A program made the position numbers and the translations under genes. Of a DNA stretch of 64,000 nt, positions 1 to 64,000 are shown in pieces. The stretch is from Octopus vulgaris. Taxonomy: Eukaryota. The notes beneath the pieces are model-generated. The model saw only the letters and a list, made by a program, of their open reading frames with translations. It had not been told where the DNA came from and did no database searches. Each line of letters begins with the position of its first letter. Position 1 is the stretch's first letter. Location of the stretch: assembly GCA_951406725.2 (NCBI GenBank), contig OX597817.1, forward strand, positions 114,018,001-114,082,000. The letters run 5' to 3'.

Positions 1-639
1 AAAGAAGCCTTTAGACTAAAACATAAAAAGAAGTTACGAGAGGGTGAAAAAACATATGAAGTAAAAGAAGCAAAAAGGACAGTAACTTCAATTTCATACA
101 TACAAGGCACTTATCGTTTCTGTCTGTCAAATTCATTCTCAAAGTGTTGCTTGTCCCAGGGTTATAATAGAAGGTGTCATGAAGTGGGACTGAACTTGAA
201 ACAAAATTGTTGCGAAACAAACTTCTGAATCACACAGCCATATATGAATATAGTTAAACATTTAAAATGGATGTTTCTATTTTTTTTATTTGGTTATTTA
301 TTTAAATATTATTTCTGATTTTTGTTTCCATACCTTTTTTTTTTAAGATTATTTATCTTTTTTTTTTAATCTTAGTTTTGTTTTTTTGTCTTAATCTTTC
401 AACATAAATCGTGTTAAACTTGTAATCTGAAGGTTTTTAGCATGGCAAAAACAAAAAAAAAGGCAAAACAATCAAACAAAACAAAGAGCAAACAAAATAA
501 AAAACAAAAGTGCAGAATCAAAAATCAAAATAAACTTTACTGATTTTATTAAAAATTTTTTTTTGTGTTTTACATTTAATTTTCACTGTATCATTTTTGT
601 TTTCTTCTTGTTCATTAAAATAAAATGTCATTGGGAAAG

Positions 640-1160
640 TTATGGTGGTGGTGGTGGTGGTGATATATATAGCTTAATGTGGTAATGGATGTGGTGGTGG
701 TGGATGTGCTGGAGGTAATAGTGTATATGGAAGATGTGATGACAGTGGTGGATGTAAAGGTGGCAGTGGTGGATATAGTGGTGTTGGTGGCTGCGATGGT
801 GGTGGTGGTGGTGATGGTTGCGATGATTGGTTACTCAATCAACAGTCACAATGATAATGGATGCAATGATGATGATGATGATGATGATAGTGGGGATCGT
901 GGTTTCAAGCGGTAGTTATGGATGTGGTGGCGATGGAGATGATTGTTGTGGTGCTGGTGTTTTTGATGGTGGTGGTAGTGGTAATGGTAGTGTTTGTGTT
1001 ATTTAATGTGGTGGTGGTGGTGGTGGTGTGCCTGTGATGGTGATGTTAATAATGGTTGTAGTCGTGATGGATTGTGGCCCCCCCCACCTGCCCGTAGTGT
1101 TTGTGCTGGGTGGATTAGTAAATCTGGTGTTTATTGTGGTGGTGATAATGTGGATCATAA
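640..1160. repeat. (GGT/GAT)n-rich low-complexity tract
   Basis: Degenerate GGTGGT/GATGAT triplets; gives the Val/Asp/Trp-run ORFs. Confidence 0.85.
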
Positions 1161-1344
1161 GTCTTATTTTTCAATCTTATTATTTTTTGTCTTTCCATAT
1201 TTTTCTTTCTTCTAATTGCATCTGTTCATCTGTTGGTGGAAGAGTTTTTAAGTTTGGATTACTTAACAAGAATCGACAGCAAAGTACATTGTCTAGTTAT
1301 CTAAATGTGTGCATATTTGTTATGTTTTCTGTGTTTTTTTTTCT

Positions 1345-1472
1345 GTAAGTATGTACTGTGTGTGCATTGTATGTATGTGTGTACACATGTGCATATATAT
1401 ATATATATATTTATAAATATATATATGTAATTATACATATGTATATAGATATATGTATGTCTGTATATGTAC

Positions 1473-1503
<31 letters not shown>

Positions 1504-1509
1504 TGTATG

Positions 1510-1554
<45 letters not shown>

Positions 1555-1627
1555 CTGTATATGTACATATGTGTGTATGTGTGTATATATATATATATAT
1601 ATGTCTGTATATGTACATATGTGTGTA

Positions 1628-1662
<35 letters not shown>

Positions 1663-1685
1663 TGTGTAAATGTGCATATAATATA
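1345..1685. repeat. Compound (TA)n/(TATG)n/(TG)n microsatellite
   Basis: Directly visible; source of overlapping YIYI/VCMY ORFs. Confidence 0.95.
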
Positions 1686-2196
1686 TGGCTGGATTAGAGA
1701 AGTGATGCAAATTCTGTGGAATGGACTTTTAATCAGCTCAGTAAAACATGTGTAAATTATTGAATCCAACTGTAAAAAAAAAAAAACATGCTGTTTTCTT
1801 TATTTTTTCTTCTTTTTTTCTGAATAAACTAAAAGAACAAAGAAGATGTAAAGGAGGAGAAGCAGAAGTTGTTAGTGTATTTGTTAAATGTATTGACCAT
1901 ACATACACAGTGTGATAATGACAGAACACAAATCATTGTGTTTTTTGGTAGATTTATTTCAGTTATCATCCCCTAATGTTTGGCTACATAAAATAAAACA
2001 CTCACCATATGTTAGTGTTTAGTTGCATAGAATAAAACTGCTCTGTACTGAGTCTTTGTTTTGCGAGCTATATGGAATGGAATACCCATGGCATCATGAT
2101 AGATGTATGCTCCCTGCCCTCCCTCTACCGGCCTACCATTAAATTTGTTTCTTGATAACTTTCTGAGAAGTTTTTTATCTTCTATTTTTATTACTT

Positions 2197-2199
<3 letters not shown>

Positions 2200-2263
<64 letters not shown>

Positions 2264-2424
2264 ACAGGCTTCTTTCAATTTCTGACTACCAAATCCACTG
2301 ACAAGACTTTGGTTGGCCTGAGGTTATAGTAGAAGACACTTGCCCAAGTTGCCACACAGTGGGACTGAACCCAGAACGATGTGGTTGGGAAGCAAGCTTC
2401 CTATCACACAGCTACTCCTGCACC
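2200..2424 (-). mobile_element. tRNA-head SINE family A, 5' half ending in its internal (TA)n
   Basis: Reverse complement of the head seen intact at 20001 and 53201. Confidence 0.85.
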
Positions 2425-2745
2425 AACACTAGCAAGTTCACCATGTAATATGCAAGACAAAAGCAAAGACTACTCAACTGAGAGAGAGAGGAGTATAGAG
2501 GGAGCTGGCTTTTTGCCAGGTGATTAGAGGTTAAGCTATGATAGAGAGACAGAAACTGGTGTCTTGTTGTAGTGGAGATACATAGTTACCCTAGTCAGAA
2601 GAGAAAGAAAGGGTATGGTGGTGAAGATGTGCCAGGGCATACCCTCAAGGTACAAAAAGGTGAATGTAAGTGGAGTGGTAAAAAGAATTGGGAGGTTAGG
2701 GGAGAAAAATGTTTGTGTGGGGGATTCATTGAGTGGTAGTTGTGA

Positions 2746-3193
2746 TACCTGTGCCGGTGGCACATAAAAAGCACCATCCAAACGTGGCCATTGCCAGCGC
2801 CACCTTGACTGGCTTCTGTGCCGGTGGCACATAAAAAGCACCATCCGAATGTGGCCGATGCCAGCGCCGCCTTGACTGGCTTCTGTGCCGGTGGCACGTA
2901 AAAAGCACCATCCGAACATGGCCGATGCCAGCACCGCCTTGGCTGGCTTCCGTGCCGGTGGCACGTTAAAAGCACCAACCGATCGTGGCCGATGCCAGAC
3001 TCCCCTGGCACGTAAAAAGCACCCACTACACTCGCGGAGTGGTTGGTGTTAGGAAGGGCATCCAGCTGTAGAAACGCTGCCAGATCAGACTGGAGCCTGG
3101 TGCAGCTCCTGGCTTCCCAGACCCCAGTCGAACCGTCCAACCCATGCTGGTGCGGAAAACGGCTGTTAAACGATGATGATGATGATGATGATG
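2746..3193 (+). mobile_element. RTE-clade LINE 3' UTR fragment with ~63-bp tandem units and (GAT)n tail
   Basis: Four full units plus a partial GTGCCGGTGGCAC(A/G)TAAAAAGCACC unit, then GGAAGGGCATCCAGC and (GAT)n; the same UTR follows the RT C-terminus at 28416-29507 and 32676-33444. Confidence 0.88.
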
Positions 3194-3499
3194 AACATGG
3201 GTGTATAGGAGAGCAGCAGGATAGCAATTATACAATTGGTGGGATAAGAGCAGGTGAGAGAGAGATGATAAAGCAACATTGGGAGCAGGGGATGAGAAAG
3301 AGAGAGTAGTGAATAATGAGATGTAATTTGGTTGATTGGCAGCAGTGGGGAGAAGATTAATGTAGCATGTGGTGGAAATTTGCTGGAAATTAGTTTTCTT
3401 TAGCAACTACCAAAAAACATTCATGACTGGGCTACACTTTTCAGTTAAGTCGTGTTCATGAAGTAGGTGTGTTGTTTTCCCAACAGCTGCTGTTGATGT

Positions 3500-3800
3500 T
3501 GTTGCTGTCATTTAGCCTCAGGTCATCCCTGATTGACCAAGCCTATGATCAAAGACACTCCAACTATGATCAAAAGTATTCCCGCCATGATCAAAGGAAT
3601 TTCAGTAGTGACTCTTTCCATAATTTTTTTTTGTTTTTTTTTATAGTTAATGTATATAGGACTACATTATATACATAGTTTATATATAACACAGTGTATA
3701 TAGGACAACTTTATCTGATACATCCTTCCTTTTTTTTTTAAGACTACATAGGGAAACCTCACTGCTATATCTAGCAAGTGAAGTAACTGTGTAGAAGTCA
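3500..3800 (-). mobile_element. Old dispersed repeat (family E, (CAA)n-tailed, probably SINE/LINE 3' end)
   Basis: Motifs CTAGAAATAGCAGCCAAAT and GGAATGCCTTTGATCATAGG recur near 10370, 15970, 18015, 20860, 35100, 39710, 46250 and 62670; heavily diverged. Confidence 0.6.
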
Positions 3801-4028
3801 ACTGGTTCATCCCTAAGAGGTTTATAAATTTCTGAGATAAGTGCAGATAAGTGTCAACTGAAAGAGGAATAATTTGAAGCTGATCATCAGTACTGTATTG
3901 AGTATGTGGGGCAAATAATTATGAAATGGGTAAGTCCACTTCTCTCAAATAGGTAGAACAAGGTAGGAAACCTCTCACCATTATGAGCTGTCACTTGCAA
4001 GACTAACTTCTGACAAAAGCAGAAGGCC

Positions 4029-4255
4029 TTAACTCTTTAGCATTTAAACTGGCCATATCCAACCAAAATATTCTTCCTGCTTTATATTCTAACTGGTCAA
4101 ATCTGGCCTCTTACACCTACTTTACAATGTCATTCTAAAAATAAACTACCACATCATTAACCTCTTGAAGCTACAAAATAATTCATAATCAATTCAAAGC
4201 AATGTGAATAAATAAGATTACATTTAACAGAGTAATCTGAATACTAAAGGGCTAA
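4029..4255. mobile_element. TTAA-flanked MITE family P2 (piggyBac-like)
   Basis: ttaaCTCTTTAGCATT...AATACTAAAGGGctaa; homologous copies at 44641-44875 and 62432-62649. Confidence 0.7.
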
Positions 4256-4449
4256 AATTGGGACTGAGTATACTCTCTTACACTTTCACATGTTTCAGTC
4301 ATTAGACATCATCTTGAAGGGTTGTAGTTGATCAACTTCTGTACTTATTTTTAGGGTTTGTATTTATCTTAGTGATCTGTGTTTGTTGCACTGCTAAGTT
4401 ATAGGATATAAACAGATACTTCTTTTTCAAGTGATGTCATTTCCATATA

Positions 4450-6504
4450 CAATGATACCTTGCAGTACGAGTTTAATTTGTTCCATCTCTGAGCTCATTT
4501 TACAAATCAATTTTCCACATTGAAATTAATTAAAATATAATTAATCTGTTCTAGCTTCCAAAAACCACCCCAAAATAATTTTTCATGGGTTTTAAAACAG
4601 AAAAGGTGCAGTTACAAGGAAGATGACAATTATAAAAACATAATAGAAGAGAATGCAAAAGAAATATGTAAACTGGTTTTCTTAATTCAACTACCTTAAA
4701 GATGGGACGAATTGTGCACAAGGAAGATGATGGAGCAGGGAGAAGGAGGAGTATTGTTTGGAATGAGAATCTCCTTCCATTGAAACTTCAGGAAGAACAA
4801 TTTCTGGCTTTTTCTCTTTCACTTCAGTTTATGTAGGCTTTTTGGATACACTTTCTTCACTTTTCACACTTGCAGGTTATTTCATTAGAAACATATTGAG
4901 AGAAGTTTGCTTTTTTTTTGCCTTTCAAAATGTTCCGAAAGCCCATGGACATGCCAAGAGACACTATCTTTTCGACTACTGGTTTCTCAGACTCAAACCT
5001 CTTGAAGTCTTTTTCAGATATGCAGTCAGGTTACAGTTTCCTCCATGCAGAATTCAGCATTCTACTTGTTACCCCCTGACAAGCCATATCAATGATTTTC
5101 AGGCAATTGTAGTGTTCCTTCCAATGGTGTAGTGTTTCTTCCAAATCTCAAGAAGGGTTAGATTTGTATTTTTGGTGACTTCAAAGTACTGACGGAACAG
5201 GTGTTTGGTGTACAATTTCTTAAAATTTGAAATCACCTGTTGGTCCAGGGGCTTCAAAATAGGGGTGGTGTTGCATGAAGGGTATAGAACATTTATGAAT
5301 TTTAATTCGTCCAGAATATCATTTTCGAAGTTAGGAAGGAGCATTGTTGAGAATGAGGAGGGCCTTGAGAGGAAGATCATTCTCTAGAAGGTCCTTTTCC
5401 AGGCTTTAACATTTGCCCTCCACATAACTTGCAGCTTGTCCTTCAGGATTTTGTGCAACTTGAATGTTCATGGATTTTCAGAACGGTAGACAAGGAGTGG
5501 CTTAATCTTCAAGTCTCCTCTTGCATTGGCACAAAAGGTGAGAGTTCGCCTATCTTTCGTAGGCTTGTGGTATTTTCTTATCCTCTGCAGTTATGTAGGT
5601 TCTTCTGGGCATTTTTTTTCCAAAAAAGGCCAGTTTCATCACAACTGCATACTTGTTGTGTAATATACCCCTCGGTTGTGATGAACTGACAGAATTCACA
5701 CAGAAAATCCTCAGCTTCCTTCATGTCAGAACTTGCTGCTTCTCCATACCTGATGATGCTATGGACACCAGTCCTCTTCTTGAAATTATTGAATCAGCCA
5801 TGACTGGCCTTAAATGCATCTGCTGATGTCTCCTCTGTCAGTGTTCTTAGGTTCTGCTTCAGGAGATCCCCATACAGCACTCATGCTTTTTCCCAGATGA
5901 TGGTCTCTGTAATCATATTCCTATGTGAGTTGCTTCTCATTGATCCATGGGAGAAGCAATTTTTCCATCTCTCTGTGGACAGATGTGTATTGTTTGGAGA
6001 GCCTGGAGACACCCTTTGCTGTTGTAATGGCCTTGATCTCGTCCTTTTTCTTCAGGATGGTACAGATTGTTGAAGGGCTTTGGTCATATTGATGTGCTAT
6101 GTCCACTATACACTCTTATGCTTATCAATTATTTCCTGCTTCAATTCTATCATAATCAACCTTTTCTTCTTCTCAGCACTGTCCTTTGCACTAACCTTTT
6201 TAGGACCCATGGCTAACACAACTAATTATTTTAAAATAATAGCACAAAACACACAAAATTAAAAAAAAAACACTGGCAAAAATACAGCAGTGATGCTGCC
6301 ACAACGAAATAAACATATGCACAAACAAGCAGAGGCTGTGCTGGGAGAGTGTGTGTGAGTTCATTGCAGACTAGCTGTTGCTTGCATGAAACTCACTCAT
6401 ATTGCAGATTTCCACTTGTACTTCAAGACCAAAATCTGCATGAACCTTGGCTTATACAGCAAATTACTTTTACAGTGGTGCATTCGTTCTGTGAGGTTTT
6501 ACAG
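4450..6504 (-). mobile_element. Tigger/pogo-family DNA transposon, decayed
   Basis: TA-flanked imperfect TIRs (taCAATGATACCTTGCAGTACGAGT / ATTCGTTCTGTGAGGTTTTACAGta) enclosing a transposase relic. Confidence 0.88.
4760..6210 (-). pseudogene. Tigger/pogo (CENP-B-like HTH + DDE) transposase pseudogene
   Basis: MGPKKVSAKDSAEKKKRLIMIELKQEII start; STICTILKKKDEIKA...EMEKLLLPWINEKQL; NTTPILKPLDQQVISNFKKLYTKHLF; multiple stops, frameshifts and deletions. 3' end approximate. Confidence 0.88.
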
Positions 6505-7333
6505 TAAAGACAGATGTAGAGACAAATAAACATGCACATCATACACACACACATGTACATTACACACAATGAACTGCTGTATAGCTTCCCTTAACCAATT
6601 TCATTCATGAGGCATTGTCTAGCATAAGGTTATGATAGAAGACATATACCCAAGATGCCATGCAGTGAAACCAAACCCTAGACCATGTAGTTTTGGTATA
6701 AACTTCTTTACCTCAGTTCCTGACAGGCATTTATTCAAATCTAGAAGGATGAAGGTAAAGTTGACTGCAGGGATTTGAAATTAGAGCATAAAAAAAAGTG
6801 ATAATTAAATATTGCAAAGCATTTAGTAATATCAAATCCTGCCAAATCAACTTTGCTTTTCATCCTTACAGAGTCATTAAAGTAGATTACCAGCCAAATA
6901 CTGAAACTGATATAGTTGACAGTTCCCTCTCTTCAAATTTCTGATCTTGTATCAGTGTAAAAAAAAAATGTTATTAACTACTCTCATCTATCTTATTGGT
7001 TTTGCTCTCATTCTCCTTCTCTGGCACAGGTTGGACAAGTCTTTTGTAAACACCTTTTCATGCATCTCAGTGTTGCAATAATTCTAAAACAATGAGTTCC
7101 AAAAGAACATTAAGCTTAAAAGAGCTTGGCATGGCTCGCCTGTATCTTGCCACAAGGGAGAATACACACTTGAGTGGTTTCCTCTTGCCTTCTCTTTTTT
7201 GGGCATGGAAGCTTAAACATTTTTAAAGAGAAATTGATATTTTTGTAATTACATGCTTAAATTTATTTTATGAATTATTCTAATAACAATTCAGTTTAAA
7301 ATCTCTTGAGATTAGATAATCTGAAATGTAATA

Positions 7334-7600
7334 TTAACTCTTTCGTTACATTATTTTATAATGAAGTACATTGGTCCATGTGTTTCAATTAATTTTGAAA
7401 AATAATCAGTTTAGTAGGCTTTAGTAAAATAACTAAATTTGCTATTATTAATTTGATATTTGGAAAATAACTTAAAAAGATTCTTGCATAAAATTGTGAT
7501 TAAAGGTTTTTGCTAAATATAAAGACTTTCAAAGAAGTTTTGTATAGCAGACCCAAGGTCAGTCTTCAGCAGGTTGGTATCAAAACACATAAAACATTAA
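7334..7600. mobile_element. TTAA-type MITE family P1, degraded copy
   Basis: Homologous to the clean copy at 60528-60752; further copies near 34670-34910, 47319-47544 and 49988-50245. Confidence 0.65.
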
Positions 7601-8291
7601 AAGCCCCCAAAACTTCTAATGAAACATTAATAATCCAGGAGTGGGGAAGGAATGAAAAGAATTAAATGGTAGTCGTATCTTTTATGACTTTGAGAGCTTC
7701 AAAACCACTCTACAGCACTCATTATTTTATAAATATACATGTTTTATTTTCCCATTATGGCAGGGGTTTTCTAGTTTGTGTTTGACATTGGCAAATTCAA
7801 AGGAACATCTAAGGGGCAAATTGCTTCAGATTGTGCTTGTATTGTATCAATCACTTCAGAAGAACCTGCAAACTCATAAACTACCCATAAACTACTAAAA
7901 CTTATTTTCTTTACCTCTCCTTCTTCTCCACTCTCTGCTCTTCTCCCTCTCTCTGTCTTCCTCTCTCTCATATCATAGCACCTGTTCCTCCTCTTTTTCC
8001 ACCTATTCTTCTTTCTGTTTTCTCTTGTTTTTGTCTCTGTTTCTAACACAAGAAATTTAATGAAAGCAATGTTATTGTCCTTAACAGCAATAAAAGCTTT
8101 CAATTACATCTGGTACTTGAATCTTCTGATAATACAATTTACCTATGGATTCTATCCATGATATTTGGGATTGATGACAGTGGCTTCCTCTCAGATCCAT
8201 ACTATTGTAACATGTGCTGACAGAGTTCTCTCTTTAACACATTCTTTTGACCCTGGTTGTCCCAGGGTTCAGTTTTGTCTCCCCTTCACTT

Positions 8292-8340
<49 letters not shown>

Positions 8341-8344
<4 letters not shown>

Positions 8345-8552
8345 ATCCAAACAAGAAAGCACAAAAAAACAATGCGAGGACGTGGAACAAATATAGTATT
8401 ATTGGATGCTCAGGAAAGAAGGAAAGTTTAACGTTTCAAGCGGAGCTCTTCGTCGGAAACATAGGAGAAGGAAAGATCCAGAGAAGGGAAGACAGAGGAA
8501 AAAAAAATCGCCAACGGTACACACGCGGTCACATTTTGAATGGACATTTTGA
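8341..8552 (-). mobile_element. Penelope-like pseudo-LTR fragment inserted in (TA)n
   Basis: Unique insert bounded by TA runs and containing a minimal hammerhead motif; Penelope assignment is inferred from that motif. Confidence 0.65.
8426..8460 (-). ncRNA. Minimal type-I hammerhead-like motif (core CCGACGA)
   Basis: RNA: GUUU-CCGACGA-A-GAGC ucc GCUU-GAA-ACGU-U-AAAC; stem I GUUU/AAAC, palindromic stem III ACGU. Confidence 0.65.
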
Positions 8553-9152
8553 ATATATATATATCAATGATCTAGATGCTTAGATCTATTTATCTGTGAT
8601 CTAGATTCCTATATGTCAGTGATCTAGATGCTTAGATATATATCCATGACCTAGATGTCTATATATCTATGATCTAGATGCCTATACATCAAGGATGTAG
8701 ATTCTCATTTCCAACAATGTCCACACTGCAGATGACACCACTATCCATTCCTCTCTAACCTTCCACACACCTGCAACCTCTACAGTTCACTATGATTATA
8801 CAATAACCCCTAAAACAAGAGACCTTGGAGATGTCCTCTAATGGAGCTGCACCAAACTTACCTCCTTGAACTACAAAAATGGTAAAGTTGCTGCATTTAA
8901 CAAGAAAATATTGTCACCAACCTGAACTGCATGCCTTCAAAGCTCTCATCATCATTCCAAATTCTTTGGTGAGAATTTCTGGCCAACTCACATACTCTCA
9001 ACATAGCATAGACTACTTCACAAAGACTGGGTTTCTTCTTCAGATCCACAAAATACTTGAACCTCTAACAACTACTAACCTTTTACAACATTCAAGTGAG
9101 GCACACAGCAGATTTCTATTCCCATATATGAGGTGTGTTACTGATATGCATT

Positions 9153-9826
9153 CTTTTATTCTCTTACTTGTTCCAGTATTTAGACTGCGGCCATGCTGGG
9201 GCACTGCCTCAAGGAATTTTAGTTGAACTAATCAGCCTCAGTGCTTATTTTGAAGCCTAGTACTTATTCTGTTGGTCTCTTATGCTGAACCACTAAGTTA
9301 TAGGAACATAAATACACCACCTCCAGTTGCCAATCCATAGTGGGGGATAAACACAGGCACTATGACATGCACACACACACACTCATACATATACATACAT
9401 ACGTACATACATATATATATATTTATATATGATGGGCTTCTTTCAGTTTCTGTCAACCAAATCCACTCACAAATCTTTGGTCAGCCTGAGGCTATAGTAA
9501 AAGACGCTTGCCCAAAGTCTCACACAGTGAGACTGAACCTGGAACCACATGGTTAGAAAGCAAGCTTTTTATTTCTTTACTGCCCACAAGGGGCTACACA
9601 CAGAGGGGACAAACAAGGACAGACAAATGGATTAAGTTGATTATATCAACCCCAGTGCATAACTGGTACTTATTTAATCGACCCCCAAAAGGATGAAAGG
9701 CAAAGTTGACCTTGGCGGAATTTGAACTCAGAGCATAGCGGCAGACGAAATACCGCCAAACATTTCACCCTGTGTGCTAATGTTTCTGCCAGCTCGCCAC
9801 CTTCTTACCACACAGCTATGCTTGCA
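9153..9826 (-). mobile_element. SINE family A with nested family B SINE
   Basis: Family A head is split at GCAAGCTT|CTTACCACACAGC by the insert at 9567-9802. Confidence 0.85.
9567..9802 (-). mobile_element. SINE family B, near full-length
   Basis: Reverse complement of the copy at 44283-44511. Confidence 0.85.
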
Positions 9827-11034
9827 TGTATACATCTTTGCATGGTTTAGTGATTTGGGTATTCGGCTCATGAATTTGATAGCTGGTGGCATGTTGTGTT
9901 CTTGAGCATGACACTTTATTTCACATTGCTCCAGGACACTCAGCTGGTAGAAATGAGTATTACCGGTATTTTAAAGTGACAGCCTTGTCATGTCCTCTGT
10001 CATGCTGAGTTTCCCTGAGAACTATGTTAAGGGTATGCATGTCTGTGGAGTGCTCAGGTGCTTGCATGTTCCATTGATAGGGTCAACAGGAACCCTAGTC
10101 ATAATTGAGTGAGTACCAGTTATACGCCATTGACATCTCCAAAGACAGGCTACTCAACTTATAGACATTGAAGTCAGTTTTCAGAACACTTTGATATTTA
10201 TTGCCATATGCTGCCTCATCCTGCTTTATACTACTACTATTACTACTACTCCCTGGGGCTGGTTGATCTCACACTACCTTCTACTCAGGCCCTCTTGACT
10301 CACTCATTTCTCCTCTTCTTGTCCCCCATATTATATCCATTATACATGAACCAACAATGGAGCTTCTTTGCTATTGCACATGTCAAAAATGGCAACCAAA
10401 TCTCCCTCAAATCACAACCCAATATCTTCATAAAGGACATGTTAGGTAATAAAGTCCTGGATTCCTTAACATAATAATAGTTAAAAAAACAAACAAAAAG
10501 ATGGGATGGCCATGACTGGAATGCCTTTCATCATTTGGTTTGTTTTATCTGTTGCTAGCTGGCATATTCATTATCACGCTGGGTGAAATACTTGGCGAGT
10601 TCAAATTCCGCCAAGGTTGACTTTACCTTTCATCCTTTCAGGATCGATAAAATAAGTACCAGCTGAGGACTGGGGTCAATGTAATCGACTAGTCCCCTTC
10701 CCCTAAATTTCAGGCTTTGTGCCACTAGTAGAAAGGATTTCTCTCTCCTTCCCTTTCTTTCTCCCTCCTCCTACCCTCTCTCTCTCTATGTTTTTCACTG
10801 TCTCTTGGTAACACACTATCTGTTCATCTGTATGAACTGAATTTCCATGTGTATCTGTCCATTTTGAAACTCCTAAATCCTAAAATGAATTACTTAAGAC
10901 AAGAACATATATATATATATATCTACACACACAGTACACACACAGGCTTACACACACACACACATACACACACATATATATACATGCATTTGTGTATGTG
11001 TTTGTGTCTCTGTATCTCTCTGTGTTTACACATA

Positions 11035-11073
<39 letters not shown>

Positions 11074-11486
11074 GTATGCATCAGTGAAGCTTATAAGGAT
11101 AGTGTTCTTGTGAACATAATGATATTATCTCATGTCTATATATGTACTTTAGTACATGAGTGTATATGTGTGTGCATGTATGACTGTGTGTATCTGAGTG
11201 CACGCGTGTTCTGTTCTTTGATCATTATAGAGAACACTATCTTGTTCATTGTTGAAGAGTCAGCACAATTTACAAATCATATCTAACCTGTAAGGTTACT
11301 TCTCTTTGAGTGGCTGTCTGATCAAATGTTGGTGGTGATAGTGATGCTTATTGTTGTTGTTGTTGTAGTAGCAGTGGTAGTAGTGATGATGGTAGTGCAT
11401 CATCCTGAGGTCTATTTAGAATTTTGGATTTCGATGCCATACTTTATTTAATTAATTGCTGACTGAAACCAGACAGAGGATTTTAA

Positions 11487-11533
<47 letters not shown>

Positions 11534-13034
11534 ATAGATAAGTTATTGATTATTGAGAAGGAATATTAAATTAAATTCAGAAGTCAGCTGACCACTTGTT
11601 TCAAAGAGTAGACAAATATGGAAGTATGCTAATTTGAACATTAATTCTTCTGAATGAGAAACTAAAACTTAAGGCTGACCTGTACACTTTGGGAATTCTG
11701 GTTTCAGTTTTAAGAATTCTTACATGCTTATAAGATTGAAATACTACTTTCTTATTGATTTAGCTTTCATTATTACCATTATATAAATTCACTTCAGGTT
11801 GGTGGAAAGGTGGAATCAGTGGATTGTTGGACAAAATTGCTTTGTGGCATTTTAGCAGCATTCCCTTATGTTCTTAATTTGAATCTTACTGAGATTAAGA
11901 CTGTACCATTCCTTGTTATGGGGTTTCAGTAAAATAAAAAAAAATATGTATTAATTATGTGCCACCCTGCCAGGGTTATGGTGAAGTCATGAAACTGCAG
12001 CATGGCAGATTGTGAAGTGGTAGGGGAAGAGCTCAACGGAGCTAACAGTTTTCTTACATTGGTGCTGAGTGAAGGAATCTTTGAAAATCAACAGTGAAGA
12101 TCATTAAGCTCTATCAACGAAGTAACTGCAATGCATCCATCAGGGTGGTGTCTATGGTTCTGTTATCAGCTAATGAAAGATTCATTATGACTCAAGTTCC
12201 CTATTCATGTTCATAATTATGGAATTGAATGGCAACAAAAAAAACAAACAAAAACAAAACAAAAAATAAAACAAAAAATAGACAAACAAAAAAACCCCCC
12301 AATTATATACAAGTTTGATGTAATGGACTTTTTTTCTTCTTCCTCATCTTCTGAATTTGAGGTCTTGTATGTATGTTAGAATTCATAATCGTTATTATTT
12401 TATGAACACCTTGAAACTTATACATTCGTATACAGTTAGATGGGTGGGGAATATTTGGTTTGTATAAGTCATCTACTTGTACACAAAGAAAGTCATATTG
12501 AACACAATAATCGAAAAAAAATAAGTATGGTTACTGAGTTTTTGTATGACTATTCTTTTCAAATTTTGGCACAAAGCCAGCAATTTCAGGGGGCGGGGAG
12601 GGGCAAGTCGATTAGATTGACACCAGTATTCAACTGGTACTTATTTTATCGATCCTGAAAGGATGAAAGACAAAGTTGACCTTGGTAGCATTTTAACTCT
12701 GGAATGTAAAGACAGACAAAATGCCACTAAGCATTCTACCAGCTGGTTGTTTTAGTTTTTACATGAATATTGCAAAGTTGTTCTATTGTGAAGTTTTTTA
12801 TGTCTTTTCGCCATGATTCCAGATATTGTAAAATTTTATTTTTCTTGTCAATGGCGTTCACTTTCTCTTTACAAATATAGTGGCAACAAAGTCAGTTACT
12901 TGTAAAAGATGTGTACTTAGAATAAAGTTGTAGAGTGAATAAAAACACCATAGATTTTGCTATGCCTGTAAATCCTTCAGTATGTTTTCCTTCATCCACC
13001 AATTTTGAGGTCTTGTGCCTATTCTTATATTCTA

Positions 13035-13526
<492 letters not shown>

Positions 13527-14112
13527 TATATCCTTCTACATTCTGAGTTCAAATCTCGCCAAGGTTGATCTTTAACTCTCATCCTTTTGGGGGTAAATAA
13601 GTTAAACTATTGTTATTATTATTTAGCAGAAAAAGACAAATGAGCTGGCTGAATTGTGAATATGTCAGGCAAAATGCTTAGCAGCATTTTGTTTGTCTTT
13701 ATATTCTGTGTTCAAATTCTGCTGAGGTTGATGTTGCCTTTCATATTTCAGGGTCGATAAAACAAGTACCAGTTAAGCACTGGGGTCAGTGTAACTGACT
13801 TAATTATCCCCTCCCCTGAACTTGATGGCCTTGTGCCTTGTGCCAAAATTTGAAATCATTGATATTTAGCTGAAAAGTTAGAGCAAAATACAAAATACTT
13901 TGCAATATTTTGTTGTAACGCTTTATGTTCACAGTTCAAATCCCACCAAAGTCAATCCAGTTTTTCACCTTTTTGGGGTTGCTAAAACAAGTATCAGTCA
14001 AATACCAGTGACTGTTCTACTCCCCACCACATGTATTGCCTTGTGCCTATGGAATCATAACAATATTGGAAAACGATGATGTATGGTGTTTGTTTTGACT
14101 CTTTAAGTTCTA

Positions 14113-14534
14113 AGGAGTGGCTGTGTGGTAAGTAGCTTGCTTACAAACCACATGGTTCCAGGTTCAGTCCCACTGCGTGGCACCTTGGGCAAGTGTCTTC
14201 TACTATAGCCTCTGGCCGACCAAAGCCTTGTGAGTGGATTTGGCAGACAGAAACTGAAAGAAGCCCGTTGTATATATGTGTGTGTGTATATATATATATG
14301 TATGAATGTATGTGTACATGTTTGTGTGTCTGCATTTGTCCCCCCAACATCGCTTGACAACCGATGCTGGTGTGTTTACGTCCCTGTAACTTAGCGGTTT
14401 GGCAAAAGAGACCGATAGAATAAGTACTAGGCTTACAAAGAATAAGTACTGGGGTCGATTTGCTCGACTAAAGGTGGTGCTCTAGCATGGCCACAGTCAA
14501 ATGACTGAAACAAGTAAAAAAGTAAAAAGTAAGT
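14113..14534 (+). mobile_element. SINE family A
   Basis: A-box-like TGGCTGTGTGG, B-box-like GGTTCAGTCCC, internal microsatellite, GTAAAA(A/G)A-type tail. Confidence 0.92.
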
Positions 14535-15200
14535 AAGTTCAAATCCTATTGAGGTTGACTTTATCTTTCATCCTTTTGGAGTTGAGAAAATGGAGTATTT
14601 CTCAAATATTGATGTAATTGACCAAACCTTCTCCCTACAAATTTCAGGCCTTGTGCCTATCTGAGAAATGATTATTGTTATTACTGTTTTGTGTCTACCT
14701 CAAATCTGTCCCTCATTCATTAGATCATCCAAAATAGCAAGGAGTTTGGTGAATCTGAAAACATTGTCTGTGAGATGTAGAAATTATTTTGAAAGATTGA
14801 AAATTGTGAAAGCACAATTCATAGAAAATTTCTGGCAAGAGTTGTGATGTCAATGTTTGTGCTGTGAATCCTGATCAAATATATACCAATAACTGAGATG
14901 GTTGCTGCAACAGATATTCAGTGTCTCAGTTTGAATTGAAGCCATTTCAACAACGGAGGGGGGAAAATGGAAAAAGAAAAAAAGGATAGCAATGAAAAGA
15001 TTTTATTGTTTGGTATCTGAGAATGTGATTCAAGGCCATCAACCTTGATTACTTCTGGGCAGCTATTCACCACCATATAATGTTCATGTTTAATAAGGAA
15101 GCAGAAAAACCTATCATGGATTACAAATGTATTAAGCACCCTGGTGCATTTATACTCCAGTTTTTGATCCATGCTAAATGGCCATCACATTCATGTAGAT

Positions 15201-15546
15201 CAATGGTTTTCAACCGAGAGCCATAATGGACCCTGAGAGGTCATATAAGATTTTTGGAGTCCATGCAACAGAATAGTAAACTGGAGATCCACAAGAGTAT
15301 TTTAAGGGTCCCTGAAAAAAAATTTGGCTTTAGATGTATGTGTTGGTATGTACTGTGAGAAACAGCTAGTTTTCTTTCTCCAGCATTTTACATAGTTCAA
15401 CCTACACAAGTTAATGTTTGAAAAACTAAATAGGAATTTTGAAAGAAGTTTCTATAAAACTAATTTTTAAACATTGAATGGCTATAGGGTCCACCAGAAC
15501 AAATAATAGTCAAAAGGGTCCATAGATAAAAAATGGTTGATAACTG
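15201..15546. mobile_element. hAT (Charlie-like) MITE
   Basis: Ends CAATGGTTTTCAACC / GGTTGATAACTG with a perfect 8-bp TSD ATGTAGAT (15193-15200, 15547-15554). Confidence 0.88.
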
Positions 15547-16774
15547 ATGTAGATCAAGAAATCACCAACATGTATCCAAATTGCAATGGCACTCCTGATA
15601 CGGTAGCATAATGAATCCTACTAGTCTAAATATATTTCTTGAACCCCTTGTTCATCCTGTGCTATGCTATATAACAGTTGGGCGATGGTGGTGTTGGGGC
15701 GCTATGGTGTATTGGGTTGGTCAGCTAGTGTTGGGTACAATATAATGGTACCAAGGCGGAATAGTGGTGTTGGTTTGGCATGGTAATGTGGGTGCGATAG
15801 TGGTATTAGAGTGGTAAGGTGTTGCAGGTGTGATTTTATAGTGTTGGAGTGGCAGGGTGGCACAAGGATGTTGGTTATGATTTTGAGGTGTTTGGTAGCC
15901 TGTTGGTGATGGTAGGAGGGGATAGAAGCAATGTTTGTCTTTTATTGGTAAATTAAGCATCAATCACTGTTGTTGCTGGCCTCAGGTCATTCCACATCAA
16001 ACCTTTAATTAAGGCATTCCAGTCATGATCATCCTAATTTTTTTTACTTCTTCAAATTGTGCATCTTGGACAGCTTTACCCAATATTTTTCTTGTTTAAA
16101 ATGGTAAGGTAGTGAATGTGATTTAAGTGAAATTTGGCTGCCATTTATAGCAGGCTGAATGACCATGTAAAGGTGATTTCTTTGACTTGGGATATTGCTA
16201 ATTAGGAATATACAGAGGAAGAAGGATGGTTATTTCAACCACATACTCTCTCCTTTTTCTTTATCCCAAAATTTATGGAGAAAAGGTGTAAGAGGAGTGA
16301 GGGTGAGAAGAGGATGAAATCTTGGTGTTAGTGTAAGAAAACTTTTTAAGTGGAAGTTCTTGCACTTCTTTTGTCTTTTCTTCTTACCTCTAAATTTAGA
16401 GAGGGAGAGAGGGAGAGAGAGGGGAAGAGAGTGTTACGGTCAGTAGAGGGAAAAGCGAGAGGTGTGGGCAAGTGTAGTGCTGGGTGTGTGTGGATGCTGG
16501 GGTGTTAGTGGTAGTGGTGGTTTGTATCTGAGAAAATATTTGCCACCCAGTGTGCGCCATTTTCTATGACAAATGGTTTAGGGCACCAGGGACTTTTTCA
16601 GCTCCACCCCCACCGACACTTCAACCCTGCTCCTCTCCCGACCACCAGGGGTCAAAATACAAAAGTTAGCAAGTAGAGAGTAATGTTGAAGGTAGAAAGG
16701 AAAGTTTTTGAGAAATAATTTGTTTGCTGTAACATACATATATACACACTCACTCACACCACACACACACATAT

Positions 16775-16825
<51 letters not shown>

Positions 16826-17682
16826 CTTCTTGAAAGATAATGTCAAGACAAATGTATTTATGGTTGATTTGTGTGGTTTCGGGTTGAGAAACTCCTGAGT
16901 TGCTTGCTTGAAAAAAAAGTAGTGTGATTTTTTATTTTTATTTTTACACTCCCCCTTTTACTCACATAATGCACTCATTTCCACACACACTCCCATCTTC
17001 ACATTCCAGCCCTGTATAAAAACACCCATTTTTTTTTGCTATATTCAAGCATTAAAACACATAGATATGTACGTACATACATACACAATGCAGCACATAT
17101 TTTGTGCATGTCGTTTTAACTGCATTTCTTGAATGCCTTTATGTTTATATTATATTTGTGTTTGTGTGATTGTACATGTGTGTTTGTGTGTGCATGTGTC
17201 TTTGTTTGTGTGTACATGTGTTTTTAATATCATTTTACCGTTGTGTCTGATTAATCACTTTGAAAGACAAAAGTCTCTCCTTTACAGTGAAAGATTGGAG
17301 CAGAGGAGGAAAGTGAAAACAAAAAATTAAAAGAAAAAAGAGAATGAAAACTGAAAACTGTTCAGGAAACAACATACAAGCAGCAAACCCCAATGTGAAA
17401 TTAGCTGCTTACTGTTAGGTCAATGTTGGTTGAACTGACCATGTAATGACAAGGAAATCTTACTTCACTAGTTTATAAATCATAAAGACATTTATATTTT
17501 CTGCTGTTATGGTGAGAAAATGAAAGACATTGGTAGCAGCTAACTCATTTTGTTTCAATCTATTTTTTTTTCTAAGTTTGTGTGTGTGCACGTGTATGTA
17601 TGTATATATATATATATATATATACACACAAATATGTCTATATATATATATATATAAAAAATCTTCACATAAAAAATCTTGC

Positions 17683-17732
<50 letters not shown>

Positions 17733-18265
17733 CAGGTAGGTAGGTTGATAGATAGATAGATAGATAGATAGACAGACAGTAAGATTGTATTTCTAGTGTC
17801 ACCACTCAAACTAGAAAGAATTTATAAATTTCTCTAGAATTTTTATATGTTGGCAGATAATGTAAAAGGAATGATTTTCCTTTCTTATTTGGCATCAATT
17901 TTTTCTTTTTTTTCCTGTACTAAAATGAAAGATGGTTTTTGTGAAAGCAAATGTTCTCATTTTCTTTCTTTTTACAACTGTGATGCTTTTCCTTACACAT
18001 TAATAGTTATTACTATTGTTGTTGCTTAGCTCCAGGTCAGCCCTGATTGAGCTGACCTCTGATCAAAGTCATTCCAACTGTGCTCTTCACATCATCTATA
18101 TTTTCCTTTCTTTTAGGATTCATTATAATGTATACTCACTTTGACTATGTTATCTAGTGTATCCATTCTTTTAAGACAACAGGGTATGATTTAAGGAAGC
18201 TTTGGTTGCTGTTTCAATCTGGTAGAGTAACCATGTAAAGCAAGGGTCGGGAATCTCTTGTTTAT

Positions 18266-18660
18266 TACTCTTTTACTTGTTTCATTCATTTGATTGTGGC
18301 CATGCTGGAGCTCCACCTCTAGTCAAAGAAATCGACCCCAGGACTTATTCTTTGTAAGCCTTGTACTTATTCTATCGGTCTCTTTTGCCGAACTGCTAAG
18401 TTTTGAAGACATAAACACACAAATATCGATTCTCAAGCGATGGTGGTGGTGGGGACAAACACAAACACAAATACACACACACACATAAATATATATACAT
18501 ATGTATATATATACACATGATGGGCGTCTTTCAGTTTCCGTCTACCAAATCCACCCACAAAGCTTTGGTCAGCCTGAAGCCTTAGTAGAAGACACTTGCC
18601 CAAAGTGCCATGCAGTGGGACTGAACCTGGAACCATGTAGTTGGGAAGCAAGCTTCTTAC
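18266..18660 (-). mobile_element. SINE family A
   Basis: Homology to the other copies; extreme 5' end missing. Confidence 0.88.
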
Positions 18661-18758
18661 TTGTTGTTAAAAAAAGTTTTGCTCTCTTTTAAATTTGAGC
18701 TGCCCACTGATGAAGTTTTCATAAGTGCCCACATAAATAAAAGTTTAAGCTTTATAAC

Positions 18759-18861
18759 TGTGGCATCTTGGGAAAGTGTCTTCTGCTATAGCCCCGGGTC
18801 GACCAATGCCTTGTGAGTGGATTTGGTAGATGGAAACTGAAAGAAGCCTGTCGTATATATG

Positions 18862-18892
<31 letters not shown>

Positions 18893-19100
18893 GTATGTGT
18901 TTGTGTGTCTGTATTTGTCCCCCTAGCATTGCTTGACAACCGATGCTAGTGTGTTTCCGTCCCCGTCACTTAGCGGTTCGGAAAAAGAGACCGATAGAAT
19001 AAGTACTGGGTTTACAAAGAATAAGTCCCGGGGTCGATTTGCTTGACTAAAGGCGGTGCTCCAGCATGGCTACAGTCAAATGACTGAAACAAGTAAAAGG
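18759..19100 (+). mobile_element. SINE family A, 5'-truncated
   Basis: Starts at GTGGCATCTTGGGAAAGTG; inverted relative to its neighbour ~100 bp away. Confidence 0.88.
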
Positions 19101-19845
19101 ATAATTTAAGTTGCATACGCTCCTCCTCCCATCTTTTAAAATTTTGTTTTTGGTAGACCATGCATTGTCTATGCATGCAGATCTCTCCTTTCTACATCAC
19201 TGATATTGTCTATAGAAACAGTAAGGACTAGTGCAGTTTGGCACCAATGTTGTTACACATGTTGCTGTCAGGGCTAGAACAGATACAGTAAGACATATTG
19301 TCTAATGTTCTAAAAATTCTACTAATCTGTTACCGTGGACTGGCACATTGTTTATATACCCCAAAAGAATGAAAAGCAATGTTGATTTTGGCTAGATTTG
19401 AACTCTGAACACTGAGTATTGGAACAAATACTGCAATGCATTCTATCTAGTGTTGTCACAATTCTGCCAATGCTCCGGAACTCACAAGGCTGGAGCTCAA
19501 CTTGGTTTCCATGGCATATAAATGAAGTAGATTACATACTCTCCTCCTAATTGGGATACCTGTTCATTGCAGGGTTAAATTCTCAGCTATCACTGGATTT
19601 TATTTTACAGCTGAGTGAACTGGAGCGATACGAAATGAAGTATTTTACTTAAGAACACAGTTAACCACCTGGTCTTGGAATTGAGAAAATGATTTTATGA
19701 TCATGAATGTAACACTCTAACCATTGGGCTCTGTACTTCACAATGCCCCTTACCTGCAAATGCTTAAATAGCTGGCTGATTATTTACTCCATTAGTTGAG
19801 ATCTTTTATGCTATATTTTCCATAATAGCTACTGTGACTTATTAA

Positions 19846-20166
19846 CCCTCTTGGAACAACCAGGCTGATTGATGAGCCCAGGTGATACAAGGTGAAAAGG
19901 TTTTGAGGCCAGTCCATCAGCCTGCTGAAACAGACATTTTGAAGTTTAATAGCCAATCAGAGATTGTCTTTCAGTAGATATAATATAAAACTATATATAT
20001 AGGCGCAGGAGTGGCTGTGTGGTAAGTAGCTTGCTAACCAACCACATGGTTCCGGGTTCAGTCCCACTGCGTGGCATCTTGGTCAAGTGCCTTCTGCTAT
20101 AGCCCCGGGTCGACCAATGTCTTGTGAGTGGATTTGGTAGACGGAAACTGAAAGAAGCCTGTCGTA

Positions 20167-20213
<47 letters not shown>

Positions 20214-20567
20214 ATGTGTTTGTGTGTCTGTGTTTGTCCCCCTAGCATTGCTTGACAACCGATGCTGGTGTGTTTACGTTCCCGTCACTTAGCGGTTCAG
20301 CAAAAGAAACCAATAGAATAAGTACTGGGCTTACAAAGAATAAGTCCTGGGGTCGATTTGCTCGACAAAAAGGCGGTGCTCCAGCATGACTGAAACAAGT
20401 AAAAGAGTAAAAGAGAGTAAAGAGTAATAGTTTTACATATTAATAAAATAGTTTTAGGTACTTTATCCTTTGTCTTCTACATGCCTCCAGCAATTTCAGT
20501 CTCAACAGAAAAAAACATTTTGGTCTTTTTGGCTCCACATATCAAAACACTGTGTGTCTCGAAAGGG
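19846..20567. mobile_element. TTAA-flanked MITE (third family) with nested SINE A
   Basis: ttaaCCCTCTTGGAAC ... GTCTCGAAAGGGttaa imperfect TIRs. Confidence 0.5.
20001..20427 (+). mobile_element. SINE family A, near full-length
   Basis: GGCGCAGGAGTGGCTGTGTGG head through (GTAAAAGA)n tail. Confidence 0.93.
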
Positions 20568-21385
20568 TTAAGGATGCCAACATATCAACTTCAATGTGTA
20601 TATAGATACAAAGGTGGCGAGCTGGCATAACTGTTGGCATACCAGGCAAAATGCTTAGTGGCATATCATCCATGTTTACATTCTGAATTCAAGTTTCACT
20701 AAGGTTGACTTTGCCTTTTATCCTTTCAGGATCAATATAAGTACCAGTGCCCTCCTCCAAATTTGCAGGTCTTGTGTGCCAAAATTTGAAACCAATATAT
20801 ATATGTAGAGATACATGTGATTTTATATACATGTAAAGATATGGGTAAAAGTCTAATTGAGGAAGAGCTTCTATGTGGTTGCTTGGTTTGCAAGAAATAG
20901 CAGCCAAATTTCCTTCAGATCAAATCATGCAATCTTAAGAAAATAAAAGGAAATACATACTGGATAAAGTAGCCTAAGTGGTTTTAGAAAAATGTTGTCT
21001 TAAAATAAAAAGAAGTTGAGAAGGTGAATATAGGAATATCTTTGATCATAGAGTAGTCTACTTGATACAAGACTGGCTTGGAGCATAACAACAACAAAAG
21101 CCAAGTTAACTAGGTCAACTTGAATTCTAATGCTGGTGTTGGTAATGGTGGTGGTGGTTGTGGTGGTGATGCTGGTGTTGGTTGTGGTTTTGTACAAGTT
21201 GAAGTAACAAATTATGAGGTGACTGAAAGAAACATGAAATGGAGTCATCTTTCTGACTGTTAACTCTTCAGAGGAAAGCATGGGTTGGCAGCTTACAGAG
21301 GTCTTTGGCCTTCGGTTCACAATTCATCTTTGATTGATGGGTTCAGTTAGCCAATGCCCTCACCTCCATTCTCACACACACATGC

Positions 21386-21421
<36 letters not shown>

Positions 21422-21492
21422 GTGCATACATGTATGTATGTGTGCATATATGTATGTATGTGTGTGCATATATGTATAAATAAATGCATATA

Positions 21493-21542
<50 letters not shown>

Positions 21543-22162
21543 TATATGTAATATACATACATGCATATATGCTCACACATATATGTGTGTGTGTTTATAT
21601 ATAAACATCCTTTAACGTCCATTTTCCATGCTGGCATGCGTTGGATGATAAATATATAAATATATGTATGTAAAATATATATATATACATATATTCTGAG
21701 TTCTATTTTTCCTGTTTGCATCACCATGAATTTTCTGCTGCTTAAAATAAAGTATATATATATATATATATTTGGAAATTTGCCTGTTAAAACAATGATT
21801 TTATACATACAATACATGCATGCATGTATGTAGGTATGTATGTATGTACACACACACACACACACACACAAATATAAAGTTTAAAAAAATTTTGTTGAGT
21901 TTTAGGTCTCAGTAGCGTATAAGTGACTGAATTCTCAGCATTTGTCCTGAATGGGACATTGGTCCTTTGCAGGTTAGGGGTAGAAGACAAGATAATTACA
22001 CCAACCCCAGTTTTTGACTGGTCCTTTATTTCATCGACCCCAAAAGGAATGAAAAGCAACATTGACCTCAGCAGTATTTGAACTCAAAATGCAAAGTGCG
22101 AGTAGAAATGCTGTAAAACATTTTGTTTGACTTGCCTATAGGTCTTACTTATGTACAAAATA

Positions 22163-22740
22163 TACAGGGTAGACCAAAAGTCTTGCACAAAATCAGTTCA
22201 ATACATTCTGGAACTGTGTACTAAGTGTACCTTAAAAATGATGATGATGATTATATATATATATATCATGCATCTAGTAAGTGTTTGGCATTAGGAAGGG
22301 CATCCAACTGTAGAAACCATGCCAAAGCAGACGTAGAACCTGGTGGGGCCTTCTGGATCATTTGTTCTTGTTAAACCATCCTACCTATGCCAGTATGCAA
22401 AAAAAAAAAAGGAGTTAAATGATGATGAAGATGATGATATATGATGAAAATGAGGTCAGAAAAGTTACTCAGAATGGCTAGTGACAGGTATTCAAACAGC
22501 ATTCTTGACTTATTGAAAATATCTCTGCTTCCAGAGAGGGTAGTTCAATTGTTTAGTGGCAGTTGGTATCAACTCCAAATGAGAAGGGGAGATAATTCCA
22601 AGAATCAAGAATTTTGCAAAATTGGCATGTCTGCAAGGAAAATATCTGATCATTTGAAGATGAGTAGACAGCTGTGTTTCTGCCTCAGTAGGCATCATCA
22701 GCACAGTATTTGTTCTATTATCCAGAGTTTGATGTGACAC
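22163..22740 (+). mobile_element. Possible Tc1-like transposon 5' relic with nested RTE-tail fragment
   Basis: taCAGGGTAGACCAAAAGTC TIR-like start; HTH-like peptide GMSARKISDHLKMSRQ; RTE tail at 22275-22445. Confidence 0.35.
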
Positions 22741-23091
22741 TAAGGTATATAAAAAAGAAAGTAAAGCACATTCATTGTCTTTGTAGTTCTCATAAATGGA
22801 GCAAAAATATGTTAAAGAAAGTAAAGACCCATGGCATGCATTTTGACTGCAAAGACGAATATAGGCATATTAAATAACATACAAGATAAATACTTGTTTA
22901 TTATCAGAGGAGTGTTTTATTGTATGAATTTCTGTACATTTAAAGAATCAGATCAATTATCATTCCAATAGAAAAGGTTTAATTGATTGCATGGATCCAA
23001 CATATTACTGGTATATATTTTATCTTCCACCTACCTGCTACTCTAATTACAAATTATGTTCCTTACAAAACTGTCAAATATAGTGTATATT

Positions 23092-23125
<34 letters not shown>

Positions 23126-23586
23126 GACTATGAGTGATGGATAAAGAAGATTTATAAATGTCTTTTGAATTTACTTTAAGATTTTAATAAAGATTTTTTC
23201 ACACATTTTGATAACCTGGCACCTGGTCACATGATGTCATGACATGGCAATTCTGCAAACACACTGGCACACACACAGACACACAAGTACATGCACATGC
23301 ATACATATGCATTTACACTCATACACACACATGCAGAGCTACATGCTGTAGGCTATTGGCATCTATGTTAAGAAATGCATTACATGACCTCAGGCATGAA
23401 GAAAACTAATTTTCTTGCATGTACCGAAACTCTGCATTCTGTATGTTTAATTGTGCAACTGTGTATATATACTTATATACACATATGAGCACAGCGTGTA
23501 GCTGAATATGAGCATGTGTAGTTGCATATATGAATATAGGCACAATTGGTGTCAGAATTTAAGTATGTGTGTGTATTTCTATATGT

Positions 23587-23619
<33 letters not shown>

Positions 23620-23670
23620 CATACATGTTTATATGCAAACATATAAAAATGCATATATACATATATATAA

Positions 23671-24002
23671 GTGAAGGTGACTAGCTCAGTAGTTAGCACA
23701 TCAGGCTTACAATTGTGAGGCTGTGAGTTTGATTCTGGGACTGAACTATGTGTTGCATTCTTGAGCAAGACACTTTATTTCACTTTGCTCCAGTTCACTC
23801 AGCTGTAAAAATGAGTTGCAACATTGCTGGTGCCAAGCTGCATTAGCCTTTGCCTTTCCCTTGGATAACATCAGTGGCATGGAAAGGGGAGCCTGGTATG
23901 CATGGATGACTGCTGGCTTTCCACAGAACAACCTTATCTGGACTTATGTCTCCGAGAGGAACTTTCTAGGTGCAATCCCATGGTTATTCATGACTGAAGG
24001 GT
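23671..24002 (+). mobile_element. tRNA-head SINE family D
   Basis: TAGCTCAGTAGTTAG head, GAGTTTGATTC B-box-like, CTTGAGCAAGACACTTTATTTCAC domain; copies at 25055-25380(-), 41870-42210(+), 56234-56570(-). Confidence 0.85.
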
Positions 24003-24364
24003 TTTTTTTTTACTTTACTTTATATATATATGTTTGTGTGTGTGTGTGTATGTGTATCTGATAGAAGAAGTCTTTGCAGTGTTTGTTCCAACTCTCTATT
24101 CTCTATTCTCTAAATCCTGCCAAGGTCAACTTTGTCTTTTATTCTTTCATGGTTGATATAAGTGTACTGGAATGAATTCCACCTCTCACTTTCCCCCTCT
24201 CTCAGTCCCAGTCTTTGTTCTTGGAAGAAATCAAATGACCTTTTTCATGTTTGTCATGAAGGTGCTCTTTTAATTTCACTAGTAGTTGAGGACCTAAGAA
24301 AGGGAGACATATGTATGTATCTCTACATGTATGTGTTTGATATATATACATATGTATGCATTAT

Positions 24365-24755
24365 TGTCATCATTCTTTTAATCTCCACTTTTTCATGCTT
24401 GCATTGATCTGACAGAATTTGTTGAAGCAGATTTTCTATGATTGGATGTCCTTCTTGTTGCCAACCCGCAAGTTGGGTAATATTTCTTCATGGCTAGACA
24501 TGTGTTTCATGGAAGATTGAAAAATGAGCATTATCGCTTTTATTATGGCGACACTCTTTTACAATCATTATGTGATGTTAGATATGGGTGTGTGTGCACA
24601 CATGCACTCACACACACACATACACACACACACATGATGGGCTTCTTTCAGTTTCTGTCTACCAGATCCATTCACAAGGCTTTGGTCAGTCTGAGGCTGT
24701 TGTAAAAGCCACTTCCTCAAGGTGCTATGCAGTGGGACTGAACCTGAAACCACAT
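24365..24755 (-). mobile_element. SINE family C (family-A head, RTE-like tail)
   Basis: Same layout as 45022-45434. Confidence 0.72.
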
Positions 24756-25054
24756 AACTATACCTATATCTGGATCTATCTATTTATGTGTCTGTCTGTT
24801 TATTCTGTTTCTTTATTGTTTTGCAAAAGTTTTCATTTGAAATTCTGTTTTGAAGTAGTTGTAGTTTGGGAGCATCATTTTTCCAATAAAATGACACAGA
24901 TTGATTTTATTTAATTTCTTTTCGTTAATCATTATTAAAAAAATGAAAATCAATATTATTATTATTATCCAACTTAATAATATTATCAACAATATGGATC
25001 TCTTCCTGTCAGGTGTCCCAGATGAACCAACTTCTCTATCCTCTAAAAACTTTC

Positions 25055-25380
25055 AGTCATGAATAACCATGGGATTGTACTGAGAAAGTTGCCCTCCGAG
25101 GCACAAGTCTGAGCTAGGTTGTTTATGGAAGATCAGCTGTCACCCATGCATACCAACTTCCCCTCTCCATGCCACTGATCTTATCCAAGGGAAAGACAAA
25201 GGCCAATACAGATTGGTATCAGTAACATTGCAACTCATTTCTACAGCTGTGTGAATTGGAGCAACGTGAAATTAAGTATCTTGTTCAGGAACACAATATA
25301 CAGCTCGGTTTGGGAATTGAACTCACTACCTCATGTTTTGTGATCCTGACACTCTAACCACTGAGCCACGTGCCTTCGCT
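25055..25380 (-). mobile_element. SINE family D
   Basis: Reverse complement of 23671-24002. Confidence 0.85.
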
Positions 25381-27009
25381 ATATATAGGACTGCTATCTT
25401 CATTTCTGTTTTGAACAGTTGAAATTGAGTGACATGTCATGCAGTTTAACATGTTGCATAGTTTAACCTCCTGGCTGTTAGGTTCTTTTAGCAGTATTTG
25501 TTTAATAGCAAGCATTTGGACCTTATCCATCCCACCCTTGGTTTCTCTTCTACAAAGACTGATGCAGCTTTTGTGCAGATGTCCAGACTGGGTTTCAACT
25601 GAATCAGTGTCATATGTCTGTGAAGGCTTGCTTTTGTTAATTCTAAATTGATTGATTTGAAAAAGAATAAGCTATTCAAAACATGGTCTTTTCTTACAAA
25701 AACATACCCAGAAAATATGAAATAACCAAGAAGTTTTCAGTCAGTACCAGTCGCATGATATTTCATTTGACTGTAGGTTGCAAATTTACAGAGTTGTTAG
25801 ACCATAGAGAGTTGGGACAAATACTGTAAAATATTTGTTTTGGTCCTCTGTTCTTTGAGTTCAAATCTCACTGAGATCAACTTTATGTCTCATCTTTTCA
25901 GGATTGATAGAATAAAGTACTGATCAAAGGCAGTGGATTAGGGGTATTACTAGAACAACAAATGAAATATCTTGCTGTACTTATTCTGGCTCTTTTTGCC
26001 TTCTGAGTTGTTGGGTAATAAATTGACTTAATTGACCACCGTCCTGTTAAAAACACCAGCATCTGGTCCTTAGGGTGCCTTTAGTAGAGTTCATCCTGAA
26101 ACAAGCATTATGGCCAGCTCTCCAATTTGCTGAAGATAACATCTTACCAGCAGTCATAGGTCTTGAAGAAATAAAGGGCCGTACATACTAAGCTTCCTTC
26201 CTTCCTTCTTAACTAAGCTGTAAAAAAAAAAGCCGAAACACTTGAGGTGATGACAAAAAAGCTACCATAAGTAATTATCCATTACACCACACAGCAGATA
26301 AATTTTGTCTCTTATGTGTTTTGTTTATGTTTTTCAGAACAGTTTTTTTTTTTTTTTTGCAAAGAAAAATTTTTTCAGTTATATCAATTAACTTAGGGTA
26401 TAATTAAAACTTTGCTGGCTACATTGCTTTATTGCTTTGTTAGCTGGCTTGTTTTTATTGCTTGGAATGTGGTAAAAAAATATTGATAATTTCTTACAAG
26501 TTATAATTTCAATATGATTTATTACTTTTTTTCCATTTTTTTTCTCCATTTTCCTCCCATTTTTTTTTTTTTTTCATTTTTTTAAAAACTGTTTTAGTTT
26601 GGCTACTCTAAATGTTTGAACTAAATTAATAAGCCAACCATTTTCAGTCTTTGTTTACATTTGTCTGTTTGAAATCAACAGCATTGAAGAATATAATTTC
26701 TGTATTCATGTCTGGGTATCGTTCATATTTCTAATAGTTGTTGTAGTTGGTTAAAACTGTTTAAGCATTGCTTAACAAACATAAACAGTGTACTAAATAG
26801 TTAAAGAAGGTTGTACAGCATTATACATTCACTTCTTTGAGCTTAACAAATATGTACATGTGTGTGTGTGTTTGTGTGTATGTATGTGTATGGTGTATTT
26901 TTGTGTGTATCTGATTTTATATTTATATATGCATGTATCTGTTTAGCTGTTGTAGAATTGTATAACAACACATCTGTAAGTTATCAAATATATATTATGT
27001 AAATAAGGC

Positions 27010-27245
27010 TTATGCATACACACACACACACAATTTATAAATGTAATACATATAAACATCATATACATAATTATATAAGAATGTATGCATGTGTGTGTAT
27101 GCATTTATATAAATATATGTATGTGTATATATGTGTATGTAAATGTATATATATATATATGTATGTATATATATGTGTATGTATATGTAAATGTGTATAT
27201 ATATATATATGTTTGTATATATATATATATATATGTGTGTGTATG

Positions 27246-27286
<41 letters not shown>

Positions 27287-27331
27287 ATATATGTATATAT
27301 ATATGTGTGTGTGTATGTATATATATATGTG

Positions 27332-27362
<31 letters not shown>

Positions 27363-27365
27363 GTA
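27010..27365. repeat. Compound (TA)/(TG) microsatellite
   Basis: Directly visible. Confidence 0.95.
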
Positions 27366-28415
27366 ATATTTAGTGTTATTGTCCAATAAAGATTGGAGAA
27401 AAAACAGCAAAACAATTATTGATGGTGTACTATGTTATTTATAGTCAAATTAAGTGGGAGTTCAAGTTTTGCCTTAGCAGTCAACCAGTGAATATGTTTA
27501 CAAGAATTGTTTTGTTTTGTTTTATATATATGTATACACACACTTCCCCCACCTATATTAACTAATGAATAATAAAGGATCAGGAATCACATACTCAACT
27601 TCAGTAGCTTACAGTTGTGTCTTTTGAATGTATCTGAGGAAGCTATAGAATGATGCACAAGCATTCAGCTCAGAATGCACTGCTTATTGTAGCAGAAACA
27701 ATTGTAAGCTAATGAAAATGTTTTCATGATTCCTGTCCCTTGTCACCCATTAATTAATATTATGCTTTGTAGTTCACCTAACATATTACTCTGAAGCATA
27801 TGTGTATCAAGTTCAGTTGGTTATTAGTATCACTTATACTTGAGTGAAATCATAATATGTATATAGAAAATTATATTACATACTTACATGTGTGTGAGTG
27901 TGTGTGGTTAGGAGTTTTACTTCAGAATCATTGGCTGTAGACTTTGTTAGTTGATGTCTTTTGCTATAGCTCTGGGTTTGTCAATGCCCTTTGAGTGAAA
28001 TTTGCTTGTGTGTCTGTGAGAGAGAAAGAAAGTGTGATTGAGTATGTGTGTGACTGTCTCCCTTCATCTTGATGTATGGAGGCTGATTGTAAACAAAAGT
28101 CACTGCTATACAAATTCATTTGTTTAAAATCTTCTGTTGTTGGCGTTTGAGCTGTTTGTTATTTTAATGATTAGAAGTATTAGAAACAGGTATGGTTTTG
28201 TGACAGGAGGAGCATCTGACTATAGAGAAATCTGCTCCAACAAGCTTTACTGATGAATGCAAGCATAGAAAAGTGGATAGTAAAATGATGATGATTTATA
28301 AATTAATTTTGCATGGAAAAATTTTGATAGTAACTTCAAAGTGTTGGTTTACTAGTTTGGCTTTTAAATATATATGTGTGTATGAGTAAATGTAAGGATA
28401 AATAAGTTAAGCAAG

Positions 28416-29507
28416 TCATCATCATCCTCATCATTATTTTTAACGTCCGCTTTCCATGCTGGCATGGGTTGGACGGTTTGACTGAGGACTGGTGAGCCAG
28501 AAAGCTGCACCAGGCTCCAATCTGATCTGGCAAAGTTTCTACAGCTGGATGCCCTTTCTGATGTCAACCATTCCGAGTGTAGTGGGTGTTTTATGTGCCA
28601 CTGGCATGAGGACCAGTCAGGCTCAAAAGGTGTTTTTTATGTGCCACCTGCACAGGAACCAGTCTGGCAGCACTGGCAATGACCATGTTCGAATGTTGTT
28701 TTTGATGTGCCAGTAAGGCGACACTGGCAATGACCATGCTTGAATGGTGCTTTTTATATGCCACCGGCATGGGAGCCAGTCGGTGGCCCTGGCAACAGTC
28801 ATGCTCAGATGGTGCTTTTAACGTTCCACTGGCATGAGTGCCAATCAGGCGGTACTGTCATCGGTCACATCAGCGATTTTGATTTCATTAGCCTCAACAG
28901 GTCTTTGCAAACAAAGTTTATTGTCCAATGAATGAAGGGTACTCATAAGTGGGCTGGTTATACACTACTGGCAGAGATCACTGGTTATGGTCTCACTTGG
29001 CTTGTTGGGTCTTCTCAAGCACAGCATATCTCCAAAGGTCTCTGTCACTAGTCATTGCTTCGGTGAGGCCCAATGTTCGAAGGTCGTGCTTCACCACTTC
29101 ATTCCAGGTCTTCCTGGGTCTTCCTCTTCCACAAGTTCCCTCAACTGCTAGGGTGTGACACTTTTTCACCCAGCTGTCCTCATCCATTCGCAACATATGA
29201 CCATATCAGCACAATCATCTCTCTTGCACACCACATCTGATGCTTCTTAAGTCCAACTTTTCTCTCAGGGCGCTTACACTCTATCGTGTATGCTCACTGA
29301 CATTACATATCTAACGGAGCACACTGGCTTCATTCCTTGCAAGCTTAAGCATGTCCTAAGCAGTAATGGCCCATGTTTCACTGGCTGTTCATACACATGC
29401 ATCATACAGTCTACCTTTTACTCTGAGCGAGAGGCCCTTTGTCACCAGCAGAGGCAGGAGCTCTCTGAACTTTGCCCAGGCTATTCTTATTCTAGCAGCT
29501 ACACTGT
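28416..29507 (-). mobile_element. RTE-clade LINE, 5'-truncated (RT C-terminal region, 3' UTR, (GAT)n tail)
   Basis: Coding relic followed by the repeat-array UTR and ATG/GAT tail. Confidence 0.92.
28993..29507 (-). pseudogene. RTE ORF C-terminal fragment
   Basis: VAARIRIAWAKFRELLPLLVTKGLSLRVKGRLYDACV*...SETWA...YGHMLRMDEDSWVKKCHTLAVEGTCGRGRPRKTWNEVVKHDL...DRDLWR; in-frame stops. Confidence 0.92.
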
Positions 29508-30169
29508 CAATATATGAAAAATATTAAATACATTTAATACAAAAAATGTAAATACATATACATATAAGAAGGTCTGACTTACACAGAATAGAAACAATAT
29601 CAGGAATTAAAGGGGTTGAATAGGAGTTTTATGAGTCCAACAGCTATTTCTGGGGGCTCTACCTGCTCAAGTTTAAATCTTTTGAGCACTATGGAATGTA
29701 TTCTATACAAAGATTATCTGTCTCTCACCTATAAACTATATATTTTTGGCAGGGTGTTCCATGATCAGTGAAGCAATGCACAGGAAAATTAGGTATGGAA
29801 TAAGTGAATTTACAAGCAGAAAGGAGAAGTGGTTGCTTAGGATGGAGGAATGAAGAAGAAAAAGAAGAAAGTATGTTTGTAGGGTGTGGTGGAGAGAGGG
29901 AAAGATGGTGGAGACAGTTTTTCTGGTTTGATAAGGTTTGCTGTTGTTTGGGCTCAGTTGGACATGTATATAAAGCAAAGTGTTATTAAGTGAATTTGTA
30001 TTGGGGTTCATCCACACCCTACAAATATATACCTTCTTCTTGTCTTTCTCCACCTTACTTTCCTACACAACTACTTTTCTTTCTGTTTACAAACCACAAC
30101 TAATTTTCATATATGTCACTCCACTCACCAAAGGAACACACTGTCATAAATATTATATGTATATAATAA

Positions 30170-30343
30170 GCGTAGGAGTGGCTGTGTGGTAAGTAGCTTG
30201 CTTACGAATCACAAGGTTCCAGGTTCAGTCCCACTGCGTGGCACCTTGGGCAAGTGTCTTCTACTATAGCCTCGGGCCGACCAAAGCCTTGTGGGTGTTT
30301 TTGGTAGATGGAAACTGAAAGAAGCCCATCATATATGTGTATG

Positions 30344-30380
<37 letters not shown>

Positions 30381-30590
30381 ATATGTTTGTGTGTCTGTGT
30401 TTGTCGCCCCAACATCGCTTGACAACTGATGCTGGTGTGCTTACGTCCCCATAACTAAGTGGTTCGGCAAAAAGAGACTGATAGAATAAGTACTGGGCTT
30501 ACAAAGAATAAGTCCTGGGGTTGATTTGCTTGACTAAAGGCGGTGCTCCAGCATGGCCACAATCAAATGACTGAAACAAGTAAAAGAGTA
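30170..30590 (+). mobile_element. SINE family A
   Basis: Full head, body and tail. Confidence 0.92.
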
Positions 30591-32070
30591 TATATATATA
30601 TATGATTTGAAAACCCAAATATTCTAAAATTGGATGATAGCTTATAAGCCTAAACTTTGAAGTTACTCCCAACATTTTCCTTGTAAAAATTGATGTATAT
30701 AATACTTTACTGAAAACTACTAAGCAATCTTTCAATTTACAAGTATTAATATCTATATGTGTGTGTGGGTGTGTATGGGTGTGTGTGCATGTGTGTGTAA
30801 CATTGTAGTTTTAGTTTACAGATTTAATGTCTTAGCAAAGAAACGCCACTTTCGCTGATTCATAGATGGCTTCTCTGAAACAGAAGATTTCAGATCTGTA
30901 AAATACAAATAAATATTTTACTCTACAGTTATATCTAACTCATATAGAATCCTCTTTGATCAAGAATTTTCTGATGTGTGTGTGTTTATATACACACACT
31001 TTTATATATCTTTACACATGCACTGCACATAAACACTCATATAAAAGTGAGAAGAGGGAGAGGGAGAAAGGGAGAGAGAAAAAGAGGAGAGATAGAGATA
31101 GAACATGCTTAGAAAAGGTCTCTACTTGGTAGATTTATTCTAGATTAATTCGTAAAACTATATGTAATTGAAGTGTTCTGTGAAGTTTTGATGGTTTGGA
31201 GGGCCTACTCAATGCCAAATACCAAAAGCCAAATACCAAATGCCAAATACCAAATACACTGACTCAGTACCGAAATATTAGTGAGTTATCCATCCTAGAC
31301 CCCCATCACTCTTTCATTGATCATCATATTTGCTTAATCAGTTTCTAATGCTGTTGTATTTCAATTCGAATAGACATACTAACAACACCATTATTTGTTA
31401 GAGGCAAAAGAAGAAAAAAAAGAAGAAACAGAGGTGAAGACGAAGAATGAAAGAAAAACTAAAAAAAAAAAATCACAATAAATATAATGTAGAAAAAAAG
31501 AAACAAAAAAAAACAGGTAGGCGATAAGGAATACTGGAACAAAATTTGTAAATTCTTATTCGATAAATTGATTAAGTCTGTCTGTGTCTGATTTTGCTTG
31601 TTGGTTTTTAAAGCTGCTTTGTGTGTCTCCATTGAGAGTGTTTGTCAGGTTACTTCAAATGGCTTTTTTTTTTTACAGTTTGTCACAATTTTTACATTGG
31701 TTACCTCTTTGCCATCTGAAGAATGATCAGCTGTAGAAGAGATTGTTGTCAGCGCAAGAAAGAATTCTGGAATTTCTTACAAATTAGACTACTTTTTCTT
31801 TTTTTGTCTTTATGTCTTTCTCTCTCTTCCTCCATCTCTTGCTTAGGCTGTCTTGTTGCATGTGTAGCTTGTGTTATCATGTACACTGTACATTTTGTAC
31901 TTTGTATGTTTTATATGTATATATGTGTGTGTGTGTATATATGTATGTATGTATATAAGTACAGTTGTCACTAAAGTGACAGAAGGTGCCTGTAAGCACC
32001 AGCATTACTAGAAATAAGAGTCAAAACAACTCTTAGCCATGTGAGAGCATTTTTCTAATGGCTGTATATA

Positions 32071-32243
32071 TATATATTTTGTATCACATCTAAACTAACT
32101 ATGACTTAACTATCCTCTCACACCGTCTTCGATGAAGGGATATTATTAATAAATATCCTAGAAACAGCTGTAAGACCTTCTATCTATAAATGCTCTAATA
32201 TCTACACAGCCTTGGTTTTTTATCTTATTACACAAAAAATTCT

Positions 32244-32244
<1 letters not shown>
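32071..32244 (+). mobile_element. Penelope-like pseudo-LTR fragment in (TA)n
   Basis: TA-bounded insert with a hammerhead motif. Confidence 0.65.
32125..32176 (+). ncRNA. Type-I hammerhead-like motif (core UCGAUGA)
   Basis: GUCU-UCGAUGA-A-GGGAUAUU auuaaua AAUAUCCU-A-GAA-ACAGCUGU-A-AGAC; stem I GUCU/AGAC, palindromic stem III. Confidence 0.7.
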
Positions 32245-32274
<30 letters not shown>

Positions 32275-32488
32275 TCTGCAAAGTGGTTGGTGTTAGGAAG
32301 GGCATCCAGCTGTAAAATCCCTGCCAAAACAGACACAGTAGTCTAGGGTAGTTTTTCTACGTGGCCAGCTCCTGTCATCCATCCTACCCATACATGCATG
32401 GAAAATGGATGTTAAACAATGAGGATATATATAGGAACAAGTTAAAGATAATGGTCATTACATATAATTCCTTTATTGAAGCAAATTT

Positions 32489-32586
32489 GCCTTACAGCTG
32501 TTTCCGATAGTCGTTATAGGTACATTATTGATAGGTTTACTCAAATTCAACGACCTAAGAAAATTAATGCAACTTTCATCAGAGCT
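32489..32586 (-). ncRNA. Hammerhead-like motif with canonical CUGAUGA and ~70-nt stem II region
   Basis: AGCU-CUGAUGA-[...GUCGUU...AACGAC...]-GAA-ACAGCUGU-A-AGGC; the sister arm has a perfect stem I (GGCU/AGCC) but a decayed core. Confidence 0.6.
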
Positions 32587-32675
32587 ACTTTTGGAAATAA
32601 CAAGCAGAGCAATTGAAGAATGGCTAGACATGGCTTTGACAAAAGTAGCATTAATTTCCTAAGGTTGTTCAATTT

Positions 32676-33379
32676 ACCTCACTTGAAGCACGACCTTCGA
32701 ACTGAAGCACGACCTTCGAACTTTAGGTCTCACTGAGGAAATGACTAGAGACCGAGTCCTCTGGAAGTGTGCTGTGCGCGAGAAGACCCGGCAGGACAAG
32801 TGAGTCCATAACCCGTGGCCTTCTACATGGGATGGAGCCAGCCTATGTATGCATACCTTCACTTCTTGGGACACAAAACTCTACTTGTGAAGACCTGTTG
32901 AGGCAAGTGAGGATCAGAATCGAAATCGATCAATGGAAATTGCAGATGTGTTACCAGTGCCGGTGGCATGTCGAAACTCTACTTGTGAAGACCCGTTGAG
33001 GCAAGTGAGGATCAGAATCGAAATCGATCAATGGAAATTGCAGATGTGTTACCAGTGCCGGTGGCATGTAAGAGAACCTTCCGTTTCGCGACCGTTGCCA
33101 GCACTGCCCCGTTTCCGTGTCCGTTGCCAGCCTCGCCTGGCCCTCGTGCCGGTGGCACATAAAAAGCACCATCCGTTCGTGGCCGTTTGCCAGCTCTGTC
33201 TGGCACCTGTGCGGGTGGCACGTAAAAAGCACCCACTACACTCTCGGAGTGGTTGGTGTTAGGAAGGGCATCCAGCCGTAGAAACACTGCCAGATTTGAC
33301 TGGGCCTGATGAAGCCTTCTGGCTTCACAGACCAGTAGAACGTCCAACCCATGCTAGCATGGAAAACGGACGCTAAACA

Positions 33380-33444
<65 letters not shown>
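32676..33444 (+). mobile_element. RTE LINE 3' fragment, apparently young
   Basis: KHDLRTLGLTEEMTRDRVLWKCAVREKTRQDK* then UTR with repeat units and a pure (GAT)n tail of about 21 units; CpGs largely retained. Confidence 0.92.
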
Positions 33445-33586
33445 CAATAGACCATTTGAGTAAACCTATCAATAATGTAGCTATAATGATTACTGGAAAC
33501 AGCTGTAAGCCAAATTATATGTAAAGACCATTATTTTTAACTTGTTTCTGATACAGCACTCTGTAAAACCCAGATATGAGCAGTAA

Positions 33587-34374
33587 CTCAACTATGAGTT
33601 ACTGCTCGTATCTGTTAACACTTAATAATTACAATATTAATACTGAATAAGGTAGCAAGTTGACAGAATCATTAGGACTCTGGTTAGAATGCCTAGCATC
33701 ATTTCATCCAGCATTATGATCTGAGTTTAACTTCCATCAAGGTTGACTTTGCCTTTCATCCCTTTAGGGGTCAAGAAAATAAGTACCAGTTGAGAACTGA
33801 TGCTTATGTAATCAACTTATTCACTCCCCTAAAACTGCTGCCTTTGTACCAAAATTTGAGACCAATATTAACACTGAATAATTTCAATATGATAATCATA
33901 TTAACAAATAATTACACATAACTCCAAGTTTCCTTTAAGATCAATAAGACTTACACTCATCAGATGTGCAAGTTTTATATGTAGATTGAACACAGAAAAT
34001 AATGCTGCTGGGGGAGTCCTGTGTGCAAAGCCTTTTGGAAAAGTAAATAAAGAGTTTTTTTTTGTTTTGTAACTATTGAAATTACTCAGTGTTAATATTG
34101 GTCTCAAATTTTGGTACAAAGGCAAGTTTTAGGGGAGTCGGTAAGTTGATTACATAAGCATCAGTACTCAACTGGTACTTATTTTCTTGACCCCTAAAGG
34201 GATGAAAGGCAAAGTCAACCTTGATGGAATTTAAACTCGGAACATAATTTTGGATGAAATGCTGCTAGGCATTCTAACCAGAGTCCTAATGATTCTGTCA
34301 ACTTGCTACCTTATTCAGTATTAATATTGTAATTATTAAGTGTTAATAGATATGAGCAGTTACTTATAGTTGAG
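33587..34374. repeat. ~300-bp inverted duplication containing a family B SINE plus its flanks
   Basis: 33587-33889 is the reverse complement of 34074-34374, including shared private mutations and non-SINE flank. Confidence 0.92.
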
Positions 34375-36154
34375 GACTGAAGAGTTATTTCCTTGACAAT
34401 GAGGAAGACCAACATAAAGTTTGTGTCAAAAACCAGAAGGGAGGCAGTAGGACAGAAAGTTATACATATGGAGAGAAGGGATTTGAAACAGGGATAGAAA
34501 GAAAGAAAGAGAGAGAAGGAGAAGGGAGAGAGAGATTTGTAGAAGGACGGGGAAAAGAATGAGGAAGAGGTGATTTGCAAAACAAAGAGGGAAGGGGAAA
34601 AAGACAACAAGAAAAGATAAAGGAGGAAAAAGACAACAAGAAAAGATAAAGGAAGAGGAAACATGGAGTCAGTCCTTTTGTTATTGTATTCCTTGTTTTT
34701 CTGTCGAAATGCACTGCCTTTGTTGCAATTAATTTTGAAAACTATGAAGAATTTAGTAAAATGACTTTGTCATTATTAAATTAATGTTTTGAATATAAAT
34801 TTACATGAAATTTTGATGGAAGGATTTTAATAATTTAGATTGCTTTAAAGCAGGAGGTTTGTATCATAGGACCAGGGCAGTTTTGGTTAGGTTGATTTTA
34901 AAAGAGTTAAAAAAACAGAAAGAATGAAGAATTGAATGAATGGATGATTTAAAAAATGAATGAAGCAGTGTACTGAGGACTGACTGCAAGAAGCCTTTGG
35001 GAAGGAATGAGTACTCTATGGTAGGTCTACAATTAAAAGTATTTCATTCATTACCATTTTGTCTTTTATCCTGAGCATAATGTTTACATTATCAAATCAA
35101 ATATATCCTTTCTTTTTGAAAGACAGTGAGGGAGTGTAGATTAAAGGAGATTTTGCTGCTATTTCTAGCAGTTCAAGTGGTTCAGTAGCGACTTCCCGCT
35201 TTTATTTGATTTGTTGTATAATTTATACACATTGGGTATTAGGATGTCTCTTTGTGCTCCGTTTGAAAGTGTTGTATATATTGCCTAAGAAGCTCATACA
35301 AGCTTAATACAAGAAGATTTTCAGGAAACATGATTCAAGGTCACACTCTAATGCCGACAGAAAGATGTCTATATGTTCTAAAAATCTTGCAAGCAAGGCT
35401 GAGTGAGATTATTCTTCCATTAAGCTGAGCAAGCTTCTGATCTTTTCTCATTCTATTCCTTGTCAGAGAATAGACGCTTTTGTGCATAGAAAGCCTTTAT
35501 TTCACTATGGTTGATCCCATCTTATAAAATTCTCTTCTCAGTTTCCACTTAGTCTGTTTTCAGCTGCATCATATATCGTAAATGCATTTCTCTAAAGATG
35601 CCGGAGTGACTCGTTAAATGTAGTGCCAGATTATGGCAGTTGAATGGCAGTGCTTTGTCACATCACAGAGACATGCATTTACACAAACTCACAGGCACAT
35701 ATGTCTACACACTCATACACATATCTGCATGTTCACACATACACACACATACACATGTATATGTAGGTGTGTGTATATACATATACATAGATACATATAC
35801 ATATACATGCACACTCACTCATCTTTATCTATCTACTTAATATATATCAATGTATGTTTGTGTGTATACATATAAGTATACATTTATGTATTTATTTATA
35901 TTTATTTGCACTTCTTTTTTTTTTCTTTCTCTCTCTTTTATATATATATATGTATGTATGTGTGTATGGTATATATTTGCGTGTGTGTGTGTCTGTGTGT
36001 GCACATGCATGTGTACATGTAACTAAATGCACACACAGACATATAGGATAGCTATCTGCACAGATACATGCAATACACAAGCGAAAAATTCAAGTGAGAA
36101 ATCTACACACAAGTGAAAAGTACATATACATGTATGTATTTATTTATGTATGTA

Positions 36155-36189
<35 letters not shown>

Positions 36190-36190
<1 letters not shown>

Positions 36191-37020
36191 TGTATGTTTT
36201 ACAAAATATATGTATTTTTTTCTGTGTACTTAAAGGTGACATAGTGCATCTAGTGCAGCAGTGCTTGCATCTCTCTTGTTTACAGCTTACTGCTAATAGC
36301 TTGCCTATATGGTTGGTGAAGTGGGAAGTAGTCTTTCTTGTATTACATAGTGTGTCCTTCACTATGACAAGACTGTGTAATTGTTATAATAACCATTCTG
36401 CTTCATGTAGTTTGCATCTGTTATTAATAGATGAATTTAGTTCATGAATGAGGATAGTCTTGTTAATCCTCAAATCACCAATGTTCCATTCTGTTGCCTT
36501 GATGGTCAGTGATTTTCTGCATGTGATATTCCTCCATATGTCTCTTAACTGATGTAAGTGTGTAAATATGTTCCTTAATATTGATATGCAGTTTGCAGTC
36601 AGTGCTTCCAATGTAGTAACTGCCACACTCTTTGTAGACTGTTTGGTACATTGCATAGGCTCTTGAGCACATATTCGCATCGTAGATATGGCAGTTGGCT
36701 AGTGTGCACATATCATTACATGCAGATGTGCATTAGTAATTTATAGTAAGAACACCCTTTCTTCAAATACTTGGAGGTTTCTCAAGTAGTAGTTGATAGC
36801 TTCTGTTGCCTATGTGATCTAGTTAACAGCATTGGAAAGTGTCCCAAAAGATACTAGCCAGAATAAGAAAATAGTTCAACATTGCTATTACCTATGCTTG
36901 CAACAAGGTCATTCACTTTCTAAGAGAAGAGTAGATGTTTGTGCATGAAGTGTGATGTTGCATTGTAGTGAAATGGAGGTATTACCTTTTGTTCACTTAG
37001 CTATTTTGTTGAAAATTTAT
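36190..37020 (-). pseudogene. Penelope-like element 3' relic: GIY-YIG endonuclease domain
   Basis: AMYQTVYKECGSYYIGSTDCKLHINIKEH...SVKRHM, then after a frameshift DLRINKTILIHELNSSINNR; bounded by TA-rich runs. Confidence 0.8.
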
Positions 37021-37032
37021 AATACATATACA

Positions 37033-37236
37033 TACTCTTTTACTTGTTTCAGTCATTTGACTGCATCCATGTTAGAGCACCGCCTTTAGTCGAACAAATC
37101 GACCCCAGGACTTATTCTTTGTAAGCCTAGTACTTATTCTATCGGTCTCTTTTTGCCAAACTGCTAAGTTACAGGAATGTAAACACACCAGCATCGATTG
37201 TCAAGCGATGTTGGAGGGACAAGCATAGACTCACAA

Positions 37237-37273
<37 letters not shown>

Positions 37274-37435
37274 CAACGGGCTTCTTTCAGTTTCCGTCTA
37301 CCAAATCCACTCACAAGGCTTTGTTCGGCCCAAGGCTATAGTAGAAGACACTTGCCCAAGATGCCATGCAGTGGGACTGAACCTGGAACCATGTGGTTGG
37401 TAAGCAAGCTGCTTACCACACATCCACTTCCGTGC
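37033..37435 (-). mobile_element. SINE family A
   Basis: Full-length homology. Confidence 0.9.
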
Positions 37436-37740
37436 AGTCAAAATATTCACAAACACGCATTCACACATAGAGATGAATAGACGTAAACACTTTTGTAGAC
37501 TGTGAATTTTCTGACATGCAATCAAAGATGTTTGCTCATACATACTTGCATCCATACACTGCCACATGTATAAACACATGATGCATACATTAACACCCAT
37601 GCTCATGTATGCAAATACAAACATACATGTACACTCACTCATTTGTGCATGCATAAATATGCATGCATACATGTTGTTACATGCATATATGAATGTACCT
37701 GCTTTTATATCTGTGTGTGTATATATTTTGTCTGTGTATT

Positions 37741-38003
37741 TTCTTTTACTCTTTTACTTGTTTCAGTCATTTGACTGTGGCCATACTGGAGTACTGCCTT
37801 GAAGGGTTTTAGTCAAACAAATTGATCCCATGACTTATTTTTAATGCCCAGTACTTATTCTATCAGTTCTTTTGGTGAACTGCTAAGTTACGGGGACATA
37901 AACACACCAACACCAGTTGTCAAGCAGTGATGGGGGGACAAATACTGTCACAAAGTCACACATACATAGATGCATACATGCATGCATGCATACATACATA
38001 CAT

Positions 38004-38038
<35 letters not shown>

Positions 38039-38054
38039 TACATACATACATACA

Positions 38055-38085
<31 letters not shown>

Positions 38086-38245
38086 GATGGGCTTCTTTCA
38101 GTTTCTGTCTACCAAATCCACTCACAAGGCTTTGGTTGGCCTGAGGCTAAGTAGAAGACACTTGCCCATGGGGCTATGCAGTGGGACTGATCTCTGAACC
38201 ATGTGGTTGGGAAACAAGCTTCTTACCGCACAGCCACGCCTGTGT
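37741..38245 (-). mobile_element. SINE family A (older) with (CATA)n
   Basis: Full-length homology. Confidence 0.88.
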
Positions 38246-39011
38246 CTATGTGTAAGTATGTGATAAATGAATGGCAACAGGCAAGCAATGCAAGCCCATA
38301 CCCCATCCATCCACCCACCCATCCACACACAAATGTACCCAGAGAAATGCTCACGAATATTGTAGGGCCTCACACATGACCCTGTAACATTTGTATTTAG
38401 CATGCAGGATGCTCCCTTGGGGTATTTTCCTGCAGTTATATTTTTTATGCATACAAACATATTCAGACACAAATATGCATTCATTCTCATACACAGAGAC
38501 GATATACCTGAGAAGAGACTTGCATCAACATAGATGCAGGAATGCAGATATACACATATGCACATACATACACATGCATATGAAAAATGCACAAACATTT
38601 AAACATGTGCATAATTACAGATGTACATGTATGTATATTCCATGTACACATGCATACATAGAAACATCGGGAAACAAAGCAGTCACATTCATACAACTAC
38701 ACACATATGTCCTTACAAATAGGGACACACACTCACATACATAAAAAAACAGAGGCACACGTTTACATGCACACACTAACACACACACACACACACATAC
38801 AGTTACATATTCACACTCTGAGAGGGACTCATTCACACATACACACATACATATGTATATACATACACACAGACATGCAGATACATATACAATATTTAAA
38901 TAGAGACACATTCACGTTTAAAAATTACACACACACACACACATATACATTCTTATAAAGCAGGACATATATTACAAATACATACACATGGATTTGCATA
39001 TACAGACAGAT

Positions 39012-39046
<35 letters not shown>

Positions 39047-39196
39047 TAGAAATAATGGTACAATCATATGTGCATGCATGTAGTGACATATATATACATG
39101 TTGACATGCTTGCATACATACATCTCAAGTAAAGATATATTCGCACATGTACATATAAACATATGTACAAACATATGCAGAGACACACAATGTATG

Positions 39197-39313
<117 letters not shown>

Positions 39314-39529
39314 TCAAGTAATCAGTGTCAGGCCATGAAAGAAACAAAAGCAAAACAATGTTAAAATAAAACAAACATTAACTAATTACTGAGATCATTA
39401 TTAATTAAACTATGTAAATTTTATGCTGTGTGATAATTATAACAAGAGGTATGTGTGTGTGTGTGTGTGAGGGGAATGGGGGCTCGATGTCGGTTGTGAT
39501 GGGGAGGAACCATATTAGGAAGTGTGTGG

Positions 39530-39572
<43 letters not shown>

Positions 39573-40984
39573 CGTGTGTAGTTAATTACAGAAGTTCTCT
39601 ATTCAAGTGTACAATGGAGAAAAGGGAAAGAGTCGACAACAACAATAGCAACACCAATAACCTCAACAACAACAATGACAAGCAGCAACTAATGAAATAA
39701 TAAAGGAATCTCTTTACATGGTTTGCTTGATCTGCTAGAAATAACTGTGAAATTTCCTTCAAATCTAAACTATCTTAATATAAGGACAAATTGCATTAGA
39801 TAATGTAGTCCTAAAAACAGATGGGGGTGGCCAAGACCTGAATGCTTTTGATTGTAGGTTTGCTCAATTGAAGTTTATCAGGGACTAAACATCAATAGCA
39901 GCAATACTACCACCATCAAATTCAGTAATGCAGTACTAGATACACAATATCTTAAAAAAAAATAAAGGGATGGGATGCTGGATTAGGGCTGACTCAGGGT
40001 TAAACAACAACAACAGCAACAACAACAATGATACCAATAGGAATAGTACTAATAACTACAGCAATAGTACCGATTGCAGTGAATTGGCAGAATTGTTAGA
40101 GTGTTAGACAAATTAAAATGTCCTGGCTCTTTGCATCCTGAGTTCAAATCTTGTTGAGGTTAGTCTTATCTTTTATCTATCCAGGACAATAATATACATT
40201 AACTGAATTGTTAAAAAATTGGCTAAAATACCTTTTGATATTGAACTGATTCTTTACATTCTAGGTTGAAATCTTCCAGGGTTAATTAAAAATATACAGA
40301 TCCATCCAGGGTAACGGATTATCTAAATTATGAGAGTGTTGGACAAAATGCTTTGTAAAATTCATTTCAACTTAAAGAGGCCAGATAACAGATTTGTTAG
40401 CACACTGGGCAAAATGCTTAGTGGAATTTTGTCTGTGTTTACGTTGTGAGCTCAACTTCATCTGAGGTCGATTTTGCCTTTCCTTCTTTTGGGGGTCAAT
40501 AAAATAAGTAGCATTTGAACTCTGGGATAACCAACTTACCCATTTCCTGAAACTTGAAGGCCTTGGGCCAAAAATTGAGACCAATACATGTTTCAGTTGA
40601 TGCAGCGAACTGACAGAATCGTTAGCACGCTGGGCAAAATGCTTAGTGGTATTTCATTCTTCTTTATGTTCTGAGTTCAAATTCTGCCAAGGTCAACTTT
40701 GCCTTTTATCCTTTTGGGGTTTATAAAATAATTTTATAAAATTGATGTAATCGACTTACCCTATCTCCCAGAATTGTTTCAGCTACTTATGTTCTGAATT
40801 CCACTGCAACAACCTTTGTATTAAGTTGTATCAGTCCTTCCTTCTCCCTTGAACAACATTAGTGGTGTGGAGAAGGATGACTTGTTGCATTGTCTACTGC
40901 TAGGCTTCCATAAAAAAGCCTCTACCAAAAAAAAAAAACCTTGAGGAAGTCTGCCCCCTCTCAAGTGCTGGTTGAAGATTAACC

Positions 40985-41370
40985 AAGCGTCCTGAGAGAA
41001 AAGTTGGACATAAGAAGCATAAAATTTGGTGTGCAAGAGAGATGACTGTGCTGGTATGGTCATGTATTACGTATAGATGAGGACAGCTGAGTGAAGAAGT
41101 ATCACACCCTAACAGTGGAGGGAACCTGTAGAAGAGGTAGACCTAGGAAGACCTGGGATGAGGTGGTGAAGCAAGACCTTCAAATGTTAGGCCTCACAAA
41201 GGCAATGACAAGCAACTGAGACCTTTGGAGATATGCTGTCCTTGAGAAGTGAGATTGTAGCCATGGCCTATGCCAGTGTTGCATAACTGGCCCATTTAAG
41301 AGTAGCCTTCAGTCATCGGGTAATATGCTGTGCTTGAGAAGACTTGTTGAGCCAAGTGAAATTGTTGTCA
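40985..41370 (+). mobile_element. RTE LINE C-terminal fragment
   Basis: LREKLDIRSI...WYGHVLRIDEDS*VKKYHTLTVEGTCRRGRPRKTWDEVVKQDL; homologous to 28993-29290. Confidence 0.85.
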
Positions 41371-41869
41371 TGAAAGGCAAAACTGACCTTGGCGGAATTT
41401 GATCTCAGAGCATGAAGACAGATGAAATACTGCTAAGCATTTCACCTGGTGTGCTAATGTTTCTGCCAGCTCACTGCCTTCAAATATTATTGCATCAAAT
41501 ATGCTGGTACCTACTTGCCTATTGACAATATTAGTGTAACCGAAGGCAGTGAGCTAGCAGAGTCATTAGCACTCCTGGCAAACTGCTTAGTGGCATTTTG
41601 TCCATCTTTCTGTTCTAAGTTCAAATTCCACTGAGGTCAACTTTGCCTTTTGTCCTTTTGAGTTGATAAAATAAATACCACTTGAGCACTGTGATTTAAC
41701 TGACTTGGCCTCTTCTCTGAAATTGCTGGTCTTGTGCCAAAATTTGAAACCAATATTAGTGTAATCGTTGTATCAGTGGTGTTAGTGTTGGTGTTGCTAT
41801 TAGTAGTCTTTGTTGTTATTGTGGCAATGTTGCTACTGTGGTAGTAATGTGGTTGAGTTATTGTTGTAG

Positions 41870-42210
41870 TTGAATGCATGGCTCAATGGTTTGAGCATCG
41901 GGCTCACAATTATGAGGTAGCAAGTTTGATTCCTGGTCTGGGCTGTGTCTTGTATTCTTGAGCAAGACACTTTATTTTCACGATGCTCCAGTTCACTCAG
42001 TAGTACAAATGAGTTGCGATGTCACTGACGTCAAGCTGTATCAGACTTTGCCTTTCCCTTGGATAACATAAGTGGCATGGCGGTGGGAGACTGGTATGCA
42101 TGGGCAAATGCTTGTCTACCATAAACAACCTTGCTCGGGCTTGTGCCTTGGAGGGTAACTTACTATGTGCAATCCCATGGCCATTCATGACTGAAGGGGG
42201 TCTTTACCCT
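41870..42210 (+). mobile_element. SINE family D
   Basis: Homology to 23671-24002. Confidence 0.85.
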
Positions 42211-42524
42211 TTACCCTGAAGTGTTGATGGTATTAGTGTTGTTACTGTTTTAATGGGCACCGATTGTATTTGTTCAGTTAATCATTGTTGAGATAGTAAT
42301 ATTGACGGTAATGGTGTTGTTTGCTATTGCTTACCGTCATGTATTGGTTTTTGAGATGGAAGTGTTGATGATGAGGATGGTGTGCTATTAGTAGTACTAG
42401 TGTATTAACTATTGAGGTGAAAGTGACTATACTAGTAGTATTGCTATTCGTAATATAAATGCATTTGAATTAGTTGTTGTGATAGGGGTGTTGATGTTGG
42501 TCATGCTATTTTTACCTTTTTTGC

Positions 42525-42911
42525 CTTTTTACTTGTTATGGTCATTAGACTGTCGCCAGGCTGGGGCACTTCCTTGAAGAATTTTAGTCAAATGAATCAA
42601 ACCCAGTACTTATTTTTTCCAAGCATGGTACTTGTTTTATTTGTCTCTTTTGCCAAGCCATTAAGTTACAGGGATGTAAGCACACCAACACCAGTTGTCA
42701 AGCAGTATTGGGGGACAAATACAGACACAAAGACACACACACACACACACACACTCTCACATTGGGCTTCTTTCAGTTTACCTCTACCAAATCCTGCAAG
42801 GCTTAGGTCAGCTCCAGGCTATAGCAGAGGACATTTGCCCAGGGTGTCATGCAATGGGATTGAACCTGGAATCATGTAGTTAGCAAGAAAACTTCTTACC
42901 ATGCAGCCATA
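42525..42911 (-). mobile_element. SINE family A, diverged
   Basis: Homology to the other copies. Confidence 0.8.
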
Positions 42912-43989
42912 TGACATTAGTGTACTAATGGTGACATCATGATGGTGCTTTTGCTATTGGTACTATTTACGTCATTGAATTAATTATTTTAGTAATATTG
43001 GTAGTATTGTTGCTATTGGTTATCTTTTTTGTTAATGATGGTTTTTTTATTGTGTGATATTTGCATGGGCATACTGGTTGCTATTGTTGTTATAGTTTTG
43101 TTATTGATAGTGTTAAATGTTGTCCTATTAGTTGTTGTGATTGTGGTGATTGATGATGTTGCTAATGTTGGTGTGTGTGTGTGTGTGGGGGGTGTGTGTA
43201 TTAGTGTAGTTGTGTTGGCGGTGTTGTTGCTGATAGAGATTCTTCTCCTTTCCTCTCCTTCTGACATTATTGTTCAATAATTCTTCAAATTATCTTTTTG
43301 TTTGATCATTGTCTTGTTAAAACATGAATTTTGCCCCATCACCTTCCTCTGCCAGCAGTCATTGTGGTGGAACTATCTGATGTAATAGAGAAGAGGTGGG
43401 GAAATGAGAGAGAAATGGAGAGAGAGAGAGAGAAAGAGAGAGAAAGAGAGAAAGAAAGAGAGAGAGAGAGACAAAGAAAGAGGGAGAGACAAATGAGAAA
43501 AGTTGCAAAGAATATTGAGAGGGAAAGTTAGAAAATTAGAAATGGAATCATTTGTTAGCTGATGGTGATATTCAAGGAGTAGAAGAGAAAGAGTGAATAG
43601 GAGTTAATTAATATGAGAGTGAAGAAGAATGAGAAAAAGAGAGAGAGAGAGAGAAGATAGATAGCTTGATAGAAAGTGTAATGGAGGAAAGGAGAAAATG
43701 AAAGAGAATAAGGAGAGTAAGTCATGGCAAGGAGAAGGTTAAAAAGAAGAGAGAAGTATATTGGAGAGAGGGGGCAAATTGAATTTAATGAAATTTCATG
43801 AAAGTCATCTTAATTTTTCTTTTAAAATAATGGAAATTTTAAAAGCGCATGAAGTACCAATATATATTTTGAGGAAAAGAATGTGTTGTTTTGTGGTAGA
43901 AGTTATAGTTTGTAGTAGGGACATTGTTTGCGGTTGAATATATAATATGGAGTAGTAACTGTAGAGTGGGGGGAAAAATATGCGTAGAA

Positions 43990-44204
43990 GATAATAATAA
44001 TAAAACATTGTGTACAGTGCTCAGGTGCACTACAACTCATCTAAAGTGTATGCATAGTACATAGGGTAATGTACAAGCGTCAGGAAAAGAACAGTGCATG
44101 AGTCATGACATACACATATGTGTATGAGTATGGAAGGGGGACAATCAGGTGTAGTTTCGGCGGATTTCGGAAAGCACGAGGGCCTTAAAGGATGCAGTGT
44201 TAAG
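43990..44204 (-). mobile_element. CR1-like LINE 3' end
   Basis: LNTASFKALVLSEIRRNYT* followed by a short UTR and (TTA)n tail. Confidence 0.5.
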
Positions 44205-44282
44205 ATAACATAGTTTGCAGTGGAAAGTATACTTTGGGGTAGATGTAGAATACTTTGTTGGTGGTAGAATATATATAGCTCA

Positions 44283-44511
44283 AAGGCGGCGAGCTGGCAG
44301 AATCGTTAGCATGCCGGGCGAAATGCTTTGTGGTATTTCGTCTGCCGCTGCGTTCTGAGTTCAAATTCCGCCAAGGTCGACTTTGCCTTTCATCCTTTCG
44401 GGGTCGATAAATTAAGTACCAGTGATGCACTGGGGTCGATGTAATTGACTTAGTCCCATTGTCCTTGTTTGTCCCCTCTGTGTTTAGCCCCTTGTGGGTA
44501 ATAAAGAATGA
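44283..44511 (+). mobile_element. SINE family B, full-length with TSD
   Basis: Perfect 15-bp TSD AATATATATAGCTCA (44268-44282, 44512-44526); B-box GAGTTCAAATTC; central GTCGACTTTGCCTTTCATCCTTTCGGGGTCGATAAA. Many older partial copies elsewhere (e.g. 10595, 12555, 13640, 20611, 21960, 40400, 41370, 41543). Confidence 0.93.
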
Positions 44512-45021
44512 AATATATATAGCTCATGACAGAAGATCCAATTTATGGCAGAAAATAGTTTGTGGTAGAAGACATTTTGTGGTAGCTAATGTATTTTCTG
44601 CTTGAACTTATAGATTTTAATAAATATATGGTTCATGGTTTAACCCTTTTGCATTTAAACCAGCCATACCCAGCCCAGATATTCTACTTGTTTTATGTTC
44701 AAACCAACCAGATACAGTGTGACACACCTATCCTACAATGTCATTCTAAAAGTTAGCAGTTACATCATCAGCACCTCAATGCTACAAAATAATGCATTAT
44801 TAATTGAAAATAATGTGAAAAAATAAGCATTATATTTTTATATTTGACAGAGTAACCTGAATGCTAAAGGATTAATAAGTATTTTGTGGTAGAATATGTA
44901 CAGTACAGTTTTTTTGTAGGTGTTATAAATTGTAGAAAAAAGCATAGATTGTGTGAGAAAATATAGTTTATAAAAGAAGATATAATTTGAAGTAGATGTC
45001 ATAGTTTCATTGTAATTTTTC

Positions 45022-45434
45022 ATCATTTTAACATCCACTTTCCCATGCTTATATGAGTTGGATGAAGTTTATTAGGGCAGATTTTCTATGGCTGGATGCC
45101 CTTCCTGTGGCCAACCTTTGCCTGTCTCCGAGTAAAGTAATATTTTCTCATGACCAGATTTACTCTCACAGAATATTGGAAATGAATGACACTGGTCATA
45201 TGACAGCAACAATCACATGACACAAGGTGACATAAACTTTCTCTTTCTCTCTCACACACAAACATACACACACACTCATACATACTTCTCTCAGTTTCCA
45301 TCTACAAAATCCACTTGCAAGGCGTTTGTTGGTCCAAATCTATAGTAGAAGATATTTGCCCATGGTGTCATGCAGTAGGACTGAACTTGCAACCATGTGG
45401 TAAGAACCAAATTTCTTACCACACAGCCATGCCT
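45022..45434 (-). mobile_element. SINE family C (family-A head, RTE-like tail)
   Basis: Head as family A; distinct body; 3' end GGAAGGGCATCCAGCC...GGATGTTAAAATGATGA as in the RTE UTR. Copies at 24365, 27897, 58857, 60826. Confidence 0.8.
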
Positions 45435-46507
45435 TCACCTGTAGCCATGCTTGCATCTCTAATTTGTAATAGAAAATATAGTTTTGTAGTTGAAAATGTT
45501 ATTTGTGGTAGAAAACACAGTATTGATAAAATATACATTGTGGTGGAAAATTTAGTTTATGATAGAATTTATATATAGTGGTAAAGGATGTAGTTTGCAG
45601 TAGATATTATTTGTGGTAGAAGATACATGTTGTGGTTGGCAACATAGTTTTGGTAGAAAATATTGTTTTGTGGTACAATACAATATTTGTGGTAGAAGAC
45701 AGTATTTGTTTGAAAATGTAGTTTGTAATACATTATATATTTTGTGTTAGAATATGTAGTTTTTAGTAAAAGTTATAATTGTTGTTGAATGTATTTTGTG
45801 GAACATTACATAGTTTATGGTCGGTGTTATAATTTGTGGTAGAAGGCTTAAGGCATATTTTGTGAAAAAAGACAGTTTGTGATAGAAAATATTTGTGGTA
45901 GAAACTGTAGTTTGTAGTACAAAATATAGTATGTGGTAAAGTATGTATTTTGTGGTAGGAGACATATCTGTGTTAAGAGACAGTATGATAGAAAACAATT
46001 TCGTCAGTGGATGTGAAGAACTTTCAGTAAATTAAAACTTGATTTAAATTGATTTTCGCCTTGGATTACTTACACTTCATGGTGGTATAAGATACAGTTT
46101 GTGGTGGATAGCATAGTCATAAAAGATATCATTTGTTCTAGAAAATACAGTTTTGGAGTAGAAAATATAGTTGGTTGTAGAAAAAAAAAAAGTGTTTGTG
46201 CTTGAAGATATAGTTGGTAGCAGTAATTGTAATTTAGCTCCAGTTCAGTTATCACTGATATGATCTATTCCAGTTCTGACCATCCTTTGTTAATTAGGCA
46301 CAGTAAATTCCAGATTATTTTAACCAGTATGTTTTTTTTTAAGGATGGCTTGAGAGAATTTGACTGTTATTGATAGATGATGTAATTGGTGGTATTTGAA
46401 CAGAGTTACTGCTGTTGTTTCTTAACCCCAGGATAGTTCTGATCCAACTGATCTGTCTTTCTTTTTTTATTAAGCATAATGAATCTCCAGATCACATTTA
46501 ACAAACA

Positions 46508-46920
46508 GGCACAGGCATGACTGTGTGGTAAGAAGTTAGCTTCCCAACCACATGGTTTTGGGTTCAGTCCCACTGCATGGCATCTTAATCAAGTACCTTC
46601 TACTATAGCCTTGGGCTGAATAAAGCCTTGTGAGTGGATTTGGTAGATGGAAACTGAAAGAAGCTTGTTGTGTATATATATCTATATATATATCTACATG
46701 TGTGTGTGTCTTTGTGTTTGTGTTTATTTCTCACCACCACTTGACAACAAGTGATGGTTTGTTTACATCCCTGTAACTTAGTGGTTTAGCAAATGAGACT
46801 GGTAGAATAAGTGCTGGAGCCATTTTATTTGACTAAAAATTCTTCAAGGTGTTGCCACAGCATGGCTGCAGTCTGATGATTAAAACAACTAGAAGATGCG
46901 AGATAAAAGATAAAAGATAA
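46508..46920 (+). mobile_element. SINE family A (older, GATAAAA tail)
   Basis: Homology to the other copies. Confidence 0.85.
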
Positions 46921-47584
46921 GACAGATTTTTTGAGAGAGATCATTTATCACTGTCTCTAGCAGGTTGAAAAATCAACTCCTTTCTCATTGGTTAATAATG
47001 TTCATAACAACAGATGTTGTTTGTGGTAGAAGATATAATTAATGTGTTAAGGTACTGCAATTACTACTTGGTTTGCTACAATAAATGATATAAAAAAACT
47101 ACCTCAACAATCTGTAAATAAGTGGTAATAAAACTTAGTAAATAAAGCCTGATTAAAAATACCTTCATCTTCAGTTATTCACATCTTAAGGCAAGAAAAG
47201 ATACAATTTGTGATACACAACATATTTTGTGTTAGACAGCACCATTAATTTGATGTAGAAAATATACTCTGTGGTAGAAGGCAGTTTATGATTGGAAGAA
47301 TAGTGAACAGTTTGTGATTAACCTATTTGTTACTGTATTTCTGTTGAATTATAGTGCTTTGTTTCAATTAATTTTGAAAATAATGAAGAATTTGCTAAAA
47401 TAACTGTATCATTATTATTTAGCTGGTGTTTAGAACATATATTAATGTGAAATTTTAAAGAAAGGTTTTAATATAAATTGTTTTAAAACAAGAAGTTTGT
47501 AGTTTGTATCATACCACTAAGGGGTTGGTTTACAAAGAGATTAAATATTAGATATACATACATGTAAAAGGACTGTCAGATTGC

Positions 47585-49469
47585 ATAATACTGATTCGAA
47601 ATACCTATGTTTAAGAGCGTGTTTGTTTGTGGTGTTGTTAGCTAACTCATCCAACATCGTTTTATTGATTTTGATGAAGCTTGACACGTAAGTAAAACTC
47701 ATGTCTAGAAATCTTGTGATATACTTAGATTATTGAAAAAATTGATAATATGGCCCCTGGAATGGATCTTTCTATCTTTCTCATAACTATTTTTTTTAAA
47801 CATCCAAGGGAAGTAACCCATAGCATCTGCACAATATTTTTTTTAAACACTCAAGGGAAATAACCCATAGCACCTGTGCTTACAGTTGTTTTTAGCGAAG
47901 CAATCAATATTTGATTCTCACGATCAAACCTTATTATTGCACTTTCTTGATGAATGTTCACTTTCAATGCCCATAACTCTGATAATTCTGCATTTTTCCA
48001 GTTAAGATTTTTCGATGACACTACATAAATTTTTGATTCCAGAACGTATTTAATAAGTGTGTCCCAAACCAATGAACTCAGACTTTGAATGCTTAAAATT
48101 CTTAAAAAAATGAAACCAAACTTCCACACCACATTCAGTTGGGACACCCTGTATCACTTATACTTATTTTACAAATCATAATATTTATTGCTTATTTACA
48201 GTTCATACAACATTTTCATGAAACTAATTGAGCCATCGAATTTAGAAATATTTTACAGGTTTCACTGTTTATCTTTGGTTACTTTGAATATTAATTTTTT
48301 TGTGTCCAATTTCTAATTTTTGCAGACGATATCACTTTTATACTTTATTTGACATGTGAGTAGAACTCATGCCTGGAAACCTCATGACATACTTAGATTG
48401 TTGAAAAAAATCGATAATAGGGCCCCTCTAATGGATCCATCTATCTGCTACATATTACTAGTATTTTATTTAAACAACCCAAGGGAAATAATCCATACCA
48501 CCTGCAGTTCTCAGCGAAGCAATCAATACTTGATTCTCACAATCAGCCGACCTAATTCTGCATTTCACTACTCACAGTTTTGAACTGCTAAACATTAATA
48601 TTGCACTTCCTTGATTTGAATCTTAAACCTTAAAGACTTCATTCATACATTTCTATACATACATAGTTTTTTGAATTCCCATTACTCCGATAATTCTGCA
48701 TTTTTACAGTTACATTTTTTCCATGACAGTAGATAAATTTTCTATTCCACAACGTATCTGTAGTGGCTTCATGTAGGCATAGCATGAATTTGATCCTTGA
48801 TTGCCAAATCTCACTTAAAATTTCAACATCGCTTTTCTCACCGTAAAACAATAGTTTTTCTGTGAATGACAGCAGTTATACATTTCCCAGATGCCTTCAC
48901 TAAGCAGAATAATGTCTTTGCCACTTGACCCTTCTAACCTCTTCTAGGCCACCAGGAGCTGGAATGGAGATAAGAGACCTCCAACAAAATCATTTGTTCT
49001 TAGCAATATGTCTATCCTTCTGGCTGCTTTTTCATAGTTATAAAAACAAGAACTCCGTAAGCTAAAGGCAGTTACTGAGAGTGACTATCAGTGAGTGTGA
49101 ATGTTATTATTGCACTTTCTTCATTTCATTCTTAAACATTAAACACTTCATTCATATATTTATATACATATATACTACATTTATATATCACATTTAATAA
49201 ATTAGCCTTCATAAAGTTCACCTTTAAAATGCCATGACGAGTCAGTACTTTCTTGCCAACCTCCAAAAACCTCTCTCGCCAACCTCCAAAAACCTCTCTT
49301 GCCAACCTCCAACAATCTCTCTCTTCTCTAGTTGACAGTTTTTTGTACTTTTTGTGACAGAAAATACACCTTTTGTGTCAGTCATAATGAAATTGCTTAC
49401 TTATGTCAGAGTAATAAGGTATTTCAATAGAACATCGTTACCTCTGGGAATTGCCTGGTACACGAGCTA

Positions 49470-49470
<1 letters not shown>
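47585..49470 (+). mobile_element. Probable non-autonomous Helitron-like element
   Basis: 5' GTTTGTTTGT and GATTTTGATGAAGCTTGACAC motifs, internal direct duplication, 3' GC-richer imperfect hairpin then GCTAG|T; no TSD. 5' end approximate. Confidence 0.45.
48055..48153. mobile_element. Small Tc1/mariner-type MITE
   Basis: GTGTCCCAA ... TTGGGACACCCTGta inverted ends. Confidence 0.5.
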
Positions 49471-49527
<57 letters not shown>

Positions 49528-49586
49528 GTATATATGTATGTATGTATGTATATATGTATGTATGTATATATATATATATATATATA

Positions 49587-49941
49587 AATCCAATTTGATG
49601 ACTGGCATCTGTGCTAGTGGAGCGCTAAGAGCACCATCCGAATGTGTTCATTGTCAGAGCAGCTAACTGGCTTCTATGCTGGTGGCATGTAAAACACACC
49701 ATTCAAGCGTGATCGTTACCAGCGTCACCTTACTGGCACTTATGCCGGTGGCATGTGAAAAAATATTCGAGCAAGATCGTTGCCAGTGCCACTAGACTGG
49801 CTCCTGTGCAGGTGGCATGTAAAAAACACCATTTGAGCATTGTCGTTGCCAGTACCGCCTGACTGGCCCTTGTGCTGGTGGCATGTAAAAGCACCTACTA
49901 CACTCTTAGCGTGGTTGGCGTTAGGAAGAACATCCAGCTCT
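49587..49941 (+). mobile_element. RTE LINE 3' UTR fragment (different subfamily), five repeat units
   Basis: Units such as ATGCTGGTGGCATGTAAAACACACC, then GTTGGCGTTAGGAAGAACATCCAGC. Confidence 0.85.
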
Positions 49942-52137
49942 GACCTCAGACATTTGAGAACACGCTGTTTCAGAATGATGCCATCATTAACTCATCTGTA
50001 ATCGTATTTCTAATAGAATACACTGTCCTAATGTTTCAATTAATCCTGAAAATAACGAAGCAATTGAAGGGATTTAGTAAAATAATTAATAGTTCCTTTA
50101 TTAAAACGGTGTTTAGAATATTACAAAGTGTTCTTACATAAAATCATTATAGAATGTTTACATTTAGATATAAGCACATTAAAATGGATGGTTTTATATT
50201 GTAGAATCAGGAATGCTTCAGATGGTTTGGTAATGAAAAGTTTAATAAAGTAGATATCAAGGTTATGAAATACAAGTCAATCCTTCAGCAGTTTACTTGT
50301 CTACATGCGTCTAACACACGTGTCTAACATTCCTCCACAGCAGAAGTGTTAGGGCCACTCTCCCTGGTGAAGAAGATTGGCCTGCTAGTGTGGAGTACCA
50401 GTACCACATAGAAAGTGCTTGTGCCAGTGCTACATATAAAGCACTCATGCCATGCCATGTTAAAAGCACCCAGCAGACACTGCAATGTAGTTGGTATTAG
50501 GAAAGGCTGTAAAAACCAAGCCAAATCAGAATGGAATTTGGTGCAGCTCTTCAGCTTGCCAACTCTGGTAAACTGTCCCGCTCATGCCAGAATGGAAAAT
50601 AGACACTAAAGAATGATGATGATGTGTATAACAGCAGTATCCAACCATTGAAAAAAACTTGAATTGAAGAGTATATTATTGGAATTTTTTTTTTTTTTTT
50701 AAGTTATTCAGCTGCTAGTAATGTATGCCAAACAACTGCCTTGCTGTCACCTAAATGTCTGATTTATCTTCATTTTCTAATAGATTTCTCTGCAGACTTT
50801 TGCAGTATCAATATCCTTAATGAAACCCCAGTTCAGCTATGTGAGTAGACAAAGTCATATAACTCATAATTTATACCAGTTACTGCCCAAACAAAATTTC
50901 CACAGAAAATGTTTCAAAGAATGTTGCAAAATGTATTTCAAAACCACCTTGAAAAGATTGGAATTGCTAAACAGTTCACAAAAACATTACAATTTTTGAG
51001 AACAATAGAGCGACCACAGGAATAACAGAGAATCAAAAGAATTTTAGGTTCAGAATGCCCGGGATATTTTTGCATCCCAAACATTGCTATTACCAGCTGT
51101 CTGCTATCTACATTATATATATATATATATATATATGTATTTATTTGATAAACATTTCTCTCATTTTGAGAAAAAGAAATTTGTAAATATAAAAAACCCC
51201 AGTAAATATTGGTTCACAGCAGTCAAAAGAGCAAAGTATAATTGCAGTAAAAAATGTTTATAATTGACTTTCTCATCTGTTATCAAAATATTAAACAATA
51301 AAGACTAAGTTGATATATAATACGTACATACATGTGTGTGTGTGCGTGTGTGTGTTACTAGAACCACCTGGGACAAAACAGACAAATAGCAGTTTTGATA
51401 AATGTATTTTTTGTCAAACCTTTATTTACAAAGTGATTGTTTTATTTATATATTTTCTTCCATTTGTTTTGCATATGTGTTATTATGTGAGTGCCATAAT
51501 ATGAAACAAATGGTGTGAGTAAGAGTTGGAAGATGGGAAGATTATTTTCCATTTGTTTGGCTTTAGGGAATTTTTTTTTTCTTTCTTGAATTAAAGTTTT
51601 TATATTTCACATCAAAATATAAATATTTTTATAAGATTGTTTCTTTTATTTATTATTTACCTACTTTTATTGAAAAATAAACAAACGAAAAAAGAAACAA
51701 GAACGTTAACTTGAGAAAAACAGTTCAGCACCATATGAAACCATTATTAAAGACATGATTCTTTATCTCCTCATTCAGAGTTTCATTAAGCTAAATTTTC
51801 TTACATGAAATAATATAAACCATTCAGAGAAATCACTGTTTTCTATTATATGCAGCCAGCATGGCCAACACGTATAGTTCTTTAAAACTCACAAAGGCTG
51901 TCTAAGATTTTATCCTTTAAAGTTCTGAAGAAACTAAAGAAGCAATGAAATATTTTATCCTAAACATGATATCATATGGAAAATGTTAATAATATATAAA
52001 AACAAGCAAACAAAAATCAATTAAAAATATTTATATAAGAATATGAATGAATATGGATACATACATACACACACATATACACACATACATACACGTATAT
52101 ATGTGTGTATATGTATATATGTGTACACATATATATG

Positions 52138-52206
<69 letters not shown>

Positions 52207-52366
52207 AAAAATATATATGAAAATACAAAATGGGACAAGAATGCAAAACATTCAAATAGACGACACAAAAAATGGACGGGTCATTCGAAGCCTCTAATCT
52301 TCAGTCAAGAACCGGATCATCCTTGCAAGAGGATGCGTGGCAGTCAATCATATAATAATATAAATA

Positions 52367-52415
<49 letters not shown>

Positions 52416-52491
52416 GTATACATACATACGTATATCTTTACATACATACATATGCATATATATAAGCATGTATACATGCGTATATCTATCT

Positions 52492-52561
<70 letters not shown>

Positions 52562-52562
52562 T

Positions 52563-53170
52563 ATGGTGGCACAGGACGTCACAAAACATGTACAACAAAA
52601 AAATATGAAGCATGAGTACATGGAACGTGAACTATTCTTTCAAACAATGTAAGACACACATGGGAAACAAAACAAACAACATAAAGAACGACCTTTCATC
52701 AGTTGTTGGCTGTTTTTCTAGTCTTGTATTTCGAGCATTTAACAACAATATACGCTTTCAATAAAACAGTTACTCTTGCAATGCAAATTAAATAAAATTT
52801 GGGATTTTGCTGAGGATCAAAATTGGTAACACAAACAAGACTGAAAACAAACAAGAAGGGCTGCTAAGCCTAAATGAGGTTGTGGTGCAAATGCATAAAT
52901 CAAGCTAGGACAGGAGACAAACAAAAACATGTCTTCCTTGTTCCAGCTACAATGTAGAGAAAGAAAGATGCCCGATAGTCATGTGGCAGCCACGTGAGCA
53001 AGGGAGGAGGAGTGAGGGAGAGTGAGTGACAGAGTAATAGGATAGAATAGTGGGAGAAGAAGAGGTAAAAGAATAAGAGAGAAAAACAAAAGAGTAAAAA
53101 GATCGTATAGTGTGCACATCAGAATTATTTAAGATAAAACTTACTTGGAAGAGGATATGTGGCATTCAGT
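52563..53170. mobile_element. TA-run-associated repeat, partly duplicated at 53628-53728 (possibly Penelope-like)
   Basis: GGCACAGGAC(G/A)TCACAAAA...GAGTACATGGAA block occurs twice, each time starting at a TA-rich run. Confidence 0.5.
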
Positions 53171-53200
53171 CATACAATAATATAAATAATATATATATAT

Positions 53201-53561
53201 AGGCGCAGGAGTGGCTGTGTGGTAAGTAGCTTGCTTACCAACCACATGGTTCCGGGTTCAGTCCCACTGCGTGGCACCTTGGGCAAGTGTCTTCTACTAT
53301 AGCCTCGGGCCGACAAAAGCCTTGTGAGTGGATTTGGTAGACGGAAACTGAAAGAAGCCCGTCGTATATATGTATATATATATATATATATATGTGCGTG
53401 TGTGTTTGTGTCCCTGTCACTTAGCGGTTCAGCAAAAGAGACCAATAGAATAAGTACTGGGCTTACAAAGAATAAGTCCCGGGGTCGAGTTGCTCAATTA
53501 AAGGTGGTGCTCCAGCATGGCCACAGTCAAATGACTGAAACAAGTAAAAGAGTAAAAGAGT
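53201..53561 (+). mobile_element. SINE family A, young, with internal deletion
   Basis: Near-consensus head; about 45 bp missing between two GTCCC microhomologies. Confidence 0.92.
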
Positions 53562-53754
53562 ATATATGCACATATACATGCATATATGTACATACATACA
53601 TATGTATATATATATATATATGCATATGTGGGCACAGGACATCACAAAATGTGTACAACAAAAAAATTCGAAGCACGAGTACATGGAATATCAACTATTC
53701 TTTTGAGCAACGAAAGACACAAATGGAAATGTATATATATATATATATATATAT

Positions 53755-53947
53755 TACAGAGATGTACTCGCATAGCAAGTGATTTGATCTGAGATCGTGT
53801 GCTGGAACGAAAACAATTGCAGCGTGGAAGGTGTTTGTAAGCCATTTAAGAAACACACAAAAGCCGTTCGATTCACTTCAACATTTAAGTTTAATTTGTC
53901 AAAATATTTTCGTCGCTAAAAAACACCTTCCACGCTGCAATTGTTTT
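53755..53947 (-). mobile_element. TA-bounded Penelope-like fragment with 27-bp inverted end
   Basis: 53810-53836 is the reverse complement of 53921-53947; carries the 3' half of a hammerhead-like motif (GCGAC-GAA-AAUAUU-U-UGAC). Confidence 0.6.
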
Positions 53948-54070
53948 GTATATATATATATATATAACTATTTAGCAGAAGTAACAGAGTGACTCAAGGG
54001 CTGAGAGTTTTGTGCATTAGTACTTATCAAGCATACATTTTCTCTTTACACACGCATGTGCGCACGTACA

Positions 54071-54103
<33 letters not shown>

Positions 54104-54785
54104 AAGAGAGTGTGTGTATGTATTTGAAATACACAAAAATTGACTCACTAATACTTTTGCACATTTCTGTGCAACTCGTCCAATCCAATGACTTCTTGAA
54201 TTCAGCACTAAATAACACTAATTCCATATTTTCCTATAATTATGATAATTGTTATCTGTATAACAGACATGTCAAAACTTTTATTAAAATGGAAAATAAA
54301 TTACAGCTAATGAGAAAGAAAATGTTACCACTTCAAAAAGCCAGATGCCATCATAAAGAAGGAAGGAAGCAGAGGAGTGAATGAGGAAGACAAGAAAGGA
54401 AAACACACACACACACATACACACACACAGGTAACAATATATAAAAACAAAGGTTAGACAGGGTGATGGTAGAACTTGATTTGTAGAAATACTACTACTG
54501 ATTGGTTGTTCTGTGCAGTCTTGTATTGTACTGAAGCAGTGAAATTAGGTGCAGAGAATTTTATTTTTTATATTTTGCATTCTATTTCTTTTAGCAGTTT
54601 GACAGCCATTATCAAAGAGCTAGCATTAAGGAATGATTATTTGCATATTTTATAAATTTGCATAATATTCCGTCTATTGATTTCACACCTGCATGCTTTT
54701 TGCATGAATAGTAGAATATAATTATAGAGAACAGTATACATATACATACATATATATATATACATACATACATATATATATATAT

Positions 54786-55052
54786 AGTAGAAATATGTTA
54801 GAAAAAGAAAATATAAAATACACGTGGAAATGTAAGGGTAAAATATGAAAAATCAACGAAAATGCACATTGTAAATAAAAAAAGGTTATTTATGACAGGT
54901 AACGACAAATATATACATTTAGATTGATTGAGGTAGTAATAAGAGTCATAAAAGTCATTATTATGAGATGATTATAAGATGATAATAAAGTAAGAAAACA
55001 AAGCGAACCATGGTTTACACAAAGCTATTCATCGCTTGAAAAACACTGGCTA

Positions 55053-55109
<57 letters not shown>

Positions 55110-55692
55110 CATATATATGATGTGTATATAGGGATAAATTATTCAGGCGGGTACAGTAATTGTTCTCAGGTATAAATCCAGGTCCCACCTAACAACATCA
55201 AGTAGTGAGAAGCAAAGCATTAAGGAATGAAGGTGCATAGTAGAATATTGTGGATTGCACATGCAACTGCACATACTCCATGTAGCAGACACGTATCAGT
55301 CATTTTAACTAAATAATTATGCTGTATAGTTAACTGTTGAATTAAATGAAAAATTAGATGTACCAGTCTTTGTATTCTTTATAATTGTTTTATATATATA
55401 TATATATATCTGACACCGTATATTAACCGGTATTGTTCAAACGATAAATAGCCTTCGCGTAAACCACTGGTTCGTTTTGTTCTCTTACTTTATTATCATC
55501 TTATAATCATCTCATAATGATGACCTTTATGACTCGTATTACTACCTCAGTCAATCTAAATGTATATATTTGTCACTACCTGTCATAAAGAGCCTTTTTC
55601 TATTTGCAATATGCATTTTCGTTGATTTTTCATATTTTACCCTTACATTTCCACGTGTATTTTATATTTTCTTTTCGTAACATATTTCTACT
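54786..55692. repeat. ~275-bp inverted repeat pair, each arm bounded by (TA)n
   Basis: 54786-55058 is the reverse complement of about 55420-55692; ~360-bp spacer. Confidence 0.92.
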
Positions 55693-56233
55693 ATATATAT
55701 ATATATACATAGGGAGAGAGAGAAAGAGAGAGAACAAATAGTGAGGGATTATCAATCCGGGCAAAATACTTCCTAAGCTCTCTGTTGGCACACCAGGCCT
55801 ACAGTATTACTTAGATTAGTGAAGAACTCCAGGTAATCTTGTGGCAGGGTCCAAAGTTATGGTTCATCACAATTTAATATTGTAAATCTGTGGATGGGCT
55901 CCAGACAAACTGTTTTTTTACACAGAGTGATACATAAAAAAACAAGTTAAAAATAATGGTCATCACATATTTTTCCTTTATTTGCTCCAATAAAGGAAAA
56001 TATGCAATGACCATCATTTTAAACTTGTTTCTTATATATGTATAAATATATAATGTAGGTAGGGTTAAAATCCAAACTGTGTCCTCGTGAAGCACACCTG
56101 CTTATTTCAGTATTCAAAATCTGTATGTAAATGTAATGTTTGTATGAGAGATGCATAAGGGTTGAAAATACGGGAAAATATTTTTTGCTGAGTATTAATG
56201 TGTAAATGTGATTATGTTATGTATATGTAACCT

Positions 56234-56570
56234 GTGGTAATGACCCTACTTTGGTCATGAATGACCATGGGATTGTACCTAGAAAGTTACCCTCTGAGGC
56301 ACAAGTCTGGGCAAAAGTGGTTTATTGAAAACCAGCAATTGCTATCTATACCAGCCTCCCCTCTCCACACCACCAATATTATCCAAGGGAAAGGCAAATA
56401 CAGCTTGCCGCCAATGATGTCGCAACTAATTGTTACAGCTGAGTGAACTGAAGTAATGTGAAATAAAGTGTCATGCTCAAGAACACAACACACAGCCTGA
56501 TCTGGGAATCGATTTCACTACCTCATGATTGTGAGCCCAACGCTCTAACCACTGAGCCATGCACCTTCAT
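56234..56570 (-). mobile_element. SINE family D with TSD
   Basis: 10-bp TSD TATGTAACCT (56224-56233, 56571-56580). Confidence 0.9.
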
Positions 56571-57731
56571 TATGTAACCTATATAGTACCTGTATAAACT
56601 GGCTGTTTCTCTGTAGATTGAAAAATGATGAACAACCTTTGATTTTTTTAATCTTATTGGATTCTCATCAGAGGTGTCTACATAAATTTGACCAATCTCA
56701 GAGAAAGAAGCAGCTAATGTATTTATATATGCAACAATTACAGTAGCTACAGAAAACTGGGGCTACTATTTAACATTCTGTAAGTATCAACACTATTTTC
56801 AAATATCCAGGGCTTGTCAATAGGGACCTCAATCCATGCAGTATCAAGTTATGATTAATAAATGTAATTGTATTGTACCTATGTAAACAGGGCTAATTAA
56901 GCTATTTCTTAATAGATTAGAAAAATGATGACCAACCTTACTTGATTTCCAAATCTTATTGAATTCGCAACCATCAGTTTAACTATATGCAGATAGTTGT
57001 ACTAAATCAAGTTGACAAAATGTTTCACTGTCTCTTTGTCATGGGAAGGGGTTGTTTTTTGTTTACTATTCCTTCTTTCTCTTTAATAGATTCCTTTTGA
57101 TCTCCCCTCTTTACCCCACATTCTTCAAACTTAGATTTATAACATGCTCTTGATTATATAACATAATGAAAGTGACATAATGATTCTTTCATTCTTTGCT
57201 TTTTTTATTTTTCTTTCTTTATTCTCTTCTTTTTTCAATACACCTTTATTCCTACCATTTCCTCACTTTTCACTCACATGTTTTTGCTCTTGACTTCATG
57301 TCCATTTTCCATCTTTCTTTGTATTTATCTCTTCATTCATAATTATCACTCTCTTCCTTGACCAGAATTGGGCCACACCATGACTAACCTAATAGCACCA
57401 TCTGGAGAAGACATTTATGTTTCATGTAACAGTCATACTTTGGGCACTATAATCCATTTGAATAAAGAGGTATTGTTTGCAGAGATGTATTCAGGTGTTG
57501 TTTTGACCCATCTAGCATTGATCCCTCACAGGTGTGATACATAAAAAGTGGTTCAGGAGCATCTTACAGTGCAGACCTGATGCATTGAGTGATAAATAGA
57601 TATAACTTGTGAGAGATCGATGGTAGATGGGTTGAAACAATTGTAGTGATTAATAAAAAATACAAAACAAACACTGTGAAAGTGATCATGCTTTACCAGT
57701 ATGCTACCAGGTATATACCATCCTTTTATTA

Positions 57732-57777
<46 letters not shown>

Positions 57778-57782
<5 letters not shown>

Positions 57783-57971
57783 AAATTTAAAGGACTGACC
57801 ACTAAAAGTGGACGGTCAACATGCTAGATATACACGTCAAATCGCTATTTTCCACAAAGAATATGTTCTCAAATATTTGAGAACATATTCTTTGTCGAAA
57901 ATAGCGATTTGACGTCTATATCTAGCATGTTGACCGTTCACTTTTAGTGGTCAGTCCTTTAAATTTTGTAT
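57778..57971. repeat. 194-bp spacerless palindrome in a TA-bounded insert (to ~58060)
   Basis: Axis at 57874/57875 (CTCAAATA|TTTGAG region); 97-bp arms, 3 mismatches counted by eye. Confidence 0.95.
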
Positions 57972-58054
57972 GTAAAAATATTTTAATCTTCGGGTTTTTT
58001 TGATATGCTACACCACTGGTCCTAATTGATTAGTATCAATTTCTACCCTTATTA

Positions 58055-58103
<49 letters not shown>

Positions 58104-58371
58104 TATGATCCAAGTGTAGGAAGTTGGTAAGCTTCAAGTGGCAGGTATAGAAAATAATAAGTGGATAGTATACAATGAAATACAATAGCAATTTATAGTT
58201 ACACACATTTTACTCATATCAAAGTTGCAAGGAAATTTGATAAGCTGATAGATTCTATATAGCTCATGGTTAGCAACTAAGCCCAGGGCATAACAATTGC
58301 ATCATGTGCTTCAGTTAGCTAAGAAGAATATGTAACATGCATTTTAACTGTTCCACTCCTTCAATTTGCTT

Positions 58372-58468
58372 GTATGTATGTATGTATGTATGTATGTATA
58401 TCCATCCATCCATCCATCCATCCATCCATCCATCCATCCATCCATCCATCTATCTATCTATCTATCTG

Positions 58469-58502
<34 letters not shown>

Positions 58503-58525
58503 ATATCTATCTATCTATCTATCAA
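58372..58525. repeat. Compound tetranucleotide microsatellite (TATG)n(TCCA)n(TCTA)n
   Basis: Directly visible. Confidence 0.95.
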
Positions 58526-58856
58526 CCAATCAACAAACAGGTTAACCCAGTTACATGAGTAACTGTCTATCTAGCTCCTCAAGTGTCTAGGGCCATAGTG
58601 AAGAGAAATGGAAATGGTTTCTAAGTCTCACATCTGTTGGTTAGTTTAGGGCATGTAAAGAAATTATCTGTACAGCAGCAACAGTTTAACCCTTTTTGTT
58701 ATTCCACATGTGGAATAACAAGAGACAGCTGAGCAGCATTTGCTGACTAACAATCTGATGAGCTAGAAGGTACTCTAAGTAATGTGGGTTGTGTCAGCCT
58801 CTTAATAATAAAATATATTTAACTCTCATAATATATATTGAGTTCTGTTTTTATGT

Positions 58857-58897
<41 letters not shown>

Positions 58898-59275
58898 TTT
58901 AACATGCTTTTCCATGCTTGTAGGATGGAGTTTACTGAGATAGATTTGCTGTAGTTGGATTCCCTTCCTGTCGCTAACCTTCAACTGTTTCCAAGCAAAG
59001 TAATATTTCCCCATGGCCAGACATGATCTTCCGGAATATTGGAAATCAATGACACTGAATGACAATGACACTCATTTTTACAACTATTATGCTATGTCTA
59101 GACAAGGAGACACAAGCATACACACACACTCACACACACATATAGCCATGCATACATGCGTACATCTGTGTATCAAATCCTCTCACCAAGCTTTGGATGC
59201 TAGAGTAGAAGGTATTTGCCTATGGTGTCACACAGTGGGACTGAACCCAGAACCATGTGGTTTGGAAGCAGACTT
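58857..59275 (-). mobile_element. SINE family C
   Basis: (CAT)n tail and homology to 45022-45434. Confidence 0.78.
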
Positions 59276-60527
59276 CATGCTAGGAGGATAAGGAGTAGAG
59301 TAGGGTAAGGTATGAGAGAACAGAGTCAAAGCAGAAGAGGTTTCTTGCCACAGAGAAGCAACATGGTTACTTACATTTTGGGCAAGATGGGAAGGAATTG
59401 GAAAGTGATGGAAGAGGAAATGAAGTATCAGAGTGGACATACAAGGTATGAGGTGTGTATGAATGGGTGAGACAGGGTTGCCAGGAGTGAATGTGTGGAG
59501 CAGGAGATGCCTGATAGTGTAGGGGTAGCACAGTTGAAATGATGAAGTTCAAAAGAGAGATGACATGCTGATGAATAGGTTGCAGGGGTGGATGGAGAAG
59601 AGAAAGCAGTGCACAGTATATGAAGAGGGTGAGATGTATGGTCATGGGGAGGAAAGACATGAATGGGTTTCTAACAGAAAACAAAGAAACATCTGCCTAA
59701 AACAGAACTAAGATTTGATTTGTCTTCAGCATTATTTGCTGGTGTTATTAATGTAAATGAACACAAGGGTTATCAGTTATCAGTATTTTTAGTACATGCA
59801 AATCACTTGTGTCAGTGATTTGATTTTTACTTTAATTTATTTTGAGTTTGTGACAGTTATAGCAAGATAGATTCAGAAACCGACATACTCCTTAAAGAAA
59901 AGAGAACTTTTTGGTTGATTGTCACTCTTTCCACATTTCTCTTGGATGATAACTTTTTATATATCTCTAAAGTTATTTATCACTTTACTTGTCTAGAATA
60001 GGGGTGATGGGCAGATCATTAATAACAAATTCTTACTATGGTTTGCAGTATCACTACAATGTATTTTCATGCATGCATTTGTCCAGTCTAAATTATATCC
60101 TCTAGATCATGTGAATATGTGATTAATTTGTAAAAGTTATTACTATAGATTTTTAGGTCTTTAACAAAAAAAATTGTGAGTAACATTGATTTTTATTTCT
60201 TATGATGCATTACATGAAATATCAAGGTCTCTTCTGTGAAACACTGCCATAGTTTGTAACTATGGGAGGAGAAAACGACATTGATGTACTTTTAGTTTTC
60301 TTTGATAGAATTATGTTAAAAAATGGATTTTGCAAGTTTGCCCTCTCCACTCCACCTCCATAGTTTTTCAAGCTGCATGGTGACCTCACTAGTGTTGGAG
60401 GCATGATAAAAGGTTCCAAGTTCATGCTGTAAAGTGGTTGGCATCAGGAAGGGCATCGAACCATAGAAACCATGCCAAGTAAACATTGCAGCACAATGCA
60501 GTCCTTATGCTCTTTGGATCCTGTTAA

Positions 60528-60752
60528 CCCTTTTGTTACCATATTTCTGTTGAGATGCTCTGTGTTTCTTTCACTTAATTTTAAATATAACAAAGAATTT
60601 AGTAATATAACTTAGTTATCATTAATTATCATTTATTAGGAACATAAATTGTCACTAAGGTTTGATGGAAGATTTTAATTCAAAACTTATGAAAACAAAA
60701 GTTTTATGCTACAGAGCCAGAGCCGGTTTCAGCCGGGTTGGTAAGGAAAGGG
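60528..60752. mobile_element. piggyBac-like MITE family P1, nested in an RTE-tail fragment (60428-60812)
   Basis: TTAA TSD (60524-60527, 60753-60756); TIR CCCTTTTGTTACCA / TGGTAAGGAAAGGG; the host repeat rejoins across it. Confidence 0.88.
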
Positions 60753-61159
60753 TTAAACCATCCAATCCATGCTAGCATGAAACATGGATATGGTGATGAG
60801 GATGATGATGATGCTTTATATGTTGGTGCAGACATGGCTGTATGGTTAACAAGTTCATGTCATAATCATTTAGCTTCAAACTCAGTCGTGTTGTGTGGCA
60901 TTTCAGGTGAATATCTTCTACTATAGTTCTCGAACTGACAAAATGTATTTAGTAGATGGAATCTAAGAAGCTTGTAATGCATGCATATGTGTGTGTGTGC
61001 ATGCTCTTCCTTGTCTTGACCATGCATGCTAATTCATAAACAAACGTCAATGTCAGGCAAGTGGTGTTGTTTATTTCTAGACTTCCTTAAAAGCATATCC
61101 AGCCATCATGCTGTTTGTGTTTGAAGGATTAGGGGAAATATTACCTTACTTGGAAGCAG

Positions 61160-61445
61160 GTAGACTTTATGGACATGTGATTAGAATGTTACAGGAAAAA
61201 GTTGCAAGATTGATTTCTCCAGCTGAGTCAACCTGCAGAAGACCTAGGAGCAGACTAAGAACAAGCTCATTGGATAATGTCCATAGTCTCAGTTGGTCAC
61301 ACTTAGGAATCTAGCCTGAAAGTCTGATGATGCTTGCTTTTAATAGGACCCTATGGAAGATGTGCCTGAGGACTCTACCCCCAACCAACCGTCCCAAGAA
61401 TAGTGGGCAGAGAAGATGGATGGATGGTTGGATGGATGGATGAAT
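61160..61445 (+). mobile_element. Second RTE-like family 3' end, nested in a family C SINE (60826-~61600)
   Basis: RLYGHVIRMLQEKVARLI...RRPRSRLRTSSLDNV; (GGAT)n tail. Confidence 0.65.
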
Positions 61446-62930
61446 TGAAAATGCAACAGGAAGAACATCTGACCATAGAAAATATCTACCTCAGTGAATT
61501 TCATTTAATCCATGTGAGCATAGAAAATTGAATGGTTAAACAATGATGATAGTGGTAATGGTGGTGGTGGTGGTGGTGGTGGTGATGATGATGATGATGA
61601 TGGTAGAAGCTGTGGTGATGACAACTGCCTAAGCCCATCCCACCCAATGCTTGACTACTGCTTTATTTTATCATGGAAAGATGAAAAAGCAAAGTTGAAT
61701 TCAGTGAGATTTGAACTTAGAATGTAAAGAGCTTTATACAGACAATGCAAGGCATTTATTATTTTTTTTTTGGCTGCTCTAACACTTTTGCCAACCTCTC
61801 AACTATTGTGTTTTATAGCACTGCTCTTGCTCAGGCAAAGACTAGTAAACAGCAAAATTTAGAATTAATCTTCAAATGTATTATTATTAATGTGTGGAAA
61901 TAATATTTTGTGAATTGAAAGCCAACCCCTTCCTCATGCACTCCTAAAAAAAAAACAAAACAAAAATAAAAACTGATTATAATGGCATAGCATAGATCTC
62001 TGGAGGCATTGGATAAATAATAAATATTGGTTATATGATGTCAGTATGGAAGTTATAAATCACATTATCATCAACTGTTTAGAAATGTCAGCCAGGTATT
62101 GACTTCCTCTGAGGCATGAAATTATTGCAAGAATCATATGCAATAACTTTCATAGGACACACTGCCCTTGATGGATATCTAGAATATACCAATGATGTTT
62201 AATGCATGTTTACTCTTTAAAACAAGGAACATCAGTGCAAATGATGTTCTAGCCATGATTATATATGCATTGAGAGTTGTGCACTGTGATCACTTTGAGC
62301 CTTTTGGATTTAACAATGTTCAGCTGTTAACAATAACCAGCTGAGAAAATTAAGCAAATAAAGAGTTTGGGAACAATTTCCAGTTGATAACATTATCTCT
62401 GATTATAATAAGTGGCTTCTTCTGAAGTTGTTTAACTTTTTAACATTTAAACCATCTATATTTGGCCCAAATAGTCTGCCCATTTTATAGTCAGACTGGC
62501 CAAATCCTGCCTCTCACTACTACCCTACAGTGTCATTATAAAAATAAACAATCACATCATTGAAATCTTGAAACTACAAAATAATGTATGATTAATTCAA
62601 AATGATGTGTGGTACATTTGAAAGAGTAAGCTGAATGCTTAAGAGTTAAATCACGAATCAAATTAATCAGGTCAGCAATCAAAGCTGTTCAAGCCATGTC
62701 CATCCCATCTCTTTCTTTTAGGTAAGCATTGTGTATAAAGGATTATATTATCCAATGTGTTCTTGGCTTGATGGAGATCCGGCTGTTATTTCTACCAGGT
62801 TGAACAACGCTGTAGTAGCTCCCTCATTGGCTTGTTGGTTATCATTGTTTCAGTTGTGGTCACTCTACTGTACTAGTATATAAGATTCATGCAGTTCTCA
62901 GTTTTACTATAATGCAGATGTTAAAGATAT

Positions 62931-63094
62931 AGGCACAGGAGTGGCTGTGTGGGGTAAGTAGCTTGCTTACCAACCACATGATTCCGGGTTCAGTCCCACT
63001 GCGTGGCACTTTGGGCAAGTGTCTTCCACTATAGCCTCGGGCCGACCAAAGCCTTGTGAGTGGATTTGGCGGGTGGAAACTGAAAGCAGCCCGT

Positions 63095-63178
<84 letters not shown>

Positions 63179-63368
63179 TCCCCACCAACATTGCTTGACA
63201 ACCGATGCTGGTGTGTTTACGTCCCCGTAACTTAGCAGTTCGGCAAAAGAGACCTATAGAATAAGTACTAGGCTTACAAAGAATAAGTCCTGGGGTCGAT
63301 TTGTTCGACTAAAGGTGGTGCTCCAGCATGGCTGCAGTCAAATGACTGAAACAAATAAAAGAGTAAAA
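62931..63368 (+). mobile_element. SINE family A
   Basis: Full head, body and tail. Confidence 0.92.
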
Positions 63369-63826
63369 CAGTAAGTCTTGACTCCTATACTGACTCCCAG
63401 ATTGCTCAAGTATATGGAAACACCCTTATTAGCTTGTTCCATTTATAAGTTTATTTTGCATTGCTTTACTAATTTTAAAGGTTAAATATTACAACTGACC
63501 TATGCAAATCTGGTCCTTTAGAAGTGAGTGAGTGATGGGTCTTATTAAAAAGAAATGTTTTGCTTCCACTTGCAAAAATGAAATAGGAGTGAAGGAAGTT
63601 GTTATGAGCAGTGATGGCTATGATGGAGATGTTTTTTTAAGGATTTTATTGAACCTCAACAAAGAACATTAATGGAACATTCCAGCAAAAGTTTCCATCA
63701 TCCTTATTAACTAACATTCTCTGAACTAAAGGACAAAAAAGCATTGTGTTACTTTTAGCTGCCAAGTTGATGTCAGTATGTTATTGATAGTTATTTCTTA
63801 TGCATTGGTGCAAACCCTCAAACTTA

Positions 63827-64000
63827 TGAGGTGTGTCAGAAAAGAAACAGGACTGGGGTTACAAAAAATTTGTCAAGTCCAAATTACAAACTACAAGTTT
63901 TTCCCTTTGAAATAATTCTCGTTGAGTCTTATGCACTTTCCATCCTTTGCCATCACACCTCCATGCACTCCTGGAGGTTTTCTCCCAGGATTCTCTGTAA
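63827..64000 (-). mobile_element. mariner-like transposon 3' end (continues beyond window)
   Basis: taTGAGGTGTGTCAGAAAAG TIR-like end; minus strand gives a frameshifted C-terminus GENLQECMEV*WQRM..KCIRLNENYFKG resembling the mariner R(W)xKCIxxxGxYF motif. Confidence 0.7.

What the first reader, a model, noticed from the sequence alone, without database searches (positions are those of the whole stretch)
2746..3030. RTE LINE 3' UTR is a tandem array of compact H-type pseudoknot-like modules
Seen: every ~63-nt unit contains YGUGC-N-GGUG-GCACR-UAAAAAG-CACC. This can fold as stem 1 YGUGC/GCACR, a 1-nt loop, stem 2 GGUG/CACC and an A-rich loop 3. Each unit also has a hairpin GCCAG...CUGGC. The module is retained in other, diverged RTE copies (28580-28840 minus, 33055-33234, 49610-49898) while linkers and unit number differ. 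The single predicted unpaired base is found as C, A, U and G. Established: this geometry matches small H-type pseudoknots such as luteoviral frameshift elements, and LINE 3' UTRs carry RT-recognition structures. Inference: a multimerised RNA-structure array used for nuclease protection, RT loading or translation control. I do not know of a description of this in RTE elements.
Basis: partly seen in the sequence, partly recalled or inferred. Interest (0 to 1): 0.72.

Follow-up and report, generated by a model that had tools for sequence, protein, structure and literature searches.

The report
Relocated RNA knot in octopus retrotransposon
The tail of a very common jumping gene, likely from an octopus, carries tandem copies of a short RNA module that related elements in other animals keep in front of their gene; the module is predicted to fold as a tiny knot and likely serves as a movable grip for the element's own protein, while the extra copies are probably copying slips.

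Summary
The period is 67 nt. Four modules are complete; a fifth has lost its first 15 nt. The stretch is the 5'-truncated 3' end of an RTE LINE. Its cassette (module, hairpin, second pseudoknot-like domain) follows the ORF in 20 of 20 full-length elements and is absent from their 5' UTRs. The second domain precedes the ORF in 4 RTEs from metagenomes; one has the whole cassette with two compensatory stem-1 changes. So the cassette was likely moved.

For the pseudoknot register: the one-base loop varies freely while GGUG and CACC stay nearly fixed. Against: stem 2 shows no two-sided change, and covariation does not beat shuffles. The array looks like a by-product: duplication units of 27 to about 190 nt, unstable copy number, broken inner units.

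New here: 5' truncation points cluster at the stem-1 5' edge (13 of 45, p about 0.003). A neighbouring hairpin shows similar clustering, so this does not prove nuclease blocking. Seven literature searches found no description. Earlier notes of this scan reported the module on other DNA.

The parts
2736..3194 (+). 5'-truncated 3' end of an RTE LINE (family A here), from the junction to the (GAT)n tail
   Evidence: relatives continue upstream into spacer and RTE ORF (L002, L004, L005); match begins at 2736-2738
2750..2775 (+). module 1: predicted H-type pseudoknot (stem 1 5 bp, 1-nt loop, stem 2 GGUG/CACC, A-rich loop)
   Evidence: fold predicted only
2793..2813 (+). hairpin 2 (GCCAG/CUGGC) of unit 1; repeats at 2860-2880, 2927-2947 and 2993-3010
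   Evidence: sequence; folding
2817..2842 (+). module 2
2884..2909 (+). module 3
2951..2976 (+). module 4 (one change in the A-rich loop, shared by the family)
3007..3023 (+). remnant of the last module; 5' strands of both stems lost by a 15-nt deletion
   Evidence: against L005 and L007
3029..3041 (+). hairpin 3 (CACUC/GAGUG) between the last module and the terminal domain
3042..3081 (+). terminal domain, a second pseudoknot-compatible module (GUUGG/CCAGC and GGCA/UGCC); found directly before the ORF in RTEs of other animals
3135..3194 (+). 3' tail shared with other families, ending in (GAT)n at 3172-3194
28435..29400 (-). older RTE copy (family B) with broken ORF end and degenerate array
32686..33444 (+). 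young RTE copy (family C, 98% to relatives) with ORF end, 98-nt duplication and two modules
49590..49940 (+). older truncated array copy whose 3' tail is missing

Best explanation
This is the 3' UTR of an RTE LINE in which a cassette likely taken from an RTE 5' UTR (small module, hairpin, second module) now sits behind the ORF; the module is predicted to fold as a compact H-type pseudoknot, likely acts as a position-independent grip by which the element's newly made protein picks out its RNA, and the tandem copies are likely by-products of slippage. Shown: RTE identity, position of the cassette, absence from these elements' 5' UTRs, presence in 5' UTRs of other RTEs, the pattern of variation, unstable unit number. 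Inferred: the move (about 0.85), the pseudoknot fold (about 0.65), the array as by-product (about 0.65), protein or ribonucleoprotein recognition as the selected function (about 0.45).
For: Relocation: 20 of 20 full-length elements carry the cassette after the ORF and none in its own 5' region. 4 of 121 metagenome loci have an endonuclease ORF directly downstream of the terminal domain, and L251 has the full cassette in the same order and spacing. Fold: in 332 last modules the loop base is C 120, A 81, U 73, G 58, while the G it would pair with in a plain 6-bp hairpin is 321 of 332 and the GGUG and CACC positions are 79-99% fixed. Stem 1 changes on both sides without CpG: A-U outer pair in family D, C-G to U.G to U-A in family F, two A-U pairs in L251. 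A G-to-C change at the junction moves that base's partner from stem 1 to stem 2 in older families. A geometry descriptor gives 4 hits in 31 kb upstream of the metagenome domains against a shuffle mean of 0.02. By-product: duplication units of 27, 61-67, 98, 100 and about 160-190 nt; one old family has a single module; 16 copies with identical tails span 543-795 nt; 7 of 21 recurrent inner types have non-CpG breaks in stem 2 or the stem-1 core, against 1 of 9 last types, which re-pairs. Function by analogy: R2Tg protein binds a small 3' UTR pseudoknot to start reverse transcription (PMC12222951 passages); non-coding RTE derivatives keep a 5' UTR piece (PMC5786205).
Against: Stem 2 has 0 pairs with a two-sided change among 17 representatives, and no whole-structure measure clearly beats shuffles (29 to 355 of 500). 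ViennaRNA, which cannot score pseudoknots, prefers the plain hairpin (-7.8 against -5.2 kcal/mol for stem 1 alone), inter-unit duplexes, and a long hairpin that uses the last CACC. The outer stem-1 pair is mismatched in several families and stem 1 is only 3 bp in one. The last module is deleted in this copy and in 9 of the first 11 loci (selected by likeness to this copy). The inner-versus-last contrast is small in raw counts (stem 2 intact 465 of 737 against 243 of 332; stem-1 core 581 of 737 against 266 of 332) and types are not independent. Only one non-octopus locus has the full cassette, and its 3' end was not seen. No binding data exist.
Confidence: 0.45

Rival explanations
1. Only plain hairpins form; CACC is kept by descent or by pairing elsewhere, and the array is an ordinary LINE-borne minisatellite.
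For: No two-sided change in stem 2; covariation within shuffles. Stem 1 alone carries the covariation signal (8 of 500 for the hairpin-only structure). Predicted folds favour hairpins and duplexes.
Against: The sixth pair of the plain hairpin is broken by A or G in 139 of 332 last modules while its partner G stays. GGUG would be a free loop yet is nearly fixed, also in L251 where stem 1 has changed. Different-letter modules of the same geometry occur in RTE 5' UTRs.
Confidence: 0.2
2. Each module blocks 5'-to-3' exonucleases, as viral xrRNAs do, so that 3' fragments survive and are inserted as short copies that begin at a module.
For: 5' ends of copies chosen by their tail only fall at -3 to +4 of the stem-1 start in 13 of 45 cases (5.7 expected, p 0.003; 12 of 40 after dropping rearranged ones), with the window fixed beforehand from a first set (8 of 29, post hoc). 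A review says the R2 ribozyme's double pseudoknot protects against 5' exonucleases (PMC13708176 passage).
Against: p is only about 0.03 when conditioned on the first two letters. The 5' edge of hairpin 2 is enriched too (11 of 45, p 0.02, post hoc). The module's 5' edge is also the 3' edge of hairpin 2, so a reverse-transcriptase pause or cDNA fold-back fits equally. Many ends lie at or inside stem 1. No Rfam match. The two windows set before one search were not significant (6 of 29, 5 of 29).
Confidence: 0.12
3. The cassette binds the small ribosomal subunit: it starts translation when in the 5' UTR and, after the move, tethers the RNA's 3' end to ribosomes making the element's protein.
For: In 4 of 4 RTEs with the ORF downstream, the first in-frame ATG lies 8-15 nt after the terminal domain. 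One old octopus family has ATG at a similar distance in 9 of 14 copies scored.
Against: The spacing may be shared ancestry. The ATG is rare elsewhere (2 of 11 in another old family; 7 of 115 in a mixed set). No ORF follows in the 3' UTR. No test of ribosome binding was possible.
Confidence: 0.13
4. The array itself is selected: more modules give more binding or stability.
For: Four separate duplication types include a whole module, one of them the module alone (27 nt). One intact young family carries 10-18 modules.
Against: Other young intact families have 2-3 sound modules; duplications also copy half or broken modules; unit number differs among copies with identical tails.
Confidence: 0.1

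Closest known systems
Bipartite RTE derivatives and RTE 5'-UTR pieces in SINEs (Kojima 2018, PMC5786205; Kojima 2020, PMC7245038)
   Same: A piece of RTE 5' UTR joined to an RTE 3' tail and moved between elements.
   Different: Here an autonomous, ORF-bearing lineage carries the piece behind its ORF and lacks it in front. My motifs for the terminal domain and the module had 0 hits in the text of the 2018 supplement, so identity with the Ceph/RTE domain is not shown. The word pseudoknot occurs 0 times in either main text.
R2Tg 3' UTR pseudoknot (PMC12222951)
   Same: Small pseudoknot in the 3' UTR of a non-LTR retrotransposon; proposed role as protein grip.
   Different: R2 is another clade; its element is single, forms the last 67 nt and is shown by structure. 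Ours lies roughly 100-170 nt before the tail, is repeated and is untested.
Luteoviral -1 frameshift pseudoknots (recalled, no call)
   Same: 5-bp stem 1, short stem 2, A-rich crossing loop.
   Different: Not in a reading frame, no slippery heptamer upstream, loop base free rather than a conserved C.
Viral xrRNAs (recalled, no call)
   Same: Tandem pseudoknot-type modules in a 3' UTR; 5' ends gather near the module edge.
   Different: About 26 nt, much smaller; no Rfam match; clustering is shared with a plain hairpin.
RTE-2_OV of octopus brain (PMC9115989)
   Same: Octopus RTE with one ORF of endonuclease, reverse transcriptase and zinc finger.
   Different: Described with a 3' UTR made mostly of microsatellite; no module described in the passages seen. 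Identity with these families was not tested.

Membership tests
RTE-clade LINE | Single ORF with AP endonuclease and reverse transcriptase | tested here: met
   1043-aa ORF with PF03372 and PF00078; 20 long elements
RTE-clade LINE | Short-repeat tail and 5' truncation | tested here: met
   (GAT)n at 3172-3194; truncations
RTE-clade LINE | Placement in the RTE clade by an RT tree | not tested
   Assigned from ORF layout, tail and a C-terminal motif recalled as RTE-type; no tree was built
H-type pseudoknot | Two crossing stems possible with short loops | tested here: met
H-type pseudoknot | Compensatory change in both stems | tested here: inconclusive
   stem 1: 2 pairs, more; stem 2: none
H-type pseudoknot | Fold shown by probing or structure | not testable with these tools
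   needs bench work
Luteoviral-type frameshift element | Slippery heptamer upstream inside an ORF | tested here: not met
   modules lie after the stop codon; no such heptamer before them
Luteoviral-type frameshift element | Conserved C in loop 1 (recalled) | tested here: not met
   C 120, A 81, U 73, G 58
xrRNA | Match to a described family | tested here: not met
   Rfam: 0 at gathering score; two chance hits at E 1.8 and 3.5
xrRNA | 5' ends accumulate just upstream of the fold | tested here: inconclusive
   13 of 45 at -3 to +4, but also at hairpin 2
Self-cleaving ribozyme of LINE 5' ends | Match to HDV-like, twister or hammerhead models | tested here: not met
Kojima's conserved RTE 5'-UTR domain (3' half of Ceph) | Sequence likeness to the published domain | tested here: inconclusive
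   0 hits for four short motifs in the supplement text; figure alignments could not be seen
RTE 5'-UTR-derived module (general) | Homolog directly upstream of an RTE ORF | tested here: met
   L251, L292, L323, L333

The most novel reading that the evidence does not exclude
RTE LINEs and their SINEs share an undescribed class of minimal A-loop pseudoknots that works from either end of the RNA: in front of the ORF it places the ribosome on the start codon, and behind the ORF or in a SINE it holds the RNA at the ribosome or protein so that the new reverse transcriptase takes it. One octopus lineage swapped its 5' end for a promoter with an intron, moved the cassette to the 3' end and multiplied it, and the folds leave a footprint in where copies are cut short.
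Probability: 0.2. Interest if true: 0.8.

Novelty: new variant of a known kind. Interest (0 to 1): 0.52.

Why it matters
Which RNA features an RTE protein recognises did not come up in my seven searches, yet RTE proteins with their own 5' and 3' UTRs are being used as gene-insertion tools, with UTRs tuned by screening (PMC13708176 passages). A natural case in which a 5' UTR cassette sits at the 3' end of intact elements names a 26-nt candidate and a 40-nt neighbour for direct test. It may also explain why non-coding RTE derivatives keep a piece of 5' UTR. The truncation pattern offers a genomic read-out of RNA or cDNA folding during insertion.

Tried and rejected
Rfam and tRNA scans: nothing. 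Viral contigs: 0 matches for the terminal pattern. One tail search of the own genome returned nothing because common words are skipped. Sequencing runs: no RNA holder listed. Contigs of four runs coded as four organisms all hold the element but cannot show RNA ends. The 3' end of the L251 element could not be obtained, so whether it also has the cassette at 3' is open. A reverse-transcriptase roadblock at stem 2 was rejected: ends are not enriched at or just behind it (5 of 29; 4 of 45 at +15 to +25). A hammerhead in the tail was considered because one family has CUGAUGA; the needed GAAA after the next stem is absent (motif recalled). A SINE origin for this copy was rejected because relatives run into an RTE ORF. 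An ancestral start codon behind the terminal domain is weak. Look-ups in earlier findings by sequence and by truncation words gave nothing. Supplements of papers other than PMC5786205 were not opened, and its figures could not be seen; Repbase or Dfam entries may already list these repeats.

Full report
1. Observation. TRF gives period 67. A fifth module at 3007-3023 lacks the 5' strands of both stems (intact in L005 and L007). A hairpin GCCAG/CUGGC follows modules 1-4. After the array come a small hairpin (3029-3041), a terminal domain (3042-3081) and a tail ending in (GAT)n. Rfam and ARAGORN find nothing.

2. Identity. The genome is 2.8 Gb in 227 contigs; an octopus is my inference from size and repeat content. 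Relatives of this copy run upstream through a spacer into an ORF end, as does the minus-strand copy near 29,000. A full-length relative encodes 1043 aa with endonuclease and reverse-transcriptase domains. The RTE label rests on layout, tail and a recalled C-terminal motif; no tree was built. The family is abundant: 6766 first-look candidates (a lower bound) and 34 terminal-domain hits in 600 kb of regions picked without regard to content.

3. Origin. In 4 of them an RTE-like endonuclease ORF follows directly, with the first in-frame ATG 8-15 nt after the domain. L251 has module, hairpin and domain in the same order and spacing as the octopus 3' end. L333 has one and L323 three tandem modules of similar geometry but different letters in the 5' UTR; their homology to the octopus module rests on position and the A-rich loop only. 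Most other loci are non-coding elements. Of 150 own-genome matches to the L251 endonuclease I took 20 in full: all 20 have the cassette after the ORF and none in its own 5' region; hits upstream in L384 belong to a separate copy with its own tail, and one in L382 lies over 1 kb away. These 20 are close relatives, so other lineages may differ. Inference: the cassette was moved from a 5' UTR, likely through a bipartite derivative of the kind described in PMC5786205 (passages, section 19 and supplement searches seen) and PMC7245038 (passages seen). My motifs were not found in the 2018 supplement text. The lead to these papers and the wording of a move came from earlier scan notes; the tests are mine.

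4. Is it a pseudoknot? In a pool of 474 elements, mostly search-selected, I found 1069 units, 332 of them last in their array; the finder misses heavily degenerate and deleted units. In last units the loop base is C 120, A 81, U 73, G 58, while the G that would close a plain 6-bp hairpin with it is 321 of 332 and GGUG and CACC are 79-99% fixed per position. Stem 1 shows non-CpG two-sided changes in family D, family F and L251. In older families a G-to-C change at the junction shortens stem 1 and lengthens stem 2. Against this: on 17 hand-picked representatives 90.6% of cells pair, but stem 2 has no two-sided change and the covariation score is reached by 55 of 500 shuffles; the hairpin-only structure scores 8 of 500. 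One degenerate spacer unit of family B has A-U at the outer stem-2 pair (4 elements), half of it explicable by CpG decay. Energy models without pseudoknots prefer the plain hairpin, inter-unit duplexes and a long terminal hairpin. My estimate for the pseudoknot is about 0.65.

5. Is the array the functional unit? One old family has a single module; another has 27-nt module-only tandems. Others duplicate 61-67, 98, 100 or about 160-190 nt, in part with half or broken modules. Among 32 unit types seen in 4 or more elements, 7 of 21 mainly inner types have non-CpG breaks in stem 2 or the stem-1 core, against 1 of 9 mainly last types, which re-pairs one step over; 2 types are ties (my count; types are not independent). 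Sixteen copies with identical tails and a complete UTR span 543-795 nt. Against selection on the last module: it is deleted in this copy, in 9 of the first 11 loci (selected by likeness) and in some copies of other families. The array is best read as slippage, with at least one sound module near the terminal domain.

6. Truncation points. First set: 52 truncated copies at 86% identity or more; 20 were dropped as artefacts, poorly referenced old families, locus edges or ends outside the array, leaving 32, of which 29 end in arrays. Two windows set beforehand were not significant (6 of 29; 5 of 29); a cluster at -3 to +4 of the stem-1 start (8 of 29) was seen afterwards. Second set: 90 loci found with tail-only queries; 30 with an RT motif upstream served as references and were not scored; of 60 scored, 46 end in arrays, 8 behind and 6 before. 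After dropping one spacer end and moving one end by hand to -4, 13 of 45 fall in the fixed window (5.7 expected, p 0.003; strict set 12 of 40); conditioned on the first one or two letters p is 0.004 and 0.03. The 5' edge of hairpin 2 is enriched as well (11 of 45, p 0.02, post hoc), and ends are not enriched at stem 2. So stems appear to matter during insertion, but exonuclease stall, enzyme pause at hairpin 2 and cDNA fold-back are not separated.

7. Mechanism. The cassette is kept at either end of the RNA and in non-coding elements, which argues against a promoter, frameshift or start-codon role as the reason for keeping it here (inference). Recognition by the element's protein is my best guess, by analogy with R2Tg (PMC12222951, abstract and passages seen). 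A ribosome-binding role fits the ATG spacing and remains open.

8. Literature. Searches showed no paper on a pseudoknot or such an array in an RTE UTR. Passages only were seen of PMC13282606, PMC4758252, PMC9115989 and PMC13708176; other papers were seen as search listings only. Most subscription journals, Repbase and Dfam were not searchable. Statements on luteoviral pseudoknots, xrRNAs and hammerhead motifs are recalled.

9. Verdict. A real, constrained RNA module in a relocated cassette, likely a small pseudoknot, with an unproven function. New variant of a known kind; interest 0.52.

Noticed in passing
window 23670-23830 +: A tRNA-headed SINE carries a module of the same geometry with different letters at 23791-23816 (5-bp stem, 1-nt loop, ACUC/GAGU, A-rich loop), found by the descriptor.
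   Followed up: partly
L380-L399, about 1150-1290: 18 of 20 full-length elements have a pyrimidine tract and splice-acceptor-like site just before the endonuclease codons, and CCGGAAG boxes further up; a new promoter and intron may have replaced the old 5' UTR.
   Followed up: no
L490-L509 and L191-L220, just behind the last module: In old families the stretch that is hairpin 3 in young ones can be drawn as a third mini-pseudoknot (CAGU/ACUG and CAC/GUG).
   Followed up: no
L221-L341: Many metagenome loci are short non-coding elements in which the partner for the terminal domain's GGCA lies upstream (UGCC near the element's 5' end) rather than downstream.
   Followed up: no
L430-L459: A very young family: 40 of 40 scored hits were 100% identical over 135 nt, all on one contig; many full-length ORFs of about 1040 aa exist.
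   Followed up: partly
L355-L376, inside the ORF: A loose look-alike of the terminal-domain motif lies within the coding region of one family; probably chance.
   Followed up: no
window 32274-32430, 22280, 50488, 60434 (+); 24466, 45116 (-): Further terminal-domain copies of older families or SINEs, some without the module.
   Followed up: partly
L400-L489 5' junctions: Many copies sit directly behind (TA)n microsatellites, suggesting a target preference.
   Followed up: no
L381 ORF residues 783-826: A weak PHD-finger match below the Pfam cut-off lies just after the RT domain.
   Followed up: no
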